The notes below the pieces were generated by a model that did no database searches, was not told the DNA's origin, and saw only the letters and a program-made list of their open reading frames with translations. A DNA stretch of 64,000 nucleotides from an uncultured bacterium. GTDB taxonomy: Bacteria > Bacillota_I > Bacilli_A > RFN20 > CAG-826. Every line of letters starts with the position of its first letter. Within the stretch, counting starts at the first letter, position 1. Positions 1-64,000 of this stretch are shown in pieces. The stretch spans positions 5,609-69,608 of the forward strand of contig CASDXP010000004.1 of NCBI GenBank assembly GCA_949285455.1, read 5' to 3'. The position numbers were made by a program, and so were the translations under genes.

Positions 1-380
1 CTTAGCGTTTTAAAATAAACGTTAGTCTTGACAGTTTTAGATATCTCATATTTTTTTGAGATGATAGTATAGCCACTTAAAACGACGTGTTTCTTACCGC
101 TTAACAAACGTAACATACGTTTAGCGTCTTCTTCATCGATTGGTTTACCTAAGACTTCATCTTTAATACAGACGATCGTATCGCAGGCTAAAACGATATC
201 ATCGACATGTGATTTATAAACTTGATAAGCTTTTAGTCTCGCTAAATCGTAGGCTAAATCTTCATTGTTTAAATCAGGATGAAGTGATTCATCATATTTT
301 GAAGGGATGATGATAAAATCATCAGTAATTAAATGCAAAAGTTCTTGACGTCTGGGGGAACTAGAAGCCAAAATTAACAT
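1..380 (-). CDS. maf: Maf-like nucleotide pyrophosphatase (septum formation protein Maf); C-terminal part runs off the window
   Basis: Reverse-strand translation from ATG (380-378) reads MLILASSSPRRQELLHLITDDFIIIPSKYDE..., which carries the Maf SSPRR signature. It lies 6 nt downstream of rnj on the same strand. Confidence 0.8.
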   Translation of the reverse strand, partial: MLILASSSPRRQELLHLITDDFIIIPSKYDESLHPDLNNEDLAYDLARLKAYQVYKSHVDDIVLACDTIVCIKDEVLGKPIDEEDAKRMLRLLSGKKHVVLSGYTIISKKYEISKTVKTNVYFKTL

Positions 381-386
381 AAATTA

Positions 387-2069
387 TTAGCCTTTCATCT
401 TATTAATTAAAATGATGATCATCGGCGAACGTTCCGTCATATTGTAGACATATTTTTTAATCGTTGATTCGATGTTATGCTTTACTTTTATTTCATCAAA
501 TGATGGCGATTTTAAAGCGAGTAGTATCTCTTCTTTCACCTTGTTTTTAATTTCCACTAGAACATCATTATCTTCAAGATACATGAAGCCGCGTGAAAAG
601 ATGATTGGTTCATCGATGAGATTTCGATGTTCCGTATCGACGTTAGCGGCAGTGATGATGAGACCTTCATCATTTAAAATTTTACGGTCACGGATGACGT
701 TAGCGTTTAGTCCAGATAAGTCATTTCCGTCGATGTAAACGTCATCAGCAGGAACTTTACCGTCTTTGACGATAAATTCATTTTTCATATTTAAAACATC
801 GCCATTTTCATTGATGAAAACATTTTCTTTGGGTATTCCTAATGAAATAGCAATATTTCCATGGATTTTTAACATACGATATTCGCCGTGCATCGGCATG
901 AAATATTTTGGTCTTAATAATTTGAGCATCAAACGCAATTCTTGTTTTGCTGGGTGGCCAGAAGAATGAATTTCGCTTAGAACAGTATTTGTTAATACAT
1001 TTGCGCCTGAGCGTGTGAGTTTGTTGACGACGCGATTGATCGAGGCACCGTTTCCAGGAATGGCGGAGCTAGAGAAAACGACTGTATCGCCTGGAATGAT
1101 AGATAGTTGTTTATGATCTCCATTTGCAATTCTTGCTAAAGCCGCCATCGGCTCACCTTGTGAACCAGTGCAAATAATACATAATTCGTTATTTCTTACC
1201 ATTTTTACATGTTCGACATCGACGATTTTTTCATCAGGTATACGCATGTATCCATATTGTCTAGAAAATTCGACGATAGCTTCCATCGAACGACCGACGA
1301 CGCATACTTTTCTTCCAAATTTGACAGCGGCTTCGATAATTTGTTGAATACGCGATAAGTTAGAAGAGAAAGTGGAAACGATAAGTCTTCCCGTCGCAGT
1401 GGAAAAGATGTCATTAATTGATTTAACGACGTTAGTCTCACTTGGCGTGTAGCCTTCTATTTCGGCATTCGTCGAATCAGAAAGTAGTAAAGTGACACCT
1501 TCATCACCTAATTTTGCTAATTTATCAAGTTCGATATCTGGTCCAATTGGTGTTAAGTCAATTTTAAAATCACCAGTGGAAACGATCCTTCCTTCTTTTG
1601 TATCGACACATATGCCATAGGAATCAGGAATGGAATGAGTGACGTGAAAGAAAGAAACTTTAAATTCACCAGCGACATCGATGATGGAATCAGATTTATA
1701 AGGAACGATACGAACATTTTCTTTAATTTTATTCTCTTCTAATTTCCTTTTTATTAAAGCGACCGCGAAAGGTGGAGCGTAAATAATTGGAATATGCACC
1801 GTTTGAATTAAAAAAGGAATACCACCGATATGATCTTCGTGACCATGCGTGATAAAAAGCGCTTTAATCTTATTACGGTTATTTTTTAGATGCGTATAGT
1901 CAGGGATGACGTAATCCACCCCAATTAAATCTTCTTCAGGAAATCTGACGCCAGCATCAAGTAAGATGATGGAATTGGTACTTTCGATAGCGTAGGTATT
2001 TTTACCTACTTCACAAAGACCGCCCAAAGCGTAGATGCGAATCGGCTCAAATGAAAGACTAGACGACAT
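387..2069 (-). CDS. rnj: Ribonuclease J (metallo-beta-lactamase / beta-CASP RNase)
   Basis: 560 aa. HGHEDHIGG metallo-beta-lactamase motif, conserved N-terminus IYALGGLCEVGKN, and length and C-terminal domain typical of RNase J1/J2. Confidence 0.95.
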   Translation of the reverse strand: MSSSLSFEPIRIYALGGLCEVGKNTYAIESTNSIILLDAGVRFPEEDLIGVDYVIPDYTHLKNNRNKIKALFITHGHEDHIGGIPFLIQTVHIPIIYAPPFAVALIKRKLEENKIKENVRIVPYKSDSIIDVAGEFKVSFFHVTHSIPDSYGICVDTKEGRIVSTGDFKIDLTPIGPDIELDKLAKLGDEGVTLLLSDSTNAEIEGYTPSETNVVKSINDIFSTATGRLIVSTFSSNLSRIQQIIEAAVKFGRKVCVVGRSMEAIVEFSRQYGYMRIPDEKIVDVEHVKMVRNNELCIICTGSQGEPMAALARIANGDHKQLSIIPGDTVVFSSSAIPGNGASINRVVNKLTRSGANVLTNTVLSEIHSSGHPAKQELRLMLKLLRPKYFMPMHGEYRMLKIHGNIAISLGIPKENVFINENGDVLNMKNEFIVKDGKVPADDVYIDGNDLSGLNANVIRDRKILNDEGLIITAANVDTEHRNLIDEPIIFSRGFMYLEDNDVLVEIKNKVKEEILLALKSPSFDEIKVKHNIESTIKKYVYNMTERSPMIIILINKMKG

Positions 2070-2217
2070 ATATATTTACCTCCTTTCGAGGACAAGCTGC
2101 ATGCTTATGTAAGATAAATCTTACAATTCATTATGCCATTATTTTTAGGCTTTGTCTATAAGAGAAAGCGATTATTTTCAAATGAATTATGGCGATAGAA
2201 CTACTATTTTAAAAAAA

Positions 2218-2763
2218 TTATAAAGCGATAGCGGATTCTTTAATTTTAAATGGTTCAAGTTTATCGATGCGATCGTAATATAAGATACCATCGAGGTGAT
2301 CAATTTCATGTTGGAGGGCGATCGCTAATAAGTCTTTAGCTTTAAAAGATATCATCTTATCATCTAGATAAGAATAACCTTCGACAGTAATTTTATAACT
2401 GCGGTAGACATAACCTTCGTGTTTTTTTGGAACGGAAAGACAACCCTCACCATTTGTAAGATAAGATTCTTTGACGCTTTTTGAGATGATGATAGGGTTA
2501 GCAAGAACGTAACTTGTTTCTTTATTTTCTTCTTTGATGTAGATGGCGATAAGACGAATATTTTTATCAATTTGTGGTGCGGCTAAACCAATACCTGGTT
2601 GAATATGATATTTTTCCGCGAGCTCATCATCTTGTGACATCTTTAAATAATCGAGCATCGAAAGCCCGAGCGATTTATATTTATCTAATTCCTCTTTAGC
2701 GATAGGAGTGGACTTCATCCTTAGCGATTTTTGTTTATCTTGTACAATCTTAAAAATTTTCAT
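2218..2763 (-). CDS. def: Peptide deformylase
   Basis: 181 aa with the three Def motifs: GIGLAAPQ, EGCLS and HEIDHL. Confidence 0.95.
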   Translation of the reverse strand: MKIFKIVQDKQKSLRMKSTPIAKEELDKYKSLGLSMLDYLKMSQDDELAEKYHIQPGIGLAAPQIDKNIRLIAIYIKEENKETSYVLANPIIISKSVKESYLTNGEGCLSVPKKHEGYVYRSYKITVEGYSYLDDKMISFKAKDLLAIALQHEIDHLDGILYYDRIDKLEPFKIKESAIAL

Positions 2764-2803
2764 GAATTTATTTTATCACTAAAGTGGTTATAATGATAAT
2801 AAT

Positions 2804-3148
2804 ATGAATGATTTAATTTATGAAGATATTCAAGTTATTAAGACCGTTATCGCAAATTCAAAAGAATATAAAAGAATAAAAGAAGTCACTAGCGAGATGG
2901 AAAATAATATTGAAGTGATAAATCTATATCAAATTAAAGAAAAAAGTTTAATACTTTACGAAGACAGTTTAAAACATTTTTCTTTCGATGATGAATACGT
3001 CGTTAAATTAAGAAAAGAATTATTAGAAGCGAATAAAGCGCTTAATTCTCATCCGTTAGTGAAAGAATATAATTATTTATATAAGTACTTAAGAAGTATT
3101 GATCACAAAATAGAAAAGGAAATATTTCTTCCTTTTAAAAAAGGTTAG
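2804..3148 (+). CDS. YlbF/YmcA-like small regulatory protein (UPF0342-like)
   Basis: 114-aa helical acidic/basic protein. It lies directly upstream of rsmD, as ylbF does in Bacillus gene order. The similarity is recalled, not computed. Confidence 0.45.
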   Translation: MNDLIYEDIQVIKTVIANSKEYKRIKEVTSEMENNIEVINLYQIKEKSLILYEDSLKHFSFDDEYVVKLRKELLEANKALNSHPLVKEYNYLYKYLRSIDHKIEKEIFLPFKKG

Positions 3149-3154
3149 AACAAT

Positions 3155-3682
3155 ATGCGCATCGTCGGTGGAATATATCGTCACAGATTGATAAATTTTA
3201 TTGTAGATAAGAATGTACGCGCTTCTAAAGATCGCGTTAGAGAAGCTATTTTTAATGCTTTAGGACAAAATATTGAAGGGGATGTTCTAGACTTATTTTG
3301 TGGTTTTGGTGGCTATGGATTAGAAGCTTTATCAAGAGGAGCGAACTTCATCACTTTTTTAGATCATTACCAAGTTTCCATCACTTGTTTAAAAAAGACT
3401 TTGAAAGATTTAAAAGTGGAAAACGCAGAATATGAAATCATCTTTGATGATTATCAATCTATTTATCAAAGTAAGAAAAAATATGATTACATTTTCTTAG
3501 ATCCACCTTATCAATTTATTCATTACGAGACGTTAGTGAGTTTCTTATTCACTAATTTATTAAAAGAAGGAGGAAAATTAGTGGTCGAAGCTGATCACGA
3601 TTTAGATTTTTCTTCATTAAATTATAAAAAGAGCAGGATGTATTTACATAATCCCGCTCATATATTTATCCTAGAAAAATAG
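3155..3682 (+). CDS. rsmD: 16S rRNA (guanine966-N2)-methyltransferase RsmD
   Basis: 175 aa. Starts MRIVGG..R, has the SAM-binding DLFCGFGGYGLEALSRGA stretch and the DPPY motif (FLDPPYQ). Confidence 0.85.
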   Translation: MRIVGGIYRHRLINFIVDKNVRASKDRVREAIFNALGQNIEGDVLDLFCGFGGYGLEALSRGANFITFLDHYQVSITCLKKTLKDLKVENAEYEIIFDDYQSIYQSKKKYDYIFLDPPYQFIHYETLVSFLFTNLLKEGGKLVVEADHDLDFSSLNYKKSRMYLHNPAHIFILEK

Positions 3683-3685
3683 TTT

Positions 3686-4360
3686 TTATTTTTTGTTCTT
3701 TTTGACGTAACAAAGAGTTAAATTTAATTTTTTTGTATCCCCACGCTTTTCTGAATAGAATAAATTATCATTTTCATAAGTGCAGTAGGGGCTAAGATCC
3801 ATATTAGAAAATTTGAAGCCGATTTCTTCTAACGTCAAAACATTCATGAGAGGAATATCGACATAATTTACTTTATTAGCGGGTTTGATAGCGCGTGCGA
3901 ACCCTTTTTCGATTAATTCTTCTTTCTTTTTATCATCGATCGTGACGCTAGAAGAGTGAATGCTAGGGGCAAAATAGACGCATAATTTATCTGGATGATA
4001 GCCTTTTTCAACAATAGCTTTTGCGAGGTTTATCACTTCTCTATTCATCGAGGCATTTAAATCGAATAAGCCCATAGCGAATACTTCGAGTTTAGGATGA
4101 TAGATAATGATCACTAATTCGTCGTGATGTAAGATGCCTAAATTAGCGTCGCCTTCTAAATGTAAAGGATAATTGCCTCTTCTATTTGCGTAAACTTTTG
4201 CTTCGATGCCAAGTTTATTCAATACCTCTTTTTCATAATCTTTTTGCGATAAAAAAGGAATATCGCTTAGAAAAGCTTTGACTGTCGTAATGCTAGAAAG
4301 ATGTGAGTTACGTAATTTGTTAATAATATTATGTTTCATATAACTTTTAAAAAACCGCAT
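3686..4360 (-). CDS. Divergent YfiH/PgeF (DUF152, laccase-domain) family protein
   Basis: The C-terminus ...DLSPYCTYENDNLFYSEKR resembles the DUF152 ending (CT....FFS.RR). The central His/Cys region is divergent. Confidence 0.45.
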   Translation of the reverse strand: MRFFKSYMKHNIINKLRNSHLSSITTVKAFLSDIPFLSQKDYEKEVLNKLGIEAKVYANRRGNYPLHLEGDANLGILHHDELVIIIYHPKLEVFAMGLFDLNASMNREVINLAKAIVEKGYHPDKLCVYFAPSIHSSSVTIDDKKKEELIEKGFARAIKPANKVNYVDIPLMNVLTLEEIGFKFSNMDLSPYCTYENDNLFYSEKRGDTKKLNLTLCYVKKNKK

Positions 4361-4383
4361 TGAAGCGGTTCATATTTTTAATG

Positions 4384-5205
4384 TTATTCGTGATAGCCTT
4401 CAGCGAACATGCCGGTATGATTCCATGCATCCATGATAAGAAGAGCACGTGTACGATCATTTTCGTCATCATTCGCAGACGGAGTTAAGATGAAGAATAC
4501 CTCAGAGATGACATCAGTTCTCACTTCAGCGGTGAAATCGATGAGTAGAGTTGTCGGAGTTTCAAACGTCTCCACACTAATCATAGCATCGAGTTCATCT
4601 TGATAAGTGGCAGGAGCGTTAACGTAATATGGTCTTTGCGTTGCGTCTTCCGCCGCTCTTTCAAAAAGCGTACCGCCCCAAGTACCATTGTAATAAGTTT
4701 TCCAAGCACTATTTTCGATCAAATCAGATTTATCATCGACTTCTTGTAAGCAATCGACAGTGTGGAATTTAAATTCTAAACCATCATTTGGCGTAAATAA
4801 ATCATTACCCCATTCTTTTTGCACGGTTTCGAACGCACCTTTCATCGTTTCGCAACCAGCACAGCTATCTTGATAGAAAGTGAGGAAGAATTTTTCACCA
4901 TATTTATCGATGATTTCTTCATCTTTTGTCCCATCTTCACGGTAATTCAAAATAGCTTCAGTTAATTTTTCGACATCGCTCGTGCCATTTTTACGTTTGA
5001 CACCATTGAGAGAAACACGATAACTATCGTAGAATTCGTAAGTATCTTCTTCTAATGCTGCTTGGATAGCAGAGGTGATGGGAGGGATAGAGAAAATGAC
5101 AGCAAAGATGACACCGACGATAAGTAATGGTTGTACCCAAGCCGTATTTTTAATCCATTTCCATATTTTAACGAAGAAATTACCAATAGCGCGTAATACT
5201 TTCAT
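4384..5205 (-). CDS. Membrane-anchored thioredoxin-fold-like protein with CxxC motif (function unknown)
   Basis: N-terminal TM helix (WVQPLLIVGVIFAVIFSIPPI) followed by an extracytoplasmic domain carrying FYQDSCAGCETMK. No confident family assignment. Confidence 0.4.
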   Translation of the reverse strand: MKVLRAIGNFFVKIWKWIKNTAWVQPLLIVGVIFAVIFSIPPITSAIQAALEEDTYEFYDSYRVSLNGVKRKNGTSDVEKLTEAILNYREDGTKDEEIIDKYGEKFFLTFYQDSCAGCETMKGAFETVQKEWGNDLFTPNDGLEFKFHTVDCLQEVDDKSDLIENSAWKTYYNGTWGGTLFERAAEDATQRPYYVNAPATYQDELDAMISVETFETPTTLLIDFTAEVRTDVISEVFFILTPSANDDENDRTRALLIMDAWNHTGMFAEGYHE

Positions 5206-5344
5206 AAGACCCTCCTAGATTGTGAGCGATAATAATATTATCACTCGGTGAACACTAATTCAACGTTTATAATAATAATAAAAAAATAATTCATTTATCA
5301 AGTAGATATTTTTAAAGTCTTATGTATAATAGTAGCGAGGCTAT

Positions 5345-6418
5345 ATGAAAAGAAGCGAACGAATTAAGAAAAAAATCGATAATTTCTTCTTCGATCACCC
5401 AGTGTTAAGAAGTACATCTTTTTATACTTACAGCATCATTTTTTGCTTATTCTCTGCTTTCCTCCTCGCTTTTTCTATAAGAGCTTTCATCACCCCGAGC
5501 CAAGTAATTGCTGGTATCGAAGCAGGGGAACTTCCTCGTATCGTTTCTGGTGGGATGAGTGGTGTATCGCAAAATATTGTTAAAATTTTCCAAATGTGTG
5601 GTGTGACGGATGAAAATTTAGTCAATACTATTCAATCGACATTCTACGCTATTATCAACATACCTTTAATCGTCTTAGCGTTTTTAAAAATCGGGAAAAA
5701 GTTTGCGATTTTTTCTGCAATTAACGTCGTCGCAACATCTTTATTTATCCAATTCTTACCCGCAGATTTTATCGATGGTATTTCCTTACATTTTGCTAAT
5801 CAATTATTAGCAAGAGGCTTATTTGCTGGCATCTTTTCTGGTCTATCGACCGCTATTGCATTTAAAGTCAATCAATCCGCAGGTGGCTTAGATATTTTGT
5901 CATTTTATTTCGCTGCAAGAAAAAATAAGAGCGTCGGTTCTTACATCGTCTTATTCAATGCTTGTATCATCGGCTTGTACGCTATTTTGTCTTTGTTTAG
6001 TCCGGATACTTTCCAACTTCATTTTGCTGGTATCGAAACTTACGTTTTCCCAAATGACTTCTTAAAATTATTCTCTTCTATTTTAACTTTGACTTTATTC
6101 TCTGTCGTCTACATGTTCGCATACGCTTTAGTGGTGGACTTAATCAATGCAAGGAATAAGAAAGTACAAGTGCAAATTATTACTGAGCAAGAAACTCTTA
6201 GCGATATTTTAATCGCCAATTTCCCTCATAGCGCCACACTCCTTCACGGTACAGGCGCCTATTCAAAGAAAGATAAAATTATCATCTACATGGTCGTTTC
6301 TACGTCTGAAACAAAACATGTTGTCAAAGTTATTCAAACTGCTGATCCTAATGCTTTCATCAACATTATTAATCTACAACAAGTTTACGGTAAATTTTTC
6401 ATCCGTCCTATGGATTAA
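5345..6418 (+). CDS. YitT family membrane protein (DUF2179 C-terminal domain)
   Basis: 357 aa with multiple TM helices, GGLDILS-type motifs and a soluble C-terminal domain typical of YitT-like proteins. Confidence 0.75.
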   Translation: MKRSERIKKKIDNFFFDHPVLRSTSFYTYSIIFCLFSAFLLAFSIRAFITPSQVIAGIEAGELPRIVSGGMSGVSQNIVKIFQMCGVTDENLVNTIQSTFYAIINIPLIVLAFLKIGKKFAIFSAINVVATSLFIQFLPADFIDGISLHFANQLLARGLFAGIFSGLSTAIAFKVNQSAGGLDILSFYFAARKNKSVGSYIVLFNACIIGLYAILSLFSPDTFQLHFAGIETYVFPNDFLKLFSSILTLTLFSVVYMFAYALVVDLINARNKKVQVQIITEQETLSDILIANFPHSATLLHGTGAYSKKDKIIIYMVVSTSETKHVVKVIQTADPNAFINIINLQQVYGKFFIRPMD

Positions 6419-6454
6419 TTAATCTTATTAATTCTCTATTGTAACATCGCTAAT

Positions 6455-7327
6455 TTGGACTATAATTTAGAGACGATGAAAGAAGAATTAAGACTTTTGA
6501 CAATTCAAGATTATTCATGCCTAGGAAGGTGTTCTTTAACTGTCGCCTTGCCAGTCATTTCATCTTGCCAAATTGAATGTGTTGGAGTGCCTTCCGCTAT
6601 TTTGTCTAACCATACGGCAGGTTTTGCTTCCTGGACTTATTTAGATTTAAAAGATGAACTATTGAAAATTGTCGATAAATGGGACGATTATAAGCATCAT
6701 TTCGATGCCATCTACACAGGCTATCTTCCGACGAATCAAATTGATGTCATCAAGCAAATCCTTACTAAATTTAAACAAAAAGATACTTTGATTTACGTCG
6801 ATCCTTGCTTTGCTGATTATGGGAAAATGTATGCTGGTTTTGATAAGAATCACGTAAATAAAATGAAAGAACTTATCAAGATGAGCGATGTCATTTTGCC
6901 AAATCTTACAGAAGCATGTTTTCTTAGCGATACCACTTATCGAGAAAATTTTAGTTTAGAAGAAATTTTATCTATTTTAGATAAATTATCATCTTTTGGC
7001 GTTAAAAAAATCATCTTAAGTGGTCTAACATTTTTAGAAGGAAAACTTACTTCTATCGCTTACGATAGCAAAACCAAACATTACGTTTTTGCTTCGACTG
7101 CTCGCTATCCTTATCGCTTTCATGGAACAGGGGATTTATTCGCTTCTAGTTACATCGCTTTATCATTGCGTGGCTTAAGAGATGAAATCGCTTTAGACAC
7201 GACTCAAAAGTTTATCGACTTAGCGATAAGAAATACTTTGAAATTAGGGGAGCCTAACATTTGTTATGGCGTCAATTTTGAAAGTGCTTTAAGTGTCTTA
7301 ATTGATGCTCTCAAAGAAAATAAATAA
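6455..7327 (+). CDS. pdxK: Pyridoxal/pyridoxamine kinase (ribokinase superfamily)
   Basis: LTIQDYSCLGRCSLTVALPVISS... N-terminus and a GTGDLF motif near the C-terminus. The ORF opens at TTG 6455; ATG 6476 (MKEEL...) is an equally plausible start. Confidence 0.8.
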   Translation: MDYNLETMKEELRLLTIQDYSCLGRCSLTVALPVISSCQIECVGVPSAILSNHTAGFASWTYLDLKDELLKIVDKWDDYKHHFDAIYTGYLPTNQIDVIKQILTKFKQKDTLIYVDPCFADYGKMYAGFDKNHVNKMKELIKMSDVILPNLTEACFLSDTTYRENFSLEEILSILDKLSSFGVKKIILSGLTFLEGKLTSIAYDSKTKHYVFASTARYPYRFHGTGDLFASSYIALSLRGLRDEIALDTTQKFIDLAIRNTLKLGEPNICYGVNFESALSVLIDALKENK

Positions 7328-7336
7328 AATGTAATT

Positions 7337-8197
7337 ATGAGAGTCATATATAAGAATCAAACATTCGAAAATGAAAGAGATTTATATGGTGCAAAAGACA
7401 TCATTATAGATTCTTGCTTAGTGGATGGAAAAAAAGATGGCGAGTCTTTTTTAAAAGAAGCTAGTAACGTCGAAGTCATCAATTCGAAATTTCACTTGCG
7501 TTATCCTTTTTGGCACGTCACTAATTTGAGCATATCGACGAGTGAGATGAATGAAACTTGTCGTGCACCTATTTGGTATAGCAAGAATATTAATATTTCC
7601 AATTCAAAGTTAAATGGCATCAAAGCTTTACGAGAATGCGAATATATTAATTTAACAAATTTATCCATCAATTCCCCGGAATTTGGTTGGAAAAGTCATC
7701 ATATTAAAGCTATAAATATTGCTCTTATTAGCGAGTATGCTTTCCTAGAGGCTTCCGATATTCATCTCAACAATTTAACGTTCGAAGGAAAATATTCTTT
7801 CCAATATTGTAAAGATGTGACTATAACTTGTTCTAAACTTGAGACGAAAGATTGTTTTTGGCACGCAAAAAACGTCATCATTAAAAACTCGATTATAAGT
7901 GGTGAATATCTTGCTTGGTATAGCGAAAATCTAACTTTTATCAACTGTAAAATTAGTGGAACACAACCATTTTGCTACTGCAAAAATTTAACTCTCATCA
8001 ATTGTACGATGGAAAGCTGTGACTTAGCTTTTGAATATAGTGAAGTAAACGCTAATATTGTTTCTTCCATCAAGTCGATTAAAAATCCCAGAAGTGGACA
8101 TATTAACGTTTCTAAAGTGGATGAAATTATTCTCACTGATGATGCTAAATTTCCGTGCGAAGCAATAATTGAAGAAAAGGATGAAAATAAGATATGA
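7337..8197 (+). CDS. DUF3737 family protein (predicted right-handed beta-helix)
   Basis: 286 aa. Repeated N-I/V-x-I-x-N-S/C rungs, GESFLKE, FWH...N motifs and IKNPRSGHI match my recollection of DUF3737. Confidence 0.65.
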   Translation: MRVIYKNQTFENERDLYGAKDIIIDSCLVDGKKDGESFLKEASNVEVINSKFHLRYPFWHVTNLSISTSEMNETCRAPIWYSKNINISNSKLNGIKALRECEYINLTNLSINSPEFGWKSHHIKAINIALISEYAFLEASDIHLNNLTFEGKYSFQYCKDVTITCSKLETKDCFWHAKNVIIKNSIISGEYLAWYSENLTFINCKISGTQPFCYCKNLTLINCTMESCDLAFEYSEVNANIVSSIKSIKNPRSGHINVSKVDEIILTDDAKFPCEAIIEEKDENKI

Positions 8198-8850
8198 GCG
8201 AAAAAGCGAAGAAAATTATTACTCTAATTGAAGGAATTCTTATTCTTCCAGCCTTAGGTTTAATTATGACTGATGCAATTTTTGATATTATCTATGGCGG
8301 TATGGGTCCAAAGTTTGTCACCGCTATTTTACTTATCGTCATGTGTGGAGCGAGTTTACTTATAGCTTTATCTTCATTTGGTTTCTTTAGAAAAGAAAAT
8401 TCAAAATTTTTACAAGGCGGTTATACTTATATTTTCAATTCCATTGGTGTCGCTTTAGTTATCGCAGGTATTATGTCTGCAATCGACGCACCTAGTGATC
8501 AAGCACCTTTAATTTATGCTTTCTCTGCTCTAATTATTATTTATTTTACTGTCTTTGGTTTCTTTGAAGGTCGAAAATCTTTACGCGCTTTTGCTCCATT
8601 TACGATGCTCATATTAATTGTGTGCTTTATTATTTACGTGATGCTTAATCCTACCATTTATAATTTCGTTGGTTTTGCTCTACTAACCATATGTGTCATC
8701 TTAAATTTAATTAAGTCGTTACCAAAAATTAATCATCATGATAAAAACGGTGAAGGTGGGAAAGGATTCAATTCTCATCCACTCGATAGTTTAGATGAGC
8801 CTAAAGATCCATTAGAAATTATTGCTTCAAATGTTAAAGATAGAGATTAA
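8194..8850 (+). CDS. Integral membrane protein, unknown function
   Basis: 218 aa with about 6 hydrophobic helices. Its ATGA start overlaps the stop of the upstream gene. Confidence 0.6.
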   Translation: MSEKAKKIITLIEGILILPALGLIMTDAIFDIIYGGMGPKFVTAILLIVMCGASLLIALSSFGFFRKENSKFLQGGYTYIFNSIGVALVIAGIMSAIDAPSDQAPLIYAFSALIIIYFTVFGFFEGRKSLRAFAPFTMLILIVCFIIYVMLNPTIYNFVGFALLTICVILNLIKSLPKINHHDKNGEGGKGFNSHPLDSLDEPKDPLEIIASNVKDRD

Positions 8851-8874
8851 ATAATTCTATTATTTATTTTTATT

Positions 8875-10938
8875 TTATTGTTTATTTAATAAAGAATTTT
8901 GTTCGATAACTTTATCTTTTAGATATTCAGGAATTTGTTCGTAATGATCAAATTCACGGGTGAAGAAGCCTGAACCTTGCGTGAGCGATCTTAAAGATGA
9001 GACGTAATCTAAGATTTCCGCTTCAGGTACGAGAGCAAGAATTTCTTGGCGACCGCCATCATCTTCTTCAAATGTTAAGACGCGGCCTCTCCTTGAAGTT
9101 AAATCGCTTAGCACGTTACCGACGAATTGAGATTCGACAGAAATTTTCATGCGGATTATAGGTTCTAAAATGATTGGTCCACATTTTGGATAAGCATTCT
9201 TAAATGAAAGGATAGCGGCCATCTTGAAAGCGAGTTCGTTGGAATCGACGTCATGATATTTGCCGTCGAATAAGACAGCTTTGACGTTGATGACAGGGAA
9301 GCCAGCGAGTTGACCTTGTTGTAAAGCTTCATAGAAACCTTTTTCCACAGCCGGGAAGTATTGTTTTGGCACTGCGCCACCGACAACTTCTTCTTCAAAA
9401 GTTTGTCCTTCGCTCGGCTCAAAGCGCATCGTAACAATGCCATAGAAACCCGAACCACCAGATTGTTTGACGTAACGTCCTTCCGCTGAGGCGGTCTTAG
9501 AAATTGATTCACGGTAGACAACTTTTACATCTTCCGTCGTCACATCGATTTTATACGCTGATTTGATACGACTTAACAAATATTCAATATGCGTATTAGA
9601 AAGAGCACCTAATAATAATTGATGTGTTTCGACGTTGCGACGAATTTCAAGTGATGGATCTTCGATTTTTAAATAATCTAAAGCTTTGATAAGTTTATTT
9701 TCATCATCTTTGTTCTTCGTGACGATCGCTCGATAATAAATAGCGGTGGGGAGTTTAATTGGTGGATAAGTGACGATATGTTTTGGACTAGATAAGGTCA
9801 TACCATTTCTTAAATCATCTAATCGACCAATAGCGATTATGTCGCCCGCGATAGCGGTCTCTAAATTGAGACGATTTTTACCATTTAAACGATATAAATT
9901 AGTAACTTTAGCACGCTTATTTAAGTTAGAAATGACGACTTCATCACCATTATTTAATACACCAGAATTGACTTTCAAATAAGCTAAGAAACCAGAAAAT
10001 TGATCGTAAGTAACTTTGAAACAATAAGCTGAGAACGGTTCATCGATCGAAGTAGCGATATTTTCTTTTTCGCCTTTTTCATTCGTCACTTCAAACGGTT
10101 TTAAATCAGTGGGTTTCGGTAAGTAATCGATAATCATTTGTAGTAGCGTATGAATGCCAATATTTTTAATAGCAGAACCGACGAGCACTGGTGTTAGTTC
10201 ACCATTTAAGACACCGATGCGTAGACCGGTTAAAATTTCTTCGTGGGTCAAAGGTTCATCGGAGAAGAATTTTTCTAACAATTTATCATCTGTCGTTGCG
10301 ACAGCTTCACAAATCGTATTATGAAGTTCAAATACTTTGAGTTTTTTATCTTCATAAATTTCAGCGTCTACACATTCTTTACCATTGTAAATACGTGCTT
10401 TAAGTTCGACGACGTTGACGAAACCATCGAAATTATTTTCATGTCCGAGCGGATAGGAGAAAGGAACTGCTTCCTTACCTAATTTTTCTCTTATATCTTC
10501 TAAGACAATTTCGAAATCTTCCGTGCTCTTATCCATCTTATTGACGTAGATGATAGTAGGAATATTTCTTTTACGTAACATTTGATAATGTCTAATCGTT
10601 CCGACTTGAACTTTCGAAGCAGCATCGACGACAAGAATTGCTCCTTTGATCATTTTGATAGAAGAGATAGCTTCCGTAATAAAATCGTCGTTACCAGGAA
10701 TATCTAATAAGTTGATACGATGATTGAGATATTCAAACGTCACGATAGAAGTGGAGACAGAAGATAATCTTTTAGTTTCTTCAGGTAGATAATCTGAAAT
10801 AGTGTTCTTCTTTTCGATCGTGCCTTTTTCAGCGAGACCTTCGGCGATTTGATACATCGCTTCCACGAGCGAAGTTTTGCCGGATGATTGATGTCCTAAA
10901 ACAACAATATTGCGAATTGATTCTGGATTATTACTCAT
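8875..10938 (-). CDS. Elongation factor G-like translational GTPase paralogue (catalytic His replaced)
   Basis: 687 aa with G1 GHQSSGKT and G4 NKMD, and full EF-G domain II-V length. The G3 motif is DIPGNDDF instead of DxPGH. Confidence 0.85.
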   Translation of the reverse strand: MSNNPESIRNIVVLGHQSSGKTSLVEAMYQIAEGLAEKGTIEKKNTISDYLPEETKRLSSVSTSIVTFEYLNHRINLLDIPGNDDFITEAISSIKMIKGAILVVDAASKVQVGTIRHYQMLRKRNIPTIIYVNKMDKSTEDFEIVLEDIREKLGKEAVPFSYPLGHENNFDGFVNVVELKARIYNGKECVDAEIYEDKKLKVFELHNTICEAVATTDDKLLEKFFSDEPLTHEEILTGLRIGVLNGELTPVLVGSAIKNIGIHTLLQMIIDYLPKPTDLKPFEVTNEKGEKENIATSIDEPFSAYCFKVTYDQFSGFLAYLKVNSGVLNNGDEVVISNLNKRAKVTNLYRLNGKNRLNLETAIAGDIIAIGRLDDLRNGMTLSSPKHIVTYPPIKLPTAIYYRAIVTKNKDDENKLIKALDYLKIEDPSLEIRRNVETHQLLLGALSNTHIEYLLSRIKSAYKIDVTTEDVKVVYRESISKTASAEGRYVKQSGGSGFYGIVTMRFEPSEGQTFEEEVVGGAVPKQYFPAVEKGFYEALQQGQLAGFPVINVKAVLFDGKYHDVDSNELAFKMAAILSFKNAYPKCGPIILEPIIRMKISVESQFVGNVLSDLTSRRGRVLTFEEDDGGRQEILALVPEAEILDYVSSLRSLTQGSGFFTREFDHYEQIPEYLKDKVIEQNSLLNKQ

Positions 10939-11145
10939 AAATTTTTACTTCCTTTGTATCTATTTTAACAAAGAAGAGGAAATATGAGGAATGATATTTT
11001 ACCAATTTAAGGAAAAGTTTGAATTTAATCACTAATTTAAAAAAATTTACTAATGTAATGAAAATATTTTTCAAATTTTTTCTTTTTCTTATAACGAATA
11101 AATTTTTTAATTGCTATAATACAAGTATTAGGAGATAAATAACTC

Positions 11146-12087
11146 ATGGCAAAGAAAACTATTTATGTTTCAGGGCTTTTGAACTTTGAAACTATTTTGA
11201 ATGTGGAATCATTCCCCATCAATTACTTCCCCATCACTTACCCATTTTTCGGCATTAATTCTTCCGTCTCTGGGACAGCTTTTAATATTTCGACCGCTTT
11301 AGCGAAGTTAGGCGATAAGGTTTATCTTTCTTCTTACGTCGGCGATGATCTATTAGGCAAGACTATCGTTAGTGAAGCTAAGAAATCTAAGATTGACACT
11401 TCCAATATTAAGATGACTTTAGAATCAACTCCAAACATGGTCGTCTTAGTGGACGCTCATAGAAATGTCCAAACATATTGCGATTTAAAAAATGTCCAAG
11501 ATATCGAATCTAATTTCGAAGAAGAAAAATTAAATATTGAGGCTAGTGACCTCGTCGTCCTTTGCAATTCAAACTTCAATCGTCCATTATTGAAAAAAGC
11601 GAAAGAATTAGGTAAGAAAGTTGCGACTGACGTACACATCATCGGTTCAATTGATGACCCATTTAATGAAGATTTCTTAAGATATTCTGATATCGTCTTC
11701 TTAAGTGAGCGTGGTCTCACAGGTAAAATCTATGAAGATTTTCTAGTGGACTTATATAATGCTTACCATAATGAAATTATCGTTTTAGGCGAAGGTCGTG
11801 AAGGGGCGATGATCTTAGATGCGAAGAAACGTGTCGTCTACCATATCGATGCGATTACAATTAGAAAAATCGCTAATACGGTCGGTGGTCGTGATGCCAT
11901 GTTTTCAGCCTTCATCCATTTCTATTTGAAAGGTATCGATTCTTTAGAAGCACTTAAACTAGCGGAAATATTCGTCTCTTATAAGATTGGTGAATCTGGC
12001 TCCGCAAAAGGCTTCCTAAGTGAAAAAGAAGTATTAGAATTTGCAAAAACTATTGATTTTGCAGTGTATAAAATAAGAGAATTTTAA
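11146..12087 (+). CDS. PfkB-family carbohydrate/nucleoside kinase
   Basis: 313 aa with ribokinase-like layout and a C-terminal NTVGGRDAMFSAF motif (the anion-hole/DTxGAGD equivalent). Confidence 0.75.
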   Translation: MAKKTIYVSGLLNFETILNVESFPINYFPITYPFFGINSSVSGTAFNISTALAKLGDKVYLSSYVGDDLLGKTIVSEAKKSKIDTSNIKMTLESTPNMVVLVDAHRNVQTYCDLKNVQDIESNFEEEKLNIEASDLVVLCNSNFNRPLLKKAKELGKKVATDVHIIGSIDDPFNEDFLRYSDIVFLSERGLTGKIYEDFLVDLYNAYHNEIIVLGEGREGAMILDAKKRVVYHIDAITIRKIANTVGGRDAMFSAFIHFYLKGIDSLEALKLAEIFVSYKIGESGSAKGFLSEKEVLEFAKTIDFAVYKIREF

Positions 12088-12118
12088 TTAGGAAATTTAT
12101 CTTTACCACATTGATAGG

Positions 12119-12147
12119 AAAAGGCTCTTACTTGAGAGCCTTTTTCT
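12119..12147 (+). terminator. Intrinsic terminator after the pfkB-family gene
   Basis: AAGGCTCT-tacttg-AGAGCCTT is a perfect 8-bp stem followed by TTTTTC. Confidence 0.8.
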
Positions 12148-12269
12148 TATTCTTTTAAGAGAAAACTTAGATTATCTTTTTACTATTACTACGTAATTGA
12201 TGTTAATAACATCAATATTTATTGAACCGCTAAGACGGTAAGAAACATTATGATTTAATTGAAAAATAG

Positions 12270-12306
12270 CAAACAAAAAGGTTAGATTAAGACCAATAAT
12301 CTAACC
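12270..12306 (-). terminator. Strong hairpin followed by a U-tract on the minus strand (orphan terminator)
   Basis: GGTTAGATTA-N7-TAATCTAACC is a perfect 10-bp stem. On the minus strand it is followed by TTTTTGTTTGCTATTTTT. Confidence 0.55.
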
Positions 12307-12584
12307 AGAATAGCCAGGCAAAGAAGACTAACAACAGATAATTTTCAATCGTTGCATTGAGTTAGTCATATTCAACTAACGATATCTTTTGCCATGTTCA
12401 TATTATGTCTATATCAGTTATATTTTGTCAAAGAAATGACAAGGTAAATGCAACACATTTCTTAAAACGATAGAAAAGGACTAATAATTATTTTTCGTTG
12501 CAATGAGTTTGTCAGCTAATATTTACTAAGATAGATTTTTAATATTTGGTAACATTTTTTTAAAAGCGAAACTTCATAAATTAA

Positions 12585-12606
12585 AAAAATGCCCGATTAC
12601 TCGAGC
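12585..12606 (-). terminator. Short GNRA-loop terminator downstream of tRNA-Ser(GCU)
   Basis: The minus strand reads GCTCGA-GTAA-TCGGGC followed by ATTTTTTT. Confidence 0.55.
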
Positions 12607-12621
12607 AAATATAAGTTTCTT

Positions 12622-12712
12622 TGGCGGAGTAGGAGAGACTTGAACTCTCGCGCCAGTTACCCGACCTATGTCCTTAGCAGGGACACCCCTTCACCAACTT
12701 GGGTACTACTCC
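12622..12712 (-). tRNA. tRNA-Ser (anticodon GCU)
   Basis: The 91-nt reverse complement folds as a cloverleaf. Acceptor is GGAGTAG/CTACTCC, anticodon arm TGTCC-CTGCTAA-GGACA. It has a long variable arm, a GTTCAAGTC T-loop and an encoded CCA. Confidence 0.95.
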
Positions 12713-12759
12713 GTGCTTAATCATATTAGCAAAAGCTAAGAAAGCTTTCAATAATGATA

Positions 12760-14190
12760 TTAGTAAGCACGTGCGTAAAGCACAACTTTTTTAGTTTTTT
12801 TGCCGCAAATTGGACAAGTTCCATCCTTTTCGATATCGAATGGAATGACTCTAGCGGTGGCTTGATATAGTTCCTTCACTTTCTTTTCGCAAGCTTCATC
12901 TTCACAATAACCGACTTCGACGTAACCACCTTGTTTTAAAAGTTTACCTAATTCTTCTTTATTTTGAGCGATGTGAATATGTTCATCTAAGAAAGTTTTT
13001 GCTTTGCTATACATCGCTTCGTGGATGTCATCTAATGTTTGAGAAATTGAAGATATTTCATCTAATTTAATCGTTTTCTTTTCGCCATTATATCGATACG
13101 CGAGAGTAATTTCATTGTTCGCTAGATCACGTGGACCTACTTCGATTCTTAAAGGTATGCCTTTCATTTCATATTCTGCATATTTCCAACCTGGCGAACG
13201 AGTTGAATCGTTATCAAGTTTCACCCTGATACCTTGTAGTTTTAAATGCTCGTAAATTTCATCACTTACTTTTTTCACATTTTCATCTAGATCGTAACGG
13301 ATAGGAATGATGACGACTTGAATAGGGGCGACGTGCGGTGGAAGAACTAAACCATTATCGTCACCGTGCACCATAATTAACGCTCCGATGAGGCGGGTGG
13401 AAACGCCCCAAGAAGATTGGTAAGGATGTTTTAAAGAACCATCTTTATCTTGGAAAGAAATATCGAAGGCTTTCGAGAAATTATCGCCAAAATAATGTGT
13501 CGTTCCAGCTTGTAATGATTGGCCATCGTGCATCAAAGCTTCGATTGCGTAAGTTTCTTTCGCTCCGGCAAATTTTTCTTTCTCGGTTTTTCTTCCTTTC
13601 ATAAAAGGAATAGCTAAGAAATTTTTTCCTAAATCATCGTAGATATGAAGCATTTTTATCGCTTCTTCTTTCGCTTCTTCCGCGGTGGCGTGTACGGTGT
13701 GGCCTTCTTGCCATAAAAATTCGCTTCCTCTCAAGAAAGGACGAGTAGTTTTTTCGTAACGGACGACGGAACACCATTGGTTGTAAAGTTTTGGTAAGTC
13801 GCGATAAGAAGAAATAATTTTTGCGTAATGTTCACAAAATAATACTTCGGAAGTGGGGCGAACAATCAAAGGATCATCTAATTTATCTTTACCGCCTATC
13901 GTGACGATCAATGTTTCTGGAGCAAAACCTTCTACATGTTCTTTTTCTTTGTTAAATAAAGATTCTTTGATGACCATGGGAAGATAGACATTTTCATGTC
14001 CTGCCTCCTTAAATTTTCTATCGAGATATTCTCTTATTCTTTCCCAAATGGCATAGCCATAAGGACGATAGATGATGAAACCTTTCATCGAAGTATAATC
14101 CATTAGCTCAGCTTTTTTACAAACTTCCGTATACCATTTTGCAAAGTCTTCATTGCGTGGCGTAATCGCTTCGTTTTTAATATGTGCCAT
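12760..14190 (-). CDS. proS: Prolyl-tRNA synthetase (archaeal/eukaryote-like short form with C-terminal Zn-binding domain)
   Basis: 476 aa with class II aaRS motifs, no bacterial INS editing insertion, and a C-terminal CPICGKK...YARAY ending typical of this ProRS type. Confidence 0.95.
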   Translation of the reverse strand: MAHIKNEAITPRNEDFAKWYTEVCKKAELMDYTSMKGFIIYRPYGYAIWERIREYLDRKFKEAGHENVYLPMVIKESLFNKEKEHVEGFAPETLIVTIGGKDKLDDPLIVRPTSEVLFCEHYAKIISSYRDLPKLYNQWCSVVRYEKTTRPFLRGSEFLWQEGHTVHATAEEAKEEAIKMLHIYDDLGKNFLAIPFMKGRKTEKEKFAGAKETYAIEALMHDGQSLQAGTTHYFGDNFSKAFDISFQDKDGSLKHPYQSSWGVSTRLIGALIMVHGDDNGLVLPPHVAPIQVVIIPIRYDLDENVKKVSDEIYEHLKLQGIRVKLDNDSTRSPGWKYAEYEMKGIPLRIEVGPRDLANNEITLAYRYNGEKKTIKLDEISSISQTLDDIHEAMYSKAKTFLDEHIHIAQNKEELGKLLKQGGYVEVGYCEDEACEKKVKELYQATARVIPFDIEKDGTCPICGKKTKKVVLYARAY

Positions 14191-14208
14191 AGAATTTATT
14201 TCCCTTCT

Positions 14209-15963
14209 TTACGAGATTTTAATCGATTCAATCTTATGTATCTTTCTTTGATCGATTGGCAAGATCATCTCATCACTATTAGCGATGTCATCGCTAGATA
14301 TGTATCTTATACCAAATTTAATCATCAGTTCAATAGTGTTCCATCCGATGAGATTCGTAGCGATTATAGGTTTTTTATAACGTAATAGTTTTTCGATCGT
14401 CGATTGGAAAGACATACGAATCTTAGATGGATAGCGCATAAATTCTTGATTGAAGTTATTTCCAACGATGAAATAATCGAACAGTTTGTAGATGTCGCTA
14501 GAGAGGAGTAATTCATGCCCACTTAAAGATAAGGCGACTTCCCAATTTTCTTCTTTAAACGCTAAAATCATCTTTTTGATAGATTCACTAGAATGATGAG
14601 ATAAATCTTTTTCATCAAAAAGTAATACAAGTTTAATTTCTTTAATACGATTAATGTGTTTAATCACATTAAATATTTGTTCTTTATCTTGGAAATAACA
14701 TTCGAAGAATAGACGATTAGAGTCTTCGTTATGCATGGTGATAAATCTCGTTAACGTGTTACGAGAGAAGATGGAAAAGACAGTTTTTTGTTGGCCACTT
14801 GTCTGAGCATATTCTCTTATTTCTAAACTAGTGTTAAAAACGCTATGAATAGGTTTAGCGTAACTGAAGTAACCAAGAATCTTGCTCGTTTCCACTTCTA
14901 AGATTGGTCGATAACGATAAGAGATGTTCTTATCTTTGATAATTTGACTAATTTCTTGACTATAGACATTAGAAATTTTATCTTCATCACTACTTTCGTC
15001 GTAGAAGGAGATAAGTTGTCTTTTATCTTTTGCTACCAGAGCAATCTCTAAACCTTTTTGTAAGATTTTCTCTAAATCGCTTGGGAAAGTTCTATTTTCG
15101 ACAACCCCGATGGAAAAATCGATGCGAGAAGTTAAAGAATTGAGCGTGGCGAACTGCAAAATAGCGTGGCTAAGACTTCGAGCGAGGACACGAACATCAG
15201 ATTTTTTATTCAATCTAAAGTCGATCAAAGCGACGCTTGATTTATCAATTTCAATTAAATTACGATACGATTTAGATGTGACGAAAGGAAATATTTGATC
15301 TTTTAGTTGAGTGAAGATGATACGGTTCATCTTATCTTTACTATCATTAGATTGTTCATCGATATAAAATCTTATGACGAAGCTCGTGCCACTTGGTTTA
15401 TTTTGAATAAAATATTTATTCATCATTTCAACATCTGAAATTAATCCACGCGTCGTCTTAGTTTTATTTTTGGGAAGAGTATATCTTAAAATATGCGATT
15501 CGATATGGATTGTTTTCGATTCTTTATTTAGTGAAATAACTTCTAATAAAGAGTAGTTGGTCTTATGACTTTTTGAGATGTTGATGTCAGCTTCTAAATA
15601 CATCGGAGTGTCTTTTCTTCTATCTTCGCTTAGCAAGTCTTCAATCCATTCGCGTAATCTTTCGCGATCTTCAAAATAAAATTGTTCGTAAAATTGCTCT
15701 AAGGTGAGAAGAATTTTTCTTTTTAAATTTGAACGAGAAAAGTAGATGACTGTCTCATTAGAAAGATCAATTTTAAAAATGCGAATAGAATTTGATTGGT
15801 CTTTTAACAAGAAGTCAAATTTTTTATTTCGTAGACGATTGTAGATGAAAATGATCGATAAAGTAATGAGAGCGGCGAGGAGAATAGAACAAGTAATTAA
15901 CACGCTAAGAGTGCTAGGCTCCGTCCAATCGATACACGTCAAAAGATAAGCATAATTTTGCAT
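14209..15963 (-). CDS. Membrane-anchored protein with degenerate GGDEF-like and EAL-like regions
   Basis: 584 aa with an N-terminal TM helix. The C-terminal ~240 aa follow an EAL-fold pattern (YRYRPILEVETSKILGYFSY...), but the EAL/catalytic residues are not recognisable. Confidence 0.4.
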   Translation of the reverse strand: MQNYAYLLTCIDWTEPSTLSVLITCSILLAALITLSIIFIYNRLRNKKFDFLLKDQSNSIRIFKIDLSNETVIYFSRSNLKRKILLTLEQFYEQFYFEDRERLREWIEDLLSEDRRKDTPMYLEADINISKSHKTNYSLLEVISLNKESKTIHIESHILRYTLPKNKTKTTRGLISDVEMMNKYFIQNKPSGTSFVIRFYIDEQSNDSKDKMNRIIFTQLKDQIFPFVTSKSYRNLIEIDKSSVALIDFRLNKKSDVRVLARSLSHAILQFATLNSLTSRIDFSIGVVENRTFPSDLEKILQKGLEIALVAKDKRQLISFYDESSDEDKISNVYSQEISQIIKDKNISYRYRPILEVETSKILGYFSYAKPIHSVFNTSLEIREYAQTSGQQKTVFSIFSRNTLTRFITMHNEDSNRLFFECYFQDKEQIFNVIKHINRIKEIKLVLLFDEKDLSHHSSESIKKMILAFKEENWEVALSLSGHELLLSSDIYKLFDYFIVGNNFNQEFMRYPSKIRMSFQSTIEKLLRYKKPIIATNLIGWNTIELMIKFGIRYISSDDIANSDEMILPIDQRKIHKIESIKIS

Positions 15964-16087
15964 ACGTTAGTCATTATAGCGAAGTTGAAGTCATTATACA
16001 AATTTTAATCATTTCTTAATCTATAAGATTATCAAAGTATTTTGCTCTTTTAAAATAAGTAAATATTTGCTATGATTAACTCGCTTT

Positions 16088-16178
16088 GGAAGCGTACCCA
16101 AGCGGTTGAAGGGGTTAGTTTCGAAAACTAATAGTGGGTGCAAGCCCAGCCAGGGTTCAAATCCCTGCGCTTCCGCCA
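16088..16178 (+). tRNA. tRNA-Ser (anticodon CGA)
   Basis: 91 nt. Acceptor GGAAGCG/CGCTTCC, anticodon arm TTAGT-TTCGAAA-ACTAA, long variable arm, GGTTCAAATCC T-loop and an encoded CCA. Confidence 0.95.
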
Positions 16179-16191
16179 TATCGATTCACCT

Positions 16192-16230
16192 ATGTCTGAA
16201 GTCCCACTATAAGTGCTCAGACATTTTTTA
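16192..16230 (+). terminator. Intrinsic terminator after tRNA-Ser(CGA)
   Basis: ATGTCTGA...TCAGACAT is an 8-bp stem followed by TTTTTTA. Confidence 0.7.
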
Positions 16231-16290
16231 TTAGGATATCGTAGACACCGTTTATATAGACACGTATCATTAAAATATAAATGGTAAAAA

Positions 16291-17025
16291 ATGAATATCT
16301 TATTAGCGGCTGTCGGATTTAAAAATAACGATATTGAATTCAATAAAAATCAAATTATTAATGCAATTAAAAATTGTCCTGATAATATTGATTTGATTCT
16401 TTTTGGTGAATCATTTTTACAAGGATTTGATGCACTTACTTGGAATTTTAATATAGATAAAAATATAGCAATTTCACAAAACGATAAAATAATTGAAGAA
16501 ATTTGTTCATACGCAAATAAGAAAGGTGTAGCGATTTCCTTTGGCTATTTTGAATTATGTAATAATTCAATCTATAGTAGTCAAATTGTAATTGATAAGT
16601 TCGGTGAAATCATTTTTAATTATCGAAGAATATCAACTGGTTGGAAAATTAAAAACGCTGGTGAACATTATAAGGAAGGAGAAAGATTTTCCACATTTAA
16701 TTTTGAAAATAAAAGTATTGTTATCGCACTTTGCGGTGACTTATGGTACGACGAAAATATTGTTAAAATTAAAACTCTTAATCCAGAAGTAATTTTATGG
16801 CCAGTTTATACAGATTTTAATTATGAACAGTGGAATAATTCTACGAAGTATGAATACGCAAAACAAAGTAACTTATTAAGTTCCAATGTCTTATATATAA
16901 ATTCTTATCGCCTAGATAAAGATGATTTTGAAATCGCTAGAGGCGGAGCGGTGCTTTTTAGCAATGGAAAAATTATCGATGAAATTCCAGCAGGAAAAGA
17001 AGGCATATTAATCGTTCATCTATAA
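16291..17025 (+). CDS. Carbon-nitrogen hydrolase (nitrilase superfamily) family protein
   Basis: 244 aa with Glu (LFGESF), Lys and Cys (ALCGDLWY) in the spacing of the E-K-C triad of C-N hydrolases. Confidence 0.7.
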   Translation: MNILLAAVGFKNNDIEFNKNQIINAIKNCPDNIDLILFGESFLQGFDALTWNFNIDKNIAISQNDKIIEEICSYANKKGVAISFGYFELCNNSIYSSQIVIDKFGEIIFNYRRISTGWKIKNAGEHYKEGERFSTFNFENKSIVIALCGDLWYDENIVKIKTLNPEVILWPVYTDFNYEQWNNSTKYEYAKQSNLLSSNVLYINSYRLDKDDFEIARGGAVLFSNGKIIDEIPAGKEGILIVHL

Positions 17026-17095
17026 TATTTCATCGTGTGATGAATTTTTATGTTATGTTAAAGTGAATTATTTTAGAAATAAATAATTATGTCAG

Positions 17096-17884
17096 TTAAC
17101 AAACTGAGTTTTTAATCGTCGAATGAGGTGGAATAGATTTAATAATAAAGACATTTGATCCTATGATGGAATCGTGCCCTATAATCGTTTCACCGCCTAG
17201 GATAGATGCGCCGCTATAAATGGTGACATTATCTTCGATAGTGGGATGTCTTTTTTTACCTTGCAATTTATGGCCTTCTTTCAACGATAACGCTCCTAAA
17301 GTGACGCCTTGATAAAGTTTAACATTATCACCAATTATGGTCGTTTCACCGATGACGATACCTGTGCCGTGATCGATAAAAAATGATTTGCCTATTTTTG
17401 CACCAGGATTGATATCAATACCAGTTTTAGCGTGTGCGTATTCGCTTAATACTCTCGCAGGAAATTTTAGGTTTAATTCGTACAATGTATGAGCGATGCG
17501 ATAAGCACTTATGGCAAAAAAGCCAGGGTAAGAAGAAACTATTTCAATGTAACTATCTGAAGCTGGATCATTATCGTATATCGATTTCATGTCGAGTAAT
17601 AAGTCTTCTCTAATCTTGATAAGATTATCGTAGATTGTTTTAAGTTCTTTTTCATAGATGACATAATTATCTTGGAAGGCTTCTTTTAAACATAGAACGC
17701 TTTTATCAATATAATTATCAATTTTTGTTTTCGAATAATGTTCTTCATAAAAATCGAGGAACATGGCTTTCATCAAATAGCGATAAAAATCGATAAATTT
17801 TTCTTTGTTAAGTTTTAACCATTCTTTCTTTTTTTCAGTTTTTTGCATCGATTCAAACAATGCATCAATTACAAAATTATTCAT
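17096..17884 (-). CDS. cysE: Serine O-acetyltransferase
   Basis: Hexapeptide-repeat C-terminus DINPGAKIGKSFFIDHGTGIVIGETTIIGDNVKLYQGVTLG. The likely start is ATG 17884, overlapping the cysK stop (ATGAATAA) and preceded by GAGGGA. The ORF track opens at GTG 17899. Confidence 0.9.
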   Translation of the reverse strand: MNNFVIDALFESMQKTEKKKEWLKLNKEKFIDFYRYLMKAMFLDFYEEHYSKTKIDNYIDKSVLCLKEAFQDNYVIYEKELKTIYDNLIKIREDLLLDMKSIYDNDPASDSYIEIVSSYPGFFAISAYRIAHTLYELNLKFPARVLSEYAHAKTGIDINPGAKIGKSFFIDHGTGIVIGETTIIGDNVKLYQGVTLGALSLKEGHKLQGKKRHPTIEDNVTIYSGASILGGETIIGHDSIIGSNVFIIKSIPPHSTIKNSVC

Positions 17885-18800
17885 ATAATCCCTCGACACT
17901 TAAATATCTTTCGCCATTATCAGGCAAGATGATACATACATTTTTATTTTTATATTTTTCTTCATTTAACTTTAAGGATGCCGCGAGTGCCGCACCGCTA
18001 GAAATGCCTACTAAAATACCTTCTTCTTTTGCAAGAATTTTACTCATTTCATAAGCTTCTTCATCTTTGATGTCCAGCACTTTATCAATTAAATTTAAGT
18101 CTAATATCGTAGGAACAAAATTTGCTCCAATTCCTTGTATTTTATGCACTCCATGTTTACCTTGATTAAGTAGGGGAGAATTAAGAGGTTCGACACCAAT
18201 TATTTCAATCTTATCGTCGATTTCTTTAAATCTTTTAGCGTTACCGATAAGTGTTCCACCTGTGCCAATGCCAGCTATAAAAACATCAAGTTTATCATTT
18301 AAATCTTTTAATATTTCAATCGATGTTGTTTCATAGTGCGCTTTAATATTACTTTCATTTGCAAATTGATTTGCTAAAAAATGATTTTCGATGTTTTTTG
18401 CTAACTTATTAGCGAGTTCGACGCTTCCTTTCATTCCTAAGGTGGCTTCACTAAGATGTAAATTTGCTCCATAAGCTTTCATCATTTGCATGCGTTCAAC
18501 GGAAGCATTGCTTGGCATAGCGATGATACATTTTAAATGAAGAGCGCTAGCGACCATCGCTAATGAAATACCCATATTGCCGCTCGTGGCTTCAATAATT
18601 GTTGTCTCTTCATCAATTAATCCTTTTTCTATTCCATCTTTAATGATGTAATAAGCCGCTCTATCTTTAACGCTACCGCTAGGATTAGATCTTTCCAGTT
18701 TTGCAAATAGATGAAAAGGTAGATTAAATTTAGTCTCGATATTTTTTAATCTAATTAAGGGTGTGTTGCCTATAGCGTCTAAGATGTTTTGATATTTCAT
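17877..18800 (-). CDS. cysK: Cysteine synthase A (O-acetylserine sulfhydrylase)
   Basis: 307 aa with the PLP-lysine motif SGSVKDR, IGNTPLIRL near the N-terminus and the GTGGT loop. Confidence 0.95.
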   Translation of the reverse strand: MKYQNILDAIGNTPLIRLKNIETKFNLPFHLFAKLERSNPSGSVKDRAAYYIIKDGIEKGLIDEETTIIEATSGNMGISLAMVASALHLKCIIAMPSNASVERMQMMKAYGANLHLSEATLGMKGSVELANKLAKNIENHFLANQFANESNIKAHYETTSIEILKDLNDKLDVFIAGIGTGGTLIGNAKRFKEIDDKIEIIGVEPLNSPLLNQGKHGVHKIQGIGANFVPTILDLNLIDKVLDIKDEEAYEMSKILAKEEGILVGISSGAALAASLKLNEEKYKNKNVCIILPDNGERYLSVEGLYE

Positions 18801-18885
18801 ACATTTGATTATATTACAAATTAATGTTAACTTTAACTTTATTAATTTCTTGATGGCGGAAAATAAAAGTATAATTTAGCATAAA

Positions 18886-18910
18886 AAAAGCCGCAAAAAT
18901 GCGGCATTTT
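18886..18910 (-). terminator. Intrinsic (bidirectional-looking) terminator between the kdpD-like gene and cysK
   Basis: GCCGCAAAAATGCGGC hairpin flanked by an A-run and a T-run. Confidence 0.8.
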
Positions 18911-18929
18911 TAGTTAAATAATAAATTTA

Positions 18930-20483
18930 TTAAGACGCAAGCGCTAAAGAGAGAACCTCTTTTATTTGGTTGAACACTAATGTGTCGGTAACGCTCATCT
19001 TTCGAGAAGTAGTTAAAAAGCCAATTGAACCTACTAAAGAAAAAGCATCATGAAGTGGAAAATAAATCGCCTTCGCATCGCTTATCGAATGCGTTTCGCT
19101 TCCAGCAATTTTATCGTTAGCCTGACACCATTTCCTCGCCTCGACGTCACGTCTTGTGTCGAATATCAAGATGTCTTCTTCAGCAAATTTAGCAATATAT
19201 TTAATACCGCCTTCATACATGATTTGTACGCTTCTTTCAAAAGCTTGAGCAAGAATTTCTGCTACTTCTTTAACGATAACTTCTTTGTAGCCGTGATGTT
19301 CAAGTGCAACTTTCGCTAATAGATTGGTAATATCTAAAACTTTATTGGTGGCTTGATAAACTTCTTTACTCTTACGCTTAAATTTTGTTTTGACGCGATC
19401 TTTCAAACTACCTTTTTCCATCTTGAAACGTTCAGAATCGGGCACGATCATAATTTCTATATTTGGTAATCTAGAAATAAATTTTTCTTCTAGACCAACT
19501 TTCAAACCAATCGTCTGCCAAGTTTTACCTAAGATGAGATTAGTGACGCCGGCGACTTTGACGTAACTTACGACAGTTTCGACGACATCATCGCTATATT
19601 TGACGATCATATCACCGCCCATATCTTTGACAAGATCCATATGTTTTTTAATGTTTCTTGCACTTTCTTCGGAAAGTTCACCTTGCGTCTCAACATACAT
19701 TCCAGAAAAGGCACAATGATATGCTTCCGCCATCCTCGCCGCCACTCTTATCGTCTTTTGAGCGGAAGGGGAAGGAGAAACTAAGACGAGAATTTTTGTC
19801 TTTAATTCACCATCGTGATTTTTCTTTTCAATACGATCCGCACCGCGGCGTAAAGCTAGTTCACGAAGTGCAGAAAGATTATCATCTTTGAAGAAATGTT
19901 CTAAGGCTAAAGTGGCTTTATTTTTGGAGAAAATTAAACCTTTCTTCATCCTTTCAATTAAATTCTTAGGTTCGATATCAATTAATAAAACCTCATCCGC
20001 ATAATCGAAGATTTCATCAGGAATTGTTTCTGAGACATCGACTGTCGTCATCTCATCGATCATATCTTGTAAGCCTTCGATGTTTTGGACGTTCGCAGTC
20101 GTATATACATCAATTCCAGCATTTAAAAGTTCGATGACATCGAGGTATCTTTTCTTATTTTTAGAACCTTTGACGTTCGTATGAGCGAGTTCATCAACGA
20201 CGATTATTTCTGGTTTTCTTTCGATAGCTTTATCGACATCAAATTCCTTAAATAATCGATCTTTATAAATGACTTCTTTTAAGGGTAATTCTTCTAAGCC
20301 TTCTTTTAATTTCATCGTCTCAGGTCGATCGTGAGGTTCGATGTATCCGATGATAATATCCTTGCCTTGAGATTTCATCTCCTGGGCTTTTTTAAGCATT
20401 GAGTAGGTTTTACCTACTCCGACGGCATAACCAAAAAATATCGTTAGTCGTCCTTTGTTATTATTACTTCGTTCACTATCCAT
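18930..20483 (-). CDS. Soluble KdpD-like sensor protein (KdpD N-terminal P-loop domain + USP domain + GAF-like C-terminus; no TM or histidine-kinase domains)
   Basis: 517 aa. FFGYAVGVGKTYSML Walker A of the KdpD N-terminal domain, then a USP-like region (KILVLVSPSPSAQKTIRVAARMA...). No H-box or HATPase motifs. Confidence 0.75.
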   Translation of the reverse strand: MDSERSNNNKGRLTIFFGYAVGVGKTYSMLKKAQEMKSQGKDIIIGYIEPHDRPETMKLKEGLEELPLKEVIYKDRLFKEFDVDKAIERKPEIIVVDELAHTNVKGSKNKKRYLDVIELLNAGIDVYTTANVQNIEGLQDMIDEMTTVDVSETIPDEIFDYADEVLLIDIEPKNLIERMKKGLIFSKNKATLALEHFFKDDNLSALRELALRRGADRIEKKNHDGELKTKILVLVSPSPSAQKTIRVAARMAEAYHCAFSGMYVETQGELSEESARNIKKHMDLVKDMGGDMIVKYSDDVVETVVSYVKVAGVTNLILGKTWQTIGLKVGLEEKFISRLPNIEIMIVPDSERFKMEKGSLKDRVKTKFKRKSKEVYQATNKVLDITNLLAKVALEHHGYKEVIVKEVAEILAQAFERSVQIMYEGGIKYIAKFAEEDILIFDTRRDVEARKWCQANDKIAGSETHSISDAKAIYFPLHDAFSLVGSIGFLTTSRKMSVTDTLVFNQIKEVLSLALAS

Positions 20484-20535
20484 ATTGTCTTTATTTTAAT
20501 ATAAAATAATAAAATTTGGTATAGGTGAATATTAA

Positions 20536-21129
20536 TTAATCGAAATATTTGATACTTAATGAGATGAGTTTTTTGATGTTAGCGCTTAATTCACTAACGT
20601 TATCTTGGAAGTTGTTGCGTACCCAACGCTTGATGATAGATAAACATCCACCTGCGACGTAAGTATAAAAAATTTCAAAATCTTTTTGATCCTTGTTATT
20701 GAATAACTTCGGATATAAACCGAGAACGATTTGTCGACCGAATTCAAGAATAGTAGTGACAAATTCTTTATCGTGAGAATTCACGAGCATCGCGCTTACG
20801 ACATCTTTATTATCGTAGAGAACTTTCAAGATAGCATGGACGAGATTATCATTAGATAAATCGTGATGTTCTTCTAACAAGAAAGGCATGAAAGAATTTT
20901 TAATTTCATCGTAGAAAGATTGTTTAATTTTTTCATTTAAATCTTCGATGTTTTGATAATGTAAATAGAAGGTCACGCGTGAGATACCGGCATGTTCACA
21001 AAGTTCAGAAACGGTAATGTCGTTCATCGGCTTAGCGTTCAATAAAGCAAGATAGGCTTGTCTAATAAGAAGCTTTGTTACTCTTGTTCTTTGATCTTCT
21101 TTTCTAATCTTTTTAGTTGTGTTGTCCAT
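20536..21129 (-). CDS. TetR/AcrR family transcriptional regulator
   Basis: 197 aa with an N-terminal HTH: ITVSELCEHAGISRVTFYLHYQNIEDL. Confidence 0.85.
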   Translation of the reverse strand: MDNTTKKIRKEDQRTRVTKLLIRQAYLALLNAKPMNDITVSELCEHAGISRVTFYLHYQNIEDLNEKIKQSFYDEIKNSFMPFLLEEHHDLSNDNLVHAILKVLYDNKDVVSAMLVNSHDKEFVTTILEFGRQIVLGLYPKLFNNKDQKDFEIFYTYVAGGCLSIIKRWVRNNFQDNVSELSANIKKLISLSIKYFD

Positions 21130-21296
21130 ATGTTGATAACTCCTTTCGATGTGATTTTTTTATGCAAAACAAATTACATAAGAGTATTGGTATTATACAC
21201 CTATACTTTACATTGTGTATATTTATTTTTATTTTATGTTTAATTTTTTTGAACATTGTATATGTTTTATGAAAAGTTTTTACCTTAATTATTGAA

Positions 21297-21326
21297 TTGA
21301 CATATCTATGCGAGGGGGGGTATGAT
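21297..21326 (+). promoter_or_regulatory. Sigma-70-type promoter with a G7 homopolymer in the spacer
   Basis: TTGACA (21297-21302), an 18-nt spacer ending in GGGGGGG (21314-21320), then TATGAT (21321-21326). This sits 25 nt upstream of the GGAGG RBS and GTG start of the 21352 ORF. Confidence 0.6.
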
Positions 21327-21351
21327 TTTTAGCGAAAGGAGGTAAACGTTC

Positions 21352-21855
21352 GTGAATAAAAGATATCTTTATTGTGGGATTATTGCTGGAACATCTTTAT
21401 TTTTAATATTGATGTTATTGAGTGCTGCTGCATTTGCTTCTTATGGTGGCGTCAGCATGGGTGTTTCATTCTTCACTCTATTCCAAGCCGTTGGTGAAAT
21501 TAGTTATATTGCTTCTCAACCCGCAGTTGGCATGGAAGGATTAACTGGCTTATTTTCTATCATCTTCTTAGTTGGTATGATTCTTTACATCGTTTTAAGT
21601 GTCGTAGCAATGTTTGTGAAAAATGCTTATCTAGATAAGATAATTAGAAGATCACCAATTGATTTAAGTTTATGTTCTATCTTACTTGGTATCATCGCTA
21701 TTATTTATGCTGCTTTAAACGGTAGTGCTCTAGGCGAAAGCGCGGAAGGAGTAGTCATGTTCTCATTAGGTGGTATTTTCTATCTTATTATCGGCGTGGC
21801 AATTCTTGTTTTATATCTTGTTTTCAAAGGCAAAATTAAAGAAGCATTAGAATAA
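21352..21855 (+). CDS. Small integral membrane protein, unknown function
   Basis: 167 aa with 4-5 TM helices and a GTG start 8 nt after AAGGAGG. Confidence 0.6.
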   Translation: MNKRYLYCGIIAGTSLFLILMLLSAAAFASYGGVSMGVSFFTLFQAVGEISYIASQPAVGMEGLTGLFSIIFLVGMILYIVLSVVAMFVKNAYLDKIIRRSPIDLSLCSILLGIIAIIYAALNGSALGESAEGVVMFSLGGIFYLIIGVAILVLYLVFKGKIKEALE

Positions 21856-21884
21856 TTTAAATATTTAATCCAAGAAGTTTTAAA

Positions 21885-21908
21885 GTCACCAGCGATGGTG
21901 GCTTTTTT
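21885..21908 (+). terminator. Intrinsic terminator
   Basis: GTCACCA-gcga-TGGTGGC stem followed by TTTTTT. Confidence 0.7.
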
Positions 21909-21969
21909 GCTAAAAAATAAATTAAAAAAATATAACTTAAATAAATTTAAGATGATAGAATTATAAGGT

Positions 21970-24147
21970 ATGAAAAAGATTATATTAATTTTACCAATTT
22001 TTTTGACATCACTCGCCTCTTGTGGCGAACCACATATTCCTCCAACACCTGAATTGTTCGAAGTAACATTTTTAAATTACGATGAAACAGTTCTATTTGT
22101 CGACTCTGTCGAAAAAGGCGGAAGCGCTATTTATGAAGGGCCTACTCCCACTAGACCTGATGATAGTGAATACACTTACACTTTTAGTGGTTGGGATCAT
22201 GAACTCACAAATGTACAAGAAGATTTTACTACCTTAGCAACTTACACTAGAAGCGCTATCGGAGGTGGGGGTGAAGATGTCCCACCTACTCCACCTGAAC
22301 CAAGTGAATTAAGTGTGCAAGAAGGCACAATTTTACACGCTTGGAATTGGTCGATGGACACGATAAAAAATAATTTAGATGCGATAAAAGAAGCGGGATT
22401 TACTACCATCCAAACTTCGCCTATGCAACCACAAAAAGATTTTAGTCCTAACGAACATTATTCTTCTTGGTGGAAACTTTATCAACCTCTCGGTTTAAGT
22501 GTGGCGACGAAAAATCATTCTTTAGGAACGAAAAGTGATCTAAAGGAATTGTGTGACGCTGCTGAAGATAAAGGTTTAAAAATTATCGTCGATGTGGTTA
22601 GTAATCACTTAGGAGGTGGTGGTTCTGAATCATTCAATCCTAATGTAAGAGAATATGAACCAGTTATCTATGATAATAATTTATTACATCGTGGAGTGGG
22701 ATTTGTTAACGATAATAATGTCCGTCAAGTGACGAAAGGCTACATGGGTGGTTATCCTGATTTGATGACGGAAGATAAAAGAGTGCAAGAAAGATCATTA
22801 TCCTTATTAAAAGAATATATAGATGTTGGTGTCTCTGGTTTTAGATTCGATGCGACGAAACATATCGAAACGCCAGATGACGGAAACGAGGCAAGCGATT
22901 TCTGGCCGACTGTTTTAGATGGGGCAAGTGAATACGCTATAAGTTTAGGAAAAGAAGAACCATATTACTATGGTGAAATATTGAACACTCCAGGGAACGG
23001 AAGATCTTGGGAAAGTTATACAAAAATGATGTCAATTACTGATAACAGTAATGGGGCGGGAATTATGTACGCCGCTATTAATAGGAACGCTAGTGAAGTA
23101 GCGAACAATCTTTATTATAGAGCAGGTAATGATGCGAGCAAATTAGTGCTTTGGGCAGAAAGCCATGATACTTTTGCTAATAGTGGAGGTATCTCTGAAA
23201 AAGTCGATCAAGATTCGATCAATCTAGCGTATGCTATTCAAGCTTCTAGAGTCGACGCTACTTCGTTATATTTTGTTAGGCCAACGAGCAATATGATATT
23301 AGGTCAATATTCTTCTGATAGTTGGAAATCTGACATCGTTAAATATTCTAATATTTATCATAATTCTTTCGTCGGAGTTGATGAATATTTATATCATGAT
23401 TCTAATGCTTATGTGAATGTGCGTGATGATGGAACAACTTCAGGGGCGATGATCGTCGCTTTAGGTAATAAAAATATTTCTAATTTCGATACGGAAGGTC
23501 ATCTGGATGATGGAAGTTATGTCGATCCGTTAAGTGGAAATACTTTTAGTGTAAACGGTGGTAAAATAAGCGGAAATGTCTCTTCAGTGGGAGTGGCTAT
23601 TTTAATGAAAAGTAAGCCTTCCACTGATTTAAGTTTAAGTTACGATGTTCCTGAATATTTTATCGATTCTACTCCAATTAGCCTTAAAGTTACGAACGCC
23701 ACTTCAGCTAGTTATCAAATTAATGATGGTAATTGGACTAATTTTAATGATTCAATAACCTTTACTATAATTAGTTCTCTTCCTTATGGAAGGAATGCTA
23801 TAAATGTTAGATATTCTAATGAAGACGAAACAAAGGAAGAAGAAATTGTTATTTATCGTTTAGAAAATAAAGATGATACGATACAAATTTATAATTCAGA
23901 AGCGTTAAGTAACGAAAATATTTACGCTTGGATTTGGGCGGATGGTAGTCAAGGTGAATGGGCTAAAACAACTTATCAAAATGGTGTTTTAAGTTTCACT
24001 ATTAAAAGTGATACGACGCAAATGCTACTTGTAAGATTTAATGATGGGGTGAATAATCCATCATGGGGTCAAGAACTGGGGCAGACTAATGACTACATAT
24101 TAAATAATCAACTTATCGTCGATTATGATGATTTAAGTTGGAAATGA
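21970..24147 (+). CDS. Secreted lipoprotein alpha-amylase (GH13) with N-terminal Listeria/Bacteroides-type repeat and C-terminal accessory domains
   Basis: Lipobox LTSLASC, and a repeat of the type YTYTFSGWD. GH13 regions DVVSNH, GFRFDATKH, GEIL and WAESHD are present. Confidence 0.9.
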   Translation: MKKIILILPIFLTSLASCGEPHIPPTPELFEVTFLNYDETVLFVDSVEKGGSAIYEGPTPTRPDDSEYTYTFSGWDHELTNVQEDFTTLATYTRSAIGGGGEDVPPTPPEPSELSVQEGTILHAWNWSMDTIKNNLDAIKEAGFTTIQTSPMQPQKDFSPNEHYSSWWKLYQPLGLSVATKNHSLGTKSDLKELCDAAEDKGLKIIVDVVSNHLGGGGSESFNPNVREYEPVIYDNNLLHRGVGFVNDNNVRQVTKGYMGGYPDLMTEDKRVQERSLSLLKEYIDVGVSGFRFDATKHIETPDDGNEASDFWPTVLDGASEYAISLGKEEPYYYGEILNTPGNGRSWESYTKMMSITDNSNGAGIMYAAINRNASEVANNLYYRAGNDASKLVLWAESHDTFANSGGISEKVDQDSINLAYAIQASRVDATSLYFVRPTSNMILGQYSSDSWKSDIVKYSNIYHNSFVGVDEYLYHDSNAYVNVRDDGTTSGAMIVALGNKNISNFDTEGHLDDGSYVDPLSGNTFSVNGGKISGNVSSVGVAILMKSKPSTDLSLSYDVPEYFIDSTPISLKVTNATSASYQINDGNWTNFNDSITFTIISSLPYGRNAINVRYSNEDETKEEEIVIYRLENKDDTIQIYNSEALSNENIYAWIWADGSQGEWAKTTYQNGVLSFTIKSDTTQMLLVRFNDGVNNPSWGQELGQTNDYILNNQLIVDYDDLSWK

Positions 24148-24163
24148 TAGGAAGGAAATTTGA

Positions 24164-24673
24164 ATGTCTAAAATTTTAATTGTTTATTTTTCTAAGGATG
24201 GCGAAAATTTAATGAACGATACCATCCAAAATATTAAAGAAGGAAACACGCAAAAATTTGCGAAAAAAATCGCTAGTTTTACTGGCGGTGAACTTCTCAA
24301 ATTAGAGCCAGTTAATCCTTATCCACAAAGTTATGAAGAAACCAACATTAGAGCAAGAGATGAATATGAATCTAATGCAAGGCCAGCTTTTGTTAAAACT
24401 TTAGAAAATCTTGATGCTTACGATACGATTTATCTCGGCTTTCCTATTTGGTATCGTACTTTTCCAAGAATTATCAAAACATTTATTGAAACTTATGATT
24501 TATCTAATAAGATAATTAAACCTTTCTGTACGAACGAAGAAGGAGATTTTGGTATTGGAGAGTTAGAACTCCGTTCTTGCTTAAAAAATTCTAATTTAAA
24601 ATCCGGTCTATCCATTAGAGGATATCTTGTCGATTCAAACGATGATTTAATTAAGAAGTGGATTGAAAAATAA
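24164..24673 (+). CDS. Flavodoxin-like protein
   Basis: 169 aa with the KILIVYFSKDGEN N-terminus and size typical of flavodoxin-family proteins. Confidence 0.7.
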   Translation: MSKILIVYFSKDGENLMNDTIQNIKEGNTQKFAKKIASFTGGELLKLEPVNPYPQSYEETNIRARDEYESNARPAFVKTLENLDAYDTIYLGFPIWYRTFPRIIKTFIETYDLSNKIIKPFCTNEEGDFGIGELELRSCLKNSNLKSGLSIRGYLVDSNDDLIKKWIEK

Positions 24674-24750
24674 TTTTTAACAATTAATTTTTAGCAAGTA
24701 TTATCTATTCAAAAATTTATTTTTGTTCTATAATTTTTAATTGGATATAA

Positions 24751-26070
<1,320 letters not shown>

Positions 26071-26092
26071 GTAATTTTAAAATTATTTACTG

Positions 26093-27873
26093 AAGGGGCT
26101 GTTCGAAAACCTAGATGGTGAGTAGAGCCCTTTTTATTTTGGTTTGTTATAGTAATTATCCAACATTGCCTTATTGATTTTACTGCCCTTCTTAACAAGA
26201 CGTTTTCTGTTTGGTTTTTTAAATATTTCTGGTTCAAGGTTATCTGGTGCCCTCCAAAATGAATTCAATTTTCCTGTTTCAAAATAGCGAAATACTTTAG
26301 CAATATTTAGACCTAGTGAATTAAGCATTATTTCAGTGGATACTTTTTCAATACCCCTTCGTCTAGTTCTTACATAACCATAATTTTGTTTAGTTATTCC
26401 AAACACTTCCTTCTACCTGTATAGAACGATTAACTCTAATTTCTATTCCTTTAGGGGAACATAGATTATCTTGAGCTTGATATTTATATCTTTCTAAATC
26501 TTTGACTACCTCAAATATTTTAAAATCTTCATTTTGTAATCTCATATATTTCTTACAAAATGGCATCCATAAACAAGAATTGCATCCAGTGATACGATAA
26601 AATACTGCTTCTTTCTTTCTAGGATGTCGATTTTCTAATTTAACTTCATGACCAATAAAACCATTTAAACAAGTAATCGTATCATCGTCATTTAAATGAT
26701 AACAATCCGGATTTCTTCCTGATTTATTTCCTTCCCATGATTGATGTTTAACATAGTTTTCAATACCTCTTTTATAAAGATAACGATAATTATCTAATGA
26801 ACCATATCCTGCATCAGTGCATATTCGTTTAGGAAAATAACTATATAATCTAGCAAATTTATCAAGAACATCAATAAAATCGTTAATGTCGGTTCTAGAT
26901 TGGGACACATGATAAGAAAATATTACTAATAGTTGGACATTATAAGCGGCATGCATATTGCTTCCTAATCCAGAATAATAATCAGCTTTTAATGCCATTG
27001 CAGTAGCATCATGATCAGTTTTATAAAAAGACTTTCTATTTGGCCCACATATTTTTTCTTTTTCTTCATATTCCATCACTTTATCTAAAAAGGCAGATAG
27101 TATTTTATTAAGTTTATAAAAAGTAATTGTATCGTATTCCTTTTCCTTTTCCTTTAGATGACTAATTGCGTAAGCAACTGTAGAACTTTTAATCATTATC
27201 TCATCGTTATAATTAGGAATTAAATTATGTTCTTTTATGATACTTCCTATTTTAATTGATAGATTTTTGTGATGCTTAATAGGTTTCCAAACAAATTTAT
27301 ATTTGTTTGCGTTTGCTTCATATTTTGTACCATCAATAAATGCATCTTCAAATTCTATGTTGGTGACCTTTTGAATTTCTAAATTAATTAAAGAGAAGAT
27401 TTCTTCTTCGTTAGGAACAATAACTTTATTTATGAAATCACAAAACTTAGTATATCTAGGAGTTTCTTGTTCCATTAAATATATGTATCTAAGATCATAT
27501 TTACACGCATCTTCAAGTTCTCTTAACGTATATCGATCAAAACTAAAGCCATAAAGGATGGTTGCAAAAAGTCGATAATAACTATATCCAGGTCTGCCTC
27601 CAGAAGAAGTGTTGTTTTTAATGTATCTATTAATAATTTCTCCAACTCCAGAATCGTTTAAAAGAGTGAGAAATTTGTCTATTTTTTCTCTTTCCTTAAC
27701 CTCAAGCTCTAAGGAAGGAACCAAAAACATTTTTCCTGTGTTAAAATAAGACATAACAATACCTCACTAGACAAGAGATATTGTAGCAAAAGAGATGATT
27801 TCTTACGATTTCATCTCTTTTACATAATAAAAAGGAGCTATCATTCACCTTTTAGGTTTTCGAACAGCCCCTT
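26093..27873 (-). mobile_element. IS1182-family insertion sequence (~1.78 kb) with imperfect ~30-bp terminal inverted repeats
   Basis: The left end AAGGGGCTGTTCGAAAACCTAGATGGTGAGT matches the reverse complement of the right end AAGGGGCTGTTCGAAAACCTAAAAGGTGAAT. The element encloses a DDE transposase. Confidence 0.85.
26134..27754 (-). pseudogene. IS1182-family DDE transposase split by a +1 frameshift near 26395-26410
   Basis: ORF 27754-26390 ends ...IQVEGSVWNN*. The +1 frame continues (V)FGITKQNYGYVRTRRRGIEKV..., the conserved C-terminus of this family. Removing one nt in AGTGTTTGG would give ...VEGSFGITKQN. Confidence 0.75.
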
Positions 27874-27983
27874 TTTTAACATTTAGTCTCAAATTTGTCT
27901 AATTTGCGGAAAAATTTGTATTTTCTTATTGCAAACTTTCTTTAAGAATGCTATTAAATAGTTGAAGGGTATAAACTAATTTT

Positions 27984-28430
27984 ATGAGCCACATATATGA
28001 AACACCAATTGATCCATTCTTCATTTCCTGTTTAGGATTATTAAAACTACCTGGAATTGAAACTCTAACTACTTTCTTAGATGGGGAAAACGCTATCTTA
28101 AGAAGTATCTATTTATCAGGCGGGATTTCTTCTCCACTTGCCCTAAGTAATGATTTACATGTTTCGAAAGGACGAGTAGCGCAGCTTATTAAATCTTTGA
28201 CGAAAAAGAAATTTATCAAAACGAAAATTAATCGTCTCGATCGAAGAAAAGTGGAAGTGAGAATGACCCCGCTTGGTGAAACTTACCTTGGAGAAAAATT
28301 GGAAGCTGCTCAAGCCTTCATCGATGAAGCAAGACATAAATTAGGCGAAGATTTATTTTCTAGCATCATCAAAATTATTGAGATGACTAAGTCTAGTTTA
28401 GGAGGTAATGATGATGGAAAATCTGAATAG
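27984..28430 (+). CDS. MarR family transcriptional regulator
   Basis: 148 aa. Winged-HTH LSNDLHVSKGRVAQLIKSLTKKKFIKTKINRLDRRKVEVRMTPLGE. Confidence 0.8.
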   Translation: MSHIYETPIDPFFISCLGLLKLPGIETLTTFLDGENAILRSIYLSGGISSPLALSNDLHVSKGRVAQLIKSLTKKKFIKTKINRLDRRKVEVRMTPLGETYLGEKLEAAQAFIDEARHKLGEDLFSSIIKIIEMTKSSLGGNDDGKSE

Positions 28431-29133
28431 AATAGTAATGATAAAATTTGATGACGTCTGTAAGGAATTTCACGTCGGTGATACGATCGTCAAGGCTAAT
28501 GATCATATGTCCTTTGAAGTTTTAGAAGGGGAATTTGTCGTCGTCGTCGGTCCATCTGGTGCTGGTAAAACTACGGTTTTAAACATTTTAGGTGGAATGG
28601 ATACGGCCACGAGCGGCCACGTTTATATCGATGGTGAAGATATTACTAAATTTGATGAAAAGGCTCTTACGAATTATCGACGTTACGATGTCGGTTTCGT
28701 CTTCCAATTTTATAATCTCATGCCTCATCTTACCGCTAGAGAAAATGTCGAACTCGCTAACGAGATTGTCAAAGATCCACTAGACACAGATGAAGTATTA
28801 AAAAGTGTCGGCTTAGAAAATAGAAAAAATAATTTTCCGTCCCAGCTTAGCGGTGGTGAGCAACAAAGAGTTTCAATCGCAAGAGCGATTGCTAAAAATC
28901 CTAAAATTTTACTTTGTGATGAACCGACTGGGGCATTAGATTTTGAAACTGGTAAACAAATTCTTCAACTTCTATATGATGTTTCAAGAAATATGAATAA
29001 GACGGTCGTCATCGTCACCCATAACCAAGCTTTTACTAAAATTGCTGATAAAGTCGTCAAAGTTCGTAATGGTCAAATTATGGATGTGACAATTAATGAA
29101 CATCCAAAAGATATTTCTACTATTTCTTATTAA
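28408..29133 (+). CDS. ABC transporter ATP-binding protein (MacB/LolD-type)
   Basis: Walker A GPSGAGKTT, signature LSGGEQQR and Walker B ILLCDEPTGALD. The start could be any of three ATGs at 28408-28416. Confidence 0.9.
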   Translation: MMMENLNRIVMIKFDDVCKEFHVGDTIVKANDHMSFEVLEGEFVVVVGPSGAGKTTVLNILGGMDTATSGHVYIDGEDITKFDEKALTNYRRYDVGFVFQFYNLMPHLTARENVELANEIVKDPLDTDEVLKSVGLENRKNNFPSQLSGGEQQRVSIARAIAKNPKILLCDEPTGALDFETGKQILQLLYDVSRNMNKTVVIVTHNQAFTKIADKVVKVRNGQIMDVTINEHPKDISTISY

Positions 29134-29155
29134 TATTATCGAAGGTTAATAAACT

Positions 29156-31708
29156 ATGCATAAAACTTTACTAAAATCATTCTTAAGAGGCATAAAGGCT
29201 AATATCTCGCGTTTGATTGCTATCATGGTCATCGCGGCTTTAGGCGTTGGTTTTTTAGTTGGTTTATTATCTTCTACTCCTTCGATTCAGCGTAGCGTCG
29301 ACACATATTATGATCAATATCAAGTCGCTGACATCGATTTACAAACTTCTTACGGGGTTGGAAAAGAAGATTTAGCGTTAATTTCAAGCATCGATGGAGT
29401 AAAAGAAGTTAAAATCGAATATCGTATGGATGAAGATGCTTTAGTGAACAATGAAAGAAGGGCCACTAAGTTCATTCAATACGATTTCACATCTACGATT
29501 AATAAAATCGAATTAGTGGAAGGAAGAATTCCTAATCCGGGAAATTTTGAATGTGTCGTCCACGAAGAAAACGCTTTCCTTCTTGATATCAATGTAGGAT
29601 CTAGAATCGATTACGATGGTCATACTTATACAGTCGTAGGCATTGTTAACGATCCATTATTCTTCGCTAATACGAGACAAATATCTAGTTTAGATAAAGG
29701 TTTTTTAGAAGTTATTTGTTATCTTAATCAAGAAGATTTTCCTGACCAAGAAATATTTACGAATATTTACATCATCGTCGAAGGAGCGAAAGAATTAGAT
29801 TCTTTTTCTAATCGTTATAGCGATTTAGTGGAAAGTGTCGTCGATGAAATCTCGGCTTTATCTCGCCAATTGGAAGATTTAAGAAAAGCGGAGATGGAAA
29901 ATATTATCGCTAGTGAAGTAGAAGAACAAATTTTACTTACTCTACAAGAAATTAGAGATACTTACTTCCCTGAAATTAGTGATGCTATATTAGAAGAATT
30001 AGTGGCGAGATTTGTCGAAACTGACATATTTAATAATTTAGTGACTGAACAACTCGAACAATATTTCACCAATACACCATTTAGTATCTATGCCTTAGGA
30101 AGAGATTCTTTTCAATCTTTTAGAACATATAAGGAAAATGCTTTAAAAGTTCAAACGATTGCTTTTATCTTCCCAGTTTTCTTCGTTTTAATTGCCGCTT
30201 TAGTGGTTTTAACCACTATGACGCGTATGATCGAAGAAGAAAGAGGACAAATTGGTACTTTAAAATCCTTAGGGTTCAATAAGAAAAGTATCGCCTTTAA
30301 TTATATCGGTTATGGAGCATTTGCCTCTATTTTAGGAGCGCTTGGCGGTATCGCTATCGGCATATTGATGATTCCAGGCTTCATTTATCAAGCATTCTCG
30401 ACGATGTTCACTTTACCGCCTTTTATCTTCTCTTTAAATTTACTTGGAACATTCATTTCTTTCTTCTTAATAATCGCTACCGTCTTATTAGTAACTTTCT
30501 TAACAATTTATAAAGCATTACATGAAAAACCGGCTTATTTGATGCAAAAGAAAGCTCCTAAACCTGGGAAGAAGATATTCTTAGAACACGTTCCTTTCAT
30601 TTGGAATCGTTTGAAATTTAAAAATAAATCAGCTTTAAGAAATGTCTTCCGTTACAAGAAACATATGTTGATGACGATCATCGGTGTCGCGGGATGCACT
30701 GGTTTATTACTTGCTGGATTTGGCTTAAGAGATTCTTTTTCTAATACTGCGAATATGCAAATTAATACGATTCAAAAATATGATATGAGCGTCATCGTCA
30801 ACGATATTGATTCACCATTACAAGAATTAGAAATGTATGATAAGACAATCGTATCTATAACAAGTATCGTCGTCACGAGCGATTCAAATGAACAGGTAAG
30901 TGCGAAGCTCATCGCTTTTCAAGACGCTTCTTTAGCTAAAAACTTCGTCGAAGTAGATGAAGATTTCAACGCGAATTCGTTATATCTTACGACGCAGTTA
31001 TTAAAAACTTACGAAGGTATTACAAAATCGTTTAACTTTAGAGATTTAGAAGGCCATGCCTATGAAAATTTAGTAGTGACAGGAGAAGCCACATCTTATC
31101 TTGCTAACTTTGTTTACATGGGTGAAAATGTCTACTATGACACCTTTGGTGAAGAAGCTACATATAGTGCTTACTTAGTCGATTTGGATGGTTTAACGAA
31201 CGAAGAAGTACAAACTCTTGCCGATAAATTAAGCGATAATCCTAACGTCAGCGCTTATGATCTCACGAGCGATACCGCGAAAAACTTCAATTTACTCGTC
31301 CAAAATATCGATGGTATCGTCTTAGTTGTCATCATCGCAAGTGCAGCTTTAGCGTTAACAGTTATTTATAATCTGACTAATATTAATATTATCGAAAGAA
31401 ACAAAGAAATTGCTTCTTTAAAAGTTCTTGGTTATCACAAACGCGAAGTAAGTGGATATGTTTTTAAAGAAACTTTCATCTTAACTACTATGGGTGTGCT
31501 TGTAGGATTAATAGCAGGAGTGCTTCTTACAGTATTTATTATCTCCGCTATCTCATCTTTGGAAATGACGATAGGTTTAATGATCAATTGGTATACTTAT
31601 TTTATTGCAATCCTCGTGACTTATTTATTCTTAGGAATGGTCGACTTCGTCATGTATTTTAAACTTAAACGTATCTCGATGGCGGAATCGCTCAAATCAC
31701 CTGAATAA
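29156..31708 (+). CDS. ABC transporter permease with two FtsX-like domains (MacB-type)
   Basis: 850 aa. Two 4-TM FtsX modules are separated by large extracytoplasmic domains, and REIASLKVLGY-type motifs occur twice. Confidence 0.88.
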   Translation: MHKTLLKSFLRGIKANISRLIAIMVIAALGVGFLVGLLSSTPSIQRSVDTYYDQYQVADIDLQTSYGVGKEDLALISSIDGVKEVKIEYRMDEDALVNNERRATKFIQYDFTSTINKIELVEGRIPNPGNFECVVHEENAFLLDINVGSRIDYDGHTYTVVGIVNDPLFFANTRQISSLDKGFLEVICYLNQEDFPDQEIFTNIYIIVEGAKELDSFSNRYSDLVESVVDEISALSRQLEDLRKAEMENIIASEVEEQILLTLQEIRDTYFPEISDAILEELVARFVETDIFNNLVTEQLEQYFTNTPFSIYALGRDSFQSFRTYKENALKVQTIAFIFPVFFVLIAALVVLTTMTRMIEEERGQIGTLKSLGFNKKSIAFNYIGYGAFASILGALGGIAIGILMIPGFIYQAFSTMFTLPPFIFSLNLLGTFISFFLIIATVLLVTFLTIYKALHEKPAYLMQKKAPKPGKKIFLEHVPFIWNRLKFKNKSALRNVFRYKKHMLMTIIGVAGCTGLLLAGFGLRDSFSNTANMQINTIQKYDMSVIVNDIDSPLQELEMYDKTIVSITSIVVTSDSNEQVSAKLIAFQDASLAKNFVEVDEDFNANSLYLTTQLLKTYEGITKSFNFRDLEGHAYENLVVTGEATSYLANFVYMGENVYYDTFGEEATYSAYLVDLDGLTNEEVQTLADKLSDNPNVSAYDLTSDTAKNFNLLVQNIDGIVLVVIIASAALALTVIYNLTNINIIERNKEIASLKVLGYHKREVSGYVFKETFILTTMGVLVGLIAGVLLTVFIISAISSLEMTIGLMINWYTYFIAILVTYLFLGMVDFVMYFKLKRISMAESLKSPE

Positions 31709-31756
31709 AATGTTATAATATTTAAAACAAGAAAAAGTTAGAAAGGGGTAGTTTTT

Positions 31757-32188
31757 ATGTTAATTGATGAATTGAGAAAAGCAAATATTGAAGCTTTAAA
31801 AAATCGCGATAAAGATAAACGTGCGATATATAGTGTCGTCATCAATCGTTACGATTTATTAAGCAAAGAGAAAGCATGTGATGATGTCGACTTAGCAAAA
31901 ATTATTAATAAAGTGAAAAAAGAATTGAAGGAAGAAAAAGACGGTTATTTAAAAGCTCATAATGAAATTGGGGCAAAAAGAATTGAAATGCAAGAAAAGG
32001 CTTTGGAACCATTCACTCCCCCGATGCTAAGTAGAAGTGAAATTAGAGCCATTCTTTTAAAACTTCCAGATAAATCTATGAAATATGTCATGTCTTACTT
32101 TAAAAATAATTATGAAGGACGAGTGGATATGACGGTTGTAAGGCAGGTACATCTTTTATTATGGGACACTATTCTATCATCCGATTAA
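31757..32188 (+). CDS. GatB/YqeY domain protein
   Basis: 143 aa with the N-terminus LIDELRKANIEALKNRDKDKRAIYSVV typical of YqeY. Confidence 0.75.
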   Translation: MLIDELRKANIEALKNRDKDKRAIYSVVINRYDLLSKEKACDDVDLAKIINKVKKELKEEKDGYLKAHNEIGAKRIEMQEKALEPFTPPMLSRSEIRAILLKLPDKSMKYVMSYFKNNYEGRVDMTVVRQVHLLLWDTILSSD

Positions 32189-32565
32189 ATACAGATGTTG
32201 AGGGAATGTATGACATCACCTCTAAAGTTCAAGAATGTTTGAAACAAAGCCGAGTTAAAAGTGGTATTATGGTCGTTTTTACGACGCATACAAGCGCGGC
32301 TATAACTATCAATGAAAACGCTGATCCTGACGTTAAAAGTGACGTCATGAAAACATTAGATCAAAAATTTCCTAAGGAAAGATATCATGAACATATGGAA
32401 GGTAATAGCGACGCGCACGTCAAATCTTCCTTAGTGGGACCTTCTTTAAGTTTAATCATCGAAGATGGTAAAATTATTTTAGGGACGTGGCAAGGAATTT
32501 ATTTTATGGAATTCGATGGTCCGCGTACAAGAAATGTTCACGTTAAAATTATGGAGGATAAGTAA
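32161..32565 (+). CDS. YjbQ family protein (UPF0047, secondary thiamine-phosphate synthase-like)
   Basis: HTSAAITINENADPDV, GNSDAHVKSSLVGPS and GTWQGIYFMEFDGPRTR. Confidence 0.85.
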   Translation: MGHYSIIRLNTDVEGMYDITSKVQECLKQSRVKSGIMVVFTTHTSAAITINENADPDVKSDVMKTLDQKFPKERYHEHMEGNSDAHVKSSLVGPSLSLIIEDGKIILGTWQGIYFMEFDGPRTRNVHVKIMEDK

Positions 32566-32568
32566 ATT

Positions 32569-33081
32569 ATGAATAAAGAAGCATTAGATGTTATTTTCAA
32601 AAGAGCAAGCATTCGTAAATTTAGCGATGAAGAAGTGAGCGAAGAAGATATTAAAATAATCTTAGAAGCCGCTTTTAGCGCCCCGAGTGCACGCAATATG
32701 AGACCATATCATTTCATCGTTATTAAAGATAGTAAATTTAAAGAAGAAATTTCAAAACTTTCCGTAGGAAAAGGTTTATTAAAAGAGGCGAAAGTGGTCT
32801 TTGCTATCATCGGTGATTTAAGCATCAATCCCGCTTATGAATTCGTCATGAACGATACTTCCGCTTGCATTGAAAATATGTTGCTTGCCGTCACCGCCTT
32901 AGATTTAGGAGCTTGTTGGTGCGGGCAAAGAAGAGATGAAACGGATGCACTCACAAGAAAGATTTTAAATCTAAATGAAGATATGTTTGTGTCCGGCTTC
33001 ATTGGTGTCGGTCATAAAGGACAAGAAAAAGTTCAAGTTAGCCGTTACGATGAAACAAAAGTTCATTTAAATCGTTTTTAA
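32569..33081 (+). CDS. Nitroreductase family protein
   Basis: 170 aa with RASIRKF.., APSARNMRPYHFIVI and GACWCG. Confidence 0.8.
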   Translation: MNKEALDVIFKRASIRKFSDEEVSEEDIKIILEAAFSAPSARNMRPYHFIVIKDSKFKEEISKLSVGKGLLKEAKVVFAIIGDLSINPAYEFVMNDTSACIENMLLAVTALDLGACWCGQRRDETDALTRKILNLNEDMFVSGFIGVGHKGQEKVQVSRYDETKVHLNRF

Positions 33082-33123
33082 TCCTTTCTAGTTTATTAAA
33101 TTCGTGGTAATATAATTGCCGCT

Positions 33124-33197
33124 AGGGGCGTAGTTAAACGGCATAGCAACGGTCTCCAAAACCGTTATTGCGGGTTCGATTCCTGCCGCCCCTGCCA
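33124..33197 (+). tRNA. tRNA-Trp (anticodon CCA)
   Basis: 74 nt. Acceptor AGGGGCG/CGCCCCT, anticodon arm ACGGT-CTCCAAA-ACCGT, GGTTCGATTCC T-loop and an encoded CCA. Confidence 0.95.
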
Positions 33198-33241
33198 ATT
33201 ATGCTTATAATTTGATACTTTGTATCAAAATAATAATATTC

Positions 33242-33262
33242 GCTCGAGAAATCGGGTTTTTT
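33242..33262 (+). terminator. Short GNRA-loop terminator downstream of tRNA-Trp
   Basis: GCTCGA-GAAA-TCGGGT followed by TTTTTATTTTT. It is nearly identical to the element after tRNA-Ser(GCU). Confidence 0.55.
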
Positions 33263-33456
33263 ATTTTTATCTTAATCCTTATAATGATGCAAAATTGAAA
33301 GAAGCTTACGACAAGGCAAAATAATAAATGTATTCGCTAATTGTCCTATACTTAAGATATATCCACGTCAACACTAAAATTTAATTGGTGTTAAAGGTTA
33401 TTCATAATCTACTTAAGTTTTAAAAAAAATTGAATTTTTAATAATGAATTTTCTTC

Positions 33457-34653
33457 TTATTTAATATTCAATAAATAGACGAAAAATTCATCGAGATATT
33501 TTCTTAGATTATATAGTTCAGTTTTGCAAGATGGAAAGATGAAGTTTTCAAGATATATTTTCTTGTTTAATTCGATCGTCATCGAATAGATGTTATTTTT
33601 TCTTCTATTTAAAATGTGATAACTATCAGCGTATGGAAATTTAAAAGAAACTTTGAAGTGATAAAGATGATTTAAGTAATGGATTTTTCTTTTAATTTTC
33701 TTTTTTAGTTCATCGTTAAAATTTGATGAAAAAGTGATGTTAATATCAGGGAAATTTCTATTTTTAAAATGAGGAAATTTTTTGATGATATAAGATTCAT
33801 CAAAGGAGTGGAGCGAGATGATAAACAAATTATTTTTAGTCTTCATTGCTTCGTTTTGCACCGCGCATTCGAATTGATGATTAAAATCTATCCATTGGCG
33901 TAATATTTTAAAATAATTTGGATCTTGGTAAGCATATTTAAATTTTCTAATTCTAACTTTATGTTCTTCATATGGTGATATAGCGTATTGTGGTAGAAAA
34001 GAAAAACCATCCTTTTCTTCTTTTGCATCGTTTCCGATGAGCCTTTCTAAATCGAAAAATAGACGCGAATATTTATTCGAAGCGAAGAAAGAAAATCTTT
34101 TTCCGTTAACAAGTTTATCTAAGAGTGGATCAGAATTGAAATTACTTAGAGTAATAAATGTTCTTTTGTCTATACAAAAAGATGATTTCATCTCATCAAA
34201 TTTATCGACACTAGGACTAAGATGAGGGATACGTAAGACGAGCGAATTAATTCTATTTTCATAAATTCTTTTATATTTTTCTTTCATCGATTTAATTTGC
34301 TTGTTGATTTTACATAATTCATAACGGATGTATTTCGTTTTATTTAATTTTCGTTCTTTATCTAAAATTTTAGGAATTTCTTCTTTTAAATATTGGAGCA
34401 GTAATTGTTTAGTAGGATAAAGTGGTTCATTAATGATTTGCTTATCTTTCGTGCGGTGGTGCATTTGAAAGCTTTTAAAATAATAGATGTAGTCTTTAAT
34501 TTCATGGTCTAGTTTTTCAATGTAATCGACGTTACGATAACCTTCCAAGTAACAACATAAATATTTGATAGACATTCCTAACTTATAATCGTAGCCAGTT
34601 AATGCCTTAGTGTTCCTTACTTCTAAGATAGGATCTTTTTTCTTTTTTGCCAT
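33457..34653 (-). CDS. Uncharacterised protein: Lys-rich N-terminal ~135 aa + N-formylglutamate amidohydrolase (FGase, PF05013-like) domain
   Basis: 398 aa. The motifs RIPHLSP, YSRLFFDLERL, LFIISLHSF, FPYADSY and MTIELNKKIYL parallel the FGase pattern (PHxG, SRxxxDxNR, xHSF, NxPYxG, xEIxxxLY). GAGGAG RBS lies upstream. Confidence 0.55.
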   Translation of the reverse strand: MAKKKKDPILEVRNTKALTGYDYKLGMSIKYLCCYLEGYRNVDYIEKLDHEIKDYIYYFKSFQMHHRTKDKQIINEPLYPTKQLLLQYLKEEIPKILDKERKLNKTKYIRYELCKINKQIKSMKEKYKRIYENRINSLVLRIPHLSPSVDKFDEMKSSFCIDKRTFITLSNFNSDPLLDKLVNGKRFSFFASNKYSRLFFDLERLIGNDAKEEKDGFSFLPQYAISPYEEHKVRIRKFKYAYQDPNYFKILRQWIDFNHQFECAVQNEAMKTKNNLFIISLHSFDESYIIKKFPHFKNRNFPDINITFSSNFNDELKKKIKRKIHYLNHLYHFKVSFKFPYADSYHILNRRKNNIYSMTIELNKKIYLENFIFPSCKTELYNLRKYLDEFFVYLLNIK

Positions 34654-34681
34654 ATGAGTTCTCCTCGTGAAGTGAACCCAT

Positions 34682-34835
34682 AAAAATAAAAACGCCCATC
34701 GATGATGGGGCGACTTAAACCAAGTAATTTAATGTTTCCCATCGTTCAAGCTTTGGCACTTTACTAACTTCAACTTCTTAGCAAGTTGCCGGTGGGTCAC
34801 GGGGCTTGTCCCTCGCCACACTCTTTATGGATTCT
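34682..34835 (-). promoter_or_regulatory. SAM-I (S-box) riboswitch with intrinsic terminator expression platform
   Basis: The minus strand reads UCCAUAAAGAGUGUGGCGAGGGACAAGCCCCGUGACCCACCGGCAAC...(long P3)...AAAGUGCCAAAGCUUGAACGAUGGGA. This carries the S-box signatures AGAG, GAGGGA, GCCC, CGGCAAC, GUGCCAA and a P1 closing GAUGG. The terminator CGCCCCAUCAUCGAUGGGCG + U5AU5 lies at 34682-34712, and its 5' arm can alternatively pair with the P1 3' strand. Confidence 0.8.
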
Positions 34836-34840
34836 TAATC

Positions 34841-34869
34841 ATTATAGTAAGATTTTTAAAAATTGGAAA
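34841..34869 (-). promoter_or_regulatory. Promoter of the S-box leader
   Basis: Minus strand: TTTCCA, 17 nt, TATAAT. The -10 lies ~7 nt upstream of the start of P1. Confidence 0.55.
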
Positions 34870-34982
34870 TATTTTTTCATCAGTGTTGTTAGAGAAATTC
34901 TATCAATTTGTCCCTATATTGGTTACTTAAATATCTTCATATTTTTAGGATTTTATAATTATAAAAGTAGGAGGAAAATCAA

Positions 34983-35438
34983 ATGTCGAAATTTAAATTA
35001 GGAATTATTCTAAGTTGTTCTTTGATTTTAACGGCAATGGTGATTTTATTAATTTGGTCTAGTGTAATAATGCTTTCACCACTTCCAGATTTGAATGCTG
35101 AACAAGCTCAAGCTGTCATTTTAACTTATTCTTTAGTCGTTGTTTTATTAAGTATGGAAATAGTGTTTTATATTTTACCTATCATCTCAGCAGTGAAGGA
35201 TGACCCATCAATTTATTTAGGTATCATCTTATTATTATTTGGTGGAATAATTCCTGGCATTTTGTATTTAAATTGGTACAACTTCGAAGCTACATCGCCA
35301 GAAGTGCGTGAGCACAAGAAAGCTGAACGCTCACTAATAAATTATTCTGTTGAGTATAAATTAACTAAAGCTGCCGCGGCTAATGGCAAAGTTATTGAAA
35401 AGGCTAAAGCTAACGAAATTAGATTCTTTCACAAATAA
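34983..35438 (+). CDS. Small membrane protein, unknown function
   Basis: 151 aa with 3-4 TM helices and an AGGAGG RBS 7 nt upstream. Confidence 0.6.
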   Translation: MSKFKLGIILSCSLILTAMVILLIWSSVIMLSPLPDLNAEQAQAVILTYSLVVVLLSMEIVFYILPIISAVKDDPSIYLGIILLLFGGIIPGILYLNWYNFEATSPEVREHKKAERSLINYSVEYKLTKAAAANGKVIEKAKANEIRFFHK

Positions 35439-35467
35439 GTATACCAATTAATATAATTCTAATTTAG

Positions 35468-35490
35468 CATCCTCATATGAGGATGTTTTT
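35468..35490 (+). terminator. Intrinsic terminator
   Basis: CATCCTCATATGAGGATG perfect palindrome followed by TTTTT. Confidence 0.85.
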
Positions 35491-35586
35491 ATTTATTGGG
35501 TTTTTATTAATTAATAAATATTTTTTAAATATCAATCACAGTATCTTTATTATTTGATAAAATAAAATTAGAAAAGGGGATAAATT

Positions 35587-36642
35587 ATGAAAAAGATCGT
35601 TTTGGCGTGTGTAGCATTAAGTCTACTTTTACCTTTAGTAAGTGGCTGTGGAGAAGAAGGAAATGATGATCCAAAAACTTATCAAATAGATGTTGAAGTA
35701 AGTGAAATTTATGAAATTTATAATATTCAAAAAACTGCTCATGAAGGGGAGACAGTCTTCTTCGATGTAAGAAGTACTTCTGTATTTTATGATGTTGATA
35801 AAGTCTACGCGAATGATGTCGAAGTAACATTAGGTAGTCTAGGCTATTCTTTTATTATGCCAGGTGAAGATGTTTATCTTCGTGCTTCAACTCTAGAAGT
35901 TGGGGAATATGATGATTTAGACGATCATTTGAGTTGGGGTGATTCCGTTAATGGGAAAATAATTTCTTTAACAGAGGAAGAAAAAAATGATGGTTTCGAT
36001 CACTATCAAAGACTACCTTTAGTGTTCGACGGTATAAGTTCTGGAAATTGGATTACTTCCATCGAAACTGAAATTTATTCTTCTCATCAAGAAATCATTC
36101 CTAATGAAGCTATTACTTTTGTAGAAACTAAAGCCTCGACTTCCAGCGCTATTATTGGAGGATATTTAAATATAAATTTAAATAAAGTAAGTATCGGAAA
36201 AACTTATATCTACGTTCATCTTGATCCTAACAATGCTTCTTTAGGCACGCTTATTAGGGAATTTGAAGTTATTTCGCCCGAAGAAGAATTATATGAAACG
36301 ATGCCAATTACTTTCGAAATTGACAATAACACTAATTACGGTTTAGAAGATATATTTATCAATCTTACCGACACGATCGATGACGATATTAATTCTTATT
36401 TTTTAAGCGAAGCACAAGACGACGTCTTAGCATTTGATTATCGGGTTGGTCACACTTACCGTTTGACGGTAGGGGCAAGAGATGAAAATAATAATTATGT
36501 TACTTTATATTTAAACGAATGGGTGGGAACGAACGTCGGTGGTTTCACCAATACAATCGAAGAAGATTCTAGCCGAGACGGCTTATATTATTTAGTAGTG
36601 GAAACTTCTGGAATTAGTGTCCCATTAGTGATCAATGACTAA
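35587..36642 (+). CDS. Lipoprotein, unknown function
   Basis: Signal peptide with lipobox LVSGC. 351-aa acidic extracytoplasmic protein. Confidence 0.7.
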   Translation: MKKIVLACVALSLLLPLVSGCGEEGNDDPKTYQIDVEVSEIYEIYNIQKTAHEGETVFFDVRSTSVFYDVDKVYANDVEVTLGSLGYSFIMPGEDVYLRASTLEVGEYDDLDDHLSWGDSVNGKIISLTEEEKNDGFDHYQRLPLVFDGISSGNWITSIETEIYSSHQEIIPNEAITFVETKASTSSAIIGGYLNINLNKVSIGKTYIYVHLDPNNASLGTLIREFEVISPEEELYETMPITFEIDNNTNYGLEDIFINLTDTIDDDINSYFLSEAQDDVLAFDYRVGHTYRLTVGARDENNNYVTLYLNEWVGTNVGGFTNTIEEDSSRDGLYYLVVETSGISVPLVIND

Positions 36643-37668
36643 ATATTCATCTAAAGCTTCTTTTAATTTCTTATTAATTTTTAATGGTCCACGGATGTAG
36701 AAGACACCATATTGTTTTAATTTATCTAAATTAAATAAATCAGGTTCCATCTTTTTTATTAGTTTTAATTTCATCAATTTATTAATCTTCAATTTTTTAT
36801 TTTCGAAGTGATATGGTATATCAGTTTGTGTAACTTCCGTCTTATACATGATATATGAATAAGGACTTCCTACATACATATAGACAATATCGCCTACTTC
36901 GATATGCGTCGATTGTTTCCAAACGATTTCATCTTGCCTATCGAAAGCGTGAGCAATATCAAAATAAGTGGGATTTGCAGGCGTTAACCACGTATTATGT
37001 TGTAAAGTAAACGCATGAGATTTATCGATTAAATCGAAGATGATTTCATCTTTTATATTTCCTTCTAAAATAATACTTAGCCAATTAATTTTATTCATAT
37101 GATAAGCAGGGAAGAAATGTTTATTATCAATTAAAGAAGAGATGAGAGATGGCTCTAATTTAAGATTGATAATTTCTATTATTTCATCATTATTTATGTC
37201 CAACTTACGAGCGTTAATTTGCATGATGATAGCGTACCATTTATTATTCTTTTTATTTTTATAAACACCATAACTAGCAAATTTTTCGAAAGGGAAGATG
37301 GCTTTATCTTCGTATTTATTTAAAATGTAACGTTCAATTCTATTCGCTTGATTTGATATAAATAAAATTAGCGTCGAACATTTGTCTCTAACGTCAATTA
37401 AAATTTCTCTAAGCGCTTCTTTCACTTGAAAGATGTAGCCTCCAGCTTGATTTGCGAAGCGAAAGTTTTGATATTCATCACCAAATTCTAAATCGTAGAT
37501 TTTAGCGTCTAAGTTTAAGCTATTATCGACTTTTAAAACGACTTTTAAAGTATCATTTATAATGTTTTTAGAAAACACTAAGTAGTCGTTTTCTTTTTTA
37601 AAACCATATGCTAAAAGTTTATCTTCTTGCAATGAATGATGTTGAAATATTTCTTCTTCAATACGCAT
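36625..37668 (-). CDS. MmcQ/YjbR-family domain protein fused to N-terminal unknown and C-terminal PUA-like (EVE/ASCH-like) regions
   Basis: The central segment ...KWYAIIMQI...HFFPAYHMNKINWLSIILEG is the YjbR signature. The C-terminal ~110 aa (WLTPANPTYFDI...VGDIVYMYVGSP...) resembles a PUA-like beta-barrel, but that call is weak. Confidence 0.55.
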   Translation of the reverse strand: MRIEEEIFQHHSLQEDKLLAYGFKKENDYLVFSKNIINDTLKVVLKVDNSLNLDAKIYDLEFGDEYQNFRFANQAGGYIFQVKEALREILIDVRDKCSTLILFISNQANRIERYILNKYEDKAIFPFEKFASYGVYKNKKNNKWYAIIMQINARKLDINNDEIIEIINLKLEPSLISSLIDNKHFFPAYHMNKINWLSIILEGNIKDEIIFDLIDKSHAFTLQHNTWLTPANPTYFDIAHAFDRQDEIVWKQSTHIEVGDIVYMYVGSPYSYIMYKTEVTQTDIPYHFENKKLKINKLMKLKLIKKMEPDLFNLDKLKQYGVFYIRGPLKINKKLKEALDEYLVIDH

Positions 37669-37670
37669 AA

Positions 37671-38063
37671 TTAATAGACGAGAGCGTCGCTATAACCATA
37701 TATGGTTAAATACTCGTTTAAAGTAGCAAGATCATATATTTCATTTTCGATGCAGTAGCGAATTATTAAAGCGTAGATTGATGAACTCGCTAGGGTGTAA
37801 CCAACTTTCTTTAATAAATATTTGCATTGGTGATTATTTAATCTTAAAGCAAATATGATTTTTATCATCGTATTTAACGTTGGAATAGATTTATTTGAAA
37901 TGATAGAAGAATAAGCTTGTTTGGTAATGTTCGCTCTTTTATATAACGTTGGAGCGTCCATTCCTTTTTCGTCCATAAGTTTATAAAGATAAGTGACAAA
38001 GTCACTAGATTTAGTGTCATTCTTTCGATGTAGGCGAATGAATTCATCTAAGGTCATGCTCAT
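37671..38063 (-). CDS. XRE-type helix-turn-helix protein
   Basis: 130 aa with HTH LYKRANITKQAYSSIISNKSIPTLNTMIKIIFAL. Its stop lies 2 nt before the start of the YjbR-fusion gene. Confidence 0.65.
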   Translation of the reverse strand: MSMTLDEFIRLHRKNDTKSSDFVTYLYKLMDEKGMDAPTLYKRANITKQAYSSIISNKSIPTLNTMIKIIFALRLNNHQCKYLLKKVGYTLASSSIYALIIRYCIENEIYDLATLNEYLTIYGYSDALVY

Positions 38064-38152
38064 ATTTTAGCATCTTTTCAAAAGTAAATTAACAATTGAC
38101 CTTTAGGTGGTTTAACTTTGCTAAATTATGGTTAGATTGAAAGGAGAAAAGA

Positions 38153-38809
38153 ATGAAAAAATCATTTGAAGAGATGAAAGAAGAAGTCGTTAGATTGTTA
38201 GGCGACACTAGTCTAAAAAAAGAAAAGCTCGATAGCCTAGAAGTTTCTTTCATTATCGCTTGTTATGCACATATTAAACAAATGAGATTTAACGATGAAC
38301 CATATCTTATGCACCCTCTAAGTGTTTTAAATCTTTATAGGCGATTAACGTGTCATATCAAAGACGAAAAAATATTAGAAAGATATCAAATTCCTTACGT
38401 TGGAGTAGAAGAAATATGTCTACTTCACGACGTCATCGAAGATAGCGATTTTACATTAAAGGACGTTGAAGATATCTTCGTAAAGAATAATTTAGGTGAT
38501 CATTTTCATCATCATATCGAAAAGTCTTTAAAACTTATTACGCATGACAAAAGGCAAGGTTATGAAAAATATATTCAAATTGTCATGCAAGACGAAAAAG
38601 CTTCTTTAGTGAAATTTCTCGATATGCAAGATAATTCCTTACTTTGTACTTTAGAAGGAAAATATTGTGAACTAGATTTAAATCGCATTAAAAAATATCA
38701 ATATTATTCACAAAAAATCGATGACTATTATCACTTTACGATGAAGTTTAATGCACTTCATAAATTGTTAGGATTTAAAGATTTTCGTCTTACATCTTAT
38801 CTAGAATAG
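38153..38809 (+). CDS. HD-domain protein of the RelA/SpoT hydrolase type (small alarmone hydrolase-like)
   Basis: AHIKQMRFNDEPYLMHPLSV...LLHDVIEDSDFTLKDVEDIF follows the HD_4 pattern (H..Q.R..G.PY..HP....LLHD..EDT). There is no synthetase domain. Confidence 0.7.
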   Translation: MKKSFEEMKEEVVRLLGDTSLKKEKLDSLEVSFIIACYAHIKQMRFNDEPYLMHPLSVLNLYRRLTCHIKDEKILERYQIPYVGVEEICLLHDVIEDSDFTLKDVEDIFVKNNLGDHFHHHIEKSLKLITHDKRQGYEKYIQIVMQDEKASLVKFLDMQDNSLLCTLEGKYCELDLNRIKKYQYYSQKIDDYYHFTMKFNALHKLLGFKDFRLTSYLE

Positions 38810-38822
38810 AAGGAGAAAAATT

Positions 38823-39377
38823 ATGCACGTTGGAAGAAAAATTCAATATTTAAGATCCAAAAATGGTATTTATATTTCTCGAGTCGCTGATTATTTAAAA
38901 ATAAGCGACAAAGAATATATGGATATTGAAAATGGCACTTATGTTCCTAATGATGAAATATTAGAAAAAATTGCTTCTTTATACGGAGTAGATGTCACGT
39001 CATTAAAAAATGATAATAAAATTGTTTTATTTTCACATGGAAATAAAATAAAAGAATTAGAAGCAAAGAAAGAACGAATTCGTTTGAGAAGTTATACGCG
39101 TCGCTGGATTAAATTTTGGCTCATCATTAGCCAAATTGTTGTAGTTGGTTCAATCTATGGATTACTTGAACCGATCTATGGAAATCCACAAGCTTTAGGT
39201 GCACTTTTTTATTTAATAATTTCTATTCCACTAAGCGTAGCAGCTTTTAATGTTTTAAATCACGCGAAAAGTCGTAATGAATTAGTCGCGACCGGGATTT
39301 TATCTTTAATCTTTGTCTCTTTTATTGGCGGTGTGATGATGCTTACGGTAAGCGATGATAAATTTATCGAAAATTAA
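38823..39377 (+). CDS. Membrane-anchored XRE-family HTH protein
   Basis: N-terminal HTH (IQYLRSKNGIYISRVADYLKISDKEYMDIENG) followed by three C-terminal TM helices. Confidence 0.65.
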   Translation: MHVGRKIQYLRSKNGIYISRVADYLKISDKEYMDIENGTYVPNDEILEKIASLYGVDVTSLKNDNKIVLFSHGNKIKELEAKKERIRLRSYTRRWIKFWLIISQIVVVGSIYGLLEPIYGNPQALGALFYLIISIPLSVAAFNVLNHAKSRNELVATGILSLIFVSFIGGVMMLTVSDDKFIEN

Positions 39378-40480
39378 TGTTCGAAAGTTTCTTTTACTTT
39401 ACCAAGTAAATCTCTAATTTTAAGATGCTGTGGGCAAATATTTTCACATCTCCCACAACGGATGCAAGATGAAGCGGGATTATGTTCTTTTAGCGTCGAA
39501 AGATAAAAGTTTTTCGCTAGTTGTTCTTCACCCTTGTTAAAGATGTTATAAGCTTTAAATAAAGAGGGGATAGCGATATGTTTAGGACAGCCCTTTAAAC
39601 AATAACCACAAGCGGTGCAGCCGATATCTTTATAAGTTCTTATGATGTGCGCAATTTCTTTTAAGTTTTTTAGTTCAAGAGGCGTTAAGGGCTTATAATT
39701 TTTAAATGTTTCGACATTATCTTCTAATTGTGACATTTCATTCATGCCACTTAAAATCATAAAAATTTCATCGAACGACATGACGAAGCGGAAAGCGTAA
39801 CTTGCTTCGCTTCTTTCTTTAGAAAGGAGGGCTTTAGCTCCATGAGGAAGATGAGCGAGCGTCCCTCCGCGGACTGGTTCCATGACGATGATAGGTTTAC
39901 GATGTTTTTTGCTAGCGATTTCAAAACATTCTTTTGCTCTTATATCTTTACTTTCATAATCTAAGTAATTGAATTGTAATTGTACGACTTCTACATCTTT
40001 TTGTTCCGTTAAGATTTTGTCTAAAAATTCAGGTGTATCGTGAAATGAAATGCCGATATGTTTAATTTTTCCTTCATCTTTTAATTTCTTCGCTATTTCG
40101 TATGCATGGCATCTTTTATATTGTTCGTAATTATTAAGTTGTTGAGCGTGCATAAGATAAAAATCAAAATAATCGACCCCGACAGTTTCTAATTGTTTAT
40201 TGAAGAAGGGGATGATGTCTTCTTCTTTACTAAAAGAACTTGGCGAAAGTTTATCGGTGATAGTGAAAGATTCACGCGGATATTTTTTAACGAGGCATTC
40301 TCTTAACGCAACTTCGCTCAAACCATTTAAATATACTTGCGCAGTATCAAAATAATTGAAGCCTTGAGCCATGAAGTAATCGACCATCTTTTGAAAATCT
40401 TTAAAGTCGATATTTTGTTCGCTATCTTGTTTAAGGCGCATCACCCCAAAACCGAGGCGACCATGGACTTTTTCAAACAT
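39374..40480 (-). CDS. Aldo/keto reductase fused to a C-terminal 4Fe-4S ferredoxin-type domain
   Basis: AKR N-terminus (GFGVMRL, FDTAQVY, HIGISFH) and C-terminal CTACGYCLKGCP ... CIRCGRCENICP. Confidence 0.8.
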   Translation of the reverse strand: MFEKVHGRLGFGVMRLKQDSEQNIDFKDFQKMVDYFMAQGFNYFDTAQVYLNGLSEVALRECLVKKYPRESFTITDKLSPSSFSKEEDIIPFFNKQLETVGVDYFDFYLMHAQQLNNYEQYKRCHAYEIAKKLKDEGKIKHIGISFHDTPEFLDKILTEQKDVEVVQLQFNYLDYESKDIRAKECFEIASKKHRKPIIVMEPVRGGTLAHLPHGAKALLSKERSEASYAFRFVMSFDEIFMILSGMNEMSQLEDNVETFKNYKPLTPLELKNLKEIAHIIRTYKDIGCTACGYCLKGCPKHIAIPSLFKAYNIFNKGEEQLAKNFYLSTLKEHNPASSCIRCGRCENICPQHLKIRDLLGKVKETFEH

Positions 40481-40491
40481 AACTTTTCCTC

Positions 40492-41676
40492 CTAAATTTT
40501 CTCGATATTAAATTGTTTTAAATAAGTGAGCAAGGCCTTTTTATGATGACCTAAAATGATAATTTCATGATTGCCTAATGGATGAGTGAGCATCTTATCT
40601 AGATGAGGGAAATGACAATTTATTTGGGTACGGCATAAGTCTTTTTCATATTGATTAGATAAAATTTCTCCTTCTTCAATAAAGCATTTATTTAATTTGG
40701 CGTTTAGACGAAAAATAGTGGCTTTTTGTGGTTTAATTTCGCCGTGAATTCCTATTCCAATACCTGATTCAAAATGCGTATCTAAAGATATATTTTCGCA
40801 CATTGAAAAAGGAATAGTGCAGTGGGCTAAAGTAATAATCTTATTTGTGACATCGATTTTAGAAGGATTAGCCTGGAAGGAAGTTAAGCCTAATACTTTT
40901 CTTACGATATGCATCGCAATTAATGAAGGAACGTCACCTTCGCATGCAGCGGTGATCGATTCGTCGTTTAAATTCGCTAGAGCAAGGCAAGCAGTCGTCT
41001 TTAAGGATTTGAGTAAATCGAAGCAACGGATTGTTAGACCATCTAGATGATATTGATCTTTAATTAATTTGATAGCTTGATAAAGTTTACTTGCAGCGTT
41101 CAATTCATCTTTATCAAAGCTCAATTGTTCATTAAGTTGAACATCTTCCATTTCTTCATATATTCTTTCGACTTCTTCGATAGGAATAAAAGTAAAGTTC
41201 ATCCCGAATTTCTTCGCTTTATCAAGCGTTTCCATATCGAAACCAATGAGCCAATCAGAAGGGCGTCCAATAAGGCCTAGATTAATGTCTAGTTTCTTAG
41301 TTAAATTAGTGTTTATTTCTTTTAGACGTCGAGAAAGATAATCGCTAGAGCCATGTAAAACTTCACCCTCTAAATTGTTATTGTGTAAAAAAGATAAAAT
41401 TTCTAAAGAAGCCGCGAGCGAATTGTTCGTGCCGTAAGTAAGAAGATAATATGGTTCTTTTAAGGAAGTATATATTTGTTTGAATACATTTTCACTTCCA
41501 CCTGATTGGACGAGTATTAGACTTATATCCGCATCTTCATAAAATTTAGTAATATCATCGATAAAATGATATGTGATGTTTCTTTCTTTTAGTTCTTCTA
41601 ATAATACTTTCGTATGGGAGTCTAGACTCGCTTTCGTATGTAACGAAGAAGAAATGGGATAGATATTAATTTTCAT
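40492..41676 (-). CDS. L-fucose/L-arabinose isomerase-like family protein (tentative)
   Basis: 394 aa. The ITAACEGDVPSLIAMHI motif resembles the ACEGD segment of FucI/AraA-like isomerases. It lies 11 nt upstream of the AKR gene on the same strand. Confidence 0.45.
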   Translation of the reverse strand: MKINIYPISSSLHTKASLDSHTKVLLEELKERNITYHFIDDITKFYEDADISLILVQSGGSENVFKQIYTSLKEPYYLLTYGTNNSLAASLEILSFLHNNNLEGEVLHGSSDYLSRRLKEINTNLTKKLDINLGLIGRPSDWLIGFDMETLDKAKKFGMNFTFIPIEEVERIYEEMEDVQLNEQLSFDKDELNAASKLYQAIKLIKDQYHLDGLTIRCFDLLKSLKTTACLALANLNDESITAACEGDVPSLIAMHIVRKVLGLTSFQANPSKIDVTNKIITLAHCTIPFSMCENISLDTHFESGIGIGIHGEIKPQKATIFRLNAKLNKCFIEEGEILSNQYEKDLCRTQINCHFPHLDKMLTHPLGNHEIIILGHHKKALLTYLKQFNIEKI

Positions 41677-41745
41677 AACTTAGTTTTCCTTAATTTAATT
41701 ATCTAATAATTTAATTCCTTTCGTCTACACGTATAATTATAATAT

Positions 41746-44700
41746 ATGGCTTTTAAAAATATTCCATATCTTATAAGTGAAGCTATTCGTCAAGAGAAGT
41801 GGCTAAATATTACTTACGTGAATGCGAATAAAGAACAAACTTATTTTTCTATCGGTGTGGCAGATGTCGATACCGCTAAAAAAAGTCTTCTAGTTGACAT
41901 CTTCAATTTTCCTAAATTTGGTATAGAATGTCTCGATAAAAAAGTCTGGTTGAAATTAGATAATATTATCGATGCACGTCTAGTAGATAATTCTTATTAT
42001 CCGACGAGCGATAACTTATTTGCGCGTCTTAGTAAAGATATCGCATTAAATACGATGCTCGATACGTCATTTTCGTATAATAACGTATTAACCTATCTTT
42101 ATGATTGTTATAAAAACGATGCTGATCCATTTGTTGAAGATGCTTCGATGTTCGATGGCGTCGATTTGAAAGTGTTAGAGGCTGGAACATATCAATTAAG
42201 CGATGAAGAATTTATTTATTTTTTAGAAAAAGTGTTCGTCAAATCGAAAAACGAAGCAGAAAAGTTATATCGCTATTCCATTCTAGCGTTCAATATCTTA
42301 TCGATCGATATCAATGATAAACAATACGTAATTGCCTACCGCGAAGTAGATTTAAATTTCAAAAATAAGACGATACGTATTGCTGATAAGTCGAATATCA
42401 ATAAATCATTTCTCATCAATGAAAGAAAATATAATTTAGCGATGTATCTAGATATGAATCCAGATGAATTTGTAAGAGATTTCGATACGAAAAAAGAAGA
42501 ATTTACTCGTCTTATTGAAGCGAATAAAAAAGAAGGAGAAATGATCAACACTAGACCATCATTTTTCTTACTTAAAAAGCAGTTAACTTATGGGGTAGAG
42601 GAAACGCTAGGCGCTATCTATGAAAGAGTGCAAAAAGGTGAGCTTAACGCACCTTTAAAAGCTTTTTTTGGTGTGAGTAGAAATTCACCTTATTTAAAGA
42701 AGGAAGCAAACATTGTTATCTTCGATAAAAATAAAGTAAATATCGATCAATTGCGAGTTATTTTTAATGCGATGAATGCAAAAATTACTTACGTTCAAGG
42801 CCCTCCTGGTACTGGAAAAACTGAAACTATTTTCAATGCTTTATTATCCGCTCTTTTAAACGATAAAAAAGTTTTAGTATGTGCGAATAACAATCATCCC
42901 GTCGATGATATCTATCATAAGTTAATCGAATGTTTTAAAGATGAAAAAAATGAAGAAATTATCACTCCATTTTTAAGGCTTGGCAACAATGATGAAGTTG
43001 AGGCTACTTTAAAGTTATTAAAGCATTACTTTGCTTTAGCGAGATCTTTGAAAGATAAGAATATTTCAATTAAAAAAGAAAAGAAGAATTTACTTTCCTA
43101 TTTTCACGACTTAAAAACTTCTTTATCGCTCTACGAAGAAAGGATCGAAATAGAGGATAAGATAAAGATTCTAAAGAAGATAAAAGATATTGCTCTTGCT
43201 GAACCGTTAATTAAAAGAGCGGAAGATGAAATTAAATCGCTCGAAACTAGTCTCATGTCACTTAAAATCATAGATCCAGATACCTTAACTTCTTCATTAA
43301 TCTCCATCAAAGAAAACGAACAATTATTTACTTACTTCAAGGATTTATATTATTTCAATATCAAAAAGTTAAATAAGCCAATATATGAAGAATTAGAAGC
43401 AATATTAGATGATGCAGACGCTGTAACAAAATTTAATCGATATCTAAGAAATGAAAAAAACTTAGAATATCTTTTAGATATTTTTCCAATCGTCTTATCG
43501 ACGAATCTATCGTGCGATAAACTTGGCAGCGCTTATTCTTCGAAATTTGATTTATGCATTATGGATGAAGCAGGGCAAGCTAACATCGCTAGTGCGTTAA
43601 TCCCTCTAGCGAGGTCGAAAGCATTGCTTTTAGTAGGCGATACAAATCAACTACAACCAGTAAGTGTCATCGAATTAGATTTAAATGATTATTTGGTGGA
43701 AAAATATAGTATCAAAAAAGAATATAATTACGTCGAAAATTCGATACTCTCATCCTTACTTTCTTTAGACGCAAATTCGAAAAGAATTATGCTTCATTAC
43801 CATTATCGATGCGCGAAAAAGATTGCGAAATTTGTCAACCAAAGATTTTACGAAGAAAAGCTAAAAATTTTGAATGAAAATGAAGGCTCACTCGTTTACA
43901 TCGATGTTAAAAATCGCCCAATGCGTCAATCAAATGCTTACCTTGATGAAGCTTTATCGATAGTTGATTTAATCAAAAATAATCATTACGAAGACGTGGC
44001 TATCATTACCCCGTTCGTGCATCAAGCGCGTCTTATCAACCATCTTTTAAAAGAAGCAGGTATAGATGAAAATGTAGCGAAGGCAGGAACAATTCACACT
44101 TTGCAAGGTTCGGAGAAAAATAGCATCATCATGTCAAGCGCGATATCTTTAAGGACGGCGAAGAAGACGATGGATTGGATAGCTGAAAATGCTGAGCTAA
44201 TTAACGTTGCAGTGTCTCGCGCCAAAAAGCATTTTATTTTCGTCGGCGATAAGGCTGCGATCGATATCAAAACGAAAGATAAACAAAATAGTGATATAAG
44301 AGCACTTTCTGATTACGTTTATGAAAATGGTAAGATGAAATTATCTTCTTCTCCACATTTAAAAATTACTAATTTATCGAACGATTCTAAATCGGAAGAA
44401 GAATTCTTCATGACAATTAAACCGTTTTTTGCAAGGAAAAGAACAAAATTTTACATCGAGCGTAACGTCCCTTTATTGAAAGCTTTACCTTTAGAAGGTG
44501 ATTCTATTCAAAAATTTTTCCGTTATATGGAATTTGATTTGGTAGTTAAAGTCAAGAATAGTTTATTCGCTAAGCCTTTTCCTATCGTCGTCTTTGAAAT
44601 TGATGGTGGTGAGCATATTGGCGACATCGATCGTATTAAGCGTGATAGAGATAAAGAAGCCATATGCGCTAGAAATGGTGTCAAACTAATTAGAATATCT

Positions 44701-44808
44701 AACGATCAAGTAAAAGATTACGAACTCATCATCAAACTTTTTATGCAAGTAGTAAGTAATATTAAAGATTTTGAAGATGATGAACAAATAACATTGTTTG
44801 AAGATTAA
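41746..44808 (+). CDS. WYL-like N-terminal region + Upf1/DNA2-like SF1 helicase + C-terminal PD-(D/E)xK (DUF2726-like) nuclease domain
   Basis: 1020 aa. Helicase motifs are Walker A GPPGTGKT, motif II IMDEAGQA, LVGDTNQLQP, TIHTLQGSEKN and VAVSRAKKHF. The C-terminus EFDLVVKV...VVFEIDGGEHIG...KRDRDKEAICARNGVKLIRI fits the DUF2726/Vsr-like endonuclease pattern. Confidence 0.75.
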   Translation: MAFKNIPYLISEAIRQEKWLNITYVNANKEQTYFSIGVADVDTAKKSLLVDIFNFPKFGIECLDKKVWLKLDNIIDARLVDNSYYPTSDNLFARLSKDIALNTMLDTSFSYNNVLTYLYDCYKNDADPFVEDASMFDGVDLKVLEAGTYQLSDEEFIYFLEKVFVKSKNEAEKLYRYSILAFNILSIDINDKQYVIAYREVDLNFKNKTIRIADKSNINKSFLINERKYNLAMYLDMNPDEFVRDFDTKKEEFTRLIEANKKEGEMINTRPSFFLLKKQLTYGVEETLGAIYERVQKGELNAPLKAFFGVSRNSPYLKKEANIVIFDKNKVNIDQLRVIFNAMNAKITYVQGPPGTGKTETIFNALLSALLNDKKVLVCANNNHPVDDIYHKLIECFKDEKNEEIITPFLRLGNNDEVEATLKLLKHYFALARSLKDKNISIKKEKKNLLSYFHDLKTSLSLYEERIEIEDKIKILKKIKDIALAEPLIKRAEDEIKSLETSLMSLKIIDPDTLTSSLISIKENEQLFTYFKDLYYFNIKKLNKPIYEELEAILDDADAVTKFNRYLRNEKNLEYLLDIFPIVLSTNLSCDKLGSAYSSKFDLCIMDEAGQANIASALIPLARSKALLLVGDTNQLQPVSVIELDLNDYLVEKYSIKKEYNYVENSILSSLLSLDANSKRIMLHYHYRCAKKIAKFVNQRFYEEKLKILNENEGSLVYIDVKNRPMRQSNAYLDEALSIVDLIKNNHYEDVAIITPFVHQARLINHLLKEAGIDENVAKAGTIHTLQGSEKNSIIMSSAISLRTAKKTMDWIAENAELINVAVSRAKKHFIFVGDKAAIDIKTKDKQNSDIRALSDYVYENGKMKLSSSPHLKITNLSNDSKSEEEFFMTIKPFFARKRTKFYIERNVPLLKALPLEGDSIQKFFRYMEFDLVVKVKNSLFAKPFPIVVFEIDGGEHIGDIDRIKRDRDKEAICARNGVKLIRISNDQVKDYELIIKLFMQVVSNIKDFEDDEQITLFED

Positions 44809-44857
44809 TATTTCCATCTAGTCTTAATTAAAACGTATTTATATAATGTAAGTGCAC

Positions 44858-45652
44858 ATGGATAAGAATGATCGTTTAGAAATTGTTAAAGTTAATCATC
44901 TAAGTAAAACTTTTCGTCTTTCTTACAAGCAAAGAAAAGAAAATAAAACAGATGATAAATATTTAAAAGCAGTGGATGATTTATCTTTTTCATTGTATGA
45001 AGGAGAAATTTATGGTCTACTTGGCCCGAATGGGGCAGGTAAGACGACGACTTTAAGGATGCTTGCGACTTTGCTTACTCCTTCTAGTGGAAATATTTAT
45101 TTAGATGGTAAAGATATTCAAAAAAAATTAGAAGAGACGAGAAAAAATATTGGCTTTCTTACGAGCGAACTAAAACTCGATAATTTTTTTACCCCTGATT
45201 ATACATTCGATTTTTTCGCTGAACTGTACGGTTTAAATAAAACGCAAAGAATGCGTCGTAAAGAAATATTATTTTATCAATTTGGTATCGATGAATATCG
45301 TCATAAGAAAATTGGTGAACTTTCTAGTGGGATGAAACAAAAAGTTTCTTTAGCGATTTCTTTGATTCATGATCCTAAAATTATCATCTATGATGAACCG
45401 ACGAATGGTCTTGATATTATCGCTTCTAAAGCTGTGGAAGACTACCTTTTAAAACTTAAAGAAGAAAATAAGTCGATTATTATTTCGACGCATATTTTAC
45501 CTCTCGTCGAAAAGTTAAGTGACCGTATCGGCATCATCATCGCCGGTAAGATGAAGTTTGAAGGAGATAAAGAAGAAGTAAGGAATTTAGGTGGCTTAGA
45601 AAAGTTATTCTTTGATATATATCAAAAAGTGAGGGATGAAGAAGATGTCTAA
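44858..45652 (+). CDS. ABC transporter ATP-binding protein (ABC-2/NatA-type)
   Basis: Walker A GPNGAGKTT, signature LSSGMKQK and Walker B IIIYDEPTNGLD. The ORF track opens at GTG 44852. Confidence 0.88.
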   Translation: MDKNDRLEIVKVNHLSKTFRLSYKQRKENKTDDKYLKAVDDLSFSLYEGEIYGLLGPNGAGKTTTLRMLATLLTPSSGNIYLDGKDIQKKLEETRKNIGFLTSELKLDNFFTPDYTFDFFAELYGLNKTQRMRRKEILFYQFGIDEYRHKKIGELSSGMKQKVSLAISLIHDPKIIIYDEPTNGLDIIASKAVEDYLLKLKEENKSIIISTHILPLVEKLSDRIGIIIAGKMKFEGDKEEVRNLGGLEKLFFDIYQKVRDEEDV

Positions 45653-46829
45653 GACGTTCGCGGTCTTTAAAAAAGAACTACGAAGATTTTTTAGTGATAA
45701 GCGAATGCTTATGGCTTTAATTTTGCCCGGCTTACTCGTCTTTTTAATCTATTATTTTTTACCTGATTTATATGCGACTTCTTTCGCATCTAACCTTAAT
45801 AAAGATTACGTCGCAAATATTGCGATAAGTGATAATTACGATAAAGAAAATGAAAATTCTTCTTCGTTATTAGAAGGAGCAATTCTTTCCGTCTTTGAAA
45901 ATTTAGATTATGCTTCCCCCAATATCGTCGAATTTAGCTTAGAAGAAGAAAGTGTCACGAAAGATAAATTAGTGAAAAAAGAATTAGATTTGATGATTGT
46001 TTTCGACGATAATTTTGAACATATCATTTTTAATGAAATAAGTGTTTCTAAGCCTAATATTGATATTTTTTATAATTCTTCTAGTGGCGAATCGACTTAC
46101 ATTTATTCTTTAGTATTTTCGATAAGTGAACAACTTTATCAATCTTTCACTATCAATTATCAAATTGATCCTGATGTTGGCGAACAAAATTATGCGATTA
46201 TGCAAGTAGTGGCAATCATCTTACCGATGCTTACGATATCGATGATTTTTTCTTCGACTTTGCAAGTTTGTCCTGAAGCGATCGCTGGGGAAAAAGAAAG
46301 AGGTACTTTATCTTCTATCTTGGTGACACCAATTAAAAGAAGTGAATTCGCGCTTGGTAAAATACTCGCTTTAATTTTAGTTTCTTTAGTGTCTGGTACG
46401 ATCACAGGCGCGGGCTTACTTATCTCTTTACCGCGTCTATATGGAAGCATGGGCTCTTTTGCTATGCCGCCTTCTTCTTATATTCTTTTGTTTTTAGTGC
46501 TATTAACTCTCGTAATATTTTTTGTCAACGTCGCCATGTGCATTTCTACTTTCGCTAAGTCTATTAAAGAAGCGACTTCTTATCTTGGCCCGCTTCTTAT
46601 CGTCTTCATGGTCATCGCGATGTTACCGGGCTTCCTCGATGTCTCTAATATCGGCTTTGCTTTCGTTCCAGTGTTAAACGTCTCTTACGTCATGTCTTCG
46701 ATAGTCTATGGCACGGTCGATGCCATGTATTTAGCGTTCTCTTTACTTTCTAATATTATCTTCTCTCTTATTTTTATTCTCATCGATGTAAAATTATTTA
46801 AGTGTGAAAGTGTCGTCATGCGTCAATGA
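45636..46829 (+). CDS. ABC-2 type transporter permease (NatB-like)
   Basis: 397 aa. An N-terminal TM helix, a large external loop, then 5 TM helices containing EKERGTLS. Overlaps the ATPase gene. Confidence 0.8.
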   Translation: MKKMSKTFAVFKKELRRFFSDKRMLMALILPGLLVFLIYYFLPDLYATSFASNLNKDYVANIAISDNYDKENENSSSLLEGAILSVFENLDYASPNIVEFSLEEESVTKDKLVKKELDLMIVFDDNFEHIIFNEISVSKPNIDIFYNSSSGESTYIYSLVFSISEQLYQSFTINYQIDPDVGEQNYAIMQVVAIILPMLTISMIFSSTLQVCPEAIAGEKERGTLSSILVTPIKRSEFALGKILALILVSLVSGTITGAGLLISLPRLYGSMGSFAMPPSSYILLFLVLLTLVIFFVNVAMCISTFAKSIKEATSYLGPLLIVFMVIAMLPGFLDVSNIGFAFVPVLNVSYVMSSIVYGTVDAMYLAFSLLSNIIFSLIFILIDVKLFKCESVVMRQ

Positions 46830-47335
46830 AAACTTATAAAGATATTAAAAATAAAAAGATAGTTGTCATCGGTTCACCAGGAAGTGGTAAATCTTTTCTT
46901 TCGACAAAATTGCATGAATATTTAAATATCCCTATCTATTATCTTGATCGCATCTATTGGCATGAAGATTGGGTTAACACTCCGTTAGATAAATTCATCG
47001 CTTTGCAAGAAGAAATATTAAGAAAAGATGAATTTATCATCGATGGAAATTATCTATCGACGATCGAAATAAGATTGAGCAAAGCTTCGACGATTATTTT
47101 CTTAGATTTACCTAAGGAAGTATGTTTAGAAGCAGTGAAACAAAGAATGGGACAAAAAAGGACGGATTTTCCACCTTTTCTCAAAGAAGAATTAGATGAT
47201 GAATTCGTCCATTCCATCATCTTCTTTGAAGTGGAAAGTAAGCCAATTATTTTAAAATTATTAGACAAATATCAAGATAAAGAAATTGTCGTGCTGCACT
47301 CACGCGAAGAGGTAAATAATTTCTTAAACAAATAA
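46826..47335 (+). CDS. P-loop NMP-kinase-like protein (topology modulation/adenylate kinase-like family)
   Basis: 169 aa. KIVVIGSPGSGKSFLSTKL Walker A followed by YYLDRIYW. Confidence 0.7.
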   Translation: MKTYKDIKNKKIVVIGSPGSGKSFLSTKLHEYLNIPIYYLDRIYWHEDWVNTPLDKFIALQEEILRKDEFIIDGNYLSTIEIRLSKASTIIFLDLPKEVCLEAVKQRMGQKRTDFPPFLKEELDDEFVHSIIFFEVESKPIILKLLDKYQDKEIVVLHSREEVNNFLNK

Positions 47336-47737
47336 AAATAAAATTTTAAAATAATTGAACCCACTCCTAGATGTAGAAATTATACAAAAACCTATTCCTT
47401 CTTTAATTACTTTTGAATCCACTAATGGCACTTATGCCGATGTCGTTTTAGGCGATGAAATACGCGTGACGAACGAAAGACTGACGACTGATAGCATTTA
47501 TAAAGGCAATGTCCGCGTTTACGTTTTAGTAAATTCTTCTACTGAAATTTAAGTCAAATTGGTGGCAATACAACCTATTTACATTAGATTGACGATTGTT
47601 ATAAGTTTAATTAAATACTTTGTATTTAACAATTGGTTTCAATAAAATTTAAATTAATTCAGTAAAAAAATATTGATTTATCATCTAATTTCGTGCTTTA
47701 ATATTATCGGAATGGAAATAGCGAGGAAAGAAAGATA

Positions 47738-48367
47738 ATGTTACCTAACGTCTCGAAAAGACAGCTTGAACGATTCCCCCTTTATTTGAATTATTTAAAG
47801 CAAATAAAGAAAGAAGGTGAAGTTTACATTTCTTCGTCTACTTTAGCTAAAGCTCTAGGATTAAAAGAAGAAAAAGTAAGAAAAGATTTACAAGCTGTTT
47901 CTCGTATCAAAGGTAAACCACATCTTGGTCGTGAAATTAAACCTCTCATCAAAGATTTCGAATCTTTTTTAGGCTATGCGAATGTTAATAACGCTATTAT
48001 CGTCGGTGTTGGACACCTCGGTGAAGCGTTTTTAAATTATGCCGGTTTCGCTAATAGGGGTTTAAATATCGTCGCTGGTTTCGATATCGATGATAGAAAA
48101 GTTGGCTACAACGTCAATAATATCCCTATCTATCATATCGACCGTCTCAACGATTTAATTAGTGTTTTAGATGTGAGTATCGCTATTTTAACTGTTCCTA
48201 GTCAAGTCGCTCAAAAAATGAGCGATGTTTTGGTGCAGGCTGGTATTAAAGGTATCTGGAATTTTGCACCGACCCATCTACGTGTCAGCGGAGACGTCGT
48301 CGTCGAAAACGTCGATTTAGCGGCTTCGCTTGCCGTCTTATCATACAAATTGGAAACTAAGTTTTAA
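47738..48367 (+). CDS. rex: Redox-sensing transcriptional repressor Rex
   Basis: 209 aa. N-terminal winged helix (RFPLYLNYLKQI...ISSSTLAKALG) and a Rossmann motif, VGVGHLGEAFLNY. Confidence 0.92.
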   Translation: MLPNVSKRQLERFPLYLNYLKQIKKEGEVYISSSTLAKALGLKEEKVRKDLQAVSRIKGKPHLGREIKPLIKDFESFLGYANVNNAIIVGVGHLGEAFLNYAGFANRGLNIVAGFDIDDRKVGYNVNNIPIYHIDRLNDLISVLDVSIAILTVPSQVAQKMSDVLVQAGIKGIWNFAPTHLRVSGDVVVENVDLAASLAVLSYKLETKF

Positions 48368-48383
48368 GGAGGTTAAAAAACTT

Positions 48384-51002
48384 ATGGCCAAAGAACCCGT
48401 CGACATCAACAAAGTGAACGAGGAAGTCGATCGCCTCGTCCAAAACGGGAAAAAAGCTCTCGATGAATTTTTAAAACTTAATCAAGAGCAGATCGATTAT
48501 ATCGTCGCAAAATGTTCCGTAGCAGGTCTAGACCATCACGGCTCACTTGCTAAACTCGCCATCGATGAAACTAAACGTGGTGTTTTTGAAGATAAAGCGA
48601 CGAAAAACTTATTCGCTTGCGAATATGTCGTTAATAACATGCGTCATTTGAAGACTGTCGGAGTCATCAAAGATGATCCAGTGACTGGTATTACCGAAAT
48701 CGCTGATCCTCTTGGTGTCATCTGTGGCATCGTACCTGTCACTAATCCGACAAGTACTGTCATCTTCAAATCTTTAATTTGTCTAAAGACTCGTAATCCA
48801 ATCATCTTCTCTTTCCATCCAAATGCACAAAATTGTTCGATTGCAGCAGCAAAAATTATGCTAGAAGCAGCAGTGGCGGCGGGCGCACCAAAAAATTGTA
48901 TTCAATGGATTGAACATACTTCGATGGAAGCTACGAACGCTTTAATGAATCATCCAGATGTCGCTACTATTTTAGCGACTGGCGGAAATGCGATGGTTAA
49001 AGCCGCTTATAGTTGCGGTAAACCAGCGATGGGCGTGGGTGCCGGTAACGTTCCTGCTTACATCCATAAATCTGCCAATGTCGAACAAGCAGTTAACGAT
49101 ATCGTTTTATCAAAAGCATTTGATAATGGTATGGTTTGTGCTTCTGAACAAGCAGCAATTTTTGATAAGGAAATTAGCGAACAAGTCATCGGTTTCTTCA
49201 AAAAATTCCACGTCTATATTTGTAATGAAGATGAGAAGAAGAAATTGTCGAGATTTATGTTCGGTTACGCTGTCGGTGATGAAGGAGTGGAAAACGCTAG
49301 ACTTAATGGTGATGTGGCTGGTAAGAGCGTACATTACATTGCTGAACAAGCTGGTTTCAGCGTGCCTAAAGATACTTCCATCATCGCTTGCTGGTGTAAA
49401 GAAGTTGGACCAAAAGAACCATTATCTAGAGAAAAACTTTCTCCAGTTCTTGCTCTATTTGAAGTCAAAGATGAAAAAGATGGCTTTAAATTTGCAAAAG
49501 CGATGGTCGAATTTAATGGCTTAGGTCATAGTGCGGCCATCCACTGTAAAGAAAAAGCTATGGCAGATGCTTTTGGTGAAGAAGTAAAAGCGATGCGTAT
49601 TATTTGGAATTCTCCTTCGACTTTTGGCGGTATTGGTAATGTTTACAATTCATTCCTTCCATCATTGACGCTCGGCTGCGGTAGTTATGGCCATAACTCC
49701 ATCGGCGGGAACGTCAGCGCAGTCAATTTATTAAATATTAAGAAAGTCGGCAAAAGGAGAAATACTATGCAATGGTTTAAAGTCCCATCAAAAATTTATT
49801 TTGAAAGAAATTCTATTCAATATTTATCTAGTTGCCGCGATGTTAATAAAGTGTTCATCGTCGCTGATAAATCGATGATGGAATTTGGTTTTGTCAATAA
49901 AATTATCGATCAATTACGTCTAAGACGTAACGAAGTAACAGTGCAACTATTTTTAGACGTCGAACCTGATCCAGATATTGAAACGGTGAAAAAAGGTGTC
50001 GAACTCATGCGCAGTTTCGGCCCAGATACAATTATTGCTTTAGGTGGTGGTTCACCAATGGATGCCGCAAAAGGAATGTGGTTATTCTACGAACATCCCG
50101 AAGTTAATTTCGATGATCTAAAACAAAAATTTATGGATATTCGTAAACGTGCTTTCAAATATCCTGAACTTGGTAAGAAAACTAAACTTATTTGTATTCC
50201 AACAACTTCCGGTACTGGTAGTGAAGTGACACCATTTGCTGTCATTTCCGATAAGAAGAATAATAAGAAATATCCTCTTACTGATTATTCTCTTACTCCG
50301 ACAGTGGCAATTGTCGACCCTGAATTTACGACGAATCTTCCACCTCGCCCAACAGCGATGACGGGAATGGACGTCTTAACTCATGCGATGGAAGCTTACG
50401 TTTCTGTTCTCGCTAACGATTACACAGATGGTTTATGCTTACAAGCTATCAAATTAGTGTTCGAATATTTACCACGTGCAGTGAAGAATGGTAAGAGTGA
50501 TTTAGAAGCAAGAGAAAAGATGCACAATGCTGCAACTATTGCTGGTATGGCATTCGCGAATGCTTTCTTAGGTATGGTTCACGCTATGGCGCATAAAGTT
50601 GGAGCGGAATTCCATACAGTACACGGTTACACATGTGCTATCTTACTTCCACATGTCATTCGTTATAACGGAACAGTTCCTTCCAAATTGAGCGTCTGGC
50701 CAAAATATAATACCTATCACGCTGATAAGCGTTATCAACAAATTGCACAACTTCTCGGCTTGAAGGCTTCTACTCCTGAAGAAGGTGTCGCCTCTTTAGC
50801 GGAAGCAGTAACTAAACTTATTCGTGAAATTGGTTTAAGTCCTAACTTCGCCGATCTTGGCATCGATGAAAAAGCATGGAATGAAAAAGTGGAAGAAATT
50901 GCTGTCTTAGCTTATGAAGATCAATGTTCACCCGCTAACCCACGCGTGCCGATGGTCGAAGATATGGTGGCAATTTTAAAGAAAGCTTACAAAGGAAACT
51001 AA
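48384..51002 (+). CDS. adhE: Bifunctional acetaldehyde-CoA/alcohol dehydrogenase AdhE
   Basis: ~870 aa with an ALDH domain (catalytic-Cys region NGMVCASEQ) and an Fe-ADH domain (GGGSPMDAAK, histidine cluster). ATG 48384 follows AAGGAGG; the upstream part of the tracked ORF overlaps rex. Confidence 0.95.
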   Translation: MAKEPVDINKVNEEVDRLVQNGKKALDEFLKLNQEQIDYIVAKCSVAGLDHHGSLAKLAIDETKRGVFEDKATKNLFACEYVVNNMRHLKTVGVIKDDPVTGITEIADPLGVICGIVPVTNPTSTVIFKSLICLKTRNPIIFSFHPNAQNCSIAAAKIMLEAAVAAGAPKNCIQWIEHTSMEATNALMNHPDVATILATGGNAMVKAAYSCGKPAMGVGAGNVPAYIHKSANVEQAVNDIVLSKAFDNGMVCASEQAAIFDKEISEQVIGFFKKFHVYICNEDEKKKLSRFMFGYAVGDEGVENARLNGDVAGKSVHYIAEQAGFSVPKDTSIIACWCKEVGPKEPLSREKLSPVLALFEVKDEKDGFKFAKAMVEFNGLGHSAAIHCKEKAMADAFGEEVKAMRIIWNSPSTFGGIGNVYNSFLPSLTLGCGSYGHNSIGGNVSAVNLLNIKKVGKRRNTMQWFKVPSKIYFERNSIQYLSSCRDVNKVFIVADKSMMEFGFVNKIIDQLRLRRNEVTVQLFLDVEPDPDIETVKKGVELMRSFGPDTIIALGGGSPMDAAKGMWLFYEHPEVNFDDLKQKFMDIRKRAFKYPELGKKTKLICIPTTSGTGSEVTPFAVISDKKNNKKYPLTDYSLTPTVAIVDPEFTTNLPPRPTAMTGMDVLTHAMEAYVSVLANDYTDGLCLQAIKLVFEYLPRAVKNGKSDLEAREKMHNAATIAGMAFANAFLGMVHAMAHKVGAEFHTVHGYTCAILLPHVIRYNGTVPSKLSVWPKYNTYHADKRYQQIAQLLGLKASTPEEGVASLAEAVTKLIREIGLSPNFADLGIDEKAWNEKVEEIAVLAYEDQCSPANPRVPMVEDMVAILKKAYKGN

Positions 51003-51007
51003 TTATT

Positions 51008-51253
51008 ATGACTATTGCGGTTTGTGTTGGTTCTAGTTGCCATTTAAAAGGCAGCTACGATGTCATTGAACTCATGCGCCGCTACATCAAAGACAATCAT
51101 CTTGAAGAGAAGGTGGAATTAAAAGCCACCTTCTGCCTCAAGAATTGTGGTGTAGCAGGTGTTTCAATCAAAGTTGATGACGAAGTCATCACTGGTGTGA
51201 CTAAACAAAATTTTGATGAAGTATTTAACAAATATATTTTGTCACGTTTATAA
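51008..51253 (+). CDS. Thioredoxin-like [2Fe-2S] ferredoxin domain protein (HfsA-like)
   Basis: 81 aa with Cys pattern CVGSSCH...CLKNCG. Confidence 0.7.
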   Translation: MTIAVCVGSSCHLKGSYDVIELMRRYIKDNHLEEKVELKATFCLKNCGVAGVSIKVDDEVITGVTKQNFDEVFNKYILSRL

Positions 51254-51266
51254 GGAGGAATAATCT

Positions 51267-52955
51267 ATGGCTTCTCCCTGCTTAGAATCGAGGACGAAAG
51301 ATTGCCAAAATTGTTATAAATGTATTAGGCATTGTCCAATTAAAGCTATATCTTTTGCTTCTAATAAGGCTAGTATCATTCAAGAAGATTGTATTCTTTG
51401 TGGTAGATGTTACATCGTCTGTCCTCAAGAATTAAAAGTAGTAAGAAATGATGAAGAAAAAGTTTTAAATTTATTAAAAGATTATGATTGCGTCGCTAGT
51501 GTCGCCCCAAGCTTTATCGCTAATTACGGGGTGAATTTTTCTTCTTTAAAGAAAGCTTTATTAGCATTAGGATTTAAAGACGCTGAAGAAACTGCCATCG
51601 GAGCGACAATTACGAAAAGAGCATATGATGAAATGTTAGATTCTAACGCTCCTGATGTATTAATTTCTTCTTGTTGTCATTCGATCAATTTACTCATTCA
51701 AAAGCATTATAAAGAAGCTCTTCCTTATCTAGCGCCGATCGATTCTCCTATGATTGCTCATGCTAAAGATATAAAGAAGAGATTAGGCGCAAATAAAAAA
51801 GTTATTTTTATCGGACCATGTATTGCAAAGAAAGATGAAGGAGATATCTATGCTAATTTTATCGATGGTGCCATCACTTTCCTTGAATTAGATCATCTTT
51901 TAGCGAAGAAAGAAATTAGTTTAGAAAAAGATGAAAATATTGAAGTTAAAGAACATTCTAAGGCTCGTCTTTTCCCAATTAGCAGCGGTGTTTTAGAAAC
52001 GATGGAAAAGAAAAACGATACTTATTCCTATGTCTTCGTCGATGGGGTAGAAGAAGTTAAAAGAGTTCTAGAAGATGTCATCGCTGGCAAAATTCATCAT
52101 TGCTTCATCGAGGTTAACGCTTGTCATGGTGGCTGCGTAAATGGACCTATTATCGATGGTAATTCGCATAACTTAGCAGCTTCTTCCTTACTTGTGAAAC
52201 AAAGTGCTGGAAAACTTGATTTTAACGAACCAATTTTAACTAGTGAAGAAGCTCATCATGACTATAAACCATACAATGTAAGGCATGCGAGACCGAGCGA
52301 AGAAGAAATTCAGGCAACTTTTAAAAAGATGGATAAAGTCGATCCTAAAAATCGTCTTAATTGTGGTTCGTGCGGTTACGATTCTTGCCTTGAAAAAGCT
52401 ATTGCCATCATCCAAGGTAAAGCAGTTGTCGAAATGTGCTTACCTTTCCTTATGGCGAAAGCTCAATCATTCTCAGATAAGATCGTGGCAAATTCACCAA
52501 ATGGGTTAATGGTCTTGGATGAAAATTTTAAAATTCAACTTATCAATCACGCGATGTGCATGATTTTAGGTGTGCACTCACCTCGTGATTTAATTCAAAA
52601 AGATGTGTCTTTGATTTTAGATCCGACACCATTTTCAGAAGCTTTAGGTGGTGAAAGAATTTACGAAAGAAAGATGTATCTTACTGCTTATAATAAATAC
52701 GTTACTCTATCGGTAAATTACGATGAAAAATATCACATTATATTCGTTCTTATGAGAGATATTACTAAGAGCGAGTTAGAACACGCAAAAAGATTGGAAA
52801 TTGTTCAAAAATCCGTGGATATTACCGATGAAGTGATTAAAAAGAATATGCGTGCGGTACAAGAAATCGCTTCGCTTTTAGGTGAAAGTGCGGCTGAAAC
52901 TAAAGTCGCTTTATCGTCTTTAAAAGAGACATTAGAGGAAGATGATGATAACTAA
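51267..52955 (+). CDS. Sensory-type [FeFe]-hydrogenase-like protein with C-terminal PAS domain (HydS/HfsB-like)
   Basis: Two N-terminal 4Fe-4S motifs (CQNCYKCIRHCP, CILCGRCYIVCP). H-cluster motifs are SSCCHS, GPCIAKKDE and EVNACHGGCVNGP. An extra CGSCGYDSC cluster is followed by a PAS-like region. Confidence 0.85.
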   Translation: MASPCLESRTKDCQNCYKCIRHCPIKAISFASNKASIIQEDCILCGRCYIVCPQELKVVRNDEEKVLNLLKDYDCVASVAPSFIANYGVNFSSLKKALLALGFKDAEETAIGATITKRAYDEMLDSNAPDVLISSCCHSINLLIQKHYKEALPYLAPIDSPMIAHAKDIKKRLGANKKVIFIGPCIAKKDEGDIYANFIDGAITFLELDHLLAKKEISLEKDENIEVKEHSKARLFPISSGVLETMEKKNDTYSYVFVDGVEEVKRVLEDVIAGKIHHCFIEVNACHGGCVNGPIIDGNSHNLAASSLLVKQSAGKLDFNEPILTSEEAHHDYKPYNVRHARPSEEEIQATFKKMDKVDPKNRLNCGSCGYDSCLEKAIAIIQGKAVVEMCLPFLMAKAQSFSDKIVANSPNGLMVLDENFKIQLINHAMCMILGVHSPRDLIQKDVSLILDPTPFSEALGGERIYERKMYLTAYNKYVTLSVNYDEKYHIIFVLMRDITKSELEHAKRLEIVQKSVDITDEVIKKNMRAVQEIASLLGESAAETKVALSSLKETLEEDDDN

Positions 52956-54123
52956 TCGTTACGTCGTAGAAATCGCTAGTTTATCAAGAAATCACGTCGG
53001 TGAAGAACTTTGCGGTGACAATGTACAAATTCTTTCGCCTGATGAAAAAACTTCCATTCTCGTCTTAGCTGATGGTTTAGGAAGTGGCGTTAAGGCTAAT
53101 ATTTTATCGACCCTTACAAGCGAGATGCTTGCGACGATGATGTCGAATAATGTACCTATTGAAGAATGCGTACAAACTATCGCTATGACTTTGCCAGTTT
53201 GTAAGGTAAGAGGAGTGGCCTATTCGACTTTTTCTATCGTCAAAGTTAGCGATTTTAAAAACGTTGAAATTTATAATTATGATAATCCCACTCCCATCAT
53301 TTTAAGAGATGGTAAAATTTTTCCTATTTGGTGGGAAACATCGCTCATCGAAGGAAAGAAAATTGAAAAGGCTAAATTTGAATTTAGACCTTATGACACA
53401 ATTGTCTTAATGAGCGATGGGGTGATGCATGCTGGCATTGGTGAAACATTAAATTTTGGCTGGGGGATGGACGAAGTTAAATCATTCGTTTCGACACTTT
53501 ATGATAAGTCTTATTCTTCTAAAGCTTTAGCGACGATGCTAGTAGATCATTGTGATGAACTTTACGCAAGAAAACCAGGCGATGATACGACCGCGGCAGT
53601 TTTAAGACTTAGGGAAAGAAAACAAGTTTCTTTGTTGATCGGACCTGCTTCAAATAGAGAAGATGATAATATGATGTTATCGCTATTCTTTGCAAAAGAT
53701 GGCGTCCATATCGTCAGCGGCGGTACGACTTCGAGCATTGTTTCTCGTTATTTAAATAAGCCTTTAGATTACGCCTTAGATTATTTGGATAAAGATATTC
53801 CACCTATCGCTAAGATTGAAGGCGTCGATTTAGTGACCGAAGGTGTCGTCACTATCAATAGAGTTTTAGAATACGCGAAAGATGTCTTAGACAAAAATGA
53901 AAAATATTTTTATTGGTCATTCCATGAAGATGGAGCCTCACGCATCGCTAGATATTTATTCGAAGATGCGACTGATATTGATTTTTATGTGGGATGCGCT
54001 ATCAACCCGGCACATCAAAGTGAAGATATGCACATCAATATTAAAATTAAAATGCGTTTAATCGAAGAATTAGCGAAATGTTTAGAAAAAATGGGAAAGA
54101 AAATTAAAGTTAGTTACTTTTAA
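52942..54123 (+). CDS. PP2C/SpoIIE-family serine phosphatase (HfsC-like)
   Basis: CGDNV..., LADGLGSGVKANILS, LMSDGVMHAG and GDDTTAAVL. Confidence 0.85.
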   Translation: MMITNRYVVEIASLSRNHVGEELCGDNVQILSPDEKTSILVLADGLGSGVKANILSTLTSEMLATMMSNNVPIEECVQTIAMTLPVCKVRGVAYSTFSIVKVSDFKNVEIYNYDNPTPIILRDGKIFPIWWETSLIEGKKIEKAKFEFRPYDTIVLMSDGVMHAGIGETLNFGWGMDEVKSFVSTLYDKSYSSKALATMLVDHCDELYARKPGDDTTAAVLRLRERKQVSLLIGPASNREDDNMMLSLFFAKDGVHIVSGGTTSSIVSRYLNKPLDYALDYLDKDIPPIAKIEGVDLVTEGVVTINRVLEYAKDVLDKNEKYFYWSFHEDGASRIARYLFEDATDIDFYVGCAINPAHQSEDMHINIKIKMRLIEELAKCLEKMGKKIKVSYF

Positions 54124-54150
54124 GATAAAATATAAAGAGAGGTGTAAGAT

Positions 54151-55584
54151 ATGGAACCTAAATTTGATACGAATGTACAAGAACTAAAATATAAAGTTTT
54201 AAAAGAAGTAGCCAAATCTTATTGGGATGGAACTTTAACTGAAGATTATAACGAAATTCCTAAGAAAATTATTCCAGGACCCAAACCTTCGATGCGTTGC
54301 TGCATCTATAAAGAAAGAGCTATCGTCTTAGAACGTATGAAGTTGGCTCTCGGTGGCAATAAGAATATTGATAATGTCGTCGAAGTCATTAATATTGCCT
54401 GTGATGAATGCCCTCTAGGTGGTTATGAAGTCACGAATAGATGTAGAGGATGCATCGCCCATAGATGCGAAAAAGCTTGTCGTTTACATGCGATTAGTTT
54501 CGATGAAAAAACTAGACAAGCTAAGATCGACAAAACAAAATGTGTCAATTGCGGAATGTGTGCGAAAGCTTGCCAATATGATGCAATCGCAAATTTTTTA
54601 AGACCTTGTGAACAATCTTGTAAAGTTAAAGCTATTTCTATGGGAGAAGATTATGCCGCTAAGATTGACGATAGTAAATGTGTCCAATGTGGGGCTTGCG
54701 TCTATCAATGCCCTTTTGGAGCTATCATGGATAAAAGTTACATCACTAAAGCTATCAATATTTTAAAAGGTTCTGATAATTTGACAAAATATCCTGTCTT
54801 CGCTATCGTGGCGCCTTCTATTTCTTCGCAATTTAAATATGCGACCTTAGGTCAAGCTATTACCGCGATTAAAAAGCTCGGTTTCCAAGATGTCATCGAA
54901 GCGGCGTTAGGAGCGGATATGGTAGCGTATCACGAAGCGAAAGAACTTGTGGATAAAGGCTTTGTTTGTACATCTTGTTGCCCAACTTTTGTTGCCTATG
55001 TCCAAAAATATTTCCCTAAATACGCTGATAAAATTTCCCATCAGCTTTCTCCGATGGCAACGATCGCTAAATGGGTGAAAGAAGAACATCCTGATGCCAA
55101 AGTCATGTTCATCGGACCTTGCGTTTCTAAAAAGAAAGAAACGATTGATAAAGTTAGTGATTACGTCGATGTCACATTAACTTTTGAAGAATTACAAGCT
55201 TTAATTGATTCACGTGATATCGATATGACTACTTTAGAAGAAAGCCCATTAGATAATGCTTCTTATTTTGGAAGAATTTTTGCAAGAGCAGGCGGAGTAA
55301 AAGATGCAATTATTGAAGCGCTTAAAGAACAAAATGCCAATTTTGAATTGAAACCTATCAATTTCGATGGGCTAGAAAATGTCAAAAATGGTTTAAATCA
55401 AATTAGCCGTGGCCAATTAGATGTCAACTTTGTTGAAGGTATGGGCTGCGTCGGTGGGTGCATCGGTGGACCGTGTTGCTTAACGCATGAAATGCGCGAT
55501 AAGAATGACGTCGATAAATATGGTAAGCTTGCAAAAGAAAAGACAATTGAGCAAGCAATTGAAATCTTTTCACCGATAAAATAG
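54151..55584 (+). CDS. [FeFe] hydrogenase catalytic subunit (monomeric type with ferredoxin-like clusters)
   Basis: Several 4Fe-4S CxxCxxCxxxC motifs, and canonical H-cluster motifs TSCCPTF, GPCVSKKKE and EGMGCVGGCIGGP. Confidence 0.9.
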   Translation: MEPKFDTNVQELKYKVLKEVAKSYWDGTLTEDYNEIPKKIIPGPKPSMRCCIYKERAIVLERMKLALGGNKNIDNVVEVINIACDECPLGGYEVTNRCRGCIAHRCEKACRLHAISFDEKTRQAKIDKTKCVNCGMCAKACQYDAIANFLRPCEQSCKVKAISMGEDYAAKIDDSKCVQCGACVYQCPFGAIMDKSYITKAINILKGSDNLTKYPVFAIVAPSISSQFKYATLGQAITAIKKLGFQDVIEAALGADMVAYHEAKELVDKGFVCTSCCPTFVAYVQKYFPKYADKISHQLSPMATIAKWVKEEHPDAKVMFIGPCVSKKKETIDKVSDYVDVTLTFEELQALIDSRDIDMTTLEESPLDNASYFGRIFARAGGVKDAIIEALKEQNANFELKPINFDGLENVKNGLNQISRGQLDVNFVEGMGCVGGCIGGPCCLTHEMRDKNDVDKYGKLAKEKTIEQAIEIFSPIK

Positions 55585-55635
55585 TTTATAATTAAAAATA
55601 TGTAAAAAATAGATTTGAAAAAGGAGATTAAAATT

Positions 55636-55797
55636 ATGAAAATCTACGTTTGTTTACTTTGCGGATACGAATATGATGAAGCGAAAGGCGATCCTGATGG
55701 TGGTATCGCTCCTGGTACAAAATTTGAAGATATTCCCGAAGATTGGGTTTGCCCAATGTGTGGTGCCTCTAAAGAAAATTTTGTCTTGAAAGAATAA
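55636..55797 (+). CDS. Rubredoxin
   Basis: 53 aa with [10 protein letters not shown]...[11 protein letters not shown] 55636 follows AAGGAG; the tracked TTG 55615 start is less likely. Confidence 0.92.
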
Positions 55798-55860
55798 AAA
55801 ATTAGTTTTAAAAAAACTAAGAATAAGAATATTTCAATATTTTAATTTTTTTCCAACAAA

Positions 55861-56427
55861 ATGGCTGATTCAGTTGTTAATAAAGTGAGAGATGAAGAAA
55901 CTAGCCTCGTCTTAGAACAAGCATTTCTCTCCCTCAAGTCCGGTGATATGCGTGGTTTCGACACGATTTATAATCTGACGAAAAAACGCATCTACGTCAC
56001 AATTTACGTCATCTTCCGTGACCAAATGATTGCTGAGGACTTGATGCAAGAGACTTACGTTGCTCTTCTCGAAAAGATCGATAAGATTCATCACTCGGTG
56101 AAAATCTTACCGTTTCTGACCGAGATGGCTAAAAATCTTTCCTTTAATTATCTAAAGAAGATGAAAAGGGAAGAAGAATTCCATAAGACTTTGGAAGATT
56201 CTAGCTATCATCTCGACTTGCCAGCGGATGGAGGAATATTACTTCAACAAATCGAAGAAATCTTGAATGATAGGGAATATATGGTCTTCACTTTAAAAGT
56301 CCTAGGCGATTATTCCTTCAAAGAAATTTCGAAGATGAAAAATATTCCCGTTGGGACGCTTACCTGGCTTTATCAAGAAGCGAGGAAGAAACTAGAAAAG
56401 AAGTTAGGAGGTCAATATGTTGGATGA
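55861..56427 (+). CDS. ECF-type RNA polymerase sigma factor
   Basis: 188 aa. Region 2 is AEDLMQETYVALLEKIDK and the region 4 HTH is SFKEISKMKNIPVGTLTWLYQEARKKLEK. Confidence 0.85.
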   Translation: MADSVVNKVRDEETSLVLEQAFLSLKSGDMRGFDTIYNLTKKRIYVTIYVIFRDQMIAEDLMQETYVALLEKIDKIHHSVKILPFLTEMAKNLSFNYLKKMKREEEFHKTLEDSSYHLDLPADGGILLQQIEEILNDREYMVFTLKVLGDYSFKEISKMKNIPVGTLTWLYQEARKKLEKKLGGQYVG

Positions 56428-57502
56428 AAAGAAATTGAGAGAAGATATTCTTCAACAAATTGATGAAAATGCGTTGACGAACGTACAATCATCAAAAATT
56501 TTAGCTTCTTATCTAGAAAAGAAAGAAGCGAAGAGCAAGAAACATTCTAAATTGCTTAAAGGTTTGATACCTTCTTTATCCTTTGCTCTCGTCTTAGCGA
56601 TCGTTATTCCTGTCGGAATTAAATTTGGTATGAACGGAGAAGATCCAAACATTCCTCCTATTCCTCCTAGTCCAGTGACACTCGCGGGCTCAAATGAAAT
56701 TGCATTTGGCGTTTTAAGTGCAGCGAATTTAAGCACGCATATCGATAATTCTTCCCCCTTAGGGTTACGTAAGTCTTTAAGAGTCATCGATGTCGATACG
56801 TTAGATGAAAAAGTTCAGATGATCAATCCTTACATGTACACTGCAGAAGAGATGCTCGATGCGAACATGCGTTTAGATGATAAATACGATATTTATTATA
56901 ATGAAGATGTCGGCTATGAATCTTATCAATATAAGATGATTTACGACGATAAGTCGACTATTTTCTATTTCAATGAATCAAAACTTCCTGATGATAATGA
57001 TTGGGACGAAGATGAAATTGAAGAAGAATTTAGATTAGATGGTCTCATGTTACTTCAAGATAATTCTACTTACGAAGTCATAGGAAGCCGCGAATTAGAG
57101 CAAGAAAGCGATGAGCAAGAATATACTTTAAATTTAAAAATCTACTTCGATGAAAATCGTATGAACTACTTAGAAGTGAAAAAAGAAGTGGAGCAAGAAA
57201 GTAACGAATACGAAGAATCTTATAAATATACGCGTTATGAAAATAGACGTGAAGTGAGTGAAATCGAGTTAAGCTTCGAAGAAGAAGATGGTGATTACGT
57301 CGAAATTGAAACGTTCGATCGCAATTCTTCACAAGTAGATGGTGATTTCATCGTCAGAAAAATTAGTCATAGCGAATTAAAAATTGATTATGCATTGAGC
57401 GATGAACATTCCTCGATGCAAGTGCTTATCGAAAATGAAGGTGCAAGTTATCATTATCTCGATTCTAGCGTTGGTTACGATAAGACTTACGCACGTAAAT
57501 AA
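56417..57502 (+). CDS. Putative anti-sigma factor: single-pass membrane protein with acidic extracytoplasmic domain
   Basis: It overlaps the sigma gene by 11 nt. It has a short cytoplasmic N-terminus and one TM helix (LIPSLSFALVLAIVIPVGI). The external domain is paralogous to the 57706 lipoprotein. Confidence 0.6.
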   Translation: MLDEKKLREDILQQIDENALTNVQSSKILASYLEKKEAKSKKHSKLLKGLIPSLSFALVLAIVIPVGIKFGMNGEDPNIPPIPPSPVTLAGSNEIAFGVLSAANLSTHIDNSSPLGLRKSLRVIDVDTLDEKVQMINPYMYTAEEMLDANMRLDDKYDIYYNEDVGYESYQYKMIYDDKSTIFYFNESKLPDDNDWDEDEIEEEFRLDGLMLLQDNSTYEVIGSRELEQESDEQEYTLNLKIYFDENRMNYLEVKKEVEQESNEYEESYKYTRYENRREVSEIELSFEEEDGDYVEIETFDRNSSQVDGDFIVRKISHSELKIDYALSDEHSSMQVLIENEGASYHYLDSSVGYDKTYARK

Positions 57503-57528
57503 TTATTAAAATAAAATAAAATTAACAA

Positions 57529-57552
57529 GGTCACCTGCGGGTGATCTTTTTT
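57529..57552 (+). terminator. Intrinsic terminator
   Basis: GGTCACC-tgcg-GGTGATC followed by TTTTTT. Confidence 0.8.
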
Positions 57553-57705
57553 ATTATAAGAATTAATATTAAAAAATATTTAAAAAAATATAAAAAAAGT
57601 TATTTACTATGTAAATAAAATAAAAATATTTCACAAAATATAAAATTTTTCCAATAAATCATCTAAGTTCGATTGTTATATAGGTGAAAGGCAGGAAACT
57701 GAATT

Positions 57706-58575
57706 ATGAAAAAACTTAAAACTCTTATCTTACCAGCATTAGCCGCGACGTTCTTAGTCGGCTGTGGTTCCCCAAATGGCACTGATTTCATCAACGGGGA
57801 TACGGCTAAAGAATCTATATATGCTTTTGAAGCTGTCACTTCCATCGGTCTATTAAGTGAGGCTAACACCAGTGCGAATCCACAAGGTTTAAGAAAAGCT
57901 ATCCAAGTTGATCAAACTCTCGTCGATTCATTAAATACTTACTTACCGACGATCGAAAGCGCACTTAAAGGTGAAAGCTTACTCACTAATACGGAAGTGA
58001 TGACGAGCGATGATCCTAATTATCAAGTAAAACAAGTTATTACTTACTCGGATATGAATCTACAAACGTCTACCATCACGATGTATTATAACGAAACGAT
58101 TATACCGGATGATGATTGGGACGACGATGATGATTGGGATGATGAACAAGAACAAGAATCTTACATCGAAGGTGTCATCTTAGTCGATGGTGTCTCCTAC
58201 CGTATGAGAGGTGAAAAAGAATTAGAAGGTGATGAATACGAAGTTAACTTCCGTTACATCTTAGACGATACTTCTTACATCTTAGTGGAACAAGAAATTG
58301 AACGTGGCGAAACTGAATTTGCCTACACTCTCGTTCAAAATGGTCGTAAAGTTTACGAATATAGTTTAGAAATCGAAGGCCATGAAGTCTCATTAGAGAT
58401 GGAAAGTGGAAGAAGTGAATATGAAATGACTTTCTTCCTCACCAGTCGCGATGGTAAAAATCTCATCGGTTGTCACTTAGAAGATGGACGCGATGAAGAA
58501 ACTATCTTCTTTGAAAAGATCGTATCGGCCGAAGGTCAAGTTACTTATCAACAATACCTCCCTACTACCAAATAA
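57706..58575 (+). CDS. Acidic lipoprotein paralogous to the anti-sigma extracytoplasmic domain
   Basis: Lipobox FLVGC. It shares ordered blocks with the 56417 ORF: GLRK..I/V, YYNE..., DDDWDDD / DDNDWDEDE, and alternating E-rich beta-like segments. Confidence 0.7.
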   Translation: MKKLKTLILPALAATFLVGCGSPNGTDFINGDTAKESIYAFEAVTSIGLLSEANTSANPQGLRKAIQVDQTLVDSLNTYLPTIESALKGESLLTNTEVMTSDDPNYQVKQVITYSDMNLQTSTITMYYNETIIPDDDWDDDDDWDDEQEQESYIEGVILVDGVSYRMRGEKELEGDEYEVNFRYILDDTSYILVEQEIERGETEFAYTLVQNGRKVYEYSLEIEGHEVSLEMESGRSEYEMTFFLTSRDGKNLIGCHLEDGRDEETIFFEKIVSAEGQVTYQQYLPTTK

Positions 58576-58610
58576 ATACCACTCTTAGTAAGTAGACTTT
58601 CGGAATTAAT

Positions 58611-58640
58611 AAGGTAGGCTCTAAAGAGCCTACTTTTTTC
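58611..58640 (+). terminator. Intrinsic terminator
   Basis: GTAGGCTCT-aa-AGAGCCTAC followed by TTTTTT. Confidence 0.85.
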
Positions 58641-58766
58641 CTCCATATTTAGTATCATATTTGTTCTATTCTGTTGATAGACAATAAAAATAACGCTATG
58701 TTATAGATGCTATGTAGTTCCTAGCGGATATGGTCCGAGGGTAGGACCTAAAAAAAGAAATCCCGA

Positions 58767-59189
58767 ATGATAGCTTGGTTAACCAAGCTTTTATTTATGC
58801 CTAAAATAGAATTAAGAAAATTGACGCAAAAATTTTATGATGATTATCCACAGAGTCTTTATCCTGAAATCGAATATAAATTAGGAAGACCTTACGTTAT
58901 TTTGCTCGTCAAAATTAGAAAAAAGACTTTTGCGATTCCTTTTCGCACAAATATAAAACATTCAAGTTGTTATAAATTCAAAAGCACTAAGCGAATCACC
59001 AACTCATCAACTGGTTTAGACTTTTCAAAAGCCGTAGTCATTATTAAAAAAGAACATTTAAGTGATTTAACGTATATTGATAACAAAGAATATGTTTATG
59101 ATTACGTTCATTACAAAAGATATGGTGGAAATAAATATATTGAAAAACGTTATCGATACACGACACTTAAGTATTTCAACATTGACTAG
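58767..59189 (+). CDS. Basic small protein resembling type III toxin-antitoxin endoribonuclease toxins (ToxN/AbiQ/TenpN-like), tentative
   Basis: GRPYVILLVKIRKKTFAIPFRTNIKH...GLDFSKAVVI...YTTLKYF resembles my recollection of the RPY...F.IP.RS.I.H...GLD.SKA pattern. The likely true start is ATG 58797, after the palindrome. Confidence 0.35.
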   Translation: MIAWLTKLLFMPKIELRKLTQKFYDDYPQSLYPEIEYKLGRPYVILLVKIRKKTFAIPFRTNIKHSSCYKFKSTKRITNSSTGLDFSKAVVIIKKEHLSDLTYIDNKEYVYDYVHYKRYGGNKYIEKRYRYTTLKYFNID

Positions 59190-59212
59190 ATTAATAAAAT
59201 TTTAAGTTAAAC

Positions 59213-61702
59213 TTATTTGACGCCGTAGCCTGCTTCTTTAATTGCAACTTTAATCTTTGCTTCGTCAAGATGTTCGCCTTTGATCGTAGTCTTTCCATCT
59301 TTTAAAGAAACATCGACACTAGTGACGCCTTCTAAAGCTTCGATTGCTTTTAAAACATGCATCTTACAATGTTCACACATCATACCGGTGACGATAAGAG
59401 TAAGTTCTTCCATTGGTCTTTCCTCCTTTCTTTCTATATTAATATGTTCAACTTTCTTTATTTTAAAGAAATTGATAGTTAAAGCATTTAAAACGACGAA
59501 GACGCTTGAAAATGACATGCAGAGTGCACCGATCATCGGCGTTAATTTAATACCGAAGGATGGATAGAATGCGCCTGTGGCAAGTAAGACACCGACGACG
59601 TTATAAATAAACGCCCAAAATAAGTTTAAGGCAATGGTGATCATCGTACGTCTTGAAAGTCTTATGACGTTAGCGACATCTAATAATGAATCTTTAATTA
59701 AGATAATGTCGCTCGATTCGATAGCGACATCGCTTCCACCTCCTATAGCGATACCAATATCAGCACTCATGAGGGCAGGAGCGTCGTTAACGCCATCGCC
59801 GACCATCGCCACTAAGCCTTTATTAAAATGCTTAGCTTTCGTCTCATCAACTATTTTCTTCTTCTCATCTGGCTTTACTTCAGCGATGATATTTTCTATA
59901 CCGACTTCATTTGCAATCGCGCGAGCGCTTTTTTCCTTATCGCCTGTAAGCATAATGACTTCGATACCGCGTTTTTTAAATAAAGCAATCGCTTGTTTTG
60001 CATCTTCTTTAATTTCATCTTTGATGGCGAGTAACGCTAAGATTTTTTTGTTTTTAGTTAAGAACAAAGTAGTTTTACCTTGGCTTTGTAAAGTAAGATA
60101 CGTTTCTTTTATTTGTTCGTCTAAGTTAAGTAAACCTCGATCATTTCCAAGATAAATTTCTTCATCTATATAAGTAGCAATTAAACCTTGTCCTTCAATC
60201 ATTTTAAAATTTTTGATAGGTAGAGTTTCTTCATCTTTAAAATGAGTTGTGATAGCTTTCGCAAGTGGGTGATTTGAATAAGTTTCTAACGAATAAATAA
60301 GTTGATTGATTAAATCTTTATCTTCATCAAAATAGATGATGTCTGTAACATTTGGATGGCCTTTTGTAATAGTGCCAGTTTTATCTAATAAAATAGTTTT
60401 AATTGCACTTGAATGCTCTAAAATCTCCGCATTTTTAATAATTAAACCGGCTTTTGCTCCTTTTCCGACACTGACCATGATGGCGACTGGTGTCGCTAAA
60501 CCAAGAGCGCAGGGGCATGCGATGACTAGGGTAGAGATAGCGAAATTAAAGGCATCTTCAAATGGATATGAAGCGGAAATAAAGCCGATGAAAGTTGCGA
60601 TTGATATAAGTAAGATGATAGGAACGAACCATAAAGCTATTTTATCGACGAGTTTAGAAATTGGAGCTTTAGAGTTCGATGCTTCTTCGACAAGTTTAAC
60701 GATTGTTTGAAATGATGTGTCTTCATATTTTTTGGTGGCTTTAATGTGAACGTAACCTGATTCTAAAGTAGTGGATGCAAAAACTTCATCATCATTTTGC
60801 TTGTAGACAGGTATTGATTCACCAGTAATATTAGCTTCCATGAATGAACCATTACCTTTGATGATCTTTCCATCGATTGGAACCATATCGCCTTGTTTAA
60901 TGACGATGATATCACCGATACCTACTTCATTTACGTCTTTAACAATTTCTTTATCGTTTTCTAAAACGTTAGCCTTTTTAGGTGAAAGATTAATAAGTTT
61001 AGAAATAGCATCAGTGGTCTTGTTTTTGGCGAGATGTTCGAAATATTTACCTAAGCTTACTAAAGTAAGAATCATCGCGACGCTATCGAAATATAAATTA
61101 TGAACGTAAGTATGTACTAAATCTAAGTCCCCATGACCTAAACCATAGCCAATCATGAAGATAGCGACAATGCCATAAATTAAAGAAGCGCTCGCTCCTA
61201 AAGCGACGAGTGAATCCATGTTCGGGTGCAATTTAAATAATTTTTTAAAACCACTCGTAAAATAATGTGCATAGAAAATTAGAGAAGGTAAAGTTAATAA
61301 AAGTTGTGAGAAAGCGAGAATTAAAGCATTTTCATCACCGACGAAAAAGAAGGGCTGAGGCCAATTGAACATTGGGCCCATGGCAAAATAAAATAAAGCG
61401 ATCATGAAGATGAAAGCAATGATTAATTTGATTAATTGATAATCTTTTTTCTTCTTCGAAGAACTTATCTCTTTGCTAACATTATTTTCATCTTTTAGAT
61501 TAGCGTCGTAACCTACTTTTTGAACAGCTTTGATAATGTCTTCAATGTTCAATTTAGTTTCATCAAAATCTACTTCCATCGAATTGGTGAGCAAGTTGAC
61601 GTTACAACTTTTAACACCATCTAATTTGCTAACAGCATGGTCGACGTGAGCTTGGCAAGATGCACAACTCATCCCGATGATATCAAATTGTTTTTTCATC
61701 AA
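59213..61702 (-). CDS. copA: Copper-translocating P1B-type ATPase with HMA domains at both termini
   Basis: 829 aa with N-terminal GMSCASCQAH, the CPC TM motif (ACPCALGLA), DKTGT, GDGVNDAP, and an additional C-terminal HMA domain (GMMCEHCKMH). Confidence 0.93.
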   Translation of the reverse strand: MMKKQFDIIGMSCASCQAHVDHAVSKLDGVKSCNVNLLTNSMEVDFDETKLNIEDIIKAVQKVGYDANLKDENNVSKEISSSKKKKDYQLIKLIIAFIFMIALFYFAMGPMFNWPQPFFFVGDENALILAFSQLLLTLPSLIFYAHYFTSGFKKLFKLHPNMDSLVALGASASLIYGIVAIFMIGYGLGHGDLDLVHTYVHNLYFDSVAMILTLVSLGKYFEHLAKNKTTDAISKLINLSPKKANVLENDKEIVKDVNEVGIGDIIVIKQGDMVPIDGKIIKGNGSFMEANITGESIPVYKQNDDEVFASTTLESGYVHIKATKKYEDTSFQTIVKLVEEASNSKAPISKLVDKIALWFVPIILLISIATFIGFISASYPFEDAFNFAISTLVIACPCALGLATPVAIMVSVGKGAKAGLIIKNAEILEHSSAIKTILLDKTGTITKGHPNVTDIIYFDEDKDLINQLIYSLETYSNHPLAKAITTHFKDEETLPIKNFKMIEGQGLIATYIDEEIYLGNDRGLLNLDEQIKETYLTLQSQGKTTLFLTKNKKILALLAIKDEIKEDAKQAIALFKKRGIEVIMLTGDKEKSARAIANEVGIENIIAEVKPDEKKKIVDETKAKHFNKGLVAMVGDGVNDAPALMSADIGIAIGGGSDVAIESSDIILIKDSLLDVANVIRLSRRTMITIALNLFWAFIYNVVGVLLATGAFYPSFGIKLTPMIGALCMSFSSVFVVLNALTINFFKIKKVEHINIERKEERPMEELTLIVTGMMCEHCKMHVLKAIEALEGVTSVDVSLKDGKTTIKGEHLDEAKIKVAIKEAGYGVK

Positions 61703-61983
61703 TCTGAATACCTATTGATAAGTGTTTGTATTTCAAAGACGATGGAAGTATCGCCATCTTCAATAGCTTTGCTAATGCAAGAATGAAGATGTTTTTCTAG
61801 CATTAAATTTGCGATGCTTCTTAAAGCTTTAGAGGCTGCGAGCAATTGGATGATGATATCTTCGCAGTAGCGATCTTCGTCGATCATCGTTTCGATACCT
61901 TTAATTTGACCTTTGATACGAGCGAGACGATTTTTTAAAGTTGTTTTTGTTTCTTCATCACGAATCGTTTTCTTTTCTTTCAT
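61699..61983 (-). CDS. csoR: CsoR-family copper-sensing transcriptional repressor
   Basis: 94 aa with the RIKGQIKGIE motif and the C...H-x3-C ligand pattern (YCEDI ... HLHSC). Overlaps the copA start by 4 nt. Confidence 0.88.
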   Translation of the reverse strand: MKEKKTIRDEETKTTLKNRLARIKGQIKGIETMIDEDRYCEDIIIQLLAASKALRSIANLMLEKHLHSCISKAIEDGDTSIVFEIQTLINRYSD

Positions 61984-62012
61984 ACGTCTTTCCTTCTTTC
62001 GTTTTTTATAAT

Positions 62013-62029
62013 ATACCCCTATTAGGTAT
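62013..62029. promoter_or_regulatory. Candidate CsoR operator inside the csoR-copA promoter spacer
   Basis: ATACC-CCTATTA-GGTAT inverted repeat. On the minus strand it lies between TTGCTT (-35) and TATTAT (-10), which have 17-nt spacing. Confidence 0.6.
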
Positions 62030-62097
62030 AAAGCAAGTTAGATGATTTTTACTTTAAAAAATGTTTTAATGGTATTAAGAAAAAAAGGAGAATTTAT

Positions 62098-63729
62098 ATG
62101 CACGTTGTCATCGTAGGTGGGAATGCTTTAGGCGCCTCTTTAGCGGCAAGACTTAGAAGATTAGATGAATTAGTAAAAATCACTATCGTCGAAAAGAAAA
62201 ATTACGTCAGCTTCGCAAATTGTGGTCTACCTTATTTTTTAAGTGAAATTATTCCTAGTAAAGATAAGTTATTTGTCACACCTGTAGAAGAACTTAAAAC
62301 TAAATATAACTTAGAAGTATTAACGGAATGTGAAATGCTATCTTTAAATTGTGAAGATAAGAAAATCATCGTCTCACATTTTGGTAAATTACAAGAAATT
62401 CATTTCGATGAACTCGTCTTAGCGATGGGAGCAAAAAATAATGTCCCACCTATAAAAGGATTAGAAGAAGTGGAATATTTTTCTTTGAACAACGTCGAAG
62501 ATGCACTAAGTTTAAAAGAAAATTTAAAAGATAAAAATAAGATTGCTATCGTAGGTGCTGGATTCATCGGTTTAGAAATTTTAGATAATATTTTTGATGA
62601 TGAAAAAGAAATTCATCTTTTTGAGGCGAGCGAAAGAATCGCTAATATGGATGAAGATATGTCTTTAATTATAAATAATGCACTTGTTTCTAGCGGGTTA
62701 CATCTCCATTTGAATTCGTTCGTAACAAATGTAAGAAAAGAAGATGAAAAGGTAGTTTTAATTGATAATCATGGTCAAGAAGATCGATTTGATACTTTAA
62801 TTATCGTCACGGGAGTAAGACCTAATATCGATTCTATCAAAGATAGTGGTTTAGAACTTATCGACGATAGATTTATTAAAGTTGATGAGAATTTAAGAAC
62901 AACTCACCCACATATTTACGCAGGGGGAGATTTGATTTTATCAAAAGATTTTATTTCCCATAATGAAGTTTATGTCCCTTTAGCGGGCTACGCTAATAAG
63001 GATGCAAGAATTATTGCTAATAACATCATGAACTTAAAAGAAAGAAGACCAGAAGTGCTTAGAACAAGTATTTTTAAATTATTTAATCTAGCGATTGGTC
63101 GAGTTGGTTTAAGCGAAGATGAAGTGAAGAAATTAGGTTATAAATATCAAGCTTTATATTCTTTACCTTTCAATCATGTCTCTTATTATCCAGGAGCGAG
63201 CCGTCTATTTATGAAAGTCATCTTTAAAGACGATGGGCTCATCTTAGGCGCGACTATCATTTCTAATGTCGATGTGGCAAGAAAGATTGATACCTTAAGC
63301 GCACTTATGCGCAAGAATGGGACTTATAAAGATTTGATGGATATCGATTTATCTTATTCGCCAGCCTTTGGAAGTGCAAAAGATGGTTTAAATATGTTAG
63401 GTTTCATGTTCGATAATATGAAAAGATTAAATTTAAAAGTGATTGATCCATTAAGTTTTTATAGGAATAAAGATGAATATTACATCCTAGATGTAAGAGC
63501 AAGAAATGATTACAGAAAATTCCATTTTAAAAACGCTATTAACGTTCCATTTAGTGAACTTAGAAATAATTTAGATAAATTAGATAAATCGAAGATGATT
63601 TACGTCATTTGTTATACCGGTGTATCTTCTTATAATTCTTGCCGCATTTTGATGAATCATGGATTTAAATGCACGAATGTTCTAGGTGGGCATACTTATT
63701 TATCTTTGATGAACTTGATGAGAAATTAA
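62098..63729 (+). CDS. CoA-disulfide reductase / NAD(P)H persulfide reductase-type flavoprotein with C-terminal rhodanese domain
   Basis: 543 aa with N-terminal FAD motif VVIVGGNALG, redox Cys in SFANCGLPY, a second GAGFIGLE motif, and a C-terminal rhodanese-like segment with VICYTGVSS. Confidence 0.85.
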   Translation: MHVVIVGGNALGASLAARLRRLDELVKITIVEKKNYVSFANCGLPYFLSEIIPSKDKLFVTPVEELKTKYNLEVLTECEMLSLNCEDKKIIVSHFGKLQEIHFDELVLAMGAKNNVPPIKGLEEVEYFSLNNVEDALSLKENLKDKNKIAIVGAGFIGLEILDNIFDDEKEIHLFEASERIANMDEDMSLIINNALVSSGLHLHLNSFVTNVRKEDEKVVLIDNHGQEDRFDTLIIVTGVRPNIDSIKDSGLELIDDRFIKVDENLRTTHPHIYAGGDLILSKDFISHNEVYVPLAGYANKDARIIANNIMNLKERRPEVLRTSIFKLFNLAIGRVGLSEDEVKKLGYKYQALYSLPFNHVSYYPGASRLFMKVIFKDDGLILGATIISNVDVARKIDTLSALMRKNGTYKDLMDIDLSYSPAFGSAKDGLNMLGFMFDNMKRLNLKVIDPLSFYRNKDEYYILDVRARNDYRKFHFKNAINVPFSELRNNLDKLDKSKMIYVICYTGVSSYNSCRILMNHGFKCTNVLGGHTYLSLMNLMRN

Positions 63730-63833
63730 CTTAAAAAGAACAAATAGGTGACTAATTTACCTCTTTAATAATATTTTTCTATTAATTAGAAAAAGTTTTC
63801 ATCTATAATAAAGTTAACAGGTAGGTATGTTCT

Positions 63834-64000
63834 ATGGATGAAAATTTAAAGCCTCTATTTACCCCTTGGAAAATTGGAAACGTCGAAATTAAAAATCGTA
63901 TCGTTTTATGTCCGATGGGTGGAACTTCTCTTTTCGGCTGGATGAGACCGAACAGTTTCGATGAAACAGCCGCGAACTTTTTCTTAGAAAGAGCTAAACA
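63834..64000 (+). CDS. NADH:flavin oxidoreductase (Old Yellow Enzyme family), N-terminal fragment at window edge
   Basis: MDENLKPLFTPWKIGNVEIKNRIVLCPMGG... is a typical OYE/2,4-dienoyl-CoA reductase N-terminus. Confidence 0.7.
   Translation, partial: MDENLKPLFTPWKIGNVEIKNRIVLCPMGGTSLFGWMRPNSFDETAANFFLERAK

Follow-up and report, generated by a model that had tools for sequence, protein, structure and literature searches.

The window, i.e. the whole 64,000-nt stretch of DNA that was analysed, carries one riboswitch, a SAM-I (S-box) aptamer without P4 on the minus strand, followed by a terminator and an ORF of 398 aa. As claimed in the initial annotation, a single gene lies under the predicted control of this riboswitch. 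Its product joins an N-terminal domain of 134 residues to a divergent domain of the N-formylglutamate amidohydrolase (FGase) superfamily and is called the long form here. The features of the locus, from the promoter-like site to the stop codon, are as follows.

34841–34869, minus strand: promoter-like site, −35 TTTCCA (34869–34864), 17-nt spacer, −10 TATAAT (34846–34841), 10 of 12 consensus positions.
34736–34833, minus strand: SAM-I (S-box) aptamer without P4, from the RF00162 match, a P4-less covariance model and P2/P3 covariation.
34831–34827 paired with 34742–34738, minus strand: P1, 5 bp.
34821–34791, minus strand: P2, with a K-turn-like internal loop.
34790–34755, minus strand: P3.
34808–34805 with 34750–34747, minus strand: pseudoknot of CAAG in the P2 loop with CUUG in J3/4, from complementarity.
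34704–34743, minus strand: antiterminator, GAUGGG (34743–34738) with CCCAUC (34709–34704), from nascent-RNA folding.
34681–34712, minus strand: intrinsic terminator, stem CGCCCCAUC-AUC-GAUGGGCG with one bulged C, then UUUUUAUUUUUA, from scan and folding.
34661–34666, minus strand: ribosome-binding site GAGGAG, 7 nt before the ATG at 34653, read directly from the sequence.
33457–34653, minus strand: ORF of 398 aa.
34252–34653, minus strand: N-terminal domain, residues 1–134, from invariant columns, family searches and a structure model.
33457–34251, minus strand: divergent FGase-superfamily (PF05013) domain, residues 135–398 plus stop, from hhalign, profiles and a structure model.

The initial annotation had recognised an S-box core in the minus-strand leader and proposed a search with the Rfam SAM model. 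When the whole 64-kb window was compared with all Rfam families, RF00162 (SAM-I) matched the aptamer with 48.6 bits (E 4.4e-8), above its gathering score of 44.4 bits, and the core was confirmed, with conserved model positions aligned to AAGAG, GAGGGA, GCCC, UGA, CCGGCAAC and GUGCCAA. RF00162 was the top-scoring model of clan CL00012 for this aptamer, outscoring the overlapping models of the clan. A P4-less covariance model gave 102.6 bits on the window aptamer and aligned 104 related aptamers end to end. In these P4-less aptamers, the proportion of paired cells was 92.8%, compared with 36–40% after sliding the partners, and both sides changed in 14 of the 22 pairs, counts that are biased toward the structure because the model itself guided the alignment. 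Among the 98 distinct aptamers, both-side changes were found in all five P2a pairs, two of the three P2b pairs and four of the seven P3 pairs; for P1, the search pattern itself dictated the inner four pairs. The CAAG/CUUG pseudoknot pairing was present in all homologous leaders, and because it is invariant it gives no covariation signal. In the alignments, the binding pocket showed no substitution.

The P4 positions of RF00162 were deleted in the window match, so that GAAC alone separates the pseudoknot strand from the 3' strand of P1, and there is no four-way junction of P1 to P4. According to this alignment, P4 is wholly absent rather than unusually short as first described. PMC12714719, with reference to Trausch 2014 and Heppell 2011, records P4-less SAM-I aptamers as natural variation; because such natural members are documented, a missing P4 does not exclude membership of RF00162. 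Judged by pattern matching, the P4-less form is widespread in metagenomes from gut and rumen, where one narrow sequence pattern matched at least 120 contigs. Therefore, the earlier suggestion of a structural variant stood as far as the missing P4 is concerned, but with these contigs and the literature record the form is not new to this locus. On the sequence evidence, the RNA is a genuine SAM-I riboswitch of the known natural P4-less form, in which a three-way junction would connect P1, P2 and P3, with the P2-loop/J3-4 pseudoknot retained.

Like the SAM-I/S-box (RF00162) leaders of Bacillus subtilis yitJ and metI, the window RNA has the core, the P1-P2-P3 arrangement, the P2 internal loop and the P2-loop/J3-4 pseudoknot, and it is a predicted OFF switch in which a terminator is set against an antiterminator built on the P1 3' strand. 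Unlike typical SAM-I aptamers, it has no P4, a three-way junction, a length of about 100 nt and a P1 of 5 bp. A SAM-I-like binding core and the lack of P4 within the junction are shared with the SAM-I/IV and SAM-IV riboswitches of clan CL00012. The latter two are said to have a hairpin 3' of P1 which forms a second pseudoknot, and SAM-I/IV reportedly has no P2 internal loop. Compared with these features, the window aptamer differs from SAM-I/IV (RF01725), as its only post-P1 hairpin is the terminator and its P2 internal loop is present. Identity with RF01725 was rejected on these features and on the clan scores.

One terminator-like site was found between positions 33300 and 35100, where shuffled sequence gives 0.6. 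Its stem (34712–34693) is closed by an AUC loop and followed by a U-run (34692–34681). GAUGGG overlaps the P1 3' strand and CCCAUC sits within the 5' arm of the terminator. Scan and folding bore out the reported complementarity between these two strands, which was common to all homologous leaders. When the nascent RNA was folded up to position 34701, the minimum-energy fold was the antiterminator helix and not P1, and the terminator formed when P1 was enforced. For the full leader, the global energy minimum is a fold other than the antiterminator.

From these pairings a course of regulation can be proposed. A sigma-70-type promoter would probably initiate the transcript a few bases before P1, and the first ~100 nt would form the aptamer. 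With abundant SAM, P1 would be held closed and CCCAUC left free, the terminator would form and transcription would stop at the U-run upstream of the gene. With scarce SAM, GAUGGG of the P1 3' strand would pair with CCCAUC, the terminator would be blocked and the single downstream gene would be transcribed. The SAM-OFF transcription-attenuation layout read from the leader at the outset thus agrees with the RF00162 match, the terminator scan and the folding; as the mode of regulation it is well supported and very probable, with SAM binding and termination control at the leader being what we infer from them. As for the TTTCCA-17-TATAAT promoter, the site is indeed present upstream of the aptamer, but promoter-like matches were not enriched (6 found, 9.9 expected in shuffles), and what speaks for it is only its position.

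The protein had been placed in the FGase family from residue ~135 onwards, with a profile search and a check of the metal-ligand residues suggested. As a single sequence it gave 23.0 bits against PF05013 (E 1e-4), below the gathering score of 28.9, and any PF05013 match was obtained for three of the five long-form family members. By hhalign, in contrast to the single-sequence score, PF05013 was aligned with residues 130–392 over 246 columns at 99.7% probability (E 2.8e-26). Searched against 1.84 billion representative proteins, the family profile reached PF05013 proteins at E 4e-13 to 1e-4, and these score 97–152 bits against Pfam. An AlphaFold (AF2) model reached pLDDT 89 and pTM 0.85 with 66 added short FGase sequences, whereas the 5-sequence alignment gave pLDDT 46.6. 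In the PDB, Foldseek returned 2q7s of Ralstonia eutropha as the top and only significant match (probability 1.00, E 2e-7), with a TM-score of 0.64–0.65 normalised to the target and 12–13% identity; when the PDB was searched by sequence with the family profile, only low-complexity coiled-coil noise came up, without any FGase. Because of the profiles and the structure model, the FGase similarity is secure although the single-sequence Pfam score is insufficient, and the FGase fold of the C-terminal domain is very likely.

The C-terminal 265 residues would thus be a divergent FGase-fold domain of a cytoplasmic protein. They carry the FGase motifs RIPH144xS, SRLFFD201LE203R204, SLH282SF, PDINI, FPY and TIE361LNK, matching the series H..S, SR..D.(N/E)R, HS, PY and E.N of the HutG-type enzyme, whose fold they share. 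Among 71 aligned sequences, D175, D201, E203, H282 and S283 are invariant, and H144, R197, E361, N363 and K364 are shared by 90% or more. Since the His/Asp/Glu/Arg/His/Glu positions of the family are intact, the domain is probably a metal-dependent amidohydrolase, with these conserved positions as putative metal ligands and hydrolysis as the predicted activity.

Could the ORF be an ordinary HutG-type N-formylglutamate amidohydrolase of histidine degradation? PF05013 is its sole family-level similarity and the only matching solved structure is annotated as FGase. However, the low identity to 2q7s and the sub-threshold Pfam score argue against this assignment, as do the extra N-terminal domain, a control by SAM without obvious logic for histidine catabolism, and the flanks, which contain a nitroreductase gene, tRNA-Trp and two ORFs without Pfam match but no hut genes. 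We consider this assignment exceedingly improbable.

Residues 1–134 had been described as a region of no recognisable family, and this held in searches of Pfam, NCBIfam and the PDB, none of which gave a match; among the 1.84 billion representatives they matched only their own family and its fragments. In the model, this domain consists of short helices, a beta-hairpin (63–79) and a long helix (99–132), with pLDDT mostly 78–97 from residue 21. Its invariant residues are G20, D22, M27, S28, Y31, Y35, L36, G38, R40, Y55, H65, H66 and Y79. It is unrelated to the small Pfam-less proteins that are controlled by P4-less riboswitches (hhalign probability <1%). For the whole protein, nothing significant was found with PADLOC, PHROGs or NCBIfam, and no useful match came from a Foldseek comparison with viral structures.

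The long-form protein is rare, being represented by five clusters among 5.8 billion proteins and by two genome loci. The initial annotation had proposed to look for the same riboswitch-gene pairing in other genomes, and a P4-less SAM riboswitch is present at all seven distinct loci that encode the long form. RF00162 scored 45–50 bits in L001, L002, L006, L007, L008 and L009 and 35–39 bits in L003–5 and L010. The long-form proteins are 41–48% identical. Genetic code 4 was considered for an in-frame TGA in L006 and was rejected, as the standard code leaves long genes in the neighbourhood uninterrupted.

The closest relatives of the C-terminal domain form a short (~220–290 aa) PF05013 subfamily from uncultured gut and rumen Bacilli and Clostridia, which has no N-terminal domain and is named in databases only as 'N-formylglutamate amidohydrolase'. 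Such short genes are the most frequent first ORF behind the P4-less riboswitch, with 11 of 105 loci (L020, L024, L049, L054, L068, L080, L102, L106, L109, L125 and L127). Hence the pairing of SAM riboswitch and FGase is broader than the long-form protein. A general SAM control of the short subfamily was rejected: none of six randomly chosen short relatives had a SAM riboswitch, so a link to SAM is not a trait of the family at large.

The P4-less aptamer directly precedes metK, the hallmark gene of SAM riboswitches, in nine loci and priA-fmt-X-metK operons in eight, i.e. metK or a metK-containing operon follows in 17 of 105 loci. Classical methionine genes make up a minority of the first genes behind it; among the others are IS1595 transposases and small proteins without Pfam match. 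This unusual gene set would be accounted for if the P4-less variant sensed another ligand, e.g. SAH or a SAM-related compound. However, metK is often its target, it retains every conserved position of the SAM-I core, and the binding pocket shows no substitution in the alignments, which makes a different ligand very unlikely.

Equally improbable is a decayed SAM-I aptamer that no longer usefully binds SAM, with the leader as a constitutive terminator or a relic. The absent P4 and the short P1 would fit such decay, and SAM affinity falls as P4 shortens or is lost, according to Heppell 2011 as cited in PMC12714719. The same paper reports a SAM response for aptamers without P4, however, and the form controls metK. 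Moreover, core nucleotides and pseudoknot are intact, P2 and P3 covary strongly, and the architecture is kept at every long-form locus despite the divergence of the proteins.

The genomic setting of the gene is less regular. Its GC content is 27.6%, compared with 34% for the window, and next to tRNA-Trp it forms a low-GC island; at 90% identity its cluster contains a single member, against 24–27 in the clusters of its neighbours. Because of low GC, the tRNA-Trp neighbour and the one-member cluster it looks like an accessory gene, which is unexpected for a housekeeping salvage enzyme. In the search for an 'empty site' of a recent insertion, the assemblies of close relatives were found to break at the tRNA-Trp junction. 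Flanking genes differ at every long-form locus and include AAA/DUF87, SIR2_2, DUF4143 and T5orf172 genes at L001 and L008; the short FGase relatives adjoin transposases, Fic and prophage-like small ORFs. Around both forms no conserved operon partner or gene order was found, and the flanking genes give no pointer to the substrate.

These features, together with the transposases and small proteins behind other P4-less riboswitches, would suit an accessory or mobile-region gene whose riboswitch would sense starvation in general, or the depletion of SAM by a phage SAM lyase, and whose hydrolase would have a stress or defence function instead of one in methionine salvage. On viral contigs, five of ten riboswitch matches precede one family of Pfam-less small proteins. 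However, none of these riboswitches precedes an FGase gene, and three FGase genes there have no riboswitch. PADLOC gave only AbiTii, at E 0.012–0.027 (best 0.012) for one of the four proteins scanned, which was rejected as noise, and PHROGs nothing meaningful. Because metK stands under the P4-less form, ordinary SAM homeostasis is enough as an explanation. A role in stress or defence is thus regarded as unlikely.

With moderate confidence, we favour a P4-less SAM-OFF switch coupled to an FGase-fold protein that is probably a hydrolase. As the most speculative step, the enzyme at low SAM would cleave an N-formyl or N-acyl amide and supply methionine and/or formate to the methyl cycle. The substrate class, e.g. 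N-formyl- or N-acetyl-methionine, is a guess from the regulatory logic and rather doubtful as such. Still more tentative, and improbable, is a wider scenario in which the P4-less SAM-I switches of gut and rumen Firmicutes make up an unrecognised SAM-shortage response. FGase-fold amidohydrolases of both forms would there run an undescribed reaction, e.g. free N-formylmethionine to methionine and formate, or, along with the riboswitch-controlled transposases and small proteins without Pfam match that lie on mobile and phage-like DNA, would react to SAM depletion as to a sign of stress or infection.

Full-text literature searches found no paper linking a SAM riboswitch to FGase or formylglutamate. 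The switch itself is ordinary; its pairing with an FGase-fold enzyme is not described in the searchable literature. Such pairings are among the more reliable routes to a physiological context for an uncharacterised enzyme, and here the SAM sensor is tied to FGase-fold hydrolases at every long-form locus and before the 11 short-form genes. The pairing may point to an undescribed methionine or one-carbon salvage step. If the substrate were an N-formyl or N-acyl methionine derivative, it would be a new salvage step in the methionine and one-carbon metabolism of uncultured gut Bacilli, which are likely auxotrophs with small genomes. It should also be pointed out that this natural SAM-I aptamer, with its compact size, predicted three-way junction and complete expression platform, is possibly useful for probing the role of P4.

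The whole window was scanned against the 4227 Rfam families, and one riboswitch was found, a match to the SAM-I family RF00162 at 34736-34833 on the minus strand (48.6 bits, E 4.4e-8; gathering score 44.4 bits). In the RF00162 alignment, the core segments AAGAG, GAGGGA, GCCC, UGA, CCGGCAAC and GUGCCAA are all kept. The covariance model thus bears out the initial annotation, which had placed a SAM-I aptamer on the minus strand within 33457-34870. Its description of helix P4 as unusually short needs correction: every RF00162 model position of this helix is deleted, and GAAC alone is left between the J3/4 pseudoknot strand and the P1 3' strand. PMC12714719 records natural RF00162 members with a very short P4 or none and, with reference to Trausch 2014 and Heppell 2011, reports that a SAM aptamer lacking P4 can still function, at lower affinity. 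The aptamer at 34736-34833 is a genuine SAM-I riboswitch, its P4-less form is one already known, and the riboswitch itself is ordinary. The elements of the leader and its gene are as follows.

34869-34841, minus strand: promoter-like match TTTCCA-17-TATAAT
34808-34805 and 34750-34747, minus strand: P2 loop CAAG and complementary CUUG, the SAM-I pseudoknot
34743-34738 and 34709-34704, minus strand: antiterminator in the minimum-energy fold, GAUGGG (overlapping the P1 3' strand) with CCCAUC
34712-34693 (stem) and 34692-34681 (U-run), minus strand: terminator, the sole terminator-like site in the scanned region
7 nt upstream of the ATG, minus strand: GAGGAG
34653 (ATG) to 33457, minus strand: 398-aa ORF

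The leader has the classical S-box OFF design and is predicted to be a transcriptional OFF switch on the gene for a divergent protein of the N-formylglutamate amidohydrolase (FGase) family. When the nascent leader was folded to 34701, with the terminator 3' arm not yet made, the minimum-energy structure paired GAUGGG with CCCAUC and left P1 open, while enforcing P1 made the terminator form. These alternative pairings agree with the SAM-OFF terminator layout proposed earlier. In such a mechanism, bound SAM would hold P1 and the terminator would form; with P1 open, GAUGGG would pair with CCCAUC before the terminator 3' arm exists. Over its full length the leader has another fold than the antiterminator as its global optimum, so the choice between ON and OFF would have to be kinetic, which is usual for switches of this type. 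Because promoter-like matches are not commoner than in shuffles (6 found versus 9.9 expected, the DNA being AT-rich), position alone argues for a promoter at 34869-34841.

The ORF encodes a long-form protein, in which an N-terminal region (residues 1-134) precedes an FGase-like domain. Taken alone, the window protein scores 23 bits with Pfam FGase, below the 28.9 cut-off. A profile of five long-form members picks up some 40 proteins that are 240-260 aa long (E down to 4e-13), and the eight of these that were scanned are solid PF05013 proteins (97-152 bits). Profile-profile comparison with the short FGases, which are PF05013 proteins without the extension, gave 99.7% probability (E 2.8e-26) over residues 130-392, and the motif series can be followed throughout.

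Motifs of the long-form protein and the short FGase consensus
RIPH144xS: HIPHxS
SRLFFD201LE203R204: SRLxCDVER
SLH282SF: DCHSF
PDINI: PDICIG
FPY: NxPY
TIE361LNK: MIEINK

Across the 71-sequence alignment D175, D201, E203, H282 and S283 are invariant, and at least 90% of the sequences keep H144, R197, E361, N363 and K364. The AlphaFold model using this alignment (pLDDT 89, pTM 0.85) has a sole significant PDB match, the FGase of Ralstonia eutropha (2q7s; E 2e-7, probability 1.00), which is akin in fold at 12-13% identity. Taken together, the profile matches, conserved positions and fold match make an intact, divergent FGase-fold hydrolase well supported, in line with the family first assigned to residues ~135-398. 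By analogy with the fold class, the conserved His, Asp and Glu residues would bind metal. The N-terminal region had been described as of no recognisable family, and residues 1-134 gave no match in Pfam, NCBIfam, PDB sequences or PHROGs; in an exhaustive search of 1.84 billion representatives they matched the long-form family only. They are predicted to form a folded domain, with 13 invariant residues including H65-H66.

The long-form protein is rare. Among 5.8 billion proteins searched with a word index, four other clusters (41-48% identity) were found, and GTDB species genomes yielded two more carriers, both MAGs, one of an uncultured Bacilli bacterium and one of Candidatus Alectryobacillus merdavium. 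The exhaustive HMMER search of the 1.84 billion representatives contributed no more than two further full-length clusters, along with some fragments. The riboswitch-gene pairing sought in other genomes was present in every fetchable long-form locus, with an RF00162 match immediately 5' of the gene (45-50 bits in L001, L002 and L006-L009; 35-39 bits in L003-L005 and L010). All these leaders have the P4-less layout and a GCCCAUC...GAUGGGC terminator in common; in L006 the Rfam model placed the antiterminator hairpin as P4, and reading of the sequence makes this leader P4-less as well. Since the flanking genes differ from locus to locus, riboswitch and gene travel as a single unit. Codon 315 of the L006 gene is an in-frame TGA (L006:6943-6945), found also in the L007 assembly, beyond which conserved sequence resumes through to the normal end. 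Read with the standard code, long genes nearby are uninterrupted; genetic code 4 was therefore rejected, and the gene looks like a pseudogene or one with a truncated product.

P4-less aptamers are already known and not uncommon. One exact string across J3/4 and P1, GTGYYAAWGCTTGAAYGATGG, was used as search pattern and hit at least 120 metagenome contigs (L011-L130), mostly from gut and rumen, whose P4-less aptamers have GCTTGAAYGATGG in common. A covariance model built from six long-form leaders fits essentially all the aptamers on the contigs listed end to end (86-115 nt). For the 98 distinct aptamers among the matches listed, 92.8% of cells are paired, compared with 36-40% with slid partners, and both sides change in 14 of 22 pairs, mainly in P2 and P3; the inner P1 pairs are fixed by the pattern and hence uninformative. 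The first ORF was called behind each aptamer, and the 105 distinct products among the matches listed were scanned against Pfam and clustered.

First genes behind P4-less aptamers, among the matches listed
14 loci: small-protein family, no Pfam match
12 loci: second small-protein family, no Pfam match
11 loci: PF05013 (FGase), best E 3e-47
9 loci: metK
8 loci: priA

FGase is thus the commonest Pfam family among these first genes, and the presence of metK among the targets speaks for SAM as ligand. The riboswitch-FGase pairing extends past the long-form protein: the 11 short FGase first genes reach 91-251 bits with an HMM from the window protein's closest global relatives. The link is not universal, as no SAM riboswitch was found (Rfam E up to 0.1; P4-less covariance model E up to 1) at six short-form relatives chosen for their long contigs. 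We found no description of a SAM riboswitch paired with this gene family in the searchable literature. The pairing appears undescribed and is recurrent, and it therefore offers a concrete lead to the function of an uncharacterised FGase subfamily, of which the window protein is the rare long form.

From the regulatory logic it follows only that the cell needs the enzyme at low SAM; the genes around FGase loci gave no functional clue in the form of a conserved neighbour, an operon partner or a hut gene. Cleavage of an N-formyl or N-acyl amide to give methionine and/or formate, which can feed the methyl cycle, is a guess that fits this logic. In addition, the long-form gene of the window has the appearance of an accessory gene, with a GC content of 27.6% versus 34% for the window. 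In the stretch 33124-34700 it forms a trough (23-29% versus ~34-36%) whose start directly follows tRNA-Trp (33124-33197). At 90% identity it clusters with no other protein, whereas the clusters of its neighbours have 24-27 members, and two other assemblies have a contig end just past the nitroreductase gene beside the tRNA. Together these findings suggest, but do not prove, a strain-variable insertion. The low GC and the single-member cluster, and several relatives that sit among transposase, Fic, SIR2-like and AAA genes, keep alive a reading in which the hydrolase acts in stress or defence. We give it a low probability: defence and phage models had no significant match, and an FGase gene never lies 3' of the P4-less riboswitches found in viral contigs.

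Two Pfam-less ORFs lie by the putative promoter of the riboswitch gene on the opposite strand, and the first adjoins the gene again in L145.

34983-35438, plus strand: 151-aa ORF
35587-36642, plus strand: 351-aa ORF

An identical block of a short FGase, a 118-aa protein and a DUF6602 protein occurs in two different genomic contexts (L131:3001-5348, L132:3001-5348) without a SAM riboswitch; transposase genes flank one copy, and the block looks like a mobile cassette. Further first genes among the matches listed encode IS1595 transposases, Sel1 proteins and LRR_5 proteins, and on three unrelated contigs an IS1595/ISXO2-type transposase gene is directly 3' of the riboswitch (L013:7191-8524, L060:566-1891, L154:1516-1606). 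Both priA loci examined carry an operon headed by priA (L035:469-6585, L062:4964-10834), in which the riboswitch is followed by priA, fmt (methionyl-tRNA formyltransferase), a ~430-aa protein without Pfam match and metK.

The two Pfam-less small cytosolic families, commonest among the matches listed (~95-260 and ~100-120 aa), are an odd target set for a SAM riboswitch. One includes L012, L036, L039, L059, L073 and L110, and the other L011, L018, L025, L057, L066 and L121. In IMG/VR viral contigs, 5 of the 10 P4-less SAM riboswitches found precede members of the ~100-aa Pfam-less family (L147, L149, L151, L152, L155), which share 38-75% identity with the products of L097 and L112, and that of L153 precedes the other small family; such genes may be phage- or prophage-borne and SAM-controlled. 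Paired P4-less aptamers ~0.4-1.8 kb apart were also seen on four contigs.

L061:3506-3594 and 4034-4122: apparently one before each of two successive small genes
L100:39-127 and 434-523: paired aptamers
L110:56-153 and 1866-1976: paired aptamers
L042:35-124 and 613-703: paired aptamers, second copy weak (40 bits)
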